From contig CAXBME010000006.1 of NCBI GenBank assembly GCA_963976765.1, forward strand, positions 62,001 to 126,000: a stretch of 64,000 nt of DNA, written 5' to 3'. The notes beneath the pieces were generated by a model, which did not search any database, was not told the DNA's origin, and saw only the letters and a list, made by a program, of their open reading frames with translations. Made by a program: the position numbers and the translations under genes. How positions within the stretch are numbered: position 1 is the first letter of the stretch; every line of letters starts with the position of its first letter. This document shows, piece by piece, positions 1 to 64,000 of the stretch. The DNA is from an uncultured Planctomycetaceae bacterium (GTDB lineage Bacteria; Planctomycetota; Planctomycetia; Planctomycetales; Planctomycetaceae).

Positions 1-477
1 CTGGCGAGGTTTCCGAATCTCAGAGAACTCGCGCTGGATCGGTTTACTCTCACGGACGAAGGCCTCGCACAATTGCGTCACCTGCCGCGGTTACAGGTGC
101 TGCATCTGGACTCGACGCCGTTTCGAGGCGAAGGCTTTTCGTGGTTGTATCCGGAGTCCGACGGACGGACGGCTGCGGACGTGACGTTTACGAACGCCGG
201 CCTGCGTCACCTGAAACATCTTCCTGATTTGCGAGTTCTGTTGCTTAACGAGGTCGCCGTCACCGACGCCGGCCTGGTCCACTTACGTGGACTGTTGAAC
301 CTGAAACAACTCAGTTTTGAAGGATCGACGGTGACCCTTGAAGCCGCCGCCGAACTCCACAAGCAGATTCCGACCTGCCACATCAGCGACAACTGGTGCT
401 GCGGCTGCTTCGCGTTTTCTCCGATCAAACCGATCGATCCGTCAAAGAGTGACAGGCACCGACAGCAGCCTCAATAG
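1..477 (+). CDS. Leucine-rich-repeat protein, 5'-truncated by the window
   Basis: Frame is open from base 1 (LARFPNLRELALDRFTLTDEGLAQLRHLPRLQVLHL...). Repeated LxxLxxLxLxxxxVTDAGLxHL units; ends ...CHISDNWCCGCFAF... Confidence 0.85.
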   Translation: MARFPNLRELALDRFTLTDEGLAQLRHLPRLQVLHLDSTPFRGEGFSWLYPESDGRTAADVTFTNAGLRHLKHLPDLRVLLLNEVAVTDAGLVHLRGLLNLKQLSFEGSTVTLEAAAELHKQIPTCHISDNWCCGCFAFSPIKPIDPSKSDRHRQQPQ

Positions 478-768
478 AATCGCACACACTCCCGCTGGTA
501 GATAACTCCCAGCTCGCTTGCCTCACGACGCAGAGTCGGCACGGCGTCAGGCAACCGCCAACTGCCGGGTGGGACGTCCAGCACACCCGACGGTTGAACG
601 GTTTTCTGCATGAATAGTCCTGGTCACTTTTGAGAATGGTCTGAAATAGCGACTGGTTCCTGTTGTCGCCTTCCTGAATTGATCTCTCTTGAAGATGATG
701 ATCTCAGAAGAAAAACCAACAACCCAACTCAGCCTGAAGACCAGCTCTGAAAGTGCTCTAAACCAGCC

Positions 769-2526
769 TTAACGAGGAGGCCGTTGCATCTGCTGCTGAA
801 AGTAGGTGACGATCTGGAAGAACCCCTGCAGAGTCTTCGCTTCAATCTTTGTTCGAAGCTGGACGCCCTGAGGAACCGTTCCCGCTGAGAATCCAATATA
901 GCTTCGTGGGACGGACAATCCTTCAAGTTGCTCAGCCTTAATCGGAACCGGAATCGGCAGCGCTTCAGTGGCCAGCACCGCTCGTGCAAGAACAATCAGG
1001 ACATTCGGCAGGTCAACCTGTCCGACAATGTTGGCGTCTTGAAGCAGCCCTTCGCGACTCTTCAGATTGTCGGATGGCTTTGTGCCTGGCGTTGCATCGT
1101 AAGCGGCCAGTGCTTCCTTCATCGTGTCCTGCGACCCGCCGATGGTCTGGATCATGACGTCGTCGCTCTTGACGACCAATCGCTGAACCATTCCATCCTT
1201 ACCGTGCAGCATCTCCTGAAACATGTTCTGGAACACTGCTCCAGGATTTGCGTCTTCATCAAAGGTCTGTTTGATCGTAATGACGTCAGCACTCAGATCG
1301 CCGTACGATTCAGCATCCTTCCTGAGAGTGACTTCCTGCTTGACGCCGGGGAATTCCATTTTATAGGCGGCCCCCATCTCACGACTCAGATCCCGTAATT
1401 TGGAAGCGGGTTTGGCGTTGCTGATCGAGTAGCCCCGCAGCAGGCCGGCATCATCCTTACTATCTTTCAAGCTGAATCCCCAGCCGACTTCCCGCATCTC
1501 AATTTCTTTCATACCGGCGACAAGTGCATCGAATTTCTTCGTCGTTTCGTCATCGGTTTCCAGCATCTCTGTCATAAACGACATGCCCCATTCCACGAGG
1601 CCGCTGAAATCGCCGTGCAATGCAACATAACCATGCTCGTTCTGCGGCAACCTGGCCAGCACATCCAGCTTGCTGGTCTTTTGCGAGGCGAGGTACCCGT
1701 CAGTCTTCGTCCGCGCTTTCACAACCAGCAATTCGTCAATCGTGATCGCGGTGTTGCTGACAGAAACTCCGATCGAGAAAGCCTGTGAGTCACGCAAAGC
1801 CTGAATCGCGCCGTGTCCCATCTCGCCGTACATCTTCAGAACGGCACTCATGTTGATGCCCGGCGTCTGAGGGATCTGGGCAGTGAGTCCTTCCAGCAGG
1901 CCATCAAGTTGATCGTCGGCGCCTTCCAGTTCGGATTGATAGGTCTCGGTGATTCCCACAACGTTGACCCAGGCGGCCAGGTCCGAGTCGCCAAACAAGG
2001 CAGACGAACGATCGTCAATTGCTCCATTGACTGCGTCCCCGCCGGCGCTGATGCACTCTTCGACGAGCTCCATGACAGCTTCGTCCTTAGAATAAGCGAC
2101 CCAGGAATCCTTCGAAGCAAATGTGAAGGTATCACCGACGCCACCCTGCAGCGCTTTTACATCGGTAGCCGGGATAATAAACACAACGGAAGGCTCAGCA
2201 CCTTTGACAGCAAAGACCGCGACGTACCAGTCCTGCTTCAGATCGACACCGCCCAGCGTGGGGTTCGAAATTACAACTCCAAGGCCAGGAGCCTGTCCCT
2301 GGACCATAAAACCAAGCCCCGGCTGTACGGCGTTGGCGAAGTTGCCAACCTTGCCAATTGTTGCTTCCGGAGACTTCAGTCGAATCACGGCGGTCGCGTC
2401 GGCGGGGATCAGATCAAGCGGACCTGCAGCCTGTGCCGAGAGCTGCACCGACAAGGCAAGCCCAAGTGCCACGGCGACAACTCCACTTCGCCTGAGAAAT
2501 GATTTTGAACTGCGTAAAGAGATCAT
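769..2526 (-). CDS. Secreted hypothetical protein (~585 aa)
   Basis: Long ORF. The ATG at 2526 gives MISLRSSKSFLRRSGVVAVALGLALSVQLSAQA-A, a Sec-type signal peptide (ORF track extends to 2607). No catalytic motif recognised. Confidence 0.75.
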   Translation of the reverse strand: MISLRSSKSFLRRSGVVAVALGLALSVQLSAQAAGPLDLIPADATAVIRLKSPEATIGKVGNFANAVQPGLGFMVQGQAPGLGVVISNPTLGGVDLKQDWYVAVFAVKGAEPSVVFIIPATDVKALQGGVGDTFTFASKDSWVAYSKDEAVMELVEECISAGGDAVNGAIDDRSSALFGDSDLAAWVNVVGITETYQSELEGADDQLDGLLEGLTAQIPQTPGINMSAVLKMYGEMGHGAIQALRDSQAFSIGVSVSNTAITIDELLVVKARTKTDGYLASQKTSKLDVLARLPQNEHGYVALHGDFSGLVEWGMSFMTEMLETDDETTKKFDALVAGMKEIEMREVGWGFSLKDSKDDAGLLRGYSISNAKPASKLRDLSREMGAAYKMEFPGVKQEVTLRKDAESYGDLSADVITIKQTFDEDANPGAVFQNMFQEMLHGKDGMVQRLVVKSDDVMIQTIGGSQDTMKEALAAYDATPGTKPSDNLKSREGLLQDANIVGQVDLPNVLIVLARAVLATEALPIPVPIKAEQLEGLSVPRSYIGFSAGTVPQGVQLRTKIEAKTLQGFFQIVTYFQQQMQRPPR

Positions 2527-3263
2527 GGTGCTTATTTCCTGGGAAAGAGTTTTTCGCGGAATGACCCGTGCAACGTGCACCGATCCTTCGTCGTGGTCTG
2601 GGGACAATGTTCGGCCAGGTCCAACGAGGCGTCGAAGGGACTACCCCTCCCGATGCCTGAGTCAGGGCCGGCAAAATTCAACAAATGTGACAATTCGCTC
2701 GCTCTGGCCAACGCAGGAGTATAGCGGGGACATGAGAAAAAGGATCTCTGAGTAGTGGAGTTTGACTCCAGCCAAACGCGACCTATGTTTTCGCATCTCC
2801 TGCTGACAATGGCTCAGGTCGCTTCGACCTGATGCTGAGTCAGCGACGAGAGACTGCCTGAAATCAGTCAGCTTTGCGGCGTGACAAGGAGAGCTGGGAG
2901 CTTGAGGGGACCTTGTCACGCCTCTTTTCACTGACCTGATCACGGCAGAACAAATTCCGGTTGTGAATCAGCGAACGCCGCCTGATTCCCGGACGCCAGC
3001 GAGCCGAAGCTGGTCGAATGCTCGAAACCGTACGAAATCGACTTGTCGCGACGGTCGAGCGTGCTTGATTCTCGACTGTTCGAGCCGCCGCGATGCACCA
3101 AATTGTATCGATTATTCCAATTCTGGTGATTTTAATGACTGTCGTGCGTCGATGATTCCATGAGTTCACTCCGGCGCGGGGGGCGATGCGCTCGCTTCGT
3201 GTGCACTGGAAACGAAATTGTGGAAGTCAAGAATCCACACGTCTCAGGACAAAACGTCATCAG

Positions 3264-5534
3264 ATGGAGCGGCATCAAGTGCAAAAAGGATTCATAGACA
3301 CAGCACTTCGCGTCACGGCGATTGCGACAATGATCATTCTGACCCTCTGCATGGCCTCATTCGGACTTTCGAAGCTCCGATTGCCGGCACAGTCACTCGC
3401 CGAATCCAACGGTACCCTCGAACATCCTGGTGGGACATCCGAGCTCCCCGACAGACGTGATTCGATTGCTCCTGGAGCGTCGCTCAGTCGCCCGACCGGA
3501 CCCGATCCACTGGCCGAACATCTTGACCGTCTCGGAAAACGACTGGAAGAACTTGCCAGCACCGTCTCAAGAGAACGCGCCACTCAATCAGAAATAGCCC
3601 GATTGGCCGACTCGATGCAGGCAGCCCGGCAGCAGGCAGATTTGTCCAGCACGAAAATTCAGCAAGAGCTGGGCAACCTTCGAGTCACCAGCGAAGTCGA
3701 ACTTCGAGATCTGAACCGTCAGATCGACACAGTTGCCGAGAAAAGCCACCGGCTTGAGCGGGAAGTCGTCGAGCAGCGAGCCGGAATTCTGTCAGCTCTT
3801 GAGAATCAGCGAAGCACAATCGCCTCGCAGGTCACACGTCTGGAAGACAGTCTGAACAATGTCCACACTGAGCTTTCTGAACTGCGCACAAAATCGCAAA
3901 CTGCACTGGCTCTCGCTCAAACCGCGAGGCTGCAACCTGCCGGTCCATTAAACGCGCTGGCTCCTGTTCCCACCAGCCCCCCCTTAGATCACGAAGACTC
4001 TGCTGAGCATGACGCAATCTGGCAGGAACCGCTGATTCTTGATTCTTCAGCCAGCGTGAAGACACCCAGGCCTGCAACTCGACGAGCCACACAGACCGCA
4101 ACATCAACCGGCTGGAAAGTCAGCCCGATGTCGCATTCAGCACCGCAGGATAAGCGGCCTCCACGGGTCACAATCCCGAAACCTTCATTACCGCCTGCTC
4201 CACCAGCGGAAAAAGTTCCGAGCATCCTGCCACCGATGCCAGAATCTTCACGCCGGATTCGTTCCAGCATGATTCAGGCTCCGTTGAAGTCAACCCTCGC
4301 CCCATCCGTTTCCGCCAGGCCAGATCGCGTTCCGGATATCATCGATCTGCCATCTCCAGACGAACCCGTCATCACACAAATTTCGGCCAGCTCTTCCACC
4401 ATCGCGGCATGCTCGACTCGCAAGTATGAAGTTCAAACGACGGTCATTCACATCACAGCCGACCGACCCGTTGATGCCGAACCTGCCGGCGTTCGCATGC
4501 TGAATCCCGAACTGTCGACAACGGCGTACGGTCATTCCTGGTCGCACGACGCCGTCACCCACGAACTGCTTCGTAAAATATCGCTTCGCACCGGCGCGAC
4601 AGTCGCTGGCCGACAGCAGGTAACGATTTCCTCAGACAGCACTGAAGAATTCAGCATCGGCTCATCGTGTCCACACTGCAACGAGGTTCACGGTTTTGAA
4701 GCGGGAGACCGTTTGATTCTGAAGGCTGGCTCAGCCTGCGACGACGTTCAACGATTCCATGTTGTCAGCCAGGTCGTTGGAGGCAGTAACGAACTGGACT
4801 CTCTGCCACCGTTTGACCTGACTCCGGTGGCCAGCCAAACCTATGTGATCGCCGAAGAAGCTGTCGAAGGAACCGTTGAAGAAGCTGTCGCTACCTCCGA
4901 CGACAAACTCGTCCCAATTCACGGCGTTCTAACGCCAGTATCTGGTCCAACGAGAACGAAAGTCTCCACGCAGCTCATGCAGCGAGTCGTGGTGATGACC
5001 TTTCGGGATGTCAACGCCGCGCCAACAGTCACTGTAACGAAATCCACCAGAAGGATCCTGCCGCCGCTGCCAGCGTCAAAGCCAGCCGAGCCGACCGTCG
5101 CCAGGAAGCTGACACCCGTAAAACATCATCCGATTTTCCTGCCGCCTCCCGCCCCACCGACACCAATCGGAACACCACAGATTGATTCAAACGTCGAATT
5201 CGTCGCGACCACTCTTGATCACTCTTCGCCCGGAATTCAACGAGCCAGTCATCAGCAGGACGATGACTACTGCGAAGTCTGCGAAAAGAAGCATGGAGCG
5301 GATCATGCGTCAGTAGCTCCCGCCGAAGAACCGGATGAAAAGAAACAGGACAAGTCGCTTCTCGACTGGTTCCGCCGAGTCCGCTCGAATTCACCGGACT
5401 CTGATTCCAGGGTTCAGAACGCAGACTTCGAAGTCAGTAACCAGAAACTCGATCGACGCAACCTGTCATCGGAAAACCAGAAGCCTCAGCGGCGGTACGT
5501 CATCAAGCCAGGAAACAGACGAGCCGTTTATTAG
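3264..5534 (+). CDS. Membrane-anchored hypothetical protein: coiled coil, Pro-rich linkers and a possible degenerate secretin-like segment
   Basis: N-terminal hydrophobic helix (VTAIATMIILTLCMASFGL), ~140-aa heptad-rich region, Pro-rich stretches, beta-rich segment KYEVQTTVIHI...QQVTISSDSTEEFSIG. Start uncertain (3186 or 3264). Confidence 0.7.
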   Translation: MERHQVQKGFIDTALRVTAIATMIILTLCMASFGLSKLRLPAQSLAESNGTLEHPGGTSELPDRRDSIAPGASLSRPTGPDPLAEHLDRLGKRLEELASTVSRERATQSEIARLADSMQAARQQADLSSTKIQQELGNLRVTSEVELRDLNRQIDTVAEKSHRLEREVVEQRAGILSALENQRSTIASQVTRLEDSLNNVHTELSELRTKSQTALALAQTARLQPAGPLNALAPVPTSPPLDHEDSAEHDAIWQEPLILDSSASVKTPRPATRRATQTATSTGWKVSPMSHSAPQDKRPPRVTIPKPSLPPAPPAEKVPSILPPMPESSRRIRSSMIQAPLKSTLAPSVSARPDRVPDIIDLPSPDEPVITQISASSSTIAACSTRKYEVQTTVIHITADRPVDAEPAGVRMLNPELSTTAYGHSWSHDAVTHELLRKISLRTGATVAGRQQVTISSDSTEEFSIGSSCPHCNEVHGFEAGDRLILKAGSACDDVQRFHVVSQVVGGSNELDSLPPFDLTPVASQTYVIAEEAVEGTVEEAVATSDDKLVPIHGVLTPVSGPTRTKVSTQLMQRVVVMTFRDVNAAPTVTVTKSTRRILPPLPASKPAEPTVARKLTPVKHHPIFLPPPAPPTPIGTPQIDSNVEFVATTLDHSSPGIQRASHQQDDDYCEVCEKKHGADHASVAPAEEPDEKKQDKSLLDWFRRVRSNSPDSDSRVQNADFEVSNQKLDRRNLSSENQKPQRRYVIKPGNRRAVY

Positions 5535-5610
5535 TTCTGGTTGACCTGCAGGTTCAGCCTTCCTGGATAGATTTTTGATGAGTTGTGGCCCCTGATTCGG
5601 AACTGAAAAA

Positions 5611-6864
5611 ATGCCATTCCGATTTCGGCATCGGACCACCAAAGACAGATCAATTCCGGCGTACCGAATTGCGGTCACGATAGCGACCTGCCAGCTGCTT
5701 TGTGGTTGTGTTCTGTCACCCCGAACGGAAACCGACGTCATTTCGACGTCGCACTCAGCGGGATTTGAACTGGCAGAGACCTCACCACGAACGAACTCGC
5801 TGAAAGAACAGCGCCTGGTCGCGACAGCAGCCAGTCTGATGCACGCAGGAAATCTTCCAGCAGCACAGGAACAGCTGATCGAAATCCTGGCAATCAACCC
5901 AACGGACAGTTCCGCCGTCGAGTTGCTGATCGAAGTCGGTCGAAAACGCGGCGATATCCGATTACAGCAAGCGGCTCTCAAACGACTGATCGCTCTTCAG
6001 CCAGGCTCGGCAACCATCGCCAACCGATGCGGGAAGCAGTTGCTTGACTCCGTCCGCATGGAAACCTCAAAAGGCGGCCCTTTGGCAGTCGGCGATTCAT
6101 CGACAACTGGCGCCACCTCAAACGCACTCGGAGAACACGGAACCTCTGATGTTCCCTCGGTCAGGCAAACCACAACGCTGGCAATTGCGGCACTCACAAA
6201 AGCCGTCAAACTGGAGCCCCGAAATACATTGTTTGCTCAGGACTTGTTCGCCGCCCTGGTAGATCAAGGTTTGACCAGGCAGGCCGAACAGGTGCTGCAT
6301 GATGCTTTGCAGAGAAATCCTCAGGACAAAGTTCTGCCGATGGCGGCAGCAAGATTGTTCGAGTCACGGGCGGACTGGTCCTCAGCAGTTTTCTATTACG
6401 ATCTCGCGTTGCGAAACGATCCGTCCAACCCCGTCTGGCGAAGGCAACGAGCCGTCTGTCATTTCCGGCAGGGTTCGTTTGAGCAAGCTCAGACCGACTT
6501 CTCACGATCGTTGTCCGGCTCACCAGTGAAGCCTCAACTTTCGGAACATCTTGCGTGGGCCGAAGCGGCGTTGAAGACTGAAGACCACGAAGAGGCAGCT
6601 CGCGTTCTCGAACTCATCGTTAAGGAAGGCGAGCTTCGAACTGCCGATATCGAAGTTCTGCGAGGAACATGCCTGTTAAGGCGAGGCGATATCGCAGCCG
6701 CCGCGGAAGTTGTTATTCAGGCTCAGCTTGAGTGGCCAAAACATGCCGGGCTGTGGCAGCTTGCGAAGCAGATCAAGGCCGCTGAAAACGGCGAGTCATT
6801 GACGCAGCCTGCCAATATTTCACTCGACCTCGCCAGCCTGCCCTTCGCGCTGCGCGTTCCGTAG
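5611..6864 (+). CDS. Tetratricopeptide-repeat protein, probable lipoprotein
   Basis: Hydrophobic N-terminus ending LLCGC (lipobox-like). Helical repeats with A/L spacing and xxxPxN/D turns (AINPTDS, KLEPRN, RNDPSNP). Confidence 0.8.
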   Translation: MPFRFRHRTTKDRSIPAYRIAVTIATCQLLCGCVLSPRTETDVISTSHSAGFELAETSPRTNSLKEQRLVATAASLMHAGNLPAAQEQLIEILAINPTDSSAVELLIEVGRKRGDIRLQQAALKRLIALQPGSATIANRCGKQLLDSVRMETSKGGPLAVGDSSTTGATSNALGEHGTSDVPSVRQTTTLAIAALTKAVKLEPRNTLFAQDLFAALVDQGLTRQAEQVLHDALQRNPQDKVLPMAAARLFESRADWSSAVFYYDLALRNDPSNPVWRRQRAVCHFRQGSFEQAQTDFSRSLSGSPVKPQLSEHLAWAEAALKTEDHEEAARVLELIVKEGELRTADIEVLRGTCLLRRGDIAAAAEVVIQAQLEWPKHAGLWQLAKQIKAAENGESLTQPANISLDLASLPFALRVP

Positions 6865-6882
6865 CGAAGCTCTGACCGTCGA

Positions 6883-7389
6883 TCAGATTGCCGGTCGATT
6901 TTCGAAAAACCAGCGGAACATGATTCGAAATGGCGGCGTGAACTTTTCGGGAGATGCTTCAATCATCAACGCAATCTGCTCCGGCGGAAGAAACTCAGCG
7001 CCCGCAATTTCGTCTGGATCGAGCACTGGCTCTTCGTCAGTAACCAGTTGGTAAAGCGCAGAAAACTCGTACGCCGTTTCGGAACTGGCAGGAAACTTCG
7101 CGAGGTACTTGATGGGCAATTCGAGAGACAGTTCCTCTCGCAGTTCTCGGGCTGCGGCAGTGTCGTAGTCCTCGCCCGAGTCAACGTGTCCGCTGGCTGA
7201 AGATGTGTAGCAACCTGGATACTGATCCTTCGAGTCCGACCGAAGCTGAAGCAACAGACGACCGTCCGGCTTCATCACAAAGATACTGACTGCTCGATGC
7301 AGCAGGTTCTGTGCATGAACAACTGAACGAGGAGCCTGCCGGATAACTCGGTCAGCATTGTCAACAACATCAAAGATCTCTTCGGACAT
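6883..7389 (-). CDS. NUDIX hydrolase (YfcD/IDI-like)
   Basis: Nudix box GHVDSGEDYDTAAARELREELSL; N-terminal DVVD...HxxNLLHRAV and QLRSxxKDxYPG motifs. ATG at 7389. Confidence 0.9.
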   Translation of the reverse strand: MSEEIFDVVDNADRVIRQAPRSVVHAQNLLHRAVSIFVMKPDGRLLLQLRSDSKDQYPGCYTSSASGHVDSGEDYDTAAARELREELSLELPIKYLAKFPASSETAYEFSALYQLVTDEEPVLDPDEIAGAEFLPPEQIALMIEASPEKFTPPFRIMFRWFFENRPAI

Positions 7390-7566
7390 AGTCTGCTCGG
7401 TTCCTCGGCTGAGTGCTCTTCTGCAAGTAACGCAACTATGACTTTCCAGCATGACGTGCACGACGCCAACAACTCAACGATGATGTTCGTTCGACAGTTC
7501 TGACAATCTTCGGTCGGATCGTCCACCGTCGAATCGAACACTTTGTCGACGTTACCAGGAAGTCAG

Positions 7567-8364
7567 ATGCCTCACCCAGTCCTCGATTCGTCTCGCCCGA
7601 TTCTAATCGGGATGTTGCACGTCCCTCCGCTGCCGGGCAGCCCACAGGCGAAGGACTCGTTCGCGACCGTGCTGGACTATGTCCTGCGCGACGCCGCGGC
7701 GCTGGTCGAAGGCGGCATGACGAATCTGATGATCGAGAACTTCGGCGACACGCCTTTCTTTCCTGGAACCGTCCCCGCTCACACCGTTGCTCAGCTGACG
7801 GCAATCGCCCGCGAAGTGTCTTCTCGATTTCCCGATGCCGAACTCGGTCTGAATGTCTTGCGAAACGATGGTTGCAGCGCTCTCGCAATCGCAGCCGCAA
7901 CCGGTGCCTCATTTATCCGGGTCAACATTCTTTGCGGAGCGCGTCTGACTGACCAGGGTATTATTCAGGGCATCGCTCACGACCTGCTGCGGCTGAGAAA
8001 ACAACTGGCGGCCGAAGACGTCGCGATACTTGCAGACGTCGATGTTAAACATTCGGCATCACTCGCCGAGCGACCGCTCGCAGATGAGATTGAAGACGCC
8101 ATCAAACGCGGCCACGCCGACGCAATAATCGTATCCGGCAACGCGACCGGCGCTGCCGTCGATGCCGGACAGCTCGCAAAAGCAGTTGCGGCTGCCGGAT
8201 CAACGCCCGTGCTCATCGGGAGCGGAGCGACCGCCGAATCAATTCGCGAATTTCGCAGCCAGGCGGCTGGATTTATTGTCGGCACATCCGTCAAGCGCGA
8301 CGGCCATGTTCACAATCCAGTTGACCCATCCCGTGTGCGGGAAATCGTTGCCAGAATTGGCTAA
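7567..8364 (+). CDS. BtpA/SgcQ family protein
   Basis: IGMLHVPPLPGSP, IENFGDTPF, GLNVLRND, ADVDVKHS and SGxATG motifs typical of the family. Confidence 0.9.
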   Translation: MPHPVLDSSRPILIGMLHVPPLPGSPQAKDSFATVLDYVLRDAAALVEGGMTNLMIENFGDTPFFPGTVPAHTVAQLTAIAREVSSRFPDAELGLNVLRNDGCSALAIAAATGASFIRVNILCGARLTDQGIIQGIAHDLLRLRKQLAAEDVAILADVDVKHSASLAERPLADEIEDAIKRGHADAIIVSGNATGAAVDAGQLAKAVAAAGSTPVLIGSGATAESIREFRSQAAGFIVGTSVKRDGHVHNPVDPSRVREIVARIG

Positions 8365-8375
8365 CGGGCCAGTCT

Positions 8376-9365
8376 TCAACGAAGGCTTTCCGAAACCTCG
8401 ACCGAATCCGTCGCCGGTTCTTCTCTACTTTCAGAGGAAAGAGCGCTGAAGAATTCGATCAAACGCTGGTCGTAGCCTTCTTTATCGGCCTGTCGTGCGC
8501 CGTTGTGGCGTGCCTTCGGGACCATCCACAATTCAGCCGTCTCCTCGCCGAGGCATTCGTGGAGAGCATTCGCAATCTCAGGGCGAACGTAGTTATCCCG
8601 CTCGCCGGAGATCAGCAGAACCGGACGATTTTTGAGTGATGCCAGAGTTCGCTCCAGATGAACGTAGCGGCACTTTCGCTTGAACTGGCTGTAGAGTCGT
8701 CCGCCCGTCAGGCTGAGTTCGACATGCCACGCCGGAATCCAACCAGCCATCCACTGAGGAACCAGCAGCGAAACCCAACGTTGTGAGAACAGACTCATCA
8801 TCGAACGAGTCGAATAGGCACTCTCACAGGCGACGCATTCAACGGCGCCAGTAATTGACGCTGCCGCGAGTGCCGCCCCGCCACCACGACTGACTCCGAA
8901 AATACCCAGGGGCTGACTCTTGAGTTCATTGCGGGACTCGATGAGCTGCAATGCTCCGCGGACGTCAGCCAGTTCAAACTCAGTCAACCAGTGCAGCGGT
9001 TCGTAGCCCGTCTGCTTTTCGCTTGAGCCGTGGTTTCGGAAATCGAATGAAAGAACTTCGAAACCCGCTGCAAACAATGCTTCGCAATACGACATTGCCG
9101 ACCAGCGGCTGCCTCCCAGCTCGTGGCAGAAAAGGATCAGCCCCCGTGATGAACGATCGAGCTGTGGGAAGTGGCAAGCCTGAAGCGTAAGGCCGTCTTC
9201 CGTTTCGAAGCTGAGTTCGTTCGCTCGCGAATCAGCACCGAAGTCACCCGCGTTTAAAGGCGGAGCGTTCTCCAGCATGCGCATGACTGCTCGGCTGATC
9301 GCGAGCTGAACAACGATCATCATGATCGTTATCGCGACGACGCAAGTGGCGATTATCCAGGCCAC
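8376..9365 (-). CDS. Membrane-anchored alpha/beta-fold hydrolase
   Basis: N-terminal TM helix; FDFRNHGSS; nucleophile elbow GVSRGG; candidate Asp (GERDNYV) and His (ARHNGA). Confidence 0.85.
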   Translation of the reverse strand: MAWIIATCVVAITIMMIVVQLAISRAVMRMLENAPPLNAGDFGADSRANELSFETEDGLTLQACHFPQLDRSSRGLILFCHELGGSRWSAMSYCEALFAAGFEVLSFDFRNHGSSEKQTGYEPLHWLTEFELADVRGALQLIESRNELKSQPLGIFGVSRGGGAALAAASITGAVECVACESAYSTRSMMSLFSQRWVSLLVPQWMAGWIPAWHVELSLTGGRLYSQFKRKCRYVHLERTLASLKNRPVLLISGERDNYVRPEIANALHECLGEETAELWMVPKARHNGARQADKEGYDQRLIEFFSALSSESREEPATDSVEVSESLR

Positions 9366-9422
9366 GATCCACTCCGAGGGTGCAATTCCGCTAAAAGAAT
9401 GTCGTCGAAAACGACCAAAGAA

Positions 9423-10709
9423 TCAGGCAGCGAACTCACGGAAGATTAGTGAAACATTCTGTCCCCCAAAACCGAAGCTGTTTGAAAGGCAGGTTGTGAC
9501 TTTCGTTTCGCGAGGTTCATTCGGGATGTAGTCCAGATCGCAAACGGGATCCGGCGTCTCGTAGTTGATTGTCGGCGGCAACACATTCCGATTAATAGCC
9601 AGCAGACACGTGATGGCTTCGACACTGCCGGCAGCAGCAATCAGGTGCCCCATCATGCTCTTAATGCTGGAAACCGGAGTCCCCTGAGCATACTGACCCA
9701 GTGCCTGTTTACAGGCCAGAGTCTCGACCTGGTCGTTAACCTTGGTACTGGTTCCATGAGCGTTAATGTAGTCGATGCCGTCGGTATTGACGCCAGCATC
9801 GTTCAGCGCCATACGAATGCAGGCCGTCGCTCCGCGGCCTTCCGGATGAATGTCGGTCACGCGGTAAGCGTCGGCTGTTGAGCCATACCCTGCCAGTTCA
9901 CCGTAGATTTTGGCGCCGCGAGCTTTGGCGTGTTCGAGTTCTTCCAGAATCAGAATCCCCGCACCCTCACCAAGAACGAAACCATCACGGTTCTTGTCGA
10001 ACGGTCGCGACGCTTCCTGCGGGTTCTCGTTGTGCGTCGACAGAGCGGTCAGCAGATTGAATCCAGTCAGACCGAACGGGTGAATCATGCTGTGAGCACC
10101 ACCAGAGATCATGACATTCGCATCGCCGCGACGAATCATCTCGGTGGCTTCGCCGATCGCCTGACTCGACGCCGCACAGGCAGTCAGACAGTTCATATTC
10201 GGCCCCTGAGCATTAAACAGGCTCGCCAGATGCCCGGCAGTCATGTTCGGTTCCTGCTCAAGTTCAGACTCTGCGTGAAGCTGCTCCATACCCAGGCGGG
10301 CGAAAGCTTCCAGATCAACTTCGTCGTCCACACGAGCCTGAGCAATCAGCCCCATGAACAGATTGAAGTCCTGAGCGCCCTCACCTGCTCCCAGATAGAC
10401 GCCGAATGTCGACGGATCAAGATCTTTCTTATCCAGAAGACCTGAATCATTCATCGCTTCGGTGGCGGCACCAATCGCGAAGTGAATATTTCGGCCGGCA
10501 TATTTAAATCGATCCGCGTTGCCAATGTAGTTCGACAGGTCAAAATCCTTGACCTGCGAGGCAAACTTCGTCGGAAACTTTGACGCATCGAAATAGGAGA
10601 TCCAGTCGATTCCGCTGCGGCACTCCATCATGGAATTCCACATCGAATCGAGCGTCTTCCCGACGGGCGTGATGCAGCCCATGCCTGTAACAACGACTCG
10701 GCGTCTCAT
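9423..10709 (-). CDS. fabF: Beta-ketoacyl-ACP synthase II (FabF-like)
   Basis: MRRRVVVTGMGCITPVG start; Cys-His-His triad motifs TACAASS, INAHGTST, KSMMGHL; C-terminal SNSFGFGGQN. Confidence 0.92.
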   Translation of the reverse strand: MRRRVVVTGMGCITPVGKTLDSMWNSMMECRSGIDWISYFDASKFPTKFASQVKDFDLSNYIGNADRFKYAGRNIHFAIGAATEAMNDSGLLDKKDLDPSTFGVYLGAGEGAQDFNLFMGLIAQARVDDEVDLEAFARLGMEQLHAESELEQEPNMTAGHLASLFNAQGPNMNCLTACAASSQAIGEATEMIRRGDANVMISGGAHSMIHPFGLTGFNLLTALSTHNENPQEASRPFDKNRDGFVLGEGAGILILEELEHAKARGAKIYGELAGYGSTADAYRVTDIHPEGRGATACIRMALNDAGVNTDGIDYINAHGTSTKVNDQVETLACKQALGQYAQGTPVSSIKSMMGHLIAAAGSVEAITCLLAINRNVLPPTINYETPDPVCDLDYIPNEPRETKVTTCLSNSFGFGGQNVSLIFREFAA

Positions 10710-10749
10710 GGCTCGGTCCTCGAGAATCGTAAACCTGTACGAGGAAATT

Positions 10750-10814
10750 GCAGGGTGGGCACCGCCCACCGCGATATGCATTCTTCTAAAACTGGCAGGC
10801 AGTGCCCACCTTAC
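10750..10814. repeat. REP-like inverted pair (GTAG-type GGTGGGCAC..GCCCACC family)
   Basis: GCAGGGTGGGCACCGCCCACC (10750-10770) and inverted GGCAGGCAGTGCCCACCTTAC (10794-10814), between the fabZ-like gene and fabF. Confidence 0.8.
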
Positions 10815-10818
10815 AAAA

Positions 10819-11298
10819 CTAAGTACCGTCGCCTGCCTGCCCGACGTCCAGGATGCCGAGCAGATTCATCGAAAAGACAAAATTCTTCTGATCAATCGAT
10901 CCAAACTGAGAATCCTTCTGGTCGAGATGCACGAACATGATCTCCGCTTCAGCGACCAGTCGGTCCCCCACATGTGCCGTGACATCAACGCCGCCGCCTT
11001 CGTCACGAGCATCCGTCAGCGTTGCTGTGTAGATCAGCGAATCACCCGGCACAGCCCACGAATGAAACGTGACCTTTGGAACTTTGGCAAGAATGACGAT
11101 GTGTTCGAAATCGTTGACCTCGCCGAGCAGAATGCCGCCCGTTTGAGCCATACCTTCGATCATCAGCGAACCCGGCATAATCGCAAATCCGGGGAAGTGA
11201 TCGTGCAGATGCTCTTCCGCCAGACTGACGTTCTTGACAGCTTTCGCGTACTTGCCGCTTTCGAATTCGACGAATCGATCAATCCAGAACCAGCGCAT
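10819..11298 (-). CDS. 3-hydroxyacyl-ACP dehydratase, FabZ family (paralog 2)
   Basis: MRWFWIDR, KNVSLAE, DHFPGFAIMPGSLMIEGMAQ hot-dog motif with catalytic His and Glu. Confidence 0.88.
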   Translation of the reverse strand: MRWFWIDRFVEFESGKYAKAVKNVSLAEEHLHDHFPGFAIMPGSLMIEGMAQTGGILLGEVNDFEHIVILAKVPKVTFHSWAVPGDSLIYTATLTDARDEGGGVDVTAHVGDRLVAEAEIMFVHLDQKDSQFGSIDQKNFVFSMNLLGILDVGQAGDGT

Positions 11299-11352
11299 GT
11301 GCCTTACCTTGAACCCTGACCAGTTGGTTCGTCAGAAGATTGATAACCAGCG

Positions 11353-11446
11353 GACGCAGGACGCCGAGTCGCAAAGAAACGCCCCGTGAATTGTTCACTG
11401 ACAAAAATCATCTTTGCGATACTCAGCGTCTTCGCGACTTTGCGTC
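11353..11446. repeat. Imperfect inverted repeat (ACGCA..GACGC..CGCAAAGA family)
   Basis: TCGCAAAGA (11369-77) pairs with TCTTTGCGA (11411-19); GACGCCGAGT with ACTCAGCGTC (1 mismatch); GACGCA with TGCGTC. A related half-copy, CAAAGACGCAGAGCCGCTAAG, lies near 62001-62021. Confidence 0.65.
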
Positions 11447-11453
11447 AGAAGAA

Positions 11454-11843
11454 CTAGCCGGCGTTCAGCTTGTTCTCGACGAAATTCACAATCATGTTGA
11501 CCGTGAAAAGGCTCTGGATATTTTCAACTTTTGGATCATCGGCAAAAGAGTCGATGTCAGCGTGCGGCATCTTCTCTTTCAGAGTGGCGATCCCCTCTTC
11601 GGTGACCTTGCCATCTTCGACGAACGAAGCATCGGCGGCGAGGTTTTCCGGGAAGAGTTCGCCTCGTGGAATCTTGATTCCAAAGTTCTTTTCGAGACGG
11701 AAAACGATGTCCAGAAAATCGATGGACTCAGCACCGAGGTCGTCGACCAGCGTCGCTTCTTCCGTTACTTCGTCGTCGTCAACTCCCAGCGCGTCGACCA
11801 GTGTTTCCTGAACTTTCTCAAAGATTTCGTCGCGTGATGCCAT
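11454..11843 (-). CDS. Acyl carrier protein, extended type (129 aa)
   Basis: Acidic; DDLGAESIDFLDIVFRLEKNFGIKIP resembles the ACP helix II motif; C-terminal TVNMIVNFV; GAGGAG RBS upstream. Confidence 0.9.
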   Translation of the reverse strand: MASRDEIFEKVQETLVDALGVDDDEVTEEATLVDDLGAESIDFLDIVFRLEKNFGIKIPRGELFPENLAADASFVEDGKVTEEGIATLKEKMPHADIDSFADDPKVENIQSLFTVNMIVNFVENKLNAG

Positions 11844-11953
11844 CAGGCTGTCTCCTCAGTTGGGGCTGTTTGACCCCGTTTGTTTCGCCGCAGACCCAGC
11901 TTGTTTGTCATCAGTCCGGCGAAACGACTGCTGACTCAAACCCAAAATATCAG

Positions 11954-11983
11954 TTTCAGAGAGTCTGACCGGACTCTCTGAAA
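11954..11983. promoter_or_regulatory. 12-bp perfect stem-loop between fabG and the ACP gene
   Basis: TTTCAGAGAGTC-N6-GACTCTCTGAAA. Role (terminator, processing or stability) unknown. Confidence 0.5.
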
Positions 11984-12028
11984 ACCTGCAACAAGTGCAG
12001 GGAACCCATAAAACTACATCTTGATAAC

Positions 12029-12784
12029 TTACATTCCGCTGCCGAGCGTCAGTCCGCCATCGACCGTCAGAATCTGGCCAGTGATGTACGACGCGTCGTC
12101 GCTCGCCAGGAACAACGTGGCATTTGCAATATCTTCCGGCTCTCCGAGACGTCGGACAGCGATCTGTTTTTTAATTTCTTTACCAGCCGCGTTTCGTATG
12201 GCTTCGGTCATGTCCGTAGCGATGAAACCCGGAGCGATCGAATTGACCGTGATGTTTCGTTTACCCATTTCGTAGGCGAGACATCGGCTGAAGCCGTCAA
12301 TTCCGCCCTTCGTGGCGGCATAGTTCGTCTGACCGGGATTTCCATACCGACCGGCAACGCTGGAGATGTTGACGACTCGGCCATACCGAGCGGACATCAT
12401 GTGTGTCACCGCTGCTTTGCAGTAGTGGAAGATGCTGTTGAGGTTTGTATTGATGACATCCATCCACTCGTCTTCGCCCATACGAACCAGCAGGTTGTCA
12501 CGGATGATACCGGCGTTATTGACGAGGATGTCGATCTTTCCCCACTTCTCGACAACAGCGTTGACAACTTCAACCGCTCGTTCGCCATTGGCGGCATCCG
12601 CCTTGAATGCGATCGCCTCCCGCTGATCAAGCTCCAGCTCTTTGACGAGACCGTTCGCAGCTTCCTCATTTGAGTTATACGTGAAGGCGACTTTGGCTCC
12701 CTCTTTGGCCAGCGCGTGAACGATGGCGCGACCGATTCCTCGGCTGCCACCGGTCACGAGTGCAATTCTGCCTGCCAGTTTCAT
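12029..12784 (-). CDS. fabG: 3-oxoacyl-ACP reductase (SDR)
   Basis: TGGSRGIG, NNAGIIRD, YAATK catalytic motif, ITGQILTVDGG; GAGGAG RBS upstream. Confidence 0.9.
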   Translation of the reverse strand: MKLAGRIALVTGGSRGIGRAIVHALAKEGAKVAFTYNSNEEAANGLVKELELDQREAIAFKADAANGERAVEVVNAVVEKWGKIDILVNNAGIIRDNLLVRMGEDEWMDVINTNLNSIFHYCKAAVTHMMSARYGRVVNISSVAGRYGNPGQTNYAATKGGIDGFSRCLAYEMGKRNITVNSIAPGFIATDMTEAIRNAAGKEIKKQIAVRRLGEPEDIANATLFLASDDASYITGQILTVDGGLTLGSGM

Positions 12785-12907
12785 AGTTGTCTCCTCGAGG
12801 CCGCCGCATCGCGATCAGCCGAGCATATCCATATTTCTGAAAGTTCGATGTGTGATTTCGAACGGAGGAATCTTCTCGATTTCAAATTTTCAAAACTCTG
12901 CCAGTGG

Positions 12908-13387
12908 CTACTCGGTCGGCGGCTGCCAGACCTGAGCATACAGTTCTTTCATCTTACCAGTGAGGTACTCGTCAATCTTTGCCTGCGACTCGTTCCTGTC
13001 TCGCAGGTTGAGCTGCGAAAGTGTGATCCGAGCAGAAACCGCCGACTCACCATCAACCGTACTCGAAGCCTTGAAAGTACACTCGTCATCGCCCCACTTG
13101 TGAGTCTTGATACTGACCACAAGCTGCTTGCCCGGCGTCACAAAACTGTTGAATTTGACCGCTTTTGCCTGCTTGAGCAACACTGTTGAATACTTGAAAT
13201 CTTCCGTCGCCCTCATCAGCCACGCGGCTGACTGAACACAGGCCTCAATCATCAGCACTCCTGGCATCACGGCGAAGCCTGGAAAGTGGTCCTGCAGGTA
13301 CTCTTCCGCCAGCGAAAGATTTTTGACCGTCGTGATCGACTGACCTTTTTCGAGTTCAACGATTCTGTCAACCAGTGAAAAACGCAT
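12908..13387 (-). CDS. 3-hydroxyacyl-ACP dehydratase, FabZ family (paralog 1)
   Basis: MRFSLVDRI, KNLSLAEEYLQDHFPGFAVMPGVLMIEA. ATG at 13387. Confidence 0.88.
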   Translation of the reverse strand: MRFSLVDRIVELEKGQSITTVKNLSLAEEYLQDHFPGFAVMPGVLMIEACVQSAAWLMRATEDFKYSTVLLKQAKAVKFNSFVTPGKQLVVSIKTHKWGDDECTFKASSTVDGESAVSARITLSQLNLRDRNESQAKIDEYLTGKMKELYAQVWQPPTE

Positions 13388-14062
13388 CCGGGACGCCCTG
13401 AAAAAGGAACGGTATCTTCGCGAAGCCGCCTGACACGCAATCAGCGAGGAAACCCTGAAGAATCTGGACCCTACCCCCATCATTACCAGTTGGCGATGAA
13501 TCAGCAGACAGTCTGGCTACTTCATTTGTCGGGGAAAGTTCACATTCGAGTATTCACTACGACGAACCCAGTCAACTTGCGTACCCAGCTCGATCGACCA
13601 GAGTGAGCAGAAAACAGCGATGAATGTGACTCGCTTTGCCTGAAAGGAGCACGAAAAGGCATGACCCAGCTATGCCTTGCCGCGCAGCGACTTCGCGGTG
13701 GGATGGAAAGCGGGCCACTCTACCCACGGTAGAATGTCGTTTCAAGCGCATAGAACGGCTGATTCTGCTGCACTTTCCGCACAACATGACATCCTGCCGC
13801 GCCTGCCGATTGTGCCGTTCAGGAAAGGGTCTGGATCATCGGCAATCCTGCCGGATCAACACCCGGACTGCTAAACTCGTCGATCGGTTTCGTAGCGAGC
13901 CACCTGATTCCCTACCATGAATAAAAGCGATCCCGAAGGACGGCGCGCCGTCTCAAATCCACTCTGTTAACGATCGCAATACGACGTAAAAGAGCGCAGG
14001 ATCAAAACTGACCTCGCAGCCTTCGTACTTTTTCTGCCCATCCCGAGCGAACAGTAACTCTT

Positions 14063-14608
14063 ATGGCAACATTCAAAGAACTGACTGCCTTCTTCCAGCA
14101 GGTCGGAGCGGCCGACGTCAGCCACACGACGAAATCGTATCTGGCCCACGCAATCGCAGTTCACGGCGACCTGAAAAAGTGGGGCTGCGATGAGGACATT
14201 CAGAATGTCGGATTATTCCACTCGATCTACGGAACCGAGCGGTTTCAGCGATTTACGCTGCCGCTCGAACGTCGAGACGAAGTAAAAGCTCTTATCGGCG
14301 AGCGTGCCGAATGGCTGTCCTATTTGAATTGCGCAATGGACCGGGAACACTTCGACAACGAAGCGTTGAGAGAATCCGGCCCGGAAGGATTCCTCGACCG
14401 CTACACCGGCGAAGTCATCAAACTGTCGCCTCAGGACGAAGCCGACCTGAACACTGTCCATCTCTGCGACTGGCTCGAACAGGTAGGTCGCTCGAAAGAC
14501 TGGAACTACCGTCGCGCGGTCTATCGCAAGCTCGCCGAACAGCTCGGTGGCATTGCCCTGAAATCCTACGACGCCGTTTACGCCAACGAAGATGCGTCGC
14601 CGAAGTGA
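14063..14608 (+). CDS. Conserved hypothetical protein, HD-like (DUF6817-like)
   Basis: SHTTKSYLAHAIAV...GLFHSIYGTE...LIGERAE pattern. Family assignment from memory. Confidence 0.7.
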   Translation: MATFKELTAFFQQVGAADVSHTTKSYLAHAIAVHGDLKKWGCDEDIQNVGLFHSIYGTERFQRFTLPLERRDEVKALIGERAEWLSYLNCAMDREHFDNEALRESGPEGFLDRYTGEVIKLSPQDEADLNTVHLCDWLEQVGRSKDWNYRRAVYRKLAEQLGGIALKSYDAVYANEDASPK

Positions 14609-14741
14609 ACCTGCCGCTGAGTTTCGGGTCTCACTCCACAACTGTCAGTTTTCCAGCCGGCATCCTTAACAACCGGCGCTGCAACAGGAGATTCATTACG
14701 CAACCATTTCGAAGAGGAGCAGCGTGACGTACAGTGGCCGC

Positions 14742-17120
14742 ATGGCATCACTAAAACAGCAGATTATCGAAATTCTGAAGAAGACCGGCAGCCGGCCGGT
14801 TAAGCCCCGCAAGATTGCCCGACGGCTCGACCTTCCCAAAGGTGAGCGAGACCGTTTCGAGGAAGCAATCGCCAGCCTCGTGAAACGAGGCAAGCTTCAG
14901 CAAAACCGCGAAGGGCGAGTGTTTCTACCCGAAACCGCCAGCGCGTCGGACGGCCTGATCGCAGGCGTGCTGAAGAAAACCGCCAGCGGAAGCGCGTGGC
15001 TGATCCCGCATCGCGAAATCGTTCACGAAACCGATTCACCCAACACCCTCGCCGGAGAGACGACCGATCCCGCTCCGAAGATTCCGGACGTCCACATTTA
15101 CCCGGAACATCTGGGCGACGCTCAGAACGGCGACGAAGTTCTTGTGCGACTGATCAGCCGACGTCGTTCCGGCGGCAAGCGCTGCGGACAGGTCGAACAG
15201 GTTGTCGAACGGGCGACCCACACATTTGTCGGTTCGTACTTTGAAGAGTGGAATGTCGGCAAGGTCCGTATCGACGGCGGAGTGTTCTCTGACCCGGTTT
15301 CGGTCGGCGATCCTGGAGCCAAGGGCGTCCAGCCCGGCGACAAAGTTGTCATCGAGATCGTCCGCTTCCCGACGCACACGCATCCCGGCGAAGCAGTGCT
15401 CACGAAAATTCTGGGAGCGCGAGGCGAACCCGGTGTCGACCTTCAAGCCATTGTCCACGAATACGGATTGCCGGACGAATTTCCCGAAGAGGTGCTCGCC
15501 GCCGCTCGCGCACAGGCCGACGCGTTTGATCCCGAAAACCTCGAAGACCGCCTCGACCTGACCGGGGAAACAATCGTCACCATCGACCCGGTCGACGCTC
15601 GCGACTTCGACGATGCGATCTCCCTGTCGAAATCAGACGACGGAAACTGGCACCTGGCTGTTCACATTGCAGACGTGGCTCACTTTGTCCCCGAAGGCGG
15701 GACGCTCGATCAGGAAGCCAGGCAGCGAGGCACCAGCGTTTACCTGCCGGGCCGCGTCATCCCGATGCTGCCGGAAACAATTTCCAACAGCCTTGCCAGT
15801 CTGCAACAGGATCAGATTCGCTTTACCAAGACGGTGAAGATTGAATTCTCAGCCGAAGGCACGCCGCTGCACACTGAGTTTCACAACTCAGCGATCAAAG
15901 TCACGAAACGCTTCTGCTATGAAGAAGTCATGCCGATCCTGGCAGCTCCCGGAAAATTTGCAGACGACGTCTCACCAGCCGTTCTCAAGCTGCTGGCAGA
16001 CATGCACGAACTGGCGATGCTGCTGCGAGGCCGACGATTCAAAGACGGCTCACTCGAACTCCACCTCCCCGAAGTAAAGATCGAACTCGACAAAGACGGA
16101 GTCGTCTGCGGCGCTCACGAAACCGACCACGACGAAAGTCACCAGATCATCGAAGAGTTCATGCTGGCTGCCAACACGGCCGTCGCCACGAAACTGATGG
16201 AAGCAGACATCACATTCATCCGCCGAGTCCACGGCAGCCCGGATCCGATCAAGCTGAAAGCATTCAGCGAATTCGCTTGCAGCCTCGGTCTGAAAGTGAG
16301 TCCCAACCCAAGTCGCTTCGACCTTCAGAAAGTTCTGTCAGAAGTCCGCGGCAAACCTTTCGAACAGGCGGTCAGCTTCGCACTGCTGCGAAGCATGAAA
16401 TCGGCCGAGTACACCGGTCTGGTCAACGGCCACTACGCCCTGGCCATCGAAAACTACTGCCACTTCACCAGCCCGATTCGCCGATACCCCGACCTGACGG
16501 TTCATCGACTCTTCGAAAAAGTCATCGAAGGAAAAACAAAGAAGATTGGTCTCAGCCAGCTCGAAACGATCAAACTCGGAGCACACTGCTCGGGGATGGA
16601 ACGTCGAGCCGCTCAGGCAGAACGTGAACTCACGCGAGTCAAACTGTTGATGCTGCTCGCAACCAAAACGGAAGAAACATTTCAGGCGGTAATCACCGGT
16701 GTCGAGAAGTTCGGCATCTTCTGCCGCTGCGAGAAGTACCCGGTCGACGGCTTCGTGCATGTCAGCAATCTGGCTAACGGCGAACGACTCGACTTTGACC
16801 GGGCAACGTACACAATGACGGCTCGGCAGAGCGGACGAACTTTCCGCATGGGTGACCGTGTCAAAGTCCGCATCGCTCTTATCGATCCCGACGAACGAAC
16901 GCTTCACTGGCAACTGGTCGGAGATGGAAAACCAGACCGAAGTCCAGGAAAGAAGGCTGGTGGTCGGAAACCTCGCAAGCCCGAATCGCCAAAAAGACCG
17001 CGTGCAAAGTCCCGGACAGGTCGCCAGAAAAAGAAGGTCGACGCTGCTCCCAAAGTTCGCCACAAGAAAAAGTCCGCTCGCCGTTCGAAACCGAAATCCC
17101 GTCCGCCTGAGTCTGAGTAA
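14742..17120 (+). CDS. rnr: Ribonuclease R
   Basis: N-terminal HTH and cold-shock domains; RNB catalytic motif TIDPVDARDFDDA; HFTSPIRRYPDL; S1 domain; Lys/Arg-rich tail. Confidence 0.95.
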   Translation: MASLKQQIIEILKKTGSRPVKPRKIARRLDLPKGERDRFEEAIASLVKRGKLQQNREGRVFLPETASASDGLIAGVLKKTASGSAWLIPHREIVHETDSPNTLAGETTDPAPKIPDVHIYPEHLGDAQNGDEVLVRLISRRRSGGKRCGQVEQVVERATHTFVGSYFEEWNVGKVRIDGGVFSDPVSVGDPGAKGVQPGDKVVIEIVRFPTHTHPGEAVLTKILGARGEPGVDLQAIVHEYGLPDEFPEEVLAAARAQADAFDPENLEDRLDLTGETIVTIDPVDARDFDDAISLSKSDDGNWHLAVHIADVAHFVPEGGTLDQEARQRGTSVYLPGRVIPMLPETISNSLASLQQDQIRFTKTVKIEFSAEGTPLHTEFHNSAIKVTKRFCYEEVMPILAAPGKFADDVSPAVLKLLADMHELAMLLRGRRFKDGSLELHLPEVKIELDKDGVVCGAHETDHDESHQIIEEFMLAANTAVATKLMEADITFIRRVHGSPDPIKLKAFSEFACSLGLKVSPNPSRFDLQKVLSEVRGKPFEQAVSFALLRSMKSAEYTGLVNGHYALAIENYCHFTSPIRRYPDLTVHRLFEKVIEGKTKKIGLSQLETIKLGAHCSGMERRAAQAERELTRVKLLMLLATKTEETFQAVITGVEKFGIFCRCEKYPVDGFVHVSNLANGERLDFDRATYTMTARQSGRTFRMGDRVKVRIALIDPDERTLHWQLVGDGKPDRSPGKKAGGRKPRKPESPKRPRAKSRTGRQKKKVDAAPKVRHKKKSARRSKPKSRPPESE

Positions 17121-17330
17121 TTGCTGCCTGAACTCAGTCCGATGCCGTTTCGCAACAAATGAACGACAGCGTCCTGGCTGGTTCACCGCCTGACGTGACA
17201 AGCCGGAACAGGTTGCACCAATGCTCGGCCCGATGCTCCGCGCCGACCACCACTGCGGAATCCCGCTTGCTGACCTCGCCGCGTGACCTAAACCAAAGAT
17301 GGTTGAGCCGAGCGGACGTTACTGACGGAC

Positions 17331-19871
17331 ATGTACCTGTCAAACCCGAACCGCCCGCACGGCCGTTTCATTCCGCGCGAACCCGGTTACCGGAACTCCA
17401 GATTGTCCGCAGCAAAGCCATCGAACCGTCCCGTCGTTCTGCACGCCCGAGTGGTGACCGGAACTGGCGGCGGCCCCGATAAAACGATTCTGAATTCGCC
17501 CCGGTTTCTGGACGATTTCGGCTACGAGTCCGTCTGCGCCTATCTGCATCCGCCGGACGATCCAGGTTTTGAAGAGATCAAACGACGCGCCGAGTCGTTG
17601 AATGCCGAATTGATTTCCGTTCCTGATCGAGGCATCAAAGACATTTCCGTCGTTACGCGAATGCTGAAAATCTGCCGCGAACGCAACGTGTCCATCTGGC
17701 ACGGGCACGACTACAAGTCCGACGCTCTGGGCCTGCTGCTTCGGCAATTCCATCCGATGAAGCTTGTGTCGACGGTTCATGGCTGGGGCGTGAAATCGAA
17801 GAAAACTCCGCTTTACCACGCCATCGACCGATTCAGCCTGAAGTCTTACGATCGAGTCATCTGCGTTTCTGACAAGCTGCTTGCGGAATGTCTTGCAGCC
17901 GGAGTTCCGATCGGAAACCTTTGCGAAATTGATAATGCCATCGACCTGTCGAGCTGCGACTCACTGACTGAGAAACGCGCCGCCAGAGTCAGTTTCAACG
18001 TCGAGCCGGAAAAGCCCGTCGTCGTCGCGGTCGGACGCCTGTCCAAAGAAAAGGCGTTCGACATTCTGATTCAAGCATTCGCCGATCTGCTCGCCACAGG
18101 CTTCGATGCCACGCTGCTGATCGCAGGCGATGGCCCGGAACGCGAGTTTCTAAAACAGCAGATTGCCGGGCTTCAGATTGAACACTCAGTCCGACTGCTC
18201 GGCCATGTTTCCGACCCGCAAGCCGTCTACGGAGCTGCCGACGTGTTCGCTCTGAGCAGCACTTCCGAAGGTTTGCCGAACTGCCTGCTGGAGGCAATGG
18301 CGTGCGGAGTTCCAGTTGTTGCCACCACCGTCGGCGCCATTCCCACGGTGATTCGTGACGAAATCAATGGGCTGCTCGTCTCGCCAGGGGACTCGCAGGT
18401 TCTGACGCTTGCCATGAACCGCCTTCTGTCCAACAGCGAACTGCGTGGACAGTTTGCGGCAGCCGGTCGAAACACCATCGAATCACGCTACTCGTTCAAA
18501 CGACGGATGCAGAAAGTCGCGGCCGTCTACGACAGCGTTCTGTCTAACCAAAACCGAAAGAGCAACACACAACCGATTGAATCGTCAGTCACAGAGCGGC
18601 GACCGTTGGCGACCTCGGACATCAACCCGGAAATCAATGTTCCACCCGGAACTGAAATCCGTGGAGCGGCGACAGTCGCCCGGCGCAGTATTCACAACGT
18701 TTCGAATTCAGTCGTTTCGAATTCAGTCGTTTCGAATTCAGTCGTGGCGGACAGCAGCCAGCGTGCCGCGACAGACACGTTGGCACTCCCTGCTCAAGCC
18801 ACCGTCTCGCGATCGAAACCGACCGTCGCCATCGACCGCGAAATCCAAATCGAACTTACGAGCACTCCGGAAACCTGGCAGGAATATCTCGCCGAAAAAG
18901 GTGACGCTGGGTTCTACCAGCAGGCGGCCTGGTTACGAGTTCTCCAGAACGGGCTCGGTCATCAGCCCGCCTGTCTGCAAGCGACGTCCGGCGGTCGGCT
19001 TGTCGGTGTGTTGCCGCTGGCGTTTGTGCAGACTCCGCTGTTCGGTCGATTTCTCGTCAGCCTGCCGTACCTCAACTCGTCCGGAATCGTCGCTGAAACT
19101 CACGACGTCGCAACCGCGCTGATTGACCGAGCCGTCGATTTCGCCGAGCAACTCGACGTGCGCTATCTGGAACTTCGCCATGAAACCGCCATCAAACACT
19201 CAAAGCTGACGCAAGCCGTCACCGACAAAGTTCACATGCGGCTGGCCCTGCCGGAGACAGTCGACGAACTCTGGGATTCGCTGAAATCGAAACTTCGCAG
19301 CCAGGTTCGCAAACCGCTCAACAACGAATCGCTGACGGTTCACTGGGGAACGTACGACCTGCTCGACGAGTTCTACTCGGTCTTCACACAGAACATGCGG
19401 GATCTCGGAACGCCGCCGTTCAGTCGCCAACTGTTTGCATCGATGCTCAATGAGTTCCCCGATGATGCTGAGTTCTGTTGTGTCCGGCTCGATGGCCAAC
19501 CGGTGGCTTCGGGGTTGCTGATCCACGGTCCCGGTGTCACTCAGGTTCCCAGTGCCAGTTCGCTGCGAAAGTTCAACACGACCAGCGCGAACATGCTGAT
19601 GTACTGGCACCTGCTGTCACGATCGATCGAACGCGGGCAGACGTTGTTTGACTTCGGTCGAAGCTCGAAAGACGCGGGCACTCACAAGTTTAAGGCACAG
19701 TGGGGCGCGGAAGAGTTCCCCGCCGTCTGGCAGCACTTCGTTCGCGAAGGCGCCGCCACCGACATGCGACCGAACAGCGGGAAGTACGACCTGATGATCC
19801 GAACCTGGCAAAAGCTGCCGGTCTGGCTCACGAAAATCATTGGCCCGTCAATCGTTCGCGGAATTCCCTAA
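17331..19871 (+). CDS. Fusion of a GT4 glycosyltransferase and a FemAB-like (GNAT-type, XrtA/PEP-CTERM-associated) protein
   Basis: N-half: GGGPDKTI, HGHDYKS, VGRLSKEK, EGLPNCLLEAMA. C-half: GVLPL, SLPYLNSSG, LRSQVRK, NMRDLGTP, FDFGRS..GTHKFKAQWG. One uninterrupted frame. Confidence 0.85.
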   Translation: MYLSNPNRPHGRFIPREPGYRNSRLSAAKPSNRPVVLHARVVTGTGGGPDKTILNSPRFLDDFGYESVCAYLHPPDDPGFEEIKRRAESLNAELISVPDRGIKDISVVTRMLKICRERNVSIWHGHDYKSDALGLLLRQFHPMKLVSTVHGWGVKSKKTPLYHAIDRFSLKSYDRVICVSDKLLAECLAAGVPIGNLCEIDNAIDLSSCDSLTEKRAARVSFNVEPEKPVVVAVGRLSKEKAFDILIQAFADLLATGFDATLLIAGDGPEREFLKQQIAGLQIEHSVRLLGHVSDPQAVYGAADVFALSSTSEGLPNCLLEAMACGVPVVATTVGAIPTVIRDEINGLLVSPGDSQVLTLAMNRLLSNSELRGQFAAAGRNTIESRYSFKRRMQKVAAVYDSVLSNQNRKSNTQPIESSVTERRPLATSDINPEINVPPGTEIRGAATVARRSIHNVSNSVVSNSVVSNSVVADSSQRAATDTLALPAQATVSRSKPTVAIDREIQIELTSTPETWQEYLAEKGDAGFYQQAAWLRVLQNGLGHQPACLQATSGGRLVGVLPLAFVQTPLFGRFLVSLPYLNSSGIVAETHDVATALIDRAVDFAEQLDVRYLELRHETAIKHSKLTQAVTDKVHMRLALPETVDELWDSLKSKLRSQVRKPLNNESLTVHWGTYDLLDEFYSVFTQNMRDLGTPPFSRQLFASMLNEFPDDAEFCCVRLDGQPVASGLLIHGPGVTQVPSASSLRKFNTTSANMLMYWHLLSRSIERGQTLFDFGRSSKDAGTHKFKAQWGAEEFPAVWQHFVREGAATDMRPNSGKYDLMIRTWQKLPVWLTKIIGPSIVRGIP
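18698..18745. repeat. Perfect 15-bp tandem repeat (CGTTTCGAATTCAGT x3.2), in frame
   Basis: Encodes VSNSVVSNSVVSNSVV in the linker of the GT4-FemAB fusion. Confidence 0.95.
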
Positions 19872-19888
19872 GAGTCACCAATGCATAA

Positions 19889-19943
19889 GCAAGGTGGGTA
19901 TTGCCCACCATAGAAACTAATTGGTGGGCAGTGCTCACCCTAC
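19889..19943. repeat. REP-like inverted pair (same family as 10750-10814)
   Basis: GCAAGGTGGGTATTGCCCACCA and inverted TGGTGGGCAGTGCTCACCCTAC (reverse complement begins GTAGGGTGAGCACTGCCCACC). Confidence 0.85.
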
Positions 19944-19970
19944 GTGAATGCCGCAACCGGTTTGGATTTT

Positions 19971-22721
19971 ATGAAACCAGTCAAGGACATCCTGAAGCAC
20001 TCATCGGTGTATGCGGTCGGGCAGATCCTCAGTCGGTTTGCCTCGATCCTGCTGCTGCCACTCTACACCCGTTGTCTGAGTCCCGCTGACTATGGTTGCG
20101 TCGCGATTCTCGATTTGACGGCTGGCATCCTGGCAATCCTGATCGGGTCGGGGATGGCTTCGGCCGTGATGCGGTCGCACTTCGACAGCGACGACGAGAA
20201 CTATCGCAGTCGAGTCTGGTGGACCGGTCTGGCGTGGGTCGCCTTTTCGGCAACGGCTCTGGTCGTGCCATTGATTGTCGCGAGAGACGTGATTGCGGAG
20301 CTGACTCTCGGTGCCGAAATTACGAACGGCGCCATGTTCTACCTGCTGGCCGCCGGCACGCTCTGGATGAACACGGTCAGCGAACTGCTGGAAACCTGGC
20401 TGCGAGTTAAAAAAAGATCCGGCACATTCGTCGCTTTGTCGATGAGTCGCCTGCTGCTGAACATGGGCCTGAATGTGTGGTTCCTGGTCGGGCTCAATCT
20501 GGGCGTCACCGGCCTGCTGACCGGCAACGTAATCGCCGCCACGGTTAACACCACCGCGCTGCTGTTGATCTTCGCTCGTCACCAGTCGAGTTTCTGTGTC
20601 GACAGAGCCATCCTGCGGACACTTTTGTGCTTCGGCTCGCCGCTGATCATCCAGGCATTTCTGTCGCTGATGATGCATGAGGCGGATCGCTATTTGTTAA
20701 GAGCGTACGCTAGTCTCGACGAGGTCGGGGTGTACTCGCTGGCGTATAAGATCGGGCAGGCGGTCAATACGCTGTGCATGATCCCGTTTGGTGCCATCTG
20801 GGGCGTCGTTCTTTACGAGATTGCTCAGCAGCCCGATCCGAAAACGACTTACGCAAACGTCTTCAAGTATTACGTCTATGGACTGCTGGTGGTCATGCTG
20901 GCAGCCGCTTTGTTTGCCTTCCCCGTTCTGCCGTTTCTGACACCGGGTGACTTCGGGCAGTCCGTCGACCTGATTCCTGTCATCGTGCTGGCGTTCGTGT
21001 TCTTCGCGATGCACTCGCAGTTCAGCGTGCCGGTGTTGCTTGCTCGAAAGACCGCAGCATTGATACCCGCTTCCGTTGCCGGCGTCGTGGCAAACGTTGT
21101 CTTCAATCTGCTGCTGATTCCTCGCTTCGGGGCTCACGGTGCGGCCTGGGCGAGCGTCGCGACGTACGCCGCGTTCTCGTTCACCGGCCTGTGGTTCTAC
21201 CGGAAAGTCGACCGCTATCCGTACCCGTTCGCTCGGTGCCTGATCTGTGCTCTGGCCGTCGGCGGAACTTATGTCGGAGTCCGGTATCTCGTCTTTACCG
21301 AGGTCACCGGTGTCGCGGGACGTCTCGCCGTGGCCACCGTGGCCACTGGATCCTGGACGGCCATTCTGTTTGGTCGTGTCGCGATGCCATTGCTCCAGGT
21401 GGTCGAAACCAGAACCGGTTTCCGAATAATCCCGACCGCTTTTCGACACGTAACTTCAACTACTGACCCACTCGTCGATGCTCAAGCTGAGAGACCAACC
21501 ATGAAAGCGCTTTTGCTGAGCGAAATTTTCCCGCCTCAAAACGGAGGCAGCGGACGCTGGTTTCAGGAGATCTACAGCCGGCTGCCTCGCGAGAATGTCG
21601 TCGTCGCGGCAGGCGAACATCCCGCACAGGACGAATTCGACTCGACACATAACATGAATCTGCATCGTCTTTCACTGACGATGCCTCAGTGGGGTTTGCG
21701 AAGTGTTTCGGCATTGCGTGACTACTGGCGGCTTTTTCGAACCGTGCGACGGATCGTTCGTTCCGAAAAGGTCACACAGATTCATTGCGGACGTTGCCTG
21801 CCGGAAGGCTGGCTCGCGTTTCTGCTGAAAAAGTTCTGCCGGATTCCGTACGTCTGCTACGTCCACGGCGAAGATGTTGAATCCGCCGCAACCAGCCGCG
21901 AGCTTTCCTGGATGGTCAGCCGCGTACTGAGGAACGCCGATTACCTCATCGCCAACAGCCAGAACACCGCAAGGCTTCTGACCGAAAACTGGTCACTAGC
22001 AAGTTCTCACGTCAGGGTTTTACATCCAGGCTGCGATGCGTCGCGGTTCGCGCCGGCAGCTCGATGTGAGCTCGTTCGCGAAGAACTCGGCTGGAAGAAT
22101 CGTTCTGTCGTGCTGACCGTTGGTCGTTTGCAGGAACGCAAAGGCCACGATGTGATGATCGAGGCTCTGCCGACAATTCGCGAAGCGATTCCGGATGTGC
22201 TGTACTCGATCGTCGGCGGTGGCGAGCAACTCAGCCGACTGAAGCAACTTGTCGCCGATCACGGCGTTACGGAACAGGTTCAGTTTCTCGGCGAAGTCGA
22301 CGACCAGACCATGATTCGCTGTTACCAGCAGTGCGATCTGTTTGCCTTGCCGAACCGCCAGGTGGGACGCGACATCGAAGGCTTCGGCATGGTCCTGGTC
22401 GAAGCTCAGGCATGTGGGCGTCCGGTGCTGGCCGGAGCTTCGGGCGGCACTCGCGAAACGATGGACATCGGTCGGACCGGTGTCGTCGCGCCGTGTGAAG
22501 AAGCAGATGGTCTGGCCATGGAAGTCACGCGGCTGTTGCTCGATCGGGAAGGTCTCGAAGAAATGGGCAAAGCCGCTCGTCCGTGGGTTGTCGAGCACCT
22601 TGACTGGAACGCCTTGTCCCGACAGGCCGCCGAACAGTTCAACATCGAAATGCCAACGTCTGCCGACACCGCCGCCAAATCTCAGGACAAGAAACAGAGT
22701 ACCAACCTGGTCACAAGCTGA
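19971..22721 (+). CDS. Fusion of a Wzx-like oligosaccharide flippase (MOP family) and a GT4 glycosyltransferase
   Basis: About 14 hydrophobic segments with LLPLYTRxLSPADYG, DRYLL, VGVYSLAYK, LLIPRFGAHGAAWA; then from 21501 MKALLLSEIFPPQNGGSG, VGRLQERKG, EGFGMVLVEA. No stop between the halves. Confidence 0.88.
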   Translation: MKPVKDILKHSSVYAVGQILSRFASILLLPLYTRCLSPADYGCVAILDLTAGILAILIGSGMASAVMRSHFDSDDENYRSRVWWTGLAWVAFSATALVVPLIVARDVIAELTLGAEITNGAMFYLLAAGTLWMNTVSELLETWLRVKKRSGTFVALSMSRLLLNMGLNVWFLVGLNLGVTGLLTGNVIAATVNTTALLLIFARHQSSFCVDRAILRTLLCFGSPLIIQAFLSLMMHEADRYLLRAYASLDEVGVYSLAYKIGQAVNTLCMIPFGAIWGVVLYEIAQQPDPKTTYANVFKYYVYGLLVVMLAAALFAFPVLPFLTPGDFGQSVDLIPVIVLAFVFFAMHSQFSVPVLLARKTAALIPASVAGVVANVVFNLLLIPRFGAHGAAWASVATYAAFSFTGLWFYRKVDRYPYPFARCLICALAVGGTYVGVRYLVFTEVTGVAGRLAVATVATGSWTAILFGRVAMPLLQVVETRTGFRIIPTAFRHVTSTTDPLVDAQAERPTMKALLLSEIFPPQNGGSGRWFQEIYSRLPRENVVVAAGEHPAQDEFDSTHNMNLHRLSLTMPQWGLRSVSALRDYWRLFRTVRRIVRSEKVTQIHCGRCLPEGWLAFLLKKFCRIPYVCYVHGEDVESAATSRELSWMVSRVLRNADYLIANSQNTARLLTENWSLASSHVRVLHPGCDASRFAPAARCELVREELGWKNRSVVLTVGRLQERKGHDVMIEALPTIREAIPDVLYSIVGGGEQLSRLKQLVADHGVTEQVQFLGEVDDQTMIRCYQQCDLFALPNRQVGRDIEGFGMVLVEAQACGRPVLAGASGGTRETMDIGRTGVVAPCEEADGLAMEVTRLLLDREGLEEMGKAARPWVVEHLDWNALSRQAAEQFNIEMPTSADTAAKSQDKKQSTNLVTS

Positions 22722-22726
22722 ACGAA

Positions 22727-22804
22727 GTGTGCCACTGGCGCTGCCTGTGCTGCCACAAGCAACCCCACAACCCAAATCAGGCACTGGCAGAGCCAGTGGC
22801 ACAC
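22727..22804. repeat. REPIN-like inverted pair (GTGCCACTGGC family), intergenic
   Basis: GTGTGCCACTGGCGCTGCCTGTGC (22727-50) and GCACTGGCAGAGCCAGTGGCACAC (22781-804); 22/24 complementary; each arm is itself palindromic. Confidence 0.9.
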
Positions 22805-22846
22805 AGAAATCCTATCGGCATTCGACAGACTACTAAGAACGCAATT

Positions 22847-25450
22847 ATGAACGAAACTACCGAATCACCTTTGGTTTCAGAGAGTCGGCACGCGAATGGC
22901 AAATCATTCGTGACGGCTCTTTCTGTCATCAGCCGGCTTTCGCACTCGGTGCAGAACGTTCCTCTGAGCACAGGACTCGATCTGCCTCGCGGGTTTCTAT
23001 TCGACGACCAGTCGCTCGCGCTTCGCACTCCGGAAGGTAAATCGGTGACCGTTCAGTCGACGCCGTTGGCGCACTGGCCCGACGGCAGTGTGAAGTGGAC
23101 ACTGCTGGACTTTGTCGCTCCGGAAGTTGCTGCCGGGACGACGAACTGGGCCGTAGAACGATCCGTCGAGCACACTTCGACGGATGAGGCGTCGTTGACG
23201 TTATCCGCAGAAACGATTGGTTTGCGTCTCGAAAATAATGCCGTCGTTCTGCGTCGAGGTGACCAGGAAGTGCGGCTCGACTTTGTTCTGACCAGTCAGT
23301 CCGGCCAGAAACTTCGCCCGCAGATCACTCATCAGAAAATGGAATCGGAAGGGCCGATTCGCTGGACCGTTTTGTTTGAAGGCGTGTTTCCCAGGTATCG
23401 AGGTCTTCGTTTCGCAGCCCGCATCAGCACGTTTGAAAACACGGGACACGTCCGGTGCGACGTCAGGCTGCACAACCCGAACCGGGCAAATCACAAAGGC
23501 GGACTGTGGGATCTTGGCGATGCCGGTTCGATCAGCTTCGACTCGTTCAACGTCGAATGCCAAAGGTCAACGCCGGCCAGCGCGATTCACTGGAAAGCCG
23601 AATTTGATCACGCAGACTGCTCCAGCGGCGGAGGATCGCTCTCGATTTATCAGGACTCCAGCGGTCGTGAAAACTGGCAAAGCAAGAACCACGTCAATTT
23701 CGACGGTCGCGTTCCGTGCCGGTTTCGCGGCTACGAACTACGATCTTCGGCTCGCACCGAAGCGGGACTTCACGCTTCGCCAACGGTCGCTCTCGAAGGT
23801 GGCGACGGAAACCTGACCGTCGCTGTTCCGGAATTCTGGCAGCAGTTTCCGGGCTCCGTTTCGGCAGAAGCCTCGCACATTCACATTGGCCTGTTCCCTG
23901 CCCAATGGAACGATCTATTCGAACTGCAAGGCGGCGAGCAGAAAACTCAGACGATCTGGCTTTCGCTCGACGTGACAGATGCCGACCTGCACAACGCTGA
24001 CTGGGTCCATGAGCCGATTCGAATCGCAGCGTCGCCGGAGTGGCATCTACGAACAAAGGCGCTGCCGTACTTCTGCCCGGCGACCAGGGATCCTCATCCG
24101 CGGCTCTCGAATTTGCTGACTGAATCCGCACGCAGCGAGAACTCGCTGACGGCCAGACGCGACGCGATCGATGAATACGGCTGGCGACACTTCGGCGAAC
24201 TGTGGGCGGATCATGAAGCCGCGTTTGCCGAAGGTTCTCAGCCGACAATCTCGCACTACAACAACCAGTTCGACTCGGTCTACGGCGGCATTCTGCAGCT
24301 GGCCCGGACCGGCGATACCACGTGGTTTGACCTTTTCGATCCGCTCGCTCGACATGTTTCTGACATCGACATTTACCACACGCAGAAAGACCGGGCGGCT
24401 TACAACGGCGGTCTGTTCTGGCATACCGATCACTACTCAGACGCTGGCACCTGCACACACCGGACTTACACGACGCAGAATGCGAAACCCGGTCGGGACT
24501 ACGGCGGCGGACCGAGCGACGAACACAACTACACGACCGGCCTGCTGCACCATTACTACCTGACCGGCAACCCGGAATCACGAACGGCGGTCATCTCGCT
24601 GGCCGACTGGGTCATTAACGTCGACGATGGTTCGCAAACCGTCTTCGGATTGCTCGATGCCGGACCGACTGGACTCGCCAGCGCAACAGCTTCGGCAGAC
24701 TTCCACGGTCCTGGACGAGGCGCCGGCAATTCAGTCAACGCACTGATCGATGGCTGGCTGCTCACTGGCGAACGCCGATACCTCGACTACGCCGAGACGC
24801 TCATTCAACGAGTTATTCATCCGGAAGAAAACATTGATGAACTGGACCTGCTGAATGCGGAATCCCGCTGGTCGTACACCGTCTTCCTGTCGGCACTCGC
24901 CAGGTACCTCGACATCAAGCACGAAGCCGACGAACACGACGACGCTTATCACTACGCAGCGGCCAGTATGGCTCACGTCGGACGCTGGATGCTGCACAAC
25001 GAACGACCGTACTTCGATCACCCGGAGCAGCTCGAATTTCCGACTGAGACCTGGGCGGCACAGGAACTTCGCAAAGCCAACGTCCTTCGGCTCGCGGCAA
25101 AGTTCTGCGATGTCAACGAGCGAACAGCGATCCTGAAACGCGGCGAAGAACTGGCCGACCGAGCGTGGGACGATCTTGAACGTTTCGAATCCCGACACGT
25201 CTCACGCGCGTTGGCCATCGCGATGAGCGAGGGCGCACGCGACTGCTGGCTGCGTCAACAATCGTTTGAAAACAAGCCGATCGCCGAACAGCAAACGTGG
25301 GGACCGAAGTCAAAGTTCGTACCGCAGAAAGATCGCGTGAAGCAGCAGCTGAAGTCGCCAAAGGGTCTGATCAAAGCGGCGATTTCAGCCGTGAACGTCA
25401 CGAAGTGGCCGGCAACGTTCCGAAGTCTCATGAAGCAGTTTCAGTCGTAG
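22847..25450 (+). CDS. Large carbohydrate-active hypothetical protein, PcRGLX/YetA (PL26)-like
   Basis: N-terminal HWPDGSVKW motif; beta-sandwich middle; aromatic/His-rich helical-barrel C-terminus (YGWRHFG, HYNNQFD, HVSDID). No signal peptide from the ATG at 22847. Confidence 0.65.
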   Translation: MNETTESPLVSESRHANGKSFVTALSVISRLSHSVQNVPLSTGLDLPRGFLFDDQSLALRTPEGKSVTVQSTPLAHWPDGSVKWTLLDFVAPEVAAGTTNWAVERSVEHTSTDEASLTLSAETIGLRLENNAVVLRRGDQEVRLDFVLTSQSGQKLRPQITHQKMESEGPIRWTVLFEGVFPRYRGLRFAARISTFENTGHVRCDVRLHNPNRANHKGGLWDLGDAGSISFDSFNVECQRSTPASAIHWKAEFDHADCSSGGGSLSIYQDSSGRENWQSKNHVNFDGRVPCRFRGYELRSSARTEAGLHASPTVALEGGDGNLTVAVPEFWQQFPGSVSAEASHIHIGLFPAQWNDLFELQGGEQKTQTIWLSLDVTDADLHNADWVHEPIRIAASPEWHLRTKALPYFCPATRDPHPRLSNLLTESARSENSLTARRDAIDEYGWRHFGELWADHEAAFAEGSQPTISHYNNQFDSVYGGILQLARTGDTTWFDLFDPLARHVSDIDIYHTQKDRAAYNGGLFWHTDHYSDAGTCTHRTYTTQNAKPGRDYGGGPSDEHNYTTGLLHHYYLTGNPESRTAVISLADWVINVDDGSQTVFGLLDAGPTGLASATASADFHGPGRGAGNSVNALIDGWLLTGERRYLDYAETLIQRVIHPEENIDELDLLNAESRWSYTVFLSALARYLDIKHEADEHDDAYHYAAASMAHVGRWMLHNERPYFDHPEQLEFPTETWAAQELRKANVLRLAAKFCDVNERTAILKRGEELADRAWDDLERFESRHVSRALAIAMSEGARDCWLRQQSFENKPIAEQQTWGPKSKFVPQKDRVKQQLKSPKGLIKAAISAVNVTKWPATFRSLMKQFQS

Positions 25451-25458
25451 CCGTTGTC

Positions 25459-25483
25459 GCAGGGCGGGCAGTGTCCACCCTGC
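25459..25483. repeat. Single REP-like palindrome (GGTGGGCAC family)
   Basis: GCAGGGCGGGCAGTGTCCACCCTGC is self-complementary and matches the arms at 10750 and 19889. Confidence 0.7.
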
Positions 25484-25491
25484 GAATAACT

Positions 25492-26157
25492 ATGGAAACC
25501 ATTCCGATGAAAACTCTCATCAAACAACTTGTCGAGTTCACAGCCTTCCTGGTCGTGTTACCGGCTTACGGCCTGTACCGAACTGGCGTGGCAATCGCGG
25601 GAACAGACAAAGCGTTTCCTGGCTGGTCGGAAACCTTCTCGCTGCTGCCGGGATTGACCGGGCAGTACCTGCGGCGAGCGTTTTACTCGTTGACACTGAA
25701 ACGTTGCGGCGAGAATTCCTGCCTCTCGTTCGGGTCGACCTTTTCTCATCCAACGGCCAGTGTCGGCGCGAACGTTTATGTTGGATCGTACTGTGTCCTG
25801 GGCGGCATCACGCTGGAAGATGATGTACTGATTGCATCGCGAGTTTCAATCATGAACGGAACTCAGCAGCACGGCACCGCCCGACTCGATATTCCGATTC
25901 GCGAGCAGCCTGGCATCTTCACTCCGGTGACCATCGGCGAAGGTTCATGGATTGGCGAAGGCGCGATCGTGTCGGCCGATGTCGGAAAACACTGCGTCAT
26001 CGGAGCGGGAGCCGTCGTCACGAAACCGATTCCGGACTACGCCATCGCCTTCGGAGTGCCTGCTGAAGTCGTGAAGTTTCGCAGCGTCGAACTGCCCATC
26101 GAACGGCAGCTCGCCGAGGCCGAACGTCTGGTCAAATCGGCGACCGAGGTATCCTGA
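25492..26157 (+). CDS. Hexapeptide-repeat acyltransferase (left-handed beta-helix)
   Basis: [LIV]Gxxxx repeats (VGANVY, IGEGSW, IGEGAI, VGKHCV, IGAGAV) and AFGVPA. Start 25492 or 25507. Confidence 0.88.
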   Translation: METIPMKTLIKQLVEFTAFLVVLPAYGLYRTGVAIAGTDKAFPGWSETFSLLPGLTGQYLRRAFYSLTLKRCGENSCLSFGSTFSHPTASVGANVYVGSYCVLGGITLEDDVLIASRVSIMNGTQQHGTARLDIPIREQPGIFTPVTIGEGSWIGEGAIVSADVGKHCVIGAGAVVTKPIPDYAIAFGVPAEVVKFRSVELPIERQLAEAERLVKSATEVS

Positions 26158-26379
26158 GCACAACCGGAACGTTCCCAACCTGCTGCCGCCTCGGAGCAGT
26201 TGTCAGTCGACGATGCAGGATGTCCTGACGTTGTCAGCGATCGTCTCATTTCTGCGAGTCAGCCGCCAAACACCAGCTATGTTTCCGAAGAGCGTTCTCT
26301 CGCGAGTTTCGCTTCTCAGCACATCCGCTTTTGGTCGATCAGCCCGAAGCAGTTTTGAACTCAGTCAACGGTCTTCACC

Positions 26380-28326
26380 ATGTGCGGCATCACGGGAGTT
26401 GTCTATTCCCCATCCGGACGATTTGTCGATCCAGGCGTTCTGAAACGCATGGCGGATTCGATCGCGCACCGAGGTCCAGACGCGGACGGATTTCACATCG
26501 ACCGCAACGTTGGACTCGCCCATCGTCGGTTATCGATCATCGACCTTGAAGGCGGCGACCAGCCCATTGGAAACGAAGACGGCTCGGTGCAGGTCGTCTT
26601 CAACGGCGAGATCTACAACTTTCGCGAGCTGCGATCCGAGCTGGAATCCAAAGGGCATCGATTCAAAACGTGCTCCGACACCGAAGTCATCGTGCATCTT
26701 TACGAGGAACTCGGAGACCGCTGCGTCGAGCGACTGCGAGGCATGTTTGCCATCGCGCTGTGGGACTCCCGCAAACAACGACTGCTGCTGGCGCGGGACC
26801 GGGTTGGCATTAAACCGCTGTTCGTTTCGGTAAACGACAGGCGAATCGTCTTCGGCTCTGAACTGAAGCCGTTGCTGGCTCATGGCGATATCCGCCGGGA
26901 GATCGATCCGGCGGCCATCGACGAGTACCTGAACTACGGGGTCATCCCCGGCGATCGTTGCATTTTTCGAAGCGTTGAAAAACTGCTGCCGGGGCATGTG
27001 CTGACGATTGACGTCCCGCAGTGGCGAATCGAACGACGACGTTACTGGCAGCTGCACTTTGCCGCCGACGAGACGCTGTCCATTGATGAGTGGCAGGAAG
27101 CGATCCTCGCCAAACTGGACGAGACCGTGCGGCTGCATCTGCTGGCCGATGTGTCGGTGGGCTCGTTTCTGAGCGGCGGCATCGATTCGAGCCTCGTCAC
27201 CGGCCTGGCGAGTCGAGCATTGTCGACGCCGATTCAGACCTTTTCGATGGGTTTTCGCGAGTCGGAATTCAACGAGCTGCCCGCCGCGCGGGAAATCGCC
27301 GAGCACTTCGGCACCGAACACACCGAGCGAACCGTTTCGGCCGATGCGGTTTCGCTGCTGCCACAACTGACCAAGTTTTATGACGAACCGTTTGCAGACT
27401 CGTCTGCGGTGCCGACGTTTCTGGTTTCGCAGATCGCCAGCCAGCATGTGAAAGTTGTGCTGTCGGGCGACGGTGGCGACGAGGCACTGGGTGGTTACTC
27501 AAGGTACGCCCACGATTTGAAAGAAGTCTCGATTCGGCGAATTATTCCGAACTGGATGCGCCGCCCGTTGCTTTCAACACTCGCCGCGGCCTGGCCGAAG
27601 GCTGACTGGCTGCCTCGACCGCTGCGACTCAAAACGTTCCTGACGAACATGTCGTTACCAGCCGGACAGGCCTATGCGAATACGCTCTCGCTGTGCCGAC
27701 TTCCATTGCGTCATCAGTTGTTGACTGGCGACCTGCGGGCAGCCGTCAGGGATCACAACACGTCGCGAGTTGCCGTCAAGGGATTCTTCAACGGCGGCGG
27801 CGATCCGCTGAACGGCATGATTGCTGCTGACATGGCGACGCTGTTGCCGGACGACTATCTCGTCAAAGTTGATCGAGCGAGCATGGCCAACGGGCTGGAA
27901 GTTCGTCCGCCAATGCTGGATCACGAGTTCCTTGAACTGTGCGCCCGCGTGCCTGCACGGCTGAAGATCAACCACGGAGAAACCAAGTGGCTGCTGCGCC
28001 AGACGGCTCGCCGTCTTGTCCCGTCTTCGATTATTGATCGCCCGAAACAGGGCTTTGAAATTCCGGTCGATCAGTGGTTCCGCGGACCGCTCGGCGACAT
28101 GTTCCGCGACACTGTTCTGACTTCAGGCTCAACGCTGGCCGGCATCGTCAATCAGTCAGCCGCTGAGCAAATGCTGGAGCGACATTATCGAGGCACTGGT
28201 CGACACGGCAGCACACTCTGGTCGCTGCTGACGCTGGCGTCATGGGCGGATCAATACCTGAAAGAGCCAACCGAGCAAACGCCATCGCCGCAGACGGTAG
28301 CGGTTCCAGTTGGAGGTGCATCGTGA
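26380..28326 (+). CDS. asnB: Asparagine synthase (glutamine-hydrolysing)-like amidotransferase
   Basis: MCGI N-terminal nucleophile; HRGPD, HRRLSIID, FNGEIYN, FLSGGIDSS, LSGDGGDE, KVDRASM. The context suggests a polysaccharide amidotransferase rather than Asn synthesis. Confidence 0.92.
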   Translation: MCGITGVVYSPSGRFVDPGVLKRMADSIAHRGPDADGFHIDRNVGLAHRRLSIIDLEGGDQPIGNEDGSVQVVFNGEIYNFRELRSELESKGHRFKTCSDTEVIVHLYEELGDRCVERLRGMFAIALWDSRKQRLLLARDRVGIKPLFVSVNDRRIVFGSELKPLLAHGDIRREIDPAAIDEYLNYGVIPGDRCIFRSVEKLLPGHVLTIDVPQWRIERRRYWQLHFAADETLSIDEWQEAILAKLDETVRLHLLADVSVGSFLSGGIDSSLVTGLASRALSTPIQTFSMGFRESEFNELPAAREIAEHFGTEHTERTVSADAVSLLPQLTKFYDEPFADSSAVPTFLVSQIASQHVKVVLSGDGGDEALGGYSRYAHDLKEVSIRRIIPNWMRRPLLSTLAAAWPKADWLPRPLRLKTFLTNMSLPAGQAYANTLSLCRLPLRHQLLTGDLRAAVRDHNTSRVAVKGFFNGGGDPLNGMIAADMATLLPDDYLVKVDRASMANGLEVRPPMLDHEFLELCARVPARLKINHGETKWLLRQTARRLVPSSIIDRPKQGFEIPVDQWFRGPLGDMFRDTVLTSGSTLAGIVNQSAAEQMLERHYRGTGRHGSTLWSLLTLASWADQYLKEPTEQTPSPQTVAVPVGGAS

Positions 28327-29540
28327 TTCAACCGGTATCCCCAGCTCGCGACGACCGCCCCGTCATTTGCCAGGTGCTGCATAGTCTGGATATCGGAGGT
28401 GCGGAGATTCTGGCAGCAGGTCTCGCACGGGAATTGGCGGATCGCTACCGCTTCATTTTCGCCTGTCTGGATAACCAGGTCGGCGTGCTCGGCGAAGAGT
28501 TTGCCGCGCGCGGCGTACCCATGAAAGTCTTCCATCGACAGCCGGGTATCGACTGGAAATGCTCGCTTCGACTCGCGTCGTTCTTCCGTGAGCACCGCGT
28601 TCAGATCGTGCACGCTCACCAGTACACGCCGTTCTTTCAGTCGCTGCTGGCAAGACTGACTTATCGCCGACCGCCAATCGTGTTCACCGAGCATGGTCGA
28701 CATTTTCCCGATTCACGCAGTTCGAAACGAGTCGTTGTGAACCGAGCGTTGCTGCGGTCAGACGACCGGTTAATCGGTGTCGGCGAGTCTGTTCGGCAGG
28801 CGCTTGTCGACAACGAAGGACTCCCTGAGTCACGAACCGAAACCATTTACAACGGTGTTCCGCTGGAGAAGTTTCTCGCCGTGAACGGCGACGATGATCT
28901 GCGATCTGTCGTGCGCTGCGAACTGGGCATCACCACGAACGAGTTTGCGATCATCCAGGTGGCGAGGTTGAATGCGTTGAAAGATCACTCAACATCCATC
29001 CGAACAATCAAACGACTTCGCGATAACGACGTCCCGGCGAAGTTGATTCTCGTTGGAGACGGCGAAGAACGTTCGCAACTGGAACAGTTTGTGACCGAGC
29101 AGAAACTGGCCGATGCAGTCCTTTTTCTCGGAGCACGAAGCAACATTCCGCGACTGTTGACCGCTGCGGACGCGTTCCTGCTGAGCAGCATCAGCGAAGG
29201 AATTCCTCTCACGCTGATCGAAGCGATGGGCGCCGGCATTCCGATTGTCTCAACCGACGTCGGAGGCATTCCGGAAATCATTGAACACGGCGTTGCCGGG
29301 TTACTCGCACCAGCTCGCGACGATGAAACACTGGCCGCACACCTGCAAACGCTCTGGCAGAATCCGAAACAAAGAACAGAACTGGCAACGAACGGTTGCC
29401 GACGAGCTGCCGAACAATTCTCACTGGCATACATGCATCGACAATACGTCGACGTCTACGAGCAGCTTCTTGGGCGACAAGACGCTCAACAGCCGACGGC
29501 TAACCACGACATCGCGACTTCACCAGTAAAGTCACATTGA
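28323..29540 (+). CDS. GT4 glycosyltransferase
   Basis: GTG overlapping the asnB stop (GTGA) with GGAGG upstream; IGGAE, FTEHG, YNGV, ARLNALKDH, EGIPLTLIEAM. Confidence 0.9.
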   Translation: MIQPVSPARDDRPVICQVLHSLDIGGAEILAAGLARELADRYRFIFACLDNQVGVLGEEFAARGVPMKVFHRQPGIDWKCSLRLASFFREHRVQIVHAHQYTPFFQSLLARLTYRRPPIVFTEHGRHFPDSRSSKRVVVNRALLRSDDRLIGVGESVRQALVDNEGLPESRTETIYNGVPLEKFLAVNGDDDLRSVVRCELGITTNEFAIIQVARLNALKDHSTSIRTIKRLRDNDVPAKLILVGDGEERSQLEQFVTEQKLADAVLFLGARSNIPRLLTAADAFLLSSISEGIPLTLIEAMGAGIPIVSTDVGGIPEIIEHGVAGLLAPARDDETLAAHLQTLWQNPKQRTELATNGCRRAAEQFSLAYMHRQYVDVYEQLLGRQDAQQPTANHDIATSPVKSH

Positions 29541-29569
29541 ATCTACACTTCGTTTCAGCGTGGTCCGAA

Positions 29570-30826
29570 ATGACATCGATCTCCGAAATCCCGAATCCTG
29601 TTTCTTCCTCGCAAGCGACGTCGCACAGCGACAAGCCGGACGTTCTGGTCATCACCAGCGAGCTGCCCTGGCCCCTCAACACGGGCGGGCACATTCGTAG
29701 CTTTCACATCCTGAAGGCGTTGTCGGCAAAGTTTAACGTTCGCGTGATTGCTGGCGTCGAAGTGGCGGACGACCCCGGCCTGCGAACACTTGGCCGAAAC
29801 GGAATTCGCGTTGTGCCGGCGTTTCAGAAAAAGAGAAACCCCATCGCCGAGGCCGGTCGAGTCGCGCGGTCGTTGCTCTGCGAAGAGCCTTACGTCATGT
29901 TCAACCGGCACGACCGCCCGGCGATGCGGCAGACAATTCGAAAACAACTGGCGGCCAAAACGCCTGACGTTGTTTACCTCGATCATCTCGACCCGCTGGC
30001 GTTTCGAGGGTTGTTTCCGCGAGTTCCCGTCGTCGCTGATCTTCACAATGTTTACTCGACACTTGCCAAACGCGTGGCGACCGAGCGGAAGTTTCCGGTC
30101 AACCTGTACCTGCACAACGAAGCTCGGCTGCTTGGCTACATGGAGAAGCAGGTTGCGGCGGCGGCGAGCGTTCTGATGACGGTTTCGGACACCGAACAGG
30201 ATTATTTTCAAAGACTCGGTGGCAGGAACGTTCGCCTGGTTCCGAACGGCGTCGACTGTGCGGCGTTTCGAAAATACCCGATCGGACGAAATCACGAACG
30301 ACCGACACTGCTTTATCTGGGAGCGTTGTCGTGGCAGCCGAACGCGAAAGCCGCTGAATTCCTGGCCCGCGAAGTGATGCCACAGATTCTGAAAGTGCGT
30401 CCCGACGTTCGCCTGCAGATTGTTGGTCGGAATCCAGGCTCCGAAGTCAACGCTCTGGCCGAACTGCCGAACGTCGAAGTCCACGCCAACGTGCCCGACG
30501 TGGGCGTCTATCTCGAACAGGCATCGATCCTCGCGGTACCGTTGGACTCTGGCGGAGGCACTCGTCTGAAGATTCTGGAAGCGTTCGCCGCTGGACTTCC
30601 CGTCGTCAGCACGCCGGTCGGCTGTGAAGGCATTGAGTGTCGACACGGAGAACATCTCTGGATAGCCGACCGAAACCGTTTTGCGCAGGGCCTGCTCGAC
30701 GCGATCGAAGCTCCGCAGTTGGCGACCGAATTCGCAGAACGAGGCCGCGCGCTGGCGGAAGAAACTTACGACTGGTCCGTCATCGGGAAGTCAGCGTGCG
30801 AGGCGGTCGCCCAGGCGGTGCGATAA
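29570..30826 (+). CDS. GT4 glycosyltransferase
   Basis: PWPLNTGG, DLHNVYS, VPNGVD, GALSWQPN, GGGTRLKILEAFA. Start 29537 or 29570. Confidence 0.9.
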   Translation: MTSISEIPNPVSSSQATSHSDKPDVLVITSELPWPLNTGGHIRSFHILKALSAKFNVRVIAGVEVADDPGLRTLGRNGIRVVPAFQKKRNPIAEAGRVARSLLCEEPYVMFNRHDRPAMRQTIRKQLAAKTPDVVYLDHLDPLAFRGLFPRVPVVADLHNVYSTLAKRVATERKFPVNLYLHNEARLLGYMEKQVAAAASVLMTVSDTEQDYFQRLGGRNVRLVPNGVDCAAFRKYPIGRNHERPTLLYLGALSWQPNAKAAEFLAREVMPQILKVRPDVRLQIVGRNPGSEVNALAELPNVEVHANVPDVGVYLEQASILAVPLDSGGGTRLKILEAFAAGLPVVSTPVGCEGIECRHGEHLWIADRNRFAQGLLDAIEAPQLATEFAERGRALAEETYDWSVIGKSACEAVAQAVR

Positions 30827-30828
30827 AA

Positions 30829-31863
30829 CTACTGCACGCGGAAAGTGCCGGACTGAAGTTGTGCTCGAAGCTGCGCCCGTTCGGCGGGTGTGAGCGAGTT
30901 TTCGTACTGCTCAAGCTGAGTCGCGTTCATCGTGGCGGGGTTCAAACCCGACGCTGGCGACGGAACAACAGCCTGGCCAGTTGGTCGAAGAGGCAAAGTC
31001 GTTGCCGCGGTCGGAATGATGTTCTGCCCGGACGCCGGAACGGTTCCCGAAGCTGGAGCCTGCGCGGTTGCACCGTTCAAAGCTGACTGCTGATTTCTGG
31101 TTGGCACCGGAGCCTGCAAGCCTGAGCGAGGAATGGCAGTTGAGTTCTGCGGAGCCGGCGCCGCTGCCAGTAAGCCTTTGGCATCATTTTCCTGACGAAT
31201 TGTGTCAAGCCAGTGTTGCGCCGGAGCGAGGGTCGGCTTTTTGAGAACTGCCTGGAGGAAACGTTGTTCCGCTTCCGCAGCGTGTCCCTGTTCATAAAGA
31301 ATCAGACCGATGTTGTAGTCCGCTTCGGCGTCGCCAACGGCCTGCACAAAGTGTGGTTCAGCAGCAACGATATTGCCGCCACGAGCCAGCGCCAGTCCCA
31401 GCTTGTGCCGAAGTCGTTTACTCTCCGGGGCAACAGACAAACCGCGTTGCAGTTGAGCAGCGGCTTCGGCATACCGATTCTGAGTCAGATAGAACTGGCC
31501 AAGCGCCTCGTTCGTCAACGGGCTGGTCGGGGCGACTTCAACAGCTTTCTTGAAACGTCGTTCGGCTTCTGCATGCCGTCCTGCGAGAAGATCCAGGCGT
31601 GCCAGCCCCAGGATAGCTTCTTCCGTTTGCCCATTCTGGCGCAGAGCGGTTTCGTAACTTTCTCGAGCCGTCGCGTAATCGCCGGTCTGCTCGCTGAGCT
31701 TCCCGTAGGCAAGATGGAGCCGTTCCGGATCCTTCAGATCGGCTGCTGGATCATTAGAGAATGTCTGCCAGAACGATCGGTTCGGTGAACCGGTCGACTG
31801 GCAACCGATGCTGGCCAGCAGGCAAAAAATCGTCGCCGCGCGAACGAGTTGTGTCGCAGGCAT
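30829..31863 (-). CDS. TPR lipoprotein with Pro/Ala/Gln-rich tail
   Basis: GGAGG RBS; lipobox ASIGC; about 5 TPRs; low-complexity C-terminus. Confidence 0.85.
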   Translation of the reverse strand: MPATQLVRAATIFCLLASIGCQSTGSPNRSFWQTFSNDPAADLKDPERLHLAYGKLSEQTGDYATARESYETALRQNGQTEEAILGLARLDLLAGRHAEAERRFKKAVEVAPTSPLTNEALGQFYLTQNRYAEAAAQLQRGLSVAPESKRLRHKLGLALARGGNIVAAEPHFVQAVGDAEADYNIGLILYEQGHAAEAEQRFLQAVLKKPTLAPAQHWLDTIRQENDAKGLLAAAPAPQNSTAIPRSGLQAPVPTRNQQSALNGATAQAPASGTVPASGQNIIPTAATTLPLRPTGQAVVPSPASGLNPATMNATQLEQYENSLTPAERAQLRAQLQSGTFRVQ

Positions 31864-31965
31864 CCCGCACCTCCCTGTGCAGTGCCCCCCCAATTGATCA
31901 ACCATTCCGGGGCAGATTGGCTGACGCTTTTGAACCGCGTCTGCCTTGTCTATTCGCCGGAGGGA

Positions 31966-33807
31966 TCAAACTTTCGCGAAGAATCGCTGAGCCGCTTCGT
32001 CCACCAGCTCTTGAGTCAAAACAAGACGCTGGTTCCTGAATCGACAGATCGACTGAATGATCTCCAGCAAATCCCTGGGATCGCTCGATCTTGGCAGCTG
32101 TCCGTGATCGTAATATTTCTGATAAAGGTACTCGACTGCTCGCGGTTCGTAGGCAATTTGCCGCTGAGTGCAACAAAGACTGAAGATCTCGGTGTAAAGC
32201 TCCCGAGCCGGCGTTCCGATCTTGATTTTGTGCCGGATTCGCCGCAGAAACGCATCGTCGACCAGGTCGGCAGGGTCGAGGTTCGTCGAAAAGATGATGA
32301 GCTGTTCGAACGGCACGGGGAACTTTTTCCCCGTTGCCAGCGTGACGTAGTCGATTCGCTCTTCCAGCGGAAGAATCCAGCGGTTGAGCAGGTCTCGCGG
32401 TTTGGCGATCTGACGGCCAAAGTCGTCGATCATGAAGACGCCGCCATTTGCTTTGACCTGAAGCGGCGCGACGTAAAAGTTGCTGGTCTGGTTGAAGCGA
32501 AGGTCGAGCATGTCCAGCGTCAGCTCGCCGCCGGTCACGACGACCGGGCGACGGACGCGCCGCCATCGCATGTCCGGATGATTTTCGTGCAGCAGATGAT
32601 TGATGTCCTGATGCGTCTGCGGGTTTTTCGTGTCTCCCAGCAGCGCCGAAACTTCTTCATCATCGGTCGTGTGGTGAAGGCTTGGATCGAAGATCGTCAC
32701 AATGCTGTTTTCACTCTGGATCGCGTACGGAACGTAGATCTCGCCACCGTGCAGGTTGAGAAACTTTCCGAGCCCTTTGGCGATCTGCGACTTACCGTTC
32801 CCCGGAGGTCCGTACAGAAAGATCGACTTGCCACTGCACACGGCGGGGCCCAGTTCCGCCAGAAGATGCGGCTCGATAATCAACGACTCGAACGCTTCCA
32901 GCAGAGGCTCTGCCGTACAGTTGATGCCGCTGACCGCCTGCCGTCGACACTGCTCAACATACTTATCCAGCGGGACCGGCGCGGGGCCAACATAACGGCA
33001 ATATTCGAACGCTTCCTTGGCGCGGGACCGACCGATTTCGGTCAGAACGAATCGGTAGGAAACTCGACCGATGACGTCGCCGGACGAAACTTCAATGCAG
33101 CGATCATCCTTCAGAAAACGCAGGCATTCATCGATCACGTTGAACGGTAACCGAGCGTTTCGAGCCAGCTCGACGCCCAGCAACGTCCCTTGCAGGTAGA
33201 GCTGCTTGAGAATCAGATCGCAGACCTGGTTCGCGCTGAGACCGCTTTCGCGAAGCGTGCGGGGACTCGGCGGCGGCGGAGCCTGTACCTGTTGCAGCAG
33301 CCTTTGCCGATGCTCAGACGCTCGCGACTGCCGAGGTGCCGGAGCGACTCCAAACAGTTCCGCGTAGAGTTCAGCCTGCTGCGAAAATCCGCGTGCCGAA
33401 CCTGCTGTCGGACCACCATTCGAAGCTGGGCCTGGTGCCCCCAGTCCGACGCCAGCACTCACTCCGCGACCATTTCCGGATGCCGGTCGGCCACCCGGTG
33501 GAGTTGTACCCGGTTGAACCGGGGTTGTTCCGAACGGTGATGTTGCGACCTGAGGCGGCGCAGCTGCCGCGTTTTGAGTCGCACCGTCGAACCCCACCGC
33601 ACTCTGCCCGGAAAGTCCTGCGAAGAACGTGCTCGCAGAACCGGTTTTTGCCGAACCGGCGCCCGATGACGACCGACCGGTCGCCGGTAATTGAGCATCT
33701 GGGGGCAGCGGTGGCGGAACCTGCGATCCTGCGACCGGTTCCGGCCCAGCCTGTCCGCCAGATGAAAACGCTCCGCCCTGTGGATGATCCTGGTTGCTGC
33801 CGATCAC
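31966..33807 (-). CDS. AAA+ family ATPase with disordered Gly/Pro/Ala-rich N-terminus
   Basis: Walker A GPPGNGKS, Walker B FMIDDFGRQ, FSTNL, AFLRRI arginine finger; wHTH-like region before the YVGPAPV motif; GTG start with GGGGAG RBS. Confidence 0.88.
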   Translation of the reverse strand: MIGSNQDHPQGGAFSSGGQAGPEPVAGSQVPPPLPPDAQLPATGRSSSGAGSAKTGSASTFFAGLSGQSAVGFDGATQNAAAAPPQVATSPFGTTPVQPGTTPPGGRPASGNGRGVSAGVGLGAPGPASNGGPTAGSARGFSQQAELYAELFGVAPAPRQSRASEHRQRLLQQVQAPPPPSPRTLRESGLSANQVCDLILKQLYLQGTLLGVELARNARLPFNVIDECLRFLKDDRCIEVSSGDVIGRVSYRFVLTEIGRSRAKEAFEYCRYVGPAPVPLDKYVEQCRRQAVSGINCTAEPLLEAFESLIIEPHLLAELGPAVCSGKSIFLYGPPGNGKSQIAKGLGKFLNLHGGEIYVPYAIQSENSIVTIFDPSLHHTTDDEEVSALLGDTKNPQTHQDINHLLHENHPDMRWRRVRRPVVVTGGELTLDMLDLRFNQTSNFYVAPLQVKANGGVFMIDDFGRQIAKPRDLLNRWILPLEERIDYVTLATGKKFPVPFEQLIIFSTNLDPADLVDDAFLRRIRHKIKIGTPARELYTEIFSLCCTQRQIAYEPRAVEYLYQKYYDHGQLPRSSDPRDLLEIIQSICRFRNQRLVLTQELVDEAAQRFFAKV

Positions 33808-33967
33808 GGCACGACTCCCCCACGCGCCTGCTTTGTGGCCCGCTGTGATGATGATTCCCGATACACGTTATTCCGAAACAGAACGTACTGCGGGATCAGG
33901 TTGATGACCCGAGCTTCGCCCGTTTGCTGCAGCTCCCTTCGGTGACGCAGGCGTTCTTCGTCACCAA

Positions 33968-34693
33968 CTAAGGGGATGCCCCTCCTCCACCGCCGCCACC
34001 ACTGCTGAAGGCCGGGCTGATTCGTGGAACCGGCTGGGAACTCATGTCTGCCCGCTGAATTCCGTCGACTTCCAGAGCGCTGCGACCAATCGGTGCCGTC
34101 ACACGAGGAATGACCGGTGGCAGGTTTTCAAGTCCGACCAGTTCCTCAGTAATGCCTCGAACGCTGGTCAAACGCAGCTCGGTCGCTGAAGCAGCGTCCG
34201 CAGCCTGCACGTACAGAATCCGACGCTCCGCCGGAGCTGCTCGCAAAACCCACTTCAGATGCAGCAGGCCGGAACGGTTCAGCAACTGCGTGTCATCATC
34301 AAAGTGGTAATCGTAGAGGGTCGTCTGGTTGGTCCAGCCAGCGTCTTCCTGAGTCGCCGTGAATTCACGAACCGACGCTCTGTCCTGACAGACGTACGGG
34401 TGCGGCCAGTAGTGAGACGTGTGAAAGCGATGCGACGGGATCATCGAGAGACCTTCCGGACGAGGGTACGGAGGCCACATCTTTCCTTTAACATACCTCT
34501 GACGGGACCCCACCGGATCCAGCGCCCGTCGCGCATACCAATCGGCGCGAACGTCGTCCCGCTCCTGTTTCCAGGCGTAGTAGCGGTTTGTTTCAAGCCA
34601 CGGCCACGGAATCATCGGCTCTGCAAATGCCGCAGTCGGAACTGCCAGTAGCACAAAGATAAGGAGCTTCTGCCCCGTCGATCGATCAACCAT
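33968..34693 (-). CDS. Secreted hypothetical protein
   Basis: Signal peptide (KLLIFVLLAVPTAAFA-E); WPPYPRP, HYWPHPY and TLYDYHF motifs; Gly-rich tail. Confidence 0.8.
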   Translation of the reverse strand: MVDRSTGQKLLIFVLLAVPTAAFAEPMIPWPWLETNRYYAWKQERDDVRADWYARRALDPVGSRQRYVKGKMWPPYPRPEGLSMIPSHRFHTSHYWPHPYVCQDRASVREFTATQEDAGWTNQTTLYDYHFDDDTQLLNRSGLLHLKWVLRAAPAERRILYVQAADAASATELRLTSVRGITEELVGLENLPPVIPRVTAPIGRSALEVDGIQRADMSSQPVPRISPAFSSGGGGGGGASP

Positions 34694-35254
34694 TTCCCCC
34701 CCAATCGTGACTCGGTCGCCTTGCCGAATCTCTCGTCAGTCGAGCCCTCCGGTGTGACACCGCCTCGACACACGCACCGAGGCGATCTTGATCGTTTCAG
34801 GACACCCCACACGATCAGAGTCTCGATACGACAACTGCCCCTCTGGTTATCGGTCGGTTTTCGGCGCGGTCATGACGTGAAAACGGATTCCAACGAGGCC
34901 AACCGCAACTCGGGCTGCACGGATGTGTGAAGGTTTGACGGTTGCGCAGACTTCACGGCCACAGAGCGTCAGGCGTTGTCGAACAGGCCTGTGAATTTGA
35001 ACTCGCCAGAGGCAGACACCCCTGAAATCCAAACCGGCATGTTGACGGTAAATGTGCTTTCTGAATTATGCACCGGGTTGCTGTATGCAGACTGGCGGTA
35101 CAAAATGCTGGAGAAGCGGGCTTGCTTCCTCGCTGGATCGGCGAGGCATTTCACTTCTGGTTGATACCATTATTTTTCATTTCCCGCTTTTCACGGAGAA
35201 TCTCAGATGCACGACAGAAGCAAGCCCAGGCTGACATTTCCAGGTCAGAAATCG

Positions 35255-36454
35255 ATGCGAACATTGATCGCCGCACTTGTGACCGTCAGCTTCACCGCCG
35301 CAGGCTGCGACAAAGTTGAAGGACTTGTTGAGGACGGAAAAAGCCTCGTCAATGGTGAAGAGCCGACTGTGGCTGACACACCACCAATCGCCGAGCCCGC
35401 GGCACCGCCAACGATCACGACTCCAGAGCCAGTCGTTCCTGCCGGTCCAACACCGCAGCAGATCGTCGAACAATTCACTTCACTTCGACCCGACCAGATC
35501 ACTGACGGCAGCCTGGCTCAACTCGCATCATCACCAGAAGCCGCTGCCACGATCACCGAAATCAACATGCAGGGTGCTCAGGTTTCCGGCAAAGGGCTTG
35601 GGTACCTTGCCGCGATGCCCAATCTCGAAACGCTCAACATCAGCGGTTCCCGGGTTGCTTCAGATTCGCTCACGGCGATTGGAAAAGCGCAATCGCTGAA
35701 GAGTATCAACCTGGCAAACTCAGACACAAATGACCACGTCGTCAGCGAGCTTTCAAGAATCCCTCACCTTCAGTCGCTGGATCTTTCCGGCACGCGGGTT
35801 ACGGGTGGATCTGCAACTGGCCTCAGCTCGATGCGGGAACTAACAGATCTGATACTCACAGGAACTGCTGCCGACGACCAGGTCGTCTCGGGCCTTGTTT
35901 CGCTGCCTCTTCGCAAACTGGAACTTTCAAAGACCAACATCTCAAACGCGTCGCTTCCGATGATTCTGAAAATCCAGACACTCGAATCGCTGAACGTATC
36001 GTTCTGTGGCGTCACTGGTGATGCCTTTAAGGGATTCGGAAAATCAGGCATCAAGGAGCTGGCTGTCGGCGAGACGCAATTCGGAATTGAAGGTTTTATG
36101 GCAATCAAGGGGATGAGTGCTCTTGAAAATCTCAATGTCTATGCGGCAGGTCTTGTCGAGCATAAATCTGCAAACGTGTTTCGAACGTTTCCGAATCTGA
36201 AAGTCCTCAACGCTGGCAGGAATCCTCTTACGGATGCCGGAATGAATGTCTTTTTCAAAGGTCACAAAACGCTGGAAGAACTTCACCTTCAGCTCAATAA
36301 AGGCATTACCGACAACGGTCTGGCCGCATTGATCGGTGTTAAGACTCTAAGACTCCTCGACGTAGCCGGCACGAGCTGCGGTGCGGCCGGTGCCCAGGCT
36401 CTGAAAGCAAAACTTCCGGAATGCGTTATTCGAACGTCAAACGGTCAATTCTGA
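35255..36454 (+). CDS. Leucine-rich-repeat lipoprotein
   Basis: MRTLIAALVTVSFTAAGC lipobox; Pro-rich linker; about 12 LxxLxLxxxxI(T/S)D repeats. Confidence 0.88.
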   Translation: MRTLIAALVTVSFTAAGCDKVEGLVEDGKSLVNGEEPTVADTPPIAEPAAPPTITTPEPVVPAGPTPQQIVEQFTSLRPDQITDGSLAQLASSPEAAATITEINMQGAQVSGKGLGYLAAMPNLETLNISGSRVASDSLTAIGKAQSLKSINLANSDTNDHVVSELSRIPHLQSLDLSGTRVTGGSATGLSSMRELTDLILTGTAADDQVVSGLVSLPLRKLELSKTNISNASLPMILKIQTLESLNVSFCGVTGDAFKGFGKSGIKELAVGETQFGIEGFMAIKGMSALENLNVYAAGLVEHKSANVFRTFPNLKVLNAGRNPLTDAGMNVFFKGHKTLEELHLQLNKGITDNGLAALIGVKTLRLLDVAGTSCGAAGAQALKAKLPECVIRTSNGQF

Positions 36455-36490
36455 AAACCGCCTCGGATGGAGAAAACTTTACCTGTCATA

Positions 36491-36530
36491 AAAAGTGGGC
36501 AGCAGATTTTGGATTCTGCTGCCCACTTTT
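36491..36530. terminator. Probable bidirectional intrinsic terminator
   Basis: AAAAGTGGGCAGCAGA-N8-TCTGCTGCCCACTTTT, a 16-bp perfect stem with A/T tails, between convergent genes. Confidence 0.75.
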
Positions 36531-36628
36531 CGATTATTTCAAACCGTCGTTTCGGCACGCCAGCAGAACGAGCACGTTGTAAATCGAGAGTCTACAACTG
36601 CTGGCAATGCACAACGTGATGCTCAAGT

Positions 36629-37798
36629 TCAGGACGGCTGGCACGCTTTTTCTGCGATCAGAGCGTCGAGTTCCTGTTTCAGGCGAGGGAGAATTTCGTC
36701 GTACGGGAACGCGCCGATTTCCTCGGGACCGCGTTTCAGGTTCACGAAGTTCGGAGCACACCACAGTCCCAGGTCGGCATCGTCGGTTTCGCCTGGCCCG
36801 TTCACACGACAGCCCATCACGGCAATCGTCAACGCATGCTCGCGAGCGTACTCGGTCATCGCCTTGACGTCCTGAGCCAGCTCGATGAACGCTTCGTTTT
36901 CGACTCGTGAGCAACTCGGACAACTGATGATGTTGAGCGTTGGCAACCCGTAATCGACAACCGTCCTGACGCGGCCAGCGGCGATGTCCGCAATGATCGA
37001 TCGCCCCGCTGCAATCTCCTCGCCCTTGCGGTTGTTGGGAACGGTCAGCGAAACCCGAATCGTGTCGCCAATTCCGCGACCAATCAGCTGCTCAAACGCG
37101 ATGCGTGTCTTGATGATCCCGTCCGGCGGCATCCCGGCTTCGGTGACTCCCAGATGAAGCGGCACATCAGGCCGTTGCTCGGCGAAGCGGCGATTGACTT
37201 CGATTACTTTCTGAGGGTCAGAATCTTTCAATGACACGCAGTACCTGGTGAAATCCAGCGAATCCAGAAATTCGCAATGCTCCAGCGCACTTTCGAGCAT
37301 CGGCGAAACGGAATCGTCCTCCTCGTATCGATCAACTTTGTCAGGGTCGACGGATCCGCAATTAACTCCAACTCGAATGGCGCAATCATTCGCTGCGGCA
37401 ATGTCAGCAATGAACCGCACTTTCTCCTGCCATGGTTTCTGACGTTCGTGATGATAAAGGTGCCCTGGGTTGTAGCGAATCTTGTCAACGTGCGGCGCCA
37501 CATCCTCGGCCAGTCGATAATTCTCCTGCAGATCCACAGAAAGATTGGCGGTCGTCTGCTTGCGAATTTCGGCCAGCGCCTCGGCATCCTTCCGGCTGTC
37601 AACCGCGACCCGCACAACATCCGCACCAGCTTCGACCAATGCGTTGATCTGACCGACAGTCGCGTCGACATCCTGAGTGTGAGTTGCCGTCATGCTCTGT
37701 ACGGCGATCGGATTTCCGCCACCGATAGTGACCGAGCCGATCTTCACACTTCGTGTCGGATTTCGCTCTATCTTCAATTCCGAACTGTCCACTTCCAT
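36629..37798 (-). CDS. ispG: (E)-4-hydroxy-3-methylbut-2-enyl-diphosphate synthase
   Basis: [59 protein letters not shown] ([4Fe-4S] cysteines). Start approximate. Confidence 0.95.
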
Positions 37799-37920
37799 TC
37801 TCCAACTCAGGCCGCCAATCAACAGAATTCACGATCACTCACGAAGCGCGGCGAGTCTAGTGGACGACCTCAAGTCCAGCCAGTTGGGAACGCGCGATCA
37901 GCTTCAAGTTGAGCCGAAAG

Positions 37921-39936
37921 TCACAGAATTTCAGGCTTATCAAGGCCGTACAATTTCAACTTGCGGTCGAGAGTCGATCGCTCGATTCCCAGAATTCGTG
38001 AGGTCTCACGTTTCACCCAGCGGGTGTAGCTCAACGTCGCTTCGATATGCCGCCGCTCAATTTCTCTGAGCGAAATCGGCTTGTAGACATCTTCCAGAAC
38101 GGGAGATGGTGTTCCATCTTCCAGGCGGGAAAAACGGATATCCTCGCGCGTGACTTCGTCTCCAGACGCAATTGCAACGGCTCGTTCCACAGTGTTTCGA
38201 AGTTCTCGAACATTCCCTGGCCAGTCGTACTGAATCAGGATCTCCATCGCTTCAGGGTGGACAGTCTTCGGCTTTCCTCCGTGCTGCCGCGCCGTCAACT
38301 GGAGGAAATGTTCCACAAGAAGTTCGACGTCATCACGACGATCGCGCAATGGCGGAACCTCGATGTCGAGGATATTGAGTCGAAAAAACAAGTCCTTCCG
38401 AAACTCGTTCTCGCGAACAGCCTGCTCCAGATCGCGGTTGGTTGCCGCCACGACTCGCACATCGACCGCCACGATTGTGTGTCCGCCGACCCGTTCGAAA
38501 GAATGTCCTTCCAGTACGCGCAGGAACTTCGCCTGGATCTGAGGACTCATTTCGCCGACTTCGTCGAGGAAGATCGTGCCGCCATTGGCCTGCTCGAACT
38601 TGCCCGGCTTGCGGTCAGTTGCTCCGGTAAACGCGCCCTTTTCGTGCCCGAACAACTCGCTTTCGAGCAGCGTTTCGGTCAGTGCAGCGCAGTTCAGACA
38701 AACGAATGGTTTATCGCGCCGAGGGCTGTTGAAGTGGATGGCTCGAGCGACGAGTTCTTTACCAACGCCGCTTTCGCCGCGGACAAGTGCCGTCGACTCT
38801 TTGGACGCAAATCGAGCAATCTGATCCTTTAACACCCTCATCGGCTCGCTCTTGCCGATGAGGTCACTCTCAACGGCCAGCATCCGGCGAAGCCGCTTTG
38901 CTTCGCCTTTGGCACGTGCCAGCCCTTTCGCCAGCTGCTCCTGTTCAGTCAGCTTTGCCAGAATACCCGACATGTGCTCGGCTACCGCCAGAGTGAACTC
39001 AAGAGCATCCGCGTCCAGCGCGTGCTCCGGCGTCAGAGAGTACAGGTGAATCAGTCCATAGATCGCTCTACCGTCCCGAATCGGAGCACAGATCACACTC
39101 TGCGCTTTCATCTTCTCAAGCGTCTGAAATGTTCCGGCTGACGCATCGCCGGACACGTCCAGTGCGAGCGTTCCATCTCCACCGGTCAATGCCGCCCGGG
39201 AAAGCCGATCCGAAACACGGTGATACGGCATGTCGTCAGGAGCACGAAACACGACCAACCGCAACTCCTCAACATCAGCATCTTCTGCCGTCGGTTCCGG
39301 TAAAAGCAGCACAGCGCCCAGGTCAGCAGTAAGAACCTCCATCAGTCCATCGATCGCTGTCTGAGCCAGTTCGCGAATACTCTCGGCAGCCAGCAACGTT
39401 GAGCCCAACCGATAGAGACTGGCGAACTCCTTCGCGACCGGTGAGTCAGCAGCCTCCTTCTCGAAATATCTCGACCGATGACGCCGCTCGAGGATTTCCG
39501 GCTCATCGCTGGATGAATCATCGGACAGATCGTTACTGGGCTCATCGGAGTTCAACAGCTTGACGCGTGTGTCACTTTCAAGCGGTGACACAGCCGACTC
39601 CAGCTTTCGTGTGATGTCATGCGTAAAGACCAGCTCGGCAGACCCGATCCGAACGGAATCACCTTCTTTAAGCGTCGTCTGACCAGCGATCTCCTGCCCG
39701 TTCACAAGAGTTCCGTTGCTGCTGCCAAGATCGCGCACAACCCATCCACCATTGGTGAAAAAGACTTCGGCGTGCCGCCTGCTGCAACGATCGTCCTGCA
39801 CGACGACCCGGTTCGTCGATTCTCGACCGATCGTCAGACACAAACCCGGTACAAGGCGGTACACGTCGCGCCAGCCAGCTTCCGTACAGAAAACCAGATA
39901 CGTGGGCTCGTTTGGCAATGGCTCGTCATCAGTCAT
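37921..39936 (-). CDS. FHA-GAF sigma-54-dependent transcriptional activator
   Basis: FHA ([17 protein letters not shown]); GAF (SVICAPI); AAA ([29 protein letters not shown]); C-terminal HTH. Confidence 0.93.
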
Positions 39937-40160
39937 AGTGAGCAGGACGACTTATTCTTCAGAAGCAGGTTTCGGAACAGTTGGTAGAAATACCGGACGA
40001 GACTGTAGCTCGTGCTCGCTTCCAGACAACTGTGGCGAACCGAATCAAGTCGTGCCAGAACGACGAGACCAGCTGGAACAAGCGTAGCACGCTGATCGAG
40101 TTCAAATCGAGCAGTCCTGAACCGCAGCCGACATTTTTTTTACGATTCAGCTTCGGTCTT

Positions 40161-41696
40161 TCAGACTTCAACGATGACACTCGCTGACTCTGCGGCATTG
40201 ACCGGATTCCAGCTGACCATCTCTGAGAAACCCTGATACATCGCCTTCAGATTGATAAGCAATGCGACTCCAGCAGTGGCAATAAGAATCAGCAGAACAT
40301 CATGCGTTGTCGCCACGTTGTGCGAGCCTGATCCGTAGGCCGTTTCCGAAATGTGGATCAACGTTCCACCAGGATTCGTGACTTCACCGAGCGAATACAC
40401 GTTCGACCAGCGGGTGAATCCAAATGCGGCCGGAAGATAAGGGGCAATCATCCCCAGTGCTCCGATCAGAATGATCAGAACCCGGGCGTGAGCTGGACGA
40501 AATTCCGGAGTGACCATCTGGCCCAGCCGTCCGATCGCAGATCCGATCGCCACATAGATGAATACGTACAAAGCCGCTACCGCAACCATCTGCTGCACCC
40601 ATAATGCCCAGCTGCCAGAACGGACAAATATTGCCAGCGCCAGCACATGAATCGTTGTGAGCAGCAGACCTCTGCGACCACCGGGCAACCACGGCGCCAC
40701 CAGGAAGCGGACTACTCTCAGTCGCGAAACGTTTCGGCGAATACGACGAGAAACATGGTCTGCTTCCGTGCTGAAAACCAATCCTGCGACGAGCCAGTGC
40801 ATGGCTGACATGATCGCGCAGCCCGCGATCACATCCTCATCGACAGCTGCCGTCCCATAGCGATACGCGTAAGCCCACACTCCTCCCCACAGCAGCCAGA
40901 ACTGGAGCGTGCAGATAATTCGAATTCCAGAACTCCGGTTGTCCGATTCGAAAGTCAGGCGGGATATCGCGATCTGCTGAGCCAGCAGAAAGAAACTTCC
41001 GGCACCGACAAGGAAACTCACCAGTACCCACCAGAACTCTTCGCTGTCAAAGGGGATTGATTCCGAAAGCCCCACAGCACTCATGCCAAATGCTGCTGAC
41101 ATCTGCCACAGCAACAGGCCGATCATGCCAATCGTGTTGATCGCCTGCCATTGCCGATTGCTCGACAGCGTGCTGAGCATCAACGCGACCATCGACACAA
41201 AAAAACTCCACAGCAGACCCACCACCAGAAACAAAGTCACCATCGCAAGATCGAACCCCTGCAACAGCGATGTGAATGCGATAAACGGAGCGATGGCCGA
41301 GTAGTAAATAAAAACCTGCACCATCGAACTCAATAGCTTCCCATTAACGATCTGTCGCGGACTGAGTGTTGAGATGCTGAGCAGTTCGTAGGTGTTATGG
41401 TCTCGCTCGTTGAGCATGCTGCGGAATGCCCCGAACGGCACCACAAACAGCGATGCAAAGCCAATCACGTAATAATAAGCTACGAAGAACGCTCGGCCGG
41501 CCGAGCCGTATTCTATGGCAGGCCCGTACCAGACCGTCCCAAAAACCGAAATCAACCACGCGACGGTCAGCAACAGCATGAACGTGATGATGAACTGGCG
41601 ACTCTTCAACGCCTGCCGCGTTTCCTTCACCAGAATCGGGTTGAGTCGGTCAGTCAGGTAGTCCGCAAGGTGAAAGAACTTGTCGCCAGCACTCAT
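40161..41696 (-). CDS. ABC-2-type permease-like membrane protein
   Basis: NPILVKE.RQ, ERxxxTYELL, IVNGKL motifs; more than 10 TM segments; directly downstream of the ABC ATPase. Confidence 0.8.
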   Translation of the reverse strand: MSAGDKFFHLADYLTDRLNPILVKETRQALKSRQFIITFMLLLTVAWLISVFGTVWYGPAIEYGSAGRAFFVAYYYVIGFASLFVVPFGAFRSMLNERDHNTYELLSISTLSPRQIVNGKLLSSMVQVFIYYSAIAPFIAFTSLLQGFDLAMVTLFLVVGLLWSFFVSMVALMLSTLSSNRQWQAINTIGMIGLLLWQMSAAFGMSAVGLSESIPFDSEEFWWVLVSFLVGAGSFFLLAQQIAISRLTFESDNRSSGIRIICTLQFWLLWGGVWAYAYRYGTAAVDEDVIAGCAIMSAMHWLVAGLVFSTEADHVSRRIRRNVSRLRVVRFLVAPWLPGGRRGLLLTTIHVLALAIFVRSGSWALWVQQMVAVAALYVFIYVAIGSAIGRLGQMVTPEFRPAHARVLIILIGALGMIAPYLPAAFGFTRWSNVYSLGEVTNPGGTLIHISETAYGSGSHNVATTHDVLLILIATAGVALLINLKAMYQGFSEMVSWNPVNAAESASVIVEV

Positions 41697-41754
41697 AGTT
41701 CGCCTCGGGAATCGAATTCCGAACAGACTGATTTCGTCCACGCAAAGCGAAATG

Positions 41755-42774
41755 CTACTGCGTGATACCCTTTGTGATATTCATGAAGGCATCTTCCAGA
41801 CTTTGAGTCTTACCATAAAACTCGATCACCGGATGGCCAGCGGCGATCAGATTCTGCAGCAGTCGTTGCTGATCTTCGTCGTTACCTTCGAAATCGAAAA
41901 TCGCAGCCGCCCCCGCACACTGCACCAGATTGATCAATGGCTGTTCGAGCAGCCACTTTTCGAGACTGTGCATCCTGGACTGAACGTCATCGCCGGCAGC
42001 AATCCGAACATGCAGTGAACGGACTCTGGTTAACTCAGTGCTGCCACCATGCTGATTCCGCTGAATTTCGTCGACGGTTCCGTACGCCAGAATCTGCCCG
42101 GCTTCGATAATCGCTGCCGAATCACAAATCTCACCCAGTTCGGTCAGAATGTGAGAACTGATCAGAACGGTCTTCTTCATCTCTGTCGCCAGCAGGCGGA
42201 TCAGTTCGCGAAGCTCAACGCGAGCGCGCGGATCCAGGCCAGCCGCAGGCTCATCGAGAATCATGACCTGGGGATCGTGGATCAGGCATCGTCCAAGCCC
42301 CAACCGTTGTGACATCCCTTTCGAGAGTGTGTTAATCGCCTTGTCGGCGAGCTTTCGAAGTTCGGTAAACACCAGAACGTGCTCGATGGCATCCCGGCGT
42401 TTCGCGTCCCGCAATCCGTAGGCTCGCGCGTAAAAATCGAGATACTCGACAACGTTCATGTTGGCGTACTTGCCGAAGCTGTCCGGCATGAATCCCAGAT
42501 AACGCCGCACTTTGTCTGGATCGTCAACCACCGAGTAGCCACAAACAAAGGCGTCACCAGCCGTGGGTGTGTCGAGCGTTGCGAGAATCCGCATGCTTGT
42601 TGTCTTGCCGGCACCGTTGGGGCCGATAAACCCCATGACCTGGCCTGGCCAGGCCTTGAACGAAACATCGTCGACGGCTTTGAGTCGTCCAAAAAAACGG
42701 TGTAGATGACGCAGTTCCAACGCAGGTTCGCCTCGCTGGTCAACAGCTGCAGCAGTCGAAACTGGCTCGATCAT
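41755..42774 (-). CDS. ABC transporter ATP-binding protein
   Basis: GPNGAGKTT, signature LSKGM, ILDEPAAGLDP, SSHIL. Confidence 0.93.
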   Translation of the reverse strand: MIEPVSTAAAVDQRGEPALELRHLHRFFGRLKAVDDVSFKAWPGQVMGFIGPNGAGKTTSMRILATLDTPTAGDAFVCGYSVVDDPDKVRRYLGFMPDSFGKYANMNVVEYLDFYARAYGLRDAKRRDAIEHVLVFTELRKLADKAINTLSKGMSQRLGLGRCLIHDPQVMILDEPAAGLDPRARVELRELIRLLATEMKKTVLISSHILTELGEICDSAAIIEAGQILAYGTVDEIQRNQHGGSTELTRVRSLHVRIAAGDDVQSRMHSLEKWLLEQPLINLVQCAGAAAIFDFEGNDEDQQRLLQNLIAAGHPVIEFYGKTQSLEDAFMNITKGITQ

Positions 42775-42827
42775 GGGCGGCTCGCAACGTCAGATTTGAA
42801 AGATGTCATCGGACCAGGGGTGAGCGT

Positions 42828-43787
42828 TCAAAGAATGTCTTCAGAATCGTCGTCGTCAAAGACGGACGCATCGGCATCGATAATGTCTGTCTCGGGTGGC
42901 GGAGCCAGTTTCGTCATCGTTACCTGGTGACCACCTTCGCTGTAGTGGACCTCGTCCATGAATGACCTCATCAGAAGCATCCCGCGACCGCTTGGACGAT
43001 TGAGATATTCCGGATCAGTCGGATCCGGAATCACGTCAGGATCGAATCCTGGACCTTCATTGCGCACTGAAAACTTTGCCGCCTGCTGTGTCAATGAAAT
43101 GTCCACATAAAGCTGCCGATCGATGTAAGGCCGCTGGAGAGACCGACGGCGTGCCAGGTCTTCGTAGGCGCCGTAATCGTCGTCACGCAGGCTGGAATCG
43201 ACTTCCAGATTTCCATGATAAAGCGCATTCAGCAGCGACTCTTCAAAGGCAATACTGATTCGTAGCCGGTCGTTCTCGGGAAAGATTCGCATCGCTCGCA
43301 TCGTGTCGCGAACCTGTGTCGAAAGTGCGTGAACCAGCTTTGTTTCATTCGGCAGAATGTAAGAGGTTTCGAGGCTGGAAATCCGATTCAACAATCGAGT
43401 CCCACCTCGAGTCGATGAGGCCGCTTCCAGAATCTGATGGACCGTCGAAATCAAATCTTCGCCGAGACGACGCTTGGTAACGTAGCTGGCCGCCCCCAAA
43501 CGGAGCGCTTCAACAGCAAGTTCTTCGCTTCCCTGAGCCGTCATCAACAGGACGGGAATCAGCGGATAATCGCTCTTGATGGTTTGGACCAGTTCGAGCC
43601 CATTCATCTCGGGCATGTGAAGATCGGTGAGAACAGCGTCGGGGATATCCAGTTCAAGTCGCTCCAGCGCAGCTCGCCCGTTCTCGGCATAAATGACTTC
43701 ATACTCACCCGTCTTCTGGAGCAAGCCTCCCACAAGACGACGATCAACGCGCGAGTCGTCCACGACAAGTAGAGTTTGCATAACCAT
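42828..43787 (-). CDS. Response regulator fused to an RsbW-like (anti-sigma/Ser kinase) HATPase domain
   Basis: REC (VVDD, TDLHMP, MTAQG, YVTK) followed by EESLLNALYHGN, RNEGPGF, GRGMLLMRSFMDEV. Confidence 0.85.
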   Translation of the reverse strand: MVMQTLLVVDDSRVDRRLVGGLLQKTGEYEVIYAENGRAALERLELDIPDAVLTDLHMPEMNGLELVQTIKSDYPLIPVLLMTAQGSEELAVEALRLGAASYVTKRRLGEDLISTVHQILEAASSTRGGTRLLNRISSLETSYILPNETKLVHALSTQVRDTMRAMRIFPENDRLRISIAFEESLLNALYHGNLEVDSSLRDDDYGAYEDLARRRSLQRPYIDRQLYVDISLTQQAAKFSVRNEGPGFDPDVIPDPTDPEYLNRPSGRGMLLMRSFMDEVHYSEGGHQVTMTKLAPPPETDIIDADASVFDDDDSEDIL

Positions 43788-43951
43788 GCTTTCTGCCGCC
43801 TGGTAATATCGCGAGCCTGCACTTGATCAGCCGATGCTCGATTCTTTGAGATTCTGTTCCATGTCTCCGAAAAGGGAGTCTCACGATCGACGAAAATCAC
43901 GCAACGGTCTGCACCCGAAGGGAACTCGATCAAACGTGAACAGTATGATAG

Positions 43952-47161
<3,210 letters not shown>

Positions 47162-47327
47162 GCTTCCGAAACTCGCTCCGGAAAACGAAAGAACGCCGTC
47201 AGGGTATCACACCTGCCCGCCCTGATTCATGCTCGAATGGAATTCCGCCGACGACACTTCCCGATCAGAAACGCCTGAATGAAGTCGATCCACCGTTGTG
47301 GATCGAGCTTCCGAGTCAACGATTCGT

Positions 47328-49073
47328 TTATTCGCTCTTACGATCGCCATCAGTCGGTCGTCGACGACGGCGACGGCGTGGAGGCCGCTGACCGCCTTCG
47401 TCACCGTCACTGCTGCTGCGCGAGTCGCTGCTGCTTGAAGAACCGCTGCCGCCACGCGAAGAGCTGCCGCTTCGGCTGGAACCGCCACGTGGCGAACCGC
47501 TGCGACTCTGGCTGGCACCTCGAATATTCGCTTCCACAATCGACGACATCGCCTGTTCCCAGGTCGGGACATCATCCCAGTTGTTTGTCGCACGCCGTGA
47601 TCGAACGGGGCGATCATCCTCGTCCTCATCGTCCGTGTCGTCGTCGTCTGAATCGTCGGTGTCGTCCGCCTCGACTTCGTCCGAGTCATCTTCGATGTCG
47701 TCTTCCACTTTCGCGCGAGGCTTACGGCTACGACGACGGCGACGGCGACGCGGTCGTGTTTCTTCCTCATCATCGTCGTCTGAATCGTCGTCATCCGCCG
47801 ACTCGGCTACAGCATCGTCGTCGTCACCTTCGTCGTCGTCATCAAGGTCCGAATCTTCCGCCACTTCGACTCGCGGCTTTCGGCCCCGTCGACGTCGGCG
47901 TTTTCGACGCGGTCGTTCTTCTTCAGATTCATCTTCGGCATCACTGGACTCATCAGCGGCGTCTTCGTCCGCTTCACCGTCTTCGTCAGAATCGATTTCT
48001 GCACCAAACTCGTCGCCAGTCGGTTTGCGACTACGGCGACGACGACGTCGTCGTCGTTTGGGGCGTTCCGACACTTCTTCATCCGAGTCTGCGTCCGCGT
48101 CAGTGTTGTCTGTATCTTCCGCTCCGAAATCGTCGGCCTCGTCGTCATCATCAGAACGATCGACGGACTCTTCGTCGACAGGTTTTCGACGACGGCGGCG
48201 ACGGCGACGGCGACGTTTGGGTTTTTCGTCCCCCTCTTCGTCATCGTCATCGCGATCTGCTGTCACAACAGCTTTTTCAGCGGCATCGTCAGTGGCCTTT
48301 GCGGCGACTTCGTCGTCCTGATCATCTTCGTCGTACGCTTCGTGCTCGAAGAAGTTCTCGTCTTCATCGTCAAAGATGCCAACTCCGAAACCGAACGAAT
48401 CATCTTCCTGCGGCGGACTCGGTTTCTTCGCTTCAGGCTGGCGACGCTTCTTCGGACGATCTTCAGTCCGTTCCTTCTTCACGACCGGCGCGGCTGCTTC
48501 GAAGCTTTCGCCTTCGTCGTCGGCTTCCACTTGAGCGGTCTTCGCTGGTTGAACAGCCTTCGCTGGCCGGGACGATTCGTCATTGTCTTGCGAAGTGCTT
48601 TTCCTGTGGCTCTTCCCCCCGACGTCCCAATCGTCCAGAGGATCCCAGAACGAATCCTCGGCATCCGACTTCGGAACACTCTTGCGGGCCGGGCGAGGTT
48701 CAGCAGTTTCAGCAACCGGTGCAGGCTGTCGTGGCCGAGTCGGTGCAGACACCGGCTCGGGCGCCGCGTCTTCCTCGTCGTCATCATCTTCTTCTTCGAA
48801 AATGATGTCGTAATCGTCATCATCGTCGTCGTCACCGAAGTAGTTGTCCGAATTCACGTCATCCTCGTCGTCAGAGTCGATGGTCTCGGCAGCGACATCA
48901 GCTTCGACAGGCTCGTCCTCGACCGATGCCGAGGCAGGATCCAGCGACGAAAGATCGATCACTTCGAACGGCTCGTCATCGGAGTTCTTCTTGCCGACAT
49001 CGATTCCAAAAAGGTCCCGGGCGAGCCCTTCCCACGAGTCCGGATCATTCGGTGAATTCTGATTGGTAGTCAT
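47328..49073 (-). CDS. Low-complexity Asp/Glu- and Arg-block protein (predicted intrinsically disordered)
   Basis: 581-aa ORF co-oriented with the downstream genes; short aromatic motifs at both ends (DSWEGLARDLFG; WDDVPTWEQAM) argue this is the real frame. Confidence 0.8.
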   Translation of the reverse strand: MTTNQNSPNDPDSWEGLARDLFGIDVGKKNSDDEPFEVIDLSSLDPASASVEDEPVEADVAAETIDSDDEDDVNSDNYFGDDDDDDDYDIIFEEEDDDDEEDAAPEPVSAPTRPRQPAPVAETAEPRPARKSVPKSDAEDSFWDPLDDWDVGGKSHRKSTSQDNDESSRPAKAVQPAKTAQVEADDEGESFEAAAPVVKKERTEDRPKKRRQPEAKKPSPPQEDDSFGFGVGIFDDEDENFFEHEAYDEDDQDDEVAAKATDDAAEKAVVTADRDDDDEEGDEKPKRRRRRRRRRRKPVDEESVDRSDDDDEADDFGAEDTDNTDADADSDEEVSERPKRRRRRRRRSRKPTGDEFGAEIDSDEDGEADEDAADESSDAEDESEEERPRRKRRRRRGRKPRVEVAEDSDLDDDDEGDDDDAVAESADDDDSDDDDEEETRPRRRRRRRSRKPRAKVEDDIEDDSDEVEADDTDDSDDDDTDDEDEDDRPVRSRRATNNWDDVPTWEQAMSSIVEANIRGASQSRSGSPRGGSSRSGSSSRGGSGSSSSSDSRSSSDGDEGGQRPPRRRRRRRPTDGDRKSE

Positions 49074-49403
49074 TCGTTATTTCAGTCTCAAACACGAACA
49101 GGATTGGCATTCGGCGTTCTGCGGAATCGACCACCTGGTCTGTCAGACACATTTTGTGTCAGGCTTCGTCGCAGAAACCGAGAAATATAGCGTGAATCCA
49201 GCCATGCGGCCGGCATTCAAAGATTCAGAGAAGGCCGCGAAGTCTAACGACAAGAAACTTTCACCGCTATTTGGTTCCGGCGAAATCCCAGGCTCCCAGC
49301 CGGTTCGCCAGTCATTGAATCAACATTGACACTCCGGGACCGTCGGAAATACAAGCCTGCCCCTCACCCATTTTCACGATGCCTGGATTCTGGAGCGACA
49401 AGG

Positions 49404-50720
49404 ATGTCCTCTCTCTTTTCGGCTCGAACGCCGCTGATTTTGTGCCTTTCCGTCGTTTTGATCGGTTGCGGAGACGCGGACACCCCCAAAACCGACACAG
49501 CGGAGACAGACGCCCCGCAGACCGCTACAGACGGAAAATCCACACCGACACAACAGGCCAGCAAGCTGGTCGAGCAGGCCATCGCTCAGATCAAGGACCA
49601 GAAGTTCGACGAAGCAATCGCCAGCCTGAATAAGGCGGTCGAAACCGATCAGCAGAACGCCGAGGCCAGCTTTCAGCGAGCCGGAATTCTCGCCGACGTA
49701 GGCCAGGACCGGCTCGCCCTGAGCGACTACTCGCGAGCCATCGAAATCAACCCGAACGATGTCCGCTACCGGAACATGCGAGGCCTCTTTCTGTTGACTC
49801 GAAGCCAGCTCGACCAGGCTCTCCTCGACTTCGACGAAGCCGTACGGGTCGATCCGAAATACATCCAGGCCTGGAATAACCGAGGCCTGGTCAAACTTGC
49901 GAAAACAGACTTCCACGCCGCAATCGACGACTTTAACCAGGCCGTCCAGATTGACCCAACGTACGCCGACGGATTCAACAACCGAGGCTTTGCGTGGTTC
50001 AAAATGGAGGTTTACGACAAGGCGCTGGCTGACTTCGACAAGACACTGGAACTGCGACCTGGCTATGTCAACGCGCTGAACAACCGAGGCATGCTTCACC
50101 TGCGACTGAAGCAGCATCGTGATGCCATCACCGATTTCTCAGAAGCAATTGCCCACGACGAGAACAATCCGAAACACTACCAGAACCGCATGACCGCTTT
50201 CGCGGCCCTGGGCATGGACGAAAATGCTCAGGCCGATCGAAACCGTATCCAGTGGCTGCTCAAGCTCGGCCAGATCAACAACGTCGTCGCGCAGACTCCA
50301 CAAAAACCAGACGGTTACATTCAGCGAGCCAGTCATCTGGCAGAAGCCGGCAAGCACGAAGTCGCCCTCGTGAACTACGAGCAGGCCATCAAACTCGCTT
50401 CCGACAAAGCATCACCGTGGACCAGCCGAGCAAAGTACTGGCTTGAGCAGGGCGACTTTGCCAAAGCCATCTCCGACGCCACTAAAGCTCTCGAAACCGA
50501 ATTCAGCCATCCGGCACTTTCGATCCGGGGCGACGCCTTTCTTCAGCAGGGCGACTACGACAAAGCTATTGCCGACTACACCGCTGCGAAACGTCTCGAT
50601 CCCAGCGTCGCTCAAGCCTACTACCAAAGAGCACTCCAACGCCGCCAGCAGGGCAACGAAGCCGGCTTCCGATCCGACTTCGAAACCGCACGCCAGCTCG
50701 ACCCACAGATCGGCCAGTAG
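49404..50720 (+). CDS. TPR lipoprotein
   Basis: Lipobox VLIGC; about 10 canonical TPRs (NNRG...A..D...A....P). Confidence 0.9.
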   Translation: MSSLFSARTPLILCLSVVLIGCGDADTPKTDTAETDAPQTATDGKSTPTQQASKLVEQAIAQIKDQKFDEAIASLNKAVETDQQNAEASFQRAGILADVGQDRLALSDYSRAIEINPNDVRYRNMRGLFLLTRSQLDQALLDFDEAVRVDPKYIQAWNNRGLVKLAKTDFHAAIDDFNQAVQIDPTYADGFNNRGFAWFKMEVYDKALADFDKTLELRPGYVNALNNRGMLHLRLKQHRDAITDFSEAIAHDENNPKHYQNRMTAFAALGMDENAQADRNRIQWLLKLGQINNVVAQTPQKPDGYIQRASHLAEAGKHEVALVNYEQAIKLASDKASPWTSRAKYWLEQGDFAKAISDATKALETEFSHPALSIRGDAFLQQGDYDKAIADYTAAKRLDPSVAQAYYQRALQRRQQGNEAGFRSDFETARQLDPQIGQ

Positions 50721-50779
50721 CAGTTTTAAGTCAGTCGGTATGGGTCAGTGCAGACTATGGGTTCAGTTGAGTTCGTCGT

Positions 50780-53700
50780 TCAGGAAATTACCGGACGAAC
50801 GAAACGTTTCCGCGGGAACCTGGGTGATGGCTCATCGGCGGTGGAATCGGAATCGGGCGGCAGGTCGCGATTCTCTTCCGCCGCAAAGTGGACGTTCTGC
50901 CCGAGCAGCGTTCGAGCCAGACCGTCCCGCTGCGTCGCTCGCACGGCATCCAGAAAACTGACCTCGCCATTGATCAGTGCGGCGATCGGCTTCCCGTTGA
51001 GCAGAGCAATTCGGTTATGAGCCGTCGCCGGGACGCGAGAGTGCTTTGTAATAATGCCGACCAGATTCAACGGGTCGACTGCTGAGATGACGACCAGCTC
51101 GTCTGACGGCGACACACCGTTCGAAATCCCTTCGAGACTTTCCGGGCTGGCAACTCCCGATCTCTTGCCTGTTCCTCGAACATTCAGCGCGGGGTCGGTT
51201 TGCAGAAAGCTCTCACGAATGCCGACCGTTTTCGAAATCGTCCGGTTGCCGCGATCCGGCATCGCATCCCGCAACTGACGGAGCCTCTTCACCGTGTCGC
51301 CCAGTGCGAACTGCTCACCGGCCACGCCCGTAATAAATCGCCCGCCGCGGATCTCGCCGCGAGCTTCCAGTCGACGATAAACCTGCAGAAGCTCCCACCA
51401 CCGAGGCGTGCCGGCTTCGCGTTCCAGCAGATCGCGAAACACGACACCCCATCGACGAAGCAGTTGCCACGCCCATTGCTCGACGGAGTTCTCCTCGTCA
51501 GCGGTCGACTTCGAATCATCTGACCGCGATGCGTCAGCAGTCGCAGACGAGCGCTGCCAGATCGACCAGCGTCCGGTGCTGCCAGCCGAGTTGCGAGTTC
51601 TCGCCAGTCCGGATCGACGGCTGATTGACGGTGCCGGTTGCTTACTCTGCAACAGCGAACGCAGACCGCCGAAGCCGTCAGCCGCAATGCGGCCTCGCGA
51701 AACCAGTTCGCCCAGCGCGTCGTTCAGTTCGCCCGTCGAGACGCTCATCTGCTGCTGAAGATCTGAGGCAAAAACGGCTCCGCGCCGCTTCATCGCGTCC
51801 AGAATCTCGCGAGCGGCGGCGCTCAGAGACTCTTCATCCTCAGCTGCCGTTTCCGTGCTCAGCCATCCAAGGTCGCTCCGCAGGAACAGCGACACCGGCA
51901 CGACGCGAGTCAGCAGGGCAGGGGAGTCTGCTTCGCGCTTTGGCGGAAACAGTCGCCCCCAGGCAACTTCCCCGGACAAACAAAGTTCATCCAGCCAGGC
52001 CGATCGATAACCGTCAACACGAGCCGGAAGCACGTCACGTTCCCAGCAGACCGCCGCCAGGTCATAACCCTGCAGCAGAGACACGGCTTCAAACAAACCA
52101 TTGACGCCCGCTCGCCGAGTCTGCTTTGTCAGACCGTGATGATGCGTCAGAAATCGCAGAAACACATCCGACGACACCGGCTGAATCTGCTGCCGCAACC
52201 CCTGCATCGTCAATCGATGAATCCGCGATAACAACCGACGATGACACCACTCGGTCGCAGGCATTGGGTCTGTTCCCTGCTTATTTCCCTGGGTGCCACT
52301 GCGGGCTTGCCCAGCAGTGCTTGAACTTTGGCAGGAATCACTGCTGGGCAAGCCCGCAGTGGCACACTCACTCTGGTCTCGAAATCTGCCGCGCAGAACG
52401 ATTCCTTCGCCTTCCAGAGCTTCCAGAGCCGCAAAGGCCTGGTTTGGTCTGGTCCCCGTTCGCCGAGCGGCTTCTTCGTGAGTCAGCGGGCCTGATGTTT
52501 CCAGCAAACCTCGCATGGTCGCGACTCGGCCATCAACGTCGTTCCATTCAAGTCGTACGCCGTCGGGCGCCTGAATCTGCGGCTGCAACGCCGAGTCCGG
52601 AAACATCGCCAGCACCGCCGGAATTCGTTCCGCCGCTGTCCAGACGGTAACTCCGCCCGTTGCTGTCGTACTGGTCGCTCGACGTTGAGCAACCAGTTCT
52701 TCCAGCCAGCCCCGCCAGTCTTCCATTTCGGCGTCCGGCAACACGATCCGAGTCAGCAGCACATCGTGCAGCTCATCAGCGTTGCGAACAACGGGCGTCG
52801 CTTCGGCGGTCACCTGGTCGATCGCCAGCGGATCGAGACGCCCAAGGTCCTTCACCGAATCGACCGTCAGTGATCGCCGCGTCGAAACAGCACGAGCACG
52901 ACGTTCCGGCAACTCGCCACCGTCAAGAAACGCGTACGGGTTTGAGTTAAGCAACTCATAAGAAAACGGTGACGGCTCGCGAGTGTCCCGCGCGACGAAT
53001 TCAATCTCGCCGGCTTCCACCTGTCTCAGAACATCGACCAGACCAGCGATATCGAGAGCCTCGCTCAGGCAATCGTCCATCGTTTGCCGCAGCAGAATGT
53101 GCTCGGGCATTTCCAGCTCGCCAACGACGTTTTCCTGGCAACCGGTCAGCAACGGAAAGACGGACGACAGCAGATCGTCCGCGCGGAATCGCTGCAGCGC
53201 CGGCGGGATGCGTTTTCCTTTGTCACGGCGAGGAACCAGCAACGCCCGGTTCGCGTTCCAGCGCCAGCGGATTTGGAACATCGGAATGTAAAGGATCGCC
53301 TGTACCAGCAGTCGCTGAGCGTTCTCCGAAGTCAGCATCGGAAACATCGACTCCAGCGGAAAACTGTGTTGAGGCCCCAGCGAAAGAATGAACCCGTCGT
53401 CGTCGGCTGTCGCCTGAAGTTCAAAGTCGAACGAGACGCAGAACCGCTTCCGCATCGACAGACCCCACGCCTGCGTGATTCGCGAACCAAACGGAGCATG
53501 CACCACCATCTGCATCCCGCCAGACTCGTCGAAGAAACGTTCGAAGATCACTCGCTTCTGAGTCGGGACGATGCCGACGGCAGCAATCTGAGCCGCCAGG
53601 TAGTTCACCACCTGCCGAGCCGCGTCGTCAGAGCAGTCGGTCTCTTTGACCAGCCAGTGGACGATGTCCGCTGTCGAGTTGCGAAACTCCGTCTGCGTGG

Positions 53701-55726
53701 CCGGCATCTCGGGTTGCGAAGTCGTTGTCGCCGGTGTGCCACTGGCTTTGCCAGTGCCTGTCTGAAGTTCACTTTGTTCCGTGCTCGGCACAGGCGGAGC
53801 CTGCGGCACACTGACTGGTTCGAGATCACTCTCTTCCCACCAGCTGGCGATAACGGTTTCGGGCAGCGCCTTCAGCTTTGCTTCAAGGTCCTCACGAAGA
53901 CGCGACACTTCTTCACTGAGTTCCAGCGTTCGCCCAGGAGCTTCGCCGCGCCAGAACGGGACAGTCGGCGGAACGCCTCCCGCATCGGTGACGTGCACGT
54001 CGGTGCCGCGCACGCCTTCCATTCTCCAGGACGTATTCCCCAGCAGAATGATCTGACCGGCGTGCGACTCCAACGCGAAATCTTCGTCCAGCGTTCCAAC
54101 AACGACCCCGTCTGGCTGAGCGACGACGCGAAACTCGGCCACTTCCGGAATTGCGCCCGCGTTTGAAGCCGCGACGATCCGAGCACCCGGTCGAGTTCGC
54201 AGCCGCTTCTGAACCAAATCCTGGTGAAGGTAAACTTTTCCGCGGCCCGACCGATCGGTGAGTCCCTCGCTGAGAAACCGCAGCGTCTCGTCAAAGTCTT
54301 CCCGTTTCAGATTTCGAAACGGCCACGCGCGACGGCATAACGCAAACAGGTCGTTCGTGCCCCATTCCCGACAGGCGACTTCCGCGACAACCTGTTGAGC
54401 CAGCACGTCGATGGGACATTCAGGAATCGGAATCACATCGAGTCGACCGGCTCGAATCGCTCGAATCAGGCCCATACTTTCGACCAGTTCGTCACGAGTC
54501 AGCGCGAACAGCCGTCCTTTCGGCGTCTTGCCCAGCGAATGGCCGGACCGACCGACTCGCTGCAGAAACGTGGCGATGGCCCGCGGCGAGCCAATCTGAA
54601 TCACCAGGTCGATGAACCCGACGTCGAGGCCCAGTTCCAGCGACGCCGTGGCGACCACCGCTTTCAGTTCGCCGTTCTTCAGCTGCTGCTCGGTCTGCAA
54701 CCGGATCGCCGAAGACAGCGACCCGTGGTGACTGCCGACCTGATCCTCACCAAGGATTTCGCTGAGCTGATGCGTCACCCGCTCGGCCATTCGCCGAGTG
54801 TTCACAAAAATCAGCGTGCTGCGGTGCGAATTGATCAGCTCAACGATTCGCTCGTTAACCTCGCCCCACTGCTCGGTCGAGCAGACGGCCGACAGATCGC
54901 TCGGCGGCACTTCGATCTTCAGATCCAGGTCGCGCGAATAGCCAACGTCGACGATCTTTGGGAAGTCCGAAGATGTAGGCTGGAACAAGCTCTGCGCAGT
55001 TCCGGCATTCGAGACGGCACTTGATTCATAGTCGCCGGAACTCCGCGGAGCTTGTTCCAGCCTACGGTCACCAACCAGGAACTCCGCGATCCGCTCGATC
55101 GGTTTCTGCGTCGCCGACAAACCGATCCGCTGCAACGGCCGCTCACACAACGCTTCCAGCCGTTCGATTGTCAGCGCCAGATGTGAGCCCCGTTTGTCCC
55201 GCACCAGTGCGTGAATCTCGTCGACGATAATTGTGTCGACGGACTTCAGCGCCGCGCGGCCTTTCTCGGCGGTCAACAAAAGAAACAGCGACTCGGGAGT
55301 GGTCACCACAATGTGCGGCGGTTTGCGAACGAGGGCCGCGCGTTGAGACGGTGTTGAATCTCCCGTTCGAAGGCCGACACGCAGGCCGGCAATCGGCACG
55401 TCGGGAAACTCAGCGGCAGCCAGCGCGTTGAGTTCTTCGAGCGGCTCAGACAGGTTCCGGTGCATGTCGTTGGAAAGTGCTCGCAGTGGCGAGACGTAGA
55501 TCGCACGGACACCGTCCTCAAGCTTCCCGTCAATCGAGTCTTTCAGCAGCCGATCGATCACCGCCAGAAACGCAGTCAGTGTCTTTCCGCTGCCGGTTGG
55601 CGCGGCAATCAGCGTGTTCTCACCCTGTTCGATGTGTGGCCACCCCTGCTGCTGCGGGGCGGTGGGTTCTGCAAACCGGCTCTGAAACCAGCGCTCGATC
55701 AGCGGATGAAATCCAAAAAACGACAT
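50780..55726 (-). CDS. lhr: Lhr-family ATP-dependent helicase (full length, with C-terminal domain)
   Basis: Q-motif PTAPQ, APTGSGKT, SPLRAL, TTPES, DEIH, LSAT, HHGSL, QRVGRSGH; C-terminal LLRRWGVVFR and GEIRGGRF..GEQFA. Confidence 0.93.
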   Translation of the reverse strand: MSFFGFHPLIERWFQSRFAEPTAPQQQGWPHIEQGENTLIAAPTGSGKTLTAFLAVIDRLLKDSIDGKLEDGVRAIYVSPLRALSNDMHRNLSEPLEELNALAAAEFPDVPIAGLRVGLRTGDSTPSQRAALVRKPPHIVVTTPESLFLLLTAEKGRAALKSVDTIIVDEIHALVRDKRGSHLALTIERLEALCERPLQRIGLSATQKPIERIAEFLVGDRRLEQAPRSSGDYESSAVSNAGTAQSLFQPTSSDFPKIVDVGYSRDLDLKIEVPPSDLSAVCSTEQWGEVNERIVELINSHRSTLIFVNTRRMAERVTHQLSEILGEDQVGSHHGSLSSAIRLQTEQQLKNGELKAVVATASLELGLDVGFIDLVIQIGSPRAIATFLQRVGRSGHSLGKTPKGRLFALTRDELVESMGLIRAIRAGRLDVIPIPECPIDVLAQQVVAEVACREWGTNDLFALCRRAWPFRNLKREDFDETLRFLSEGLTDRSGRGKVYLHQDLVQKRLRTRPGARIVAASNAGAIPEVAEFRVVAQPDGVVVGTLDEDFALESHAGQIILLGNTSWRMEGVRGTDVHVTDAGGVPPTVPFWRGEAPGRTLELSEEVSRLREDLEAKLKALPETVIASWWEESDLEPVSVPQAPPVPSTEQSELQTGTGKASGTPATTTSQPEMPATQTEFRNSTADIVHWLVKETDCSDDAARQVVNYLAAQIAAVGIVPTQKRVIFERFFDESGGMQMVVHAPFGSRITQAWGLSMRKRFCVSFDFELQATADDDGFILSLGPQHSFPLESMFPMLTSENAQRLLVQAILYIPMFQIRWRWNANRALLVPRRDKGKRIPPALQRFRADDLLSSVFPLLTGCQENVVGELEMPEHILLRQTMDDCLSEALDIAGLVDVLRQVEAGEIEFVARDTREPSPFSYELLNSNPYAFLDGGELPERRARAVSTRRSLTVDSVKDLGRLDPLAIDQVTAEATPVVRNADELHDVLLTRIVLPDAEMEDWRGWLEELVAQRRATSTTATGGVTVWTAAERIPAVLAMFPDSALQPQIQAPDGVRLEWNDVDGRVATMRGLLETSGPLTHEEAARRTGTRPNQAFAALEALEGEGIVLRGRFRDQSECATAGLPSSDSCQSSSTAGQARSGTQGNKQGTDPMPATEWCHRRLLSRIHRLTMQGLRQQIQPVSSDVFLRFLTHHHGLTKQTRRAGVNGLFEAVSLLQGYDLAAVCWERDVLPARVDGYRSAWLDELCLSGEVAWGRLFPPKREADSPALLTRVVPVSLFLRSDLGWLSTETAAEDEESLSAAAREILDAMKRRGAVFASDLQQQMSVSTGELNDALGELVSRGRIAADGFGGLRSLLQSKQPAPSISRRSGLARTRNSAGSTGRWSIWQRSSATADASRSDDSKSTADEENSVEQWAWQLLRRWGVVFRDLLEREAGTPRWWELLQVYRRLEARGEIRGGRFITGVAGEQFALGDTVKRLRQLRDAMPDRGNRTISKTVGIRESFLQTDPALNVRGTGKRSGVASPESLEGISNGVSPSDELVVISAVDPLNLVGIITKHSRVPATAHNRIALLNGKPIAALINGEVSFLDAVRATQRDGLARTLLGQNVHFAAEENRDLPPDSDSTADEPSPRFPRKRFVRPVIS
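52293..52365. repeat. Perfect 27-bp inverted repeat inside lhr
   Basis: GTGCCACTGCGGGCTTGCCCAGCAGTG (52293-319), a 19-nt spacer, then its exact reverse complement (52339-365). Confidence 0.95.
53734..53811. repeat. GTGCCACTGGC-family inverted pair inside lhr
   Basis: GTGTGCCACTGGCTTTGCCAGTGCC (53734-58) and GGCACAGGCGGAGCCTGCGGCACAC (53787-811); 20/25 complementary; same 78-nt length as the intergenic copy at 22727-22804. Confidence 0.9.
54975..55065. repeat. GTAG-type REPIN-like inverted pair inside lhr
   Basis: GTAGGCTGGAACAAGCTCTGCGCAGTTCCGGC (54975-55006) and GCCGGAACTCCGCGGAGCTTGTTCCAGCCTAC (55034-65); 30/32 complementary; GTAG...CTAC termini. Confidence 0.95.
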
Positions 55727-55812
55727 CCGGTGTGGGTTTCCTCTTTGAATCGCGAATTCAGGAATTCATACGCTCCCGGATTGGGAGACCGTTGTCTAGA
55801 CTCACCGAATAA

Positions 55813-55833
55813 GTAGGTCAGGCTGGGCCTGAC
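55813..55833. repeat. Single GTAG-type REP-like palindrome
   Basis: GTAG-GTCAGGC-TGG-GCCTGAC, between the divergent lhr and argH genes. Confidence 0.65.
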
Positions 55834-55905
55834 GAAATCATCTCAGTCATGCTGACTCTGACGCAAAGCCGCAGAGGCAGAAACTTCAGCGAACGGAACG
55901 GCATC

Positions 55906-57291
55906 GTGACAGGCAAAGCGTGGGGCGGGCGATTTCAGGAAGCAACAGACGCTCGGGTGGAGCGGTTCACCGAGTCGATCAGCTTTGACGCGAGGCTGGC
56001 CGATGTCGACATCACCGGTTCGCAGGCTCACGCGCGGATGCTCGCCAAAGTCGGCCTGATTTCGGACGACGAGCGCGACCAGATCATCTCCGAACTGGAG
56101 AACATCCGCGGCGAAATCGAACGCGGCGAGATGGAGCATCAGACGTCGCTCGAAGACATTCACATGCACATCGAGAGTCGTCTGACCGAACGACTCGGCG
56201 ACACCGGACGGAAGCTGCACACCGGTCGCAGCCGCAACGATCAGGTGTCGACCGACCTGAAACTCTACACCCGAGCGGCCATCGATCGGATCGACGAGCT
56301 GCTGCTTGACGTCCAGAAGGCATTTGTTGAACGAGCGGACCGCGATCGTGAAATCGTCATGCCCGCTTACACGCATCTGCAACGAGCGATGCCGGTTCTG
56401 GCCGCCCACTACTGGCTGGCCTATACCGAAAAATTCGAACGCGATCGCCAGCGACTCGCCGACTGCCGACGCCGAGTCAACGTCTCGCCGCTCGGCTCCG
56501 CCGCTCTGGCTGGAACGTCGCTGCCGATCGATCGTCAGGAAACGGCAAAGCTGCTCGGTTTCGAAGACGTCGCGCGAAACAGTCTGGACGTGTCGAGCGA
56601 CCGCGACTACATGGTCGAGTTCGTCCTGGACCTCTCGCTGATCGCCGCTCACCTGAGTTCCTGGGCGGAAGAGTGGATCATCTGGTTCTCGTGCGAGTTC
56701 GGCTTCATCCAGTTGCCGGACGCGTTTACGACCGGCTCGTCCATCATGCCGCAGAAGAAGAACCCGGACGTCCTGGAATTAATCCGCGGCAAGACCGCAC
56801 GAGTGATGGCCGACGTGACTCAACTGCTGGTCCTGATCAAAGGCCTGCCGATGGCCTACAACCGGGATCTGCAGGAAGACAAACTGGCCCTGTTCGACGC
56901 GTTCGACACGGTGGAAGCGTGTCTGGAAGTCGCTCCGGCATTGATCGCCGGAGCCGAACTTCAGGTTGACCGAATCAACGAAAAGATCGACGACGGATTC
57001 CTGGACGCGACCGCGCTGATGGAATACCTCATCAAACGCGGAGTCCCCATGCGAACCGGCCACGGTACCGTCGGCAAACTGGTCGCCGAATGCGAAGGCC
57101 GCCAGTGCCAGTTGAAAGATCTGTCACTGGAAGACCTGCAGGCCGCTTGCGACCTGATCGACGAATCCGTCTACGACGTCCTGGGAACCGTCAACGCCGT
57201 CGCCGCCCTCCAAAGCTTCGGCTCCGGCGGCAAAGCCCCCGTCGAAGAACAGATCGCTTATTGGCAAGGGCGACTGCAGGCATCGATTTAG
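55906..57291 (+). CDS. argH: Argininosuccinate lyase
   Basis: [27 protein letters not shown], signature [24 protein letters not shown] start inferred (ORF open from 55849). Confidence 0.96.
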
Positions 57292-57313
57292 TCGGGTGCG
57301 TCAAGACGCACCC
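57291..57313. repeat. REP-like palindrome directly after the argH stop
   Basis: GTCGGGTGCGTC-AA-GACGCACCC; 9-bp stem preceded by a GTAG-like tetramer. Confidence 0.6.
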
Positions 57314-57604
57314 GCCAGAGTGGCCCAACCGCTTGCCGTCGCGTGCCGAAGGCACAAGGGGTCTGATCCTCTGCTCTCGACGAGAATTAAAAACTTCGAA
57401 CGGCATCGTATCCGGATGATGAAGCATCCTGTCGTTGCGTGACACCGCCAGGCTGGACGGGCCATCCAGCCAGAATCGCCTCACTCAGCCGGGTTGCGAT
57501 GTCCCGTGTGGAGGTGCAGAATGGCGGATTCCTTTCGCAAAACGTCCTGCCTGCGAGTTCACGCCCTGCCGAACTCGCGACTTTCAATTCGCGAGTTTTC
57601 CACC

Positions 57605-60600
57605 ATGCTCTCACGAAGAATCTCTCTCGCCGTCACCCTTGTTGCTTCCTGCCTCGCGAGCTTTTCAAAAGCTCAGGACAAGCCTGCTTACACCCCGGCG
57701 ATCGCTCCGGCATCGAACGAGGGTGAGCGGGCGCTCGAAGGATTTCAGCTTCCTGACGGCATGGTCGGAAGCCTGTACGCCGCCGAGCCGATGCTGGCGA
57801 ATCCGGTCGCGTTTGCGATTGACGAGAAAGGCCGTGTCTTTGTTGCCGAAACTTTCCGGCAGAAAAACGGCGTCGAGGACAACCGCTACCACATGAACTG
57901 GCTGCACGACGACCTCGCACTGCAGACGGTCGAGCAGCGCGTCGAGATGTTCAGAAAACACCTCGGCGAAAAAATCTACGAGTACACCGCTCACCACGAC
58001 CGAATCCGCCTGCTGGAAGATTCAGACGGCGACGGCAAAGCGGACAAGTCGACGGTTTACGCTGACGGGTTCAACGCGATTGAAGACGGAACGGGCGCCG
58101 GGCTGCTCGCGCGAAACGGCGACGTCTACTACACGTGCATCCCGAAGCTGTGGAGACTCCGCGACGAGGACGGCGATGGAGTGGCTGACAAACGGGACGC
58201 TCTGCATCACGGTTACGGCGTCCGCGTCGCCTTCCGCGGGCACGACATGCACGGTCTCATTATGGGACCGGACGGGCGGGTTTACTTCAGCATCGGAGAC
58301 CGTGGTTACAACGTCGAAACAAAAGAAGGAACACAGCTCGTTCGGCCTGACACGGGAGCCGTTTTTCGCTGCGAGCCCGACGGCACCGGGCTGGAAGTTT
58401 TTGCCTACGGACTGAGGAATCCGCAGGAACTGGCTTTCGACGATTACGGCAACCTCTTCACCGGCGACAACAATTCGGACAGCGGCGACAAAGCTCGCTG
58501 GGTCTACGTCGTCGAAGGCGGCGACACCGGCTGGAGAATGTACTACCAGTACCTCGACGATCGCGGGCCGTGGAACCGCGAAAAACTCTGGCACCCGCAG
58601 CACGAAGGCCAGGCGGCTTACATTATTCCTCCAATTGCAAACCTGGGTGATGGACCGTCGGGCCTCGTTCATTACCCCGGCGTCGGACTCCCCGAGCGGT
58701 ACAAAGACCACTTCTTCATGTGCGATTTCCGAGGCGGACCGTCCAACAGCGGCATCCGCTCCTTCGCCGTCAAACCCAAAGGCGCGTCCTTCGAACTGGT
58801 CGACTCGCACGAGTTCATCTGGAAGATCCTCGGCACCGACATTGACTTCGGCTACGACGGCGGCATCTACATTTCAGACTGGGTCAACGGCTGGGACGGC
58901 CTGGGCAAAGGCCGCATCTACAAGTTCATGGATCCGGAGTCTGCGAAGTCTCCAGCGATCGCTCAGGCGATCATGGCGAAGGGATTTGCTGATCGATCAA
59001 ACGAAGAACTCGTCGCCTTACTCTCCCACCCCGACCGCCGAGTTCGTCAGGAAGCCCAGTTCGCCCTTGTTAAGAACGGAGCACTCGACGAACTGATCGA
59101 AGTTGCCAGGTCGGGAGAAAACCAGTTCGCCAGGATCCACGGCATCTGGGGACTCGGACAACTAGGCAGACAGAAATGGCGACTAGACAGGCAGGCATAC
59201 GCAAGAAAGCGGAAGGCTCTCCTGGATCTGCTCTCAGACGAAGATACGGAAATCCGTGCGCAGGTCTGTCGAGTGATTACCTCAAGACCGCCTTCAACCG
59301 CCGAAGCACTAACTTCAATTCAAAAATCTCGCGAGGCGATCAAGAAGTCAGGAATTGATCCAAAGGAACTCTTCCAAGCTGCAAACTCGGGAAATTCTTT
59401 TTTCTATCCGATTCCGACCACGTCAAAACTTCTGAAACTACTTCAAGATGAGAGTCCACGAGTTCGTTCACTGGCGGCGCTGGCTCTTCGGCCTGCCACG
59501 CCGTGGAACACTCTAAAACCGTTAATCAAAATGCTCACCGACAACGCTGATAAAGATCCCGTCGTTCGCCACGCTGCATCGTTGGCATTGTCGAGGATCT
59601 ACGACAAACGGTTGATCGAAGAGGGATTGCCGGGTGCTGGTCCGGCGGCACGAATGGGGATCACTCTGGCGCTTCGACGCAAAAAGTCGGAACGGATAGC
59701 AGAACTGCTGAATGATCCGGAGCCGTTGATTGTTCTCGAAGCGGCGCGGGGAATTCATGATGAAGAGATTGTTGAGGCAATGCCCCAACTGGCGGCGCTG
59801 GCGGATCAGCCGATGCCTTCGGGGGATGATGGGCTGACGGATGCGCTCGTGCGGCGAGTGATGAACGCAAACTTTCGGCTCGGGCAGAAAGAACACGCGG
59901 AACGCGTCGTCAAGTTGGCGACGGATGCTTCGTTGTCGGAGAGTCTGCGTGTCGAAGCTCTGGAAGAGTTGAAGATGTGGGATGCTCCGTCGCCACTGGA
60001 TCGAGTGCTCGGAGCGTGGCGACCGATCGCTGAGAAACGCGACGCCGGCTTTATTGCGAACCTGCTGCGGTCTCAGCTTGGCGGCATCATCAGCGGCAGT
60101 GAGAAGGTTCAGAAGCTGGGAGCGGAACTTGCCGCGAAGTACGGGATCCAGGAAGTCGAACCCGTTCTGGTGGCCGTCGTTCAGGACGAGTCCAAAGTGA
60201 CGACTTCGCGAGTCGCCGCCATCAGGGCTTTGGACAGGCTCGATTCAAAATCGATCGCCCGGTTGGCTCAGGATTCATTGAAAGACAAAAGCCCGGATGT
60301 CCGAGTCGCCGCTCGCGAAATTTCCGTTCGACGAAATCCGGATACCGCCGCACAAACCCTGGCGGAAGCAATCCTGAACGGCACGACGGTCGAGCAGCAG
60401 GCCGCGATCGCTCAACTGGCAGAACTGAAACGAGCGGATGCTGACGCCGTGCTCAGCCAATGGCTGGGAGTGATGCTTGAAGGCAACGCTCCGGCGGAGA
60501 TTCATCTGGACCTGCTGGAAGCTGCAAAAGCTCGCGGGACCGAATCACTGCTCGGTCAGGTGAAGACGATCGAACAGAAACATGATCCGACCGATCCGCT

Positions 60601-61075
60601 GTCGAAGTACCTGGTGAGTCTCGAAGGCGGAGACGCCAAACGCGGTTACGATATTTTCTTTGGACGAAGTTCCGCATCGTGCCGACGTTGCCATTCGGTC
60701 CAGAATAATGGCGGCGCCGTTGGTCCCGATTTGTCAGCAATCGCGAAGGAGAAAGATCGGAAATATCTGTTGGAAGCGATTGTCGCTCCGAATGCAAAGA
60801 TTGCTAAAGGATTCGAGCCAGTTATCGCCGTCATGGATTCCGGCAAGGTCTATGCTGGAACGAAGAGGTCTGACGACGGAGCGACTCTGCAGTTGATGCT
60901 TCCCGACGGAACAGTGATTTCTCTGCCAAAAGACGAAATTGACGAACTCGCCAAAGGACAATCAGCAATGCCGGCAGACCTGATCAAACATCTGTCACTC
61001 GCCGATCTTCGAGACCTTGTTGAGTACCTCGCCCAGCAGAAAACACCCGCTCCGAAAGTAGCAGGTCACGAGTGA
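57605..61075 (+). CDS. PVC-type secreted protein: dehydrogenase-like beta-propeller, HEAT repeats and c-type cytochrome domain
   Basis: Signal peptide; FQLPDG..AAEPMLANPVA, DSDGDGKAD, GPDG, GLRNP; HEAT repeats; GDAKRG..F..CRRCH, VGPDLS and SAMP (heme motif and axial Met). Confidence 0.9.
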   Translation: MLSRRISLAVTLVASCLASFSKAQDKPAYTPAIAPASNEGERALEGFQLPDGMVGSLYAAEPMLANPVAFAIDEKGRVFVAETFRQKNGVEDNRYHMNWLHDDLALQTVEQRVEMFRKHLGEKIYEYTAHHDRIRLLEDSDGDGKADKSTVYADGFNAIEDGTGAGLLARNGDVYYTCIPKLWRLRDEDGDGVADKRDALHHGYGVRVAFRGHDMHGLIMGPDGRVYFSIGDRGYNVETKEGTQLVRPDTGAVFRCEPDGTGLEVFAYGLRNPQELAFDDYGNLFTGDNNSDSGDKARWVYVVEGGDTGWRMYYQYLDDRGPWNREKLWHPQHEGQAAYIIPPIANLGDGPSGLVHYPGVGLPERYKDHFFMCDFRGGPSNSGIRSFAVKPKGASFELVDSHEFIWKILGTDIDFGYDGGIYISDWVNGWDGLGKGRIYKFMDPESAKSPAIAQAIMAKGFADRSNEELVALLSHPDRRVRQEAQFALVKNGALDELIEVARSGENQFARIHGIWGLGQLGRQKWRLDRQAYARKRKALLDLLSDEDTEIRAQVCRVITSRPPSTAEALTSIQKSREAIKKSGIDPKELFQAANSGNSFFYPIPTTSKLLKLLQDESPRVRSLAALALRPATPWNTLKPLIKMLTDNADKDPVVRHAASLALSRIYDKRLIEEGLPGAGPAARMGITLALRRKKSERIAELLNDPEPLIVLEAARGIHDEEIVEAMPQLAALADQPMPSGDDGLTDALVRRVMNANFRLGQKEHAERVVKLATDASLSESLRVEALEELKMWDAPSPLDRVLGAWRPIAEKRDAGFIANLLRSQLGGIISGSEKVQKLGAELAAKYGIQEVEPVLVAVVQDESKVTTSRVAAIRALDRLDSKSIARLAQDSLKDKSPDVRVAAREISVRRNPDTAAQTLAEAILNGTTVEQQAAIAQLAELKRADADAVLSQWLGVMLEGNAPAEIHLDLLEAAKARGTESLLGQVKTIEQKHDPTDPLSKYLVSLEGGDAKRGYDIFFGRSSASCRRCHSVQNNGGAVGPDLSAIAKEKDRKYLLEAIVAPNAKIAKGFEPVIAVMDSGKVYAGTKRSDDGATLQLMLPDGTVISLPKDEIDELAKGQSAMPADLIKHLSLADLRDLVEYLAQQKTPAPKVAGHE

Positions 61076-61083
61076 TCAGGAGT

Positions 61084-61183
61084 TTGGCCGCAGATCGTCG
61101 CGGAAAGACACGGATGATGGTTCGAATTGATTGCCAGAAATTTGATTCTGTATCTGCGTCTAACAGCGTTCATCAGTGGCTAA
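61084..61183. repeat. Degenerate inverted repeat (GCCxCAGAT..ACACGGAT family)
   Basis: 61084-61115 against the reverse complement of 61152-61183: 21/32 identical, several mismatches G-U compatible. Confidence 0.45.
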
Positions 61184-61211
61184 GAAATGTGAAAGTTGAA
61201 AGTCGAATTTC

Positions 61212-61967
61212 ATGACCGAGGACAGCCAGCAATCAACCACTCGGCTGCTGATCACACTCTGCACGTACAACGAGTGTGAAAATTTGCCGCTGCTGATTCC
61301 GGAAATCCACCAGCACGCTCCGGATGCGGACATCCTGGTCATTGATGACAACTCTCCGGACGGAACGGGCAAGCTGGCCGACGAGATGTCTCAGGCAGAT
61401 TCGCGTATTCACGTGCTGCACCGAGCCGGCAAACAGGGACTCGGTGCCGCAACCGTTGCCGGTTTCAAGTATGCCGTCGAGCAGAAGTACGACTTCGTTC
61501 TGAACATGGACGCCGACTTCAGCCATCACCCTAAGTATCTGCCAGCTTTGCGAGTGTGCCTGGAATCCGCAGACGTCGGAATCGGTTCGCGGTACGTACC
61601 GGGTGGAAACGTCGTCGGCTGGAATTTCAAACGACACTTCATGAGCCGCTCGATCAACCTCTACGCGAAGCTGACGCTGGGCCTTTCATCGCGAGACAAC
61701 AGCGGAAGCTTCCGGTGTTACCGAGTGCCCGATCTGGCAAAGCTGGACTTTGATCAAGTGAGATCTCGCGGGTACTCGTTCCAGGAAGAGATCCTTTACA
61801 TGTGCCGCTGCGTCGGCTGCACGTTTCAGGAAACACCGATCGTCTTTGAAGACCGCCGCTTCGGAACGTCCAAGATCAATCAGAAGGAAGCCGTCATGGC
61901 GCTGTGGGTGCTGTTCCGCCTGGCGATTGATCGAATCGTCCGTCGTCGAGTCACCGTTCGAGAATAG
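61212..61967 (+). CDS. Polyprenol-monophosphomannose synthase-like GT2
   Basis: TYNE, IDDNSPDGT, KQGLG, MDADFSH, IGSRYVPGG, GYSFQEE, SKI. Confidence 0.9.
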   Translation: MTEDSQQSTTRLLITLCTYNECENLPLLIPEIHQHAPDADILVIDDNSPDGTGKLADEMSQADSRIHVLHRAGKQGLGAATVAGFKYAVEQKYDFVLNMDADFSHHPKYLPALRVCLESADVGIGSRYVPGGNVVGWNFKRHFMSRSINLYAKLTLGLSSRDNSGSFRCYRVPDLAKLDFDQVRSRGYSFQEEILYMCRCVGCTFQETPIVFEDRRFGTSKINQKEAVMALWVLFRLAIDRIVRRRVTVRE

Positions 61968-62176
61968 AATTCGACAGGGACGATCTCGTCACGACTGGCT
62001 CAAAGACGCAGAGCCGCTAAGAAACGTGAAGAGTTGAACGGGGGGCGCAGTTTGACAGAGAAGCAGATGTTTCGATGTATTTCGGCCAAGCCGTAAAGCT
62101 CCTTGGCGACCCTCTGCTACTTTGCGCCCCAGGCTGACAGTTTCCAGGTGACTATTTTCGCAAGGGAATTTGATAA

Positions 62177-62410
62177 ATGTCGGACGTCACCATTCGCTGT
62201 CGCAAAGACGGACCTTTGATTGTCACCGGCGATATCACGCTGACTGATTTCGAAGGCAACGCCTACGACACCTCCGGTCGGGAAAACATCGCGCTCTGCC
62301 GCTGCGGAGCGACGTCGAAACGCCCGTTCTGCGACGGGACTCATCGTCAAACTGGCTGGGAAGCCTCGGAAATGGTCCAGGACGGCAACTCGACCAGCGA
62401 AGGCAGGTAG
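62177..62410 (+). CDS. CDGSH iron-sulfur domain protein
   Basis: DGPLIVTG and LCRCGATSKRPFCDGTH (3Cys-1His [2Fe-2S] motif). Confidence 0.93.
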   Translation: MSDVTIRCRKDGPLIVTGDITLTDFEGNAYDTSGRENIALCRCGATSKRPFCDGTHRQTGWEASEMVQDGNSTSEGR

Positions 62411-62545
62411 ACCTTTCCGACACCGTCGCGGCCGGGCAACCTGACCATGCTCGGAGTTTCGCCCGCTCGACGACCTCGCGCGCAGTGCCTAACCTACGCG
62501 CCGAACGAAGTCTTCCTAAACGTGGTATTGTCTTGAGAATCGCTC

Positions 62546-63142
62546 ATGTCTGAAGTCGCGGAAAACAAAGTCGACCTGCCTCGCATTGAACGGGCGGTTC
62601 GGGAAATTCTGGAAGCTGTCGGTGAAGATCCGGATCGAGACGGTCTGCTCGAAACGCCCGCTCGCGTTGCCAGAATGTACGCTGAGCTTTTCGGCGGGCT
62701 GCATCTGGATCCAGGCCGGCATCTTAAGAAGGTCTTTCAGGAAACGTATGACGAGATGGTTCTCGTCCGGGATATCAGCTTTAACAGCATGTGCGAACAT
62801 CACATGCTGCCGTTCATGGGCGTCGCTCATGTGGGCTATGTTCCGAACGGAAAAGTCGCGGGGCTGAGCAAGCTGGCTCGGGTGGTGGAAGAAGTTTCAA
62901 AGCGTCCGCAGGTTCAGGAGCGGATGACACATCAGATCGCCGACCTGATGTCGACCGAACTGGATGCCAAAGGCGTGATCGTCGTTCTGGAAGCAACGCA
63001 TTCGTGTATGACGATTCGCGGAATCCGCAAGCCGGGCAGCCTGACGATCACCAGCGCCGTTCGCGGCCTGATGCGAAGCAGCGAGTCGACTCGCTCCGAA
63101 GCGATGTCTCTGATTCAGTCCCGACCTTCCAACCTTCTTTAA
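62546..63142 (+). CDS. folE: GTP cyclohydrolase I
   Basis: [47 protein letters not shown]. Confidence 0.96.
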
Positions 63143-63183
63143 CAGCGATTGATCCTCGCAGTCATTCATTGATGGGATGCTTC

Positions 63184-63501
63184 ATGGCTTCGTCTCCGAA
63201 GAATCTACGCGCTGTTCGTGCCGACCGGGTTTTCGAGATTACCTGGCAGGACGGAGTGACAGTTCAGATTCCGTTCCGCTATCTGCGAGGCCGCTGTCCG
63301 TGCGCGGGTTGCGTCAACGAATTCACCAACGAGCGCATGGTCGATGTGCAGGACATTCCCGAAGGCATCGATCTGGAAGCCGCTCAACTGACAGGTAACT
63401 ACGCCTTGAAGATTCGGTGGAACGACCAGCACGACACCGGACTTTACACCTGGGAACACCTTCACGAGTTGTCGACTGCTCGCGAATGGGAACAGGGTTG
63501 A
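63184..63501 (+). CDS. DUF971 / gamma-butyrobetaine-hydroxylase N-terminal-like domain protein
   Basis: ITWQDG, LRGRCPCAGC, GNYALKIRWNDQHDTGLYTW. The real start is the ATG at 63184, not the track start inside folE. Confidence 0.9.
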   Translation: MASSPKNLRAVRADRVFEITWQDGVTVQIPFRYLRGRCPCAGCVNEFTNERMVDVQDIPEGIDLEAAQLTGNYALKIRWNDQHDTGLYTWEHLHELSTAREWEQG

Positions 63502-63739
63502 CTCGAAAACTAACTGATCGGAGTTCATACTCTGACTTTCGGCAACCACTTGCTGCCGGACTGACCTGCCATCACGACAAGGGAGACTGGATCGGGAATT
63601 GTTCTGTCTGAATTGGCTGAGAGCTTCGCCCGTTAGTTGGGAGGGAGACGCTTTGCCAGCTTTCGGGTACGACTTTTTTTGCTCCGCTTTGGCGTCGTAC
63701 CTGCCTTCTCGACACCCCACCAGATTCAGGAGAACTCTC

Positions 63740-64000
63740 ATGCGGATCCAAACTCTAGCGCTCGCCTGCGCCGTCGCTGCTGCATCAACCATCGTCGTTC
63801 AATCGCAGGATGAAAGAGTTCAAGAGACAAAAGAGACCGCGCCCGCTGCAGCGAAGTCTGAGATGACGATGAAAGAACAGGCGAGCTATGGCCTCGGCGT
63901 GAACATCGGCACGAGCCTCAAGAACCAGGGAATTGGAGCTGCCGACCTTGAAACGAAGCTCATCGCACGAGGCATCTTTGATATTCTGTCGGACAAAGAA
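63740..64000 (+). CDS. FKBP-type peptidyl-prolyl isomerase N-terminus (3'-truncated; not in the ORF track)
   Basis: AGGAG RBS, then MRIQTLALACAVAAASTIVVQSQD...KEQASYGLGVNIGTSLKNQG...IARGIFD, matching a signal peptide and the FkpA/Mip dimerisation domain. Confidence 0.85.
   Translation, partial: MRIQTLALACAVAAASTIVVQSQDERVQETKETAPAAAKSEMTMKEQASYGLGVNIGTSLKNQGIGAADLETKLIARGIFDILSDKE

Follow-up and report, generated by a model that had tools for sequence, protein, structure and literature searches.

The lhr gene of an uncultured member of the Planctomycetaceae carries three palindromic repeats, drawn from three different repeat families, within one uninterrupted reading frame, and comparison with relatives and with more distant bacteria shows that the gene is a real hotspot for such insertions in this genome and beyond, an unusually strong example of an already known type of insertion. 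It lies on the minus strand at 50780..55726 of the 64,000-nt stretch of DNA that was analysed (the window) and encodes a long bacterial Lhr, a DNA-repair helicase, of 1648 aa. The three elements are best explained as REPINs, pairs of REP units in inverted orientation that cannot move on their own and were most likely copied around the chromosome by REP-associated tyrosine transposases (RAYTs). As to why they accumulate in this gene, lhr probably serves as a tolerant sink in which in-frame REPIN copies survive and persist.

Three palindromic doublets in an intact helicase gene

The initial annotation placed inverted repeats at 54975-55065, 53734-53811 and 52293-52365 within lhr, and folding and family-specific matrices agree on all three, with one arm of the second decayed. 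Each element consists of two inverted REP units forming a hairpin, the layout of a REPIN, and each lies in frame without a stop codon. Element 1 (54975..55065) is a 91-nt doublet of family C that occupies codons 221-250; its arms of 32 nt each (54975-55006 and 55034-55065) are 94% complementary and enclose a 27-nt spacer, and it is the only one of the three to be tagged with GTAG, an unpaired tetranucleotide at one end. Element 2 (53734..53811), a 78-nt doublet of family A at codons 639-664, has 24-nt arms that score 42 and 26 bits with the family A matrix; the decayed arm ranks 130th of 138, and because of this decay the element was overlooked by a repeat finder. Element 3 (52291..52367) is a 77-nt doublet of family B at codons 1120-1145, with arms of about 29-30 nt (52293-52322 and 52336-52365) that are 97% complementary. 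Family B resembles family A at the 5' end, and the three lhr copies show no similarity among themselves. Folding z-scores for elements 1, 2 and 3 were -8.0, -2.1 and -11.3 as DNA and -7.9, -4.3 and -9.5 as RNA. An Rfam search returned no match, and blastn located 20, 45 and 15 loci, respectively, in the 8.57-Mb genome (the lhr copy itself counted).

All three elements sit between folded parts of the protein. AlphaFold2, run on residues 1-1199 with 35 sequences, gave a model of mean pLDDT 78 in which the loops are predicted to be disordered, low-confidence coil: values fall below 50 at residues 223-253, where element 1 occupies the linker between the two RecA domains, at 632-673, where element 2 occupies a loop between the core winged helix and DEAD_assoc matches, and at 1120-1154, where element 3 occupies a linker of the C-terminal region. 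Low pLDDT is expected anyway where the alignment is thin, but the same spots also break against solved Lhr, the alignment to 7LHL and 5V9X being interrupted at 220-264, which spans element 1, and that to 7LHL at 1116-1157. On this model, the elements would be translated as floppy protein loops.

A decayed fourth element, proposed at about 51118-51228, did not survive analysis and was rejected as a palindrome: the stretch shows no fold (z +0.8 as DNA, +0.4 as RNA) and has no further copy in the genome. What lies there is a lineage-specific loop of about 50 aa (51110..51260, minus strand; residues about 1489-1540) that contains no palindrome in this genome. In three of six congeners it holds one arm of another repeat family (42, 42 and 30 bits); a search of the loop in this genome for the REP arm family of those three congeners gave nothing at or above 10 bits.

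The reading of lhr as an uninterrupted 1648-codon gene with an intact helicase is borne out. The protein matches the Pfam domains DEAD, Helicase_C, WH_Lhr, DEAD_assoc, WH3_Lhr and WH4_Lhr, arranged as an SF2 core, a winged helix, domain 4 and C-terminal winged helices with intact motifs, as in bLhr-HTH proteins. Its top sequence and fold matches are the M. smegmatis Lhr structures 7LHL and 5V9X, of which 5V9X is the best by fold, and two NCBIfam Lhr models match with E values of 4e-205 and 1e-187, both under the whole-protein cut-offs. Because the conserved core shows a dN/dS of 0.041-0.077 against six congeners, lhr can be taken as a working gene under purifying selection. Its codon bias, at the 62nd percentile of 733 long genes in a crude reference set, does not suggest low expression. 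That the repeats reflect chance, a dying gene or an assembly artefact has next to no probability: such low dN/dS values argue against it, codon-shuffled lhr yielded no hairpin in 606 kb, and the same inserts or sites recur in independently assembled congeners.

Upstream of lhr, a block conserved in all seven genus genomes examined (55755..55805, minus strand) is probably the promoter region. No box common to the upstream regions of recA, uvrA, uvrB, ruvB or dinB was found there, and an SOS-like box, sought with candidate patterns, was rejected, with none shared with recA, uvrA or dinB. A single REP of family F (55813..55833, plus strand) occupies the intergenic region between lhr and argH. The genome also encodes a second Lhr, of 1543 aa, which is absent from every in-gene repeat hit list.

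Rarity of in-gene copies and the excess in lhr

A genome-wide census was based on 6282 genes called with a self-trained hexamer model (our own script, a non-curated annotation) and on position matrices that represent 10 repeat families and were trained with extragenic copies; a reversed-genome control gave at most one hit per family at 22 bits. The census yielded 470 elements. Most of them (376) lie between genes, 65 extend across a gene end, 20 are at CDS edges or in weak ORFs, and nine are deep in a gene. Three of these nine are in lhr; the hosts of the other six are ileS, hpnE and the genes of a Ser/Thr kinase, a TIR-domain protein and two further proteins, with a DUF1553 protein as a borderline host. 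Families A, B and C comprise 77, 19 and 42 elements, of which 5, 2 and 1 lie deep in genes. Every arm itself folds as a small hairpin, and doublet lengths are typical of each family, with modes of 78 nt in A and 77 nt in B and a variable 82-91 nt in C. Families A and B are REP-like and are kept apart from the GTAG REPs; they lack the GTAG tag, their matrix consensus starting with GTGT and GGGT, respectively. Together they lie deep in genes more often (7 of 96 elements) than other families (2 of 355; P 4e-4). Stop codons were rejected as the cause of this difference, the gap in open frames per doublet (4.1-4.3 vs 3.3-3.8 in four families and 0.95 in family F) being too small.

Elsewhere in the window, family A is represented by an intergenic 78-nt doublet at 22727..22804, as the initial annotation had recognised. 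Its further observation that no other coding sequence of the window holds such an element also stands for the 10 censused families, none of which lies wholly within another gene; one doublet (10750-10814) overlaps the 5' end of a gene call. A 581-aa acidic ORF at 47328-49073, long and apparently disordered, is likewise missing from every hit list.

When 6.16 Mb of coding sequence were scanned for hairpins irrespective of family, 16 hits emerged: two are in lhr (element 2 fell below the threshold) and four in a BREX-6 PglX gene beside brxB. The PglX repeats are scarce in the genome, at 3-4 loci each, and may have arrived together with the gene. An arm-library search found three elements in the gene of the TIR-domain protein, which is STAND-TPR-TIR-like. 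Besides lhr, two defence genes of this genome have therefore taken up several elements each. If 10-25 in-gene elements are placed at random, the probability that lhr holds at least three is 6e-8 to 1e-6, and three genes with at least three elements each, as observed for lhr (3), BREX PglX (4) and STAND-TPR-TIR (3), arose in none of 20000 random runs. From the nine of 470 elements deep in genes and this random-placement test, it follows that in-gene copies are rare and strongly clumped.

The proposed involvement of RAYTs is drawn from gene neighbourhoods. The genome contains eight Y1_Tnp matches, among them a Y1 protein (C13) that passes the RAYT model NF047646 and whose gene is flanked by family H, and a RAYT-like Y1 gene on C32 that falls slightly short of the cut-off (76 vs 80) and is immediately preceded, on its 5' side, by one family A arm. 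Family C was not seen beside a RAYT in this genome; at one of 21 loci, L484 of a congener, family C doublets lie on both sides of a Y1_Tnp gene whose protein is 57.5% identical to the C13 protein. For family B, there is one weak 24-bit hit near a Y1 gene in L482.

The excess in lhr extends to relatives. Across 19 of them, eight lhr genes contain hairpin or arm matches, 16 elements in all or 181 per Mb, vs 11 of 164 control genes (Fisher P 1e-4), the controls being the best 11-30 loci per search with 1.5-kb flanks, some of them partial genes. The control genes with repeats are uvrA (5/28), ileS (4/16), hrpA (1/10) and metH (1/19); no repeat was found in mfd (19 genes), recG (10), dnaE (18), dnaE2 (12), valS/leuS (13) or gltB (19) of the relatives. 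Kin share events, and loop 1 in five congeners may represent a single insertion; even at about 10-14 independent events, by our own count, the rate in lhr is still about twice that of uvrA, ileS or hrpA. Outside the genus, with L072 and L073 dropped as close kin and genes called as long ORFs, matches were found at GTDB loci in 8 of 71 lhr genes vs 1 of 61 neighbours of at least 800 aa and 4 of 544 shorter ones, although two of 13 GTDB lhr hits and several threshold-level neighbour hits look like chance. At metagenome loci, the corresponding counts were 7/76, 2/36 and 2/323. When these two distant sets are pooled, matches occur in 15 of 147 lhr genes and in 3 of 97 long neighbours, with P values of 1e-5 per kb and of 0.03 for lhr vs long neighbours, values that leave out a further planctomycete set, which includes other Lhr lineages and shows no excess (lhr 1/38, long neighbours 0/27, shorter ones 2/256). 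The lhr hits come from Planctomycetota, Acidobacteriota, one gammaproteobacterium and metagenome contigs and belong to many unrelated families. In the numbering of the present protein, the distant hits fall at about 195-220, 450, 640-655, 997, 1016-1028, 1067, 1115 and 1395, sites that include all three loops used in this genome.

Of the 12 neighbour hairpins, 10 were scanned; five are in dnaE2 or ImuB/Pol IV-like genes, one is in an rRNA methyltransferase gene, two are in genes for a carboxyl transferase and ApbE, and two are in genes for further proteins. From this distribution, lhr emerges as the top host, with some nucleic-acid and defence genes next and many repair genes spared. An enrichment of DNA-metabolism genes as a class, which the initial annotation had put forward for checking, was not seen either among the in-gene hosts here (ileS, kinase, hpnE, TIR, PglX and DUF1553) or among the controls in the 19 relatives. 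Low expression was rejected as a trait shared by the host genes, whose codon-bias percentiles span 5 to 100.

What sets lhr apart is probably its tolerance of added length. Insertions of at least 15 aa, of any kind, number 2.17 per 1000 aa in lhr (nine sites), 1.32 in uvrA, 0.81 in ileS, 0.79 in mfd and at most 0.49 in six other genes; lhr, uvrA and ileS are also the leaders in repeat content. The general count may include decayed repeats, which makes the test partly circular. With this caveat, the top rank of lhr in long insertions speaks for tolerance combined with slow loss. In this scheme, nearly every REPIN copy landing in a gene would be purged. Lhr, as a large multidomain protein with about nine pre-existing length-variable linkers, would instead tolerate inserts at those linkers, and therefore a 75-95 nt, in-frame and stop-free copy would add merely a floppy loop, presumably a neutral one. 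The only exit of such a copy would be an in-frame deletion sparing the flanking folds, and the copy would therefore be lost more slowly than its intergenic siblings and outlast them. Over time, the loops would be successively filled and emptied by whichever family was active. Counting against a sink are other long, apparently disordered genes and the second Lhr, which are missing from the hit lists, as well as mfd, which matches ileS in long insertions yet carries no repeat, and the codon bias of lhr, which gives no hint of low expression.

RAYTs act on single-stranded DNA, and a bias at the insertion step could produce a similar excess if they exploited ssDNA exposed in damage-induced genes or near the nascent helicase in cis, or if existing hairpins or nearby copies seeded further ones. 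We consider this rather unlikely. The clumping beyond chance in lhr, BREX PglX and the STAND-TPR-TIR gene would fit such a bias, as would the five of 12 neighbour hairpins in dnaE2 or ImuB/Pol IV-like genes, the local copying within lhr of one relative (described below) and the damage induction of M. smegmatis lhr reported in the portion of PMC8301817 covered. Yet the three copies here stem from three families with neither self-similarity nor a clear sister by spacer, no SOS-like box is held in common with recA, uvrA or dinB, dnaE2 is free of repeats in 12 planctomycete genes, and the PglX repeats, being rare here, may have come with their gene. Surviving copies, moreover, cannot tell targeting from tolerance.

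Turnover of the loops and conservation of one hairpin

Lhr was aligned with 19 orthologs out of 22 matching relatives (the gene is split in G018 and contains runs of N in G009), and the three segments proved to be insertions that are absent or replaced in orthologs. Among the 20 aligned proteins, loop lengths range from 0-8 aa up to more than 100 aa; in distant relatives the three loops are short or missing altogether, and close relatives have differing inserts there. Loop 1 carries family C in six of seven genus genomes and is empty in G005, whose lhr has no detected hairpin. Loop 2 carries family A in this genome (G000) and in G007, and another family in G003 and G006. Loop 3 carries family B in G000 and G006, the two copies differing in spacer and offset; G007 has family E there, of which G001 and G004 show traces, and G003 has a third hairpin. 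The lhr genes of G014 and G016 contain hairpin families of their own. As judged from these alignments, different families have succeeded one another at the same loops, and each loop has probably been filled, emptied and refilled over time.

The peptides differ by family and reading frame, and because the loops of relatives are empty or hold other repeat families, the inserted peptides are not conserved. It is accordingly highly improbable that they have been domesticated as new protein modules. The peptide of element 1 is near-identical in three congeners and similar in three more, and a Cys-rich peptide occurs five times over in G008, both of which would suit domestication; against it stand the unrelated peptides from different families in the same loop, the freedom of spacer codons to vary (pN 0.2-0.6 in most pairs), the low pLDDT, and silent sites that are as well kept as replacement sites.

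The lhr reading frame of G008 contains five copies of a single subfamily, one of them upstream of the conserved start region. Among themselves they are 82-93% alike, vs 68-70% when set against the closest of 18 other copies, and whole modules of 140-240 nt, flanks included, have been duplicated between lhr loops; in this gene, local copying is real. The family C pattern of G001 was matched in lhr and nowhere else, and the G006/G007 spacer was found in lhr only. Two proposals on the source of lhr copies were set aside: that they follow the dominant genomic variant, which holds in G006 and G007 and fails in G004, where the lhr arms are a rare variant, and that an lhr copy is the sister of another copy, for which spacer matches were unconvincing (5.7%, 2.3% and 9.7% of shuffles did equally well).

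The arms of element 1 are conserved to an unexpected degree. Between G000, G006 and G007, whose silent sites differ by 38-45%, only 1-2 of the 64 arm nucleotides have changed. None of these changes is silent, although divergence of the core predicts 6-7 silent ones (P about 1e-4 to 7e-4). Compared with four RAYT-flanking arms, they show 2-7 mismatches vs a median of 8-9, which places them among the best-kept family C arms of this genome, and across six congeners both sides have changed in 6 of 32 arm pairs. Local recombination was rejected as the source of this identity, silent divergence of the flanks being ordinary on both sides (13-27 of about 60 codons). A loop free of selection would be expected to drift, and this conservation counts against pure neutrality under the tolerant-sink interpretation. 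Template switching operates at imperfect palindromes, and two-sided changes can arise through it, or through relatedness, without selection; hairpin selection, conversion by other copies, re-insertion at the same site or template switching could each account for the arms.

Selection on the hairpin would be expected were the elements retained as cis-regulators, a stem of some 60 kcal/mol in the mRNA or the displaced strand slowing the ribosome or polymerase and keeping Lhr low until helicases, possibly including Lhr itself as an RNA:DNA unwinder, opened it under stress. Such a role is unlikely in our judgement. It would explain the silent-site conservation and two-sided changes in the element 1 arms, the RNA folding energies (-63, -44 and -63 kcal/mol for elements 1, 2 and 3) and the recurrence of hairpins of unrelated sequence in the same loops, and it recalls the stress-reversible stalling at 3'-end REPs of E. 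coli (via 10.1101/2024.07.17.603846) and the attraction of inteins to archaeal members of the Lhr family (PMC8301817), both as given in the parts of those sources covered. But most lhr genes, 132 of 147 in the distant sets and 37 of 38 in the further planctomycete set, have no detectable hairpin, G005 does without element 1 and without any detected lhr hairpin, element 2 is decaying, and the published stalling requires a REP within 15 nt of the stop codon rather than mid-gene. Gene conversion or re-insertion, in addition, can yield arm conservation.

A bolder proposal, to which we give a low probability, is that lhr and a few nucleic-acid and defence genes form a cross-phylum landing site at which positive selection retains mid-gene hairpins, these acting as a brake, self-sensing or released by stress, on a helicase that unwinds RNA:DNA hybrids. 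Any REP family would suffice, so that the hairpin rather than the peptide would be the selected trait. If this were true, REPINs would gain a host benefit inside coding sequence, a parallel to the bias of inteins toward repair ATPases. In lhr, mobile DNA repeatedly adds 25-125 residues to a conserved enzyme, and such loops will mislead annotation and alignment.

Relation to known repeat systems

The initial annotation took the Rickettsia RPEs as the nearest precedent, a place that belongs instead to the REP doublets in repair genes (PMC3733652). RPEs and the present elements are both palindromic repeats in frame in working genes. RPEs, however, as outlined in the part of a review covered (Ogata et al. 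2000, via PMC10969869), are about 150 bp long, lie in genes in nearly half of cases, encode a conserved peptide and are spread over unrelated genes, whereas the elements here are 77-91 bp long, lie deep in genes in about 2% of cases, are clumped and encode a variable peptide; elements 1-3 thus lack the length, gene share and peptide conservation by which RPEs are described. The inteins acquired independently by archaeal members of this helicase family are likewise selfish in-frame inserts, but they occupy the RecA domains and are spliced out, whereas the repeats occupy linkers and are retained (PMC8301817; the covered part also sets out the Lhr classes and RNA:DNA unwinding by Lhr). With REPIN-RAYT systems (Bertels and Rainey 2011, PMC3116915), the present elements share spaced inverted REP doublets, hairpins and repeat-flanked RAYT genes; those systems are described as extragenic, and the word 'intragenic' is absent from the text covered, whereas the copies here lie in a reading frame. 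PMC3184786, within the portion covered, mentions in-gene repeats and not lhr, and a search of open-licence PMC and bioRxiv literature found no paper on repeats in lhr.

The closest known case is that of the intragenic GTAG/CGTC REPs, and in the sections covered of the survey by Di Nocera et al. (2013; PMC3733652) it is already established that intragenic REPs occur in repair genes. That work described GTAG/CGTC REPs as singles and dimers, in-frame dimers coding for 20-30 aa, GTAG families in planctomycetes, double insertions by different families in each of hrpA, uvrA and the DNA ligase gene of O. terrae, and a bias of intragenic REPs to repair and RNA-binding proteins, with ileS and an N-6 methylase among the hosts. 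Its four text supplements, as far as covered, do not name lhr; an 876-aa DEAD/DEAH entry, Oter_3781, could be an Lhr core. The 2013 survey only speculated on the persistence of REPINs and on the reason for their in-frame presence in repair genes, two questions that are still open in the field. In lhr, close relatives supply naturally occurring alleles in which a given loop is empty, filled or refilled, and these could separate tolerance, targeting and hairpin selection. The two cases are alike in their in-frame dimers, double insertions and repair-gene hosts; they differ in that families A and B here are without the GTAG tag, and, relative to the sections covered, in that a per-kb comparison with control genes and family turnover within one loop are found only here. 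New relative to these systems are the measured tendency of unrelated repeat families to enter the same few Lhr loops again and again, the clumping of copies in three genes of this genome and the silent-site conservation of one hairpin.

Hairpins in ileS, uvrA and the lhr neighborhood

The essential ileS gene of G000, the genome containing the window, carries a doublet of palindromic family A at G000:C4:240334-240401 (locus L059). The versions of this doublet in the congeners G006 and G007 are almost identical to that of G000, and relatives have additional ileS inserts of up to 125 aa. The G000 uvrA is of double length (2445 aa; G000:C13:191666-199003), and its frames in relatives extend to 2200-2530 aa, in some cases with hairpins (palindromic repeats lying in coding sequence) in frame.

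In the relative G008, the lhr helicase gene (L037) holds, in one reading frame, five nearly identical repeat copies that encode a Cys-rich peptide and are duplicated together with their flanks as modules of 140-240 nt; this is local copying inside a gene. In-frame hairpins also are found in dnaE2 and ImuB-like genes adjoining lhr (L084:22601-23842, L087:18536-23526 and L308:15563-20784), where they consist of 7-base repeats.

Repeats in defence-type and other genes of G000

The 1630-aa PglX methyltransferase of a BREX-6 system (G000:C27:19937-24829, L290), encoded in a BREX cluster that includes brxB, has four in-frame hairpins of differing families, each scarce across G000 (3-4 loci). A STAND-TPR-TIR-like protein of 1313 aa (G000:C24:31616-35557, L062) similarly carries three in-frame elements of differing families. 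A CHAT-NB-ARC-TIR-TPR gene (L066) contains, at G000:C3:368631-368665, the exact 18-nt start of the family C arm, a pattern whose three exact GTAG copies in G000 are all intragenic.

A single in-frame hairpin or 7-base repeat run is present in genes for a ferredoxin-type protein (G000:C9:87226-89445), a mannosyltransferase-like protein (G000:C10:100800-102839), anthranilate synthase I (G000:C2:201520-203118) and a Roc/DUF4365 protein (G000:C1:245016-246926). A Y1 transposase gene (G000:C2:262241-262693, L053) is flanked by clusters of a further palindromic family, one outside the repeat census. G000 also harbors several intergenic repeat families of non-hairpin type. Two further abundant repeats, with 15-mers counted 94 and 64 times, resemble those of CRISPR arrays.

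Features near lhr in the window

A block of ~50 nt located 5' of lhr (window 55755-55805) is kept in all seven genus genomes examined and encloses a short palindrome; it is probably a promoter or operator. The ORF at window 47328-49073, in which no repeat element was found, encodes 581 aa rich in Asp/Glu with repeated Arg runs, and presumably resembles the disordered segment in proteins of the RNase E/G type.
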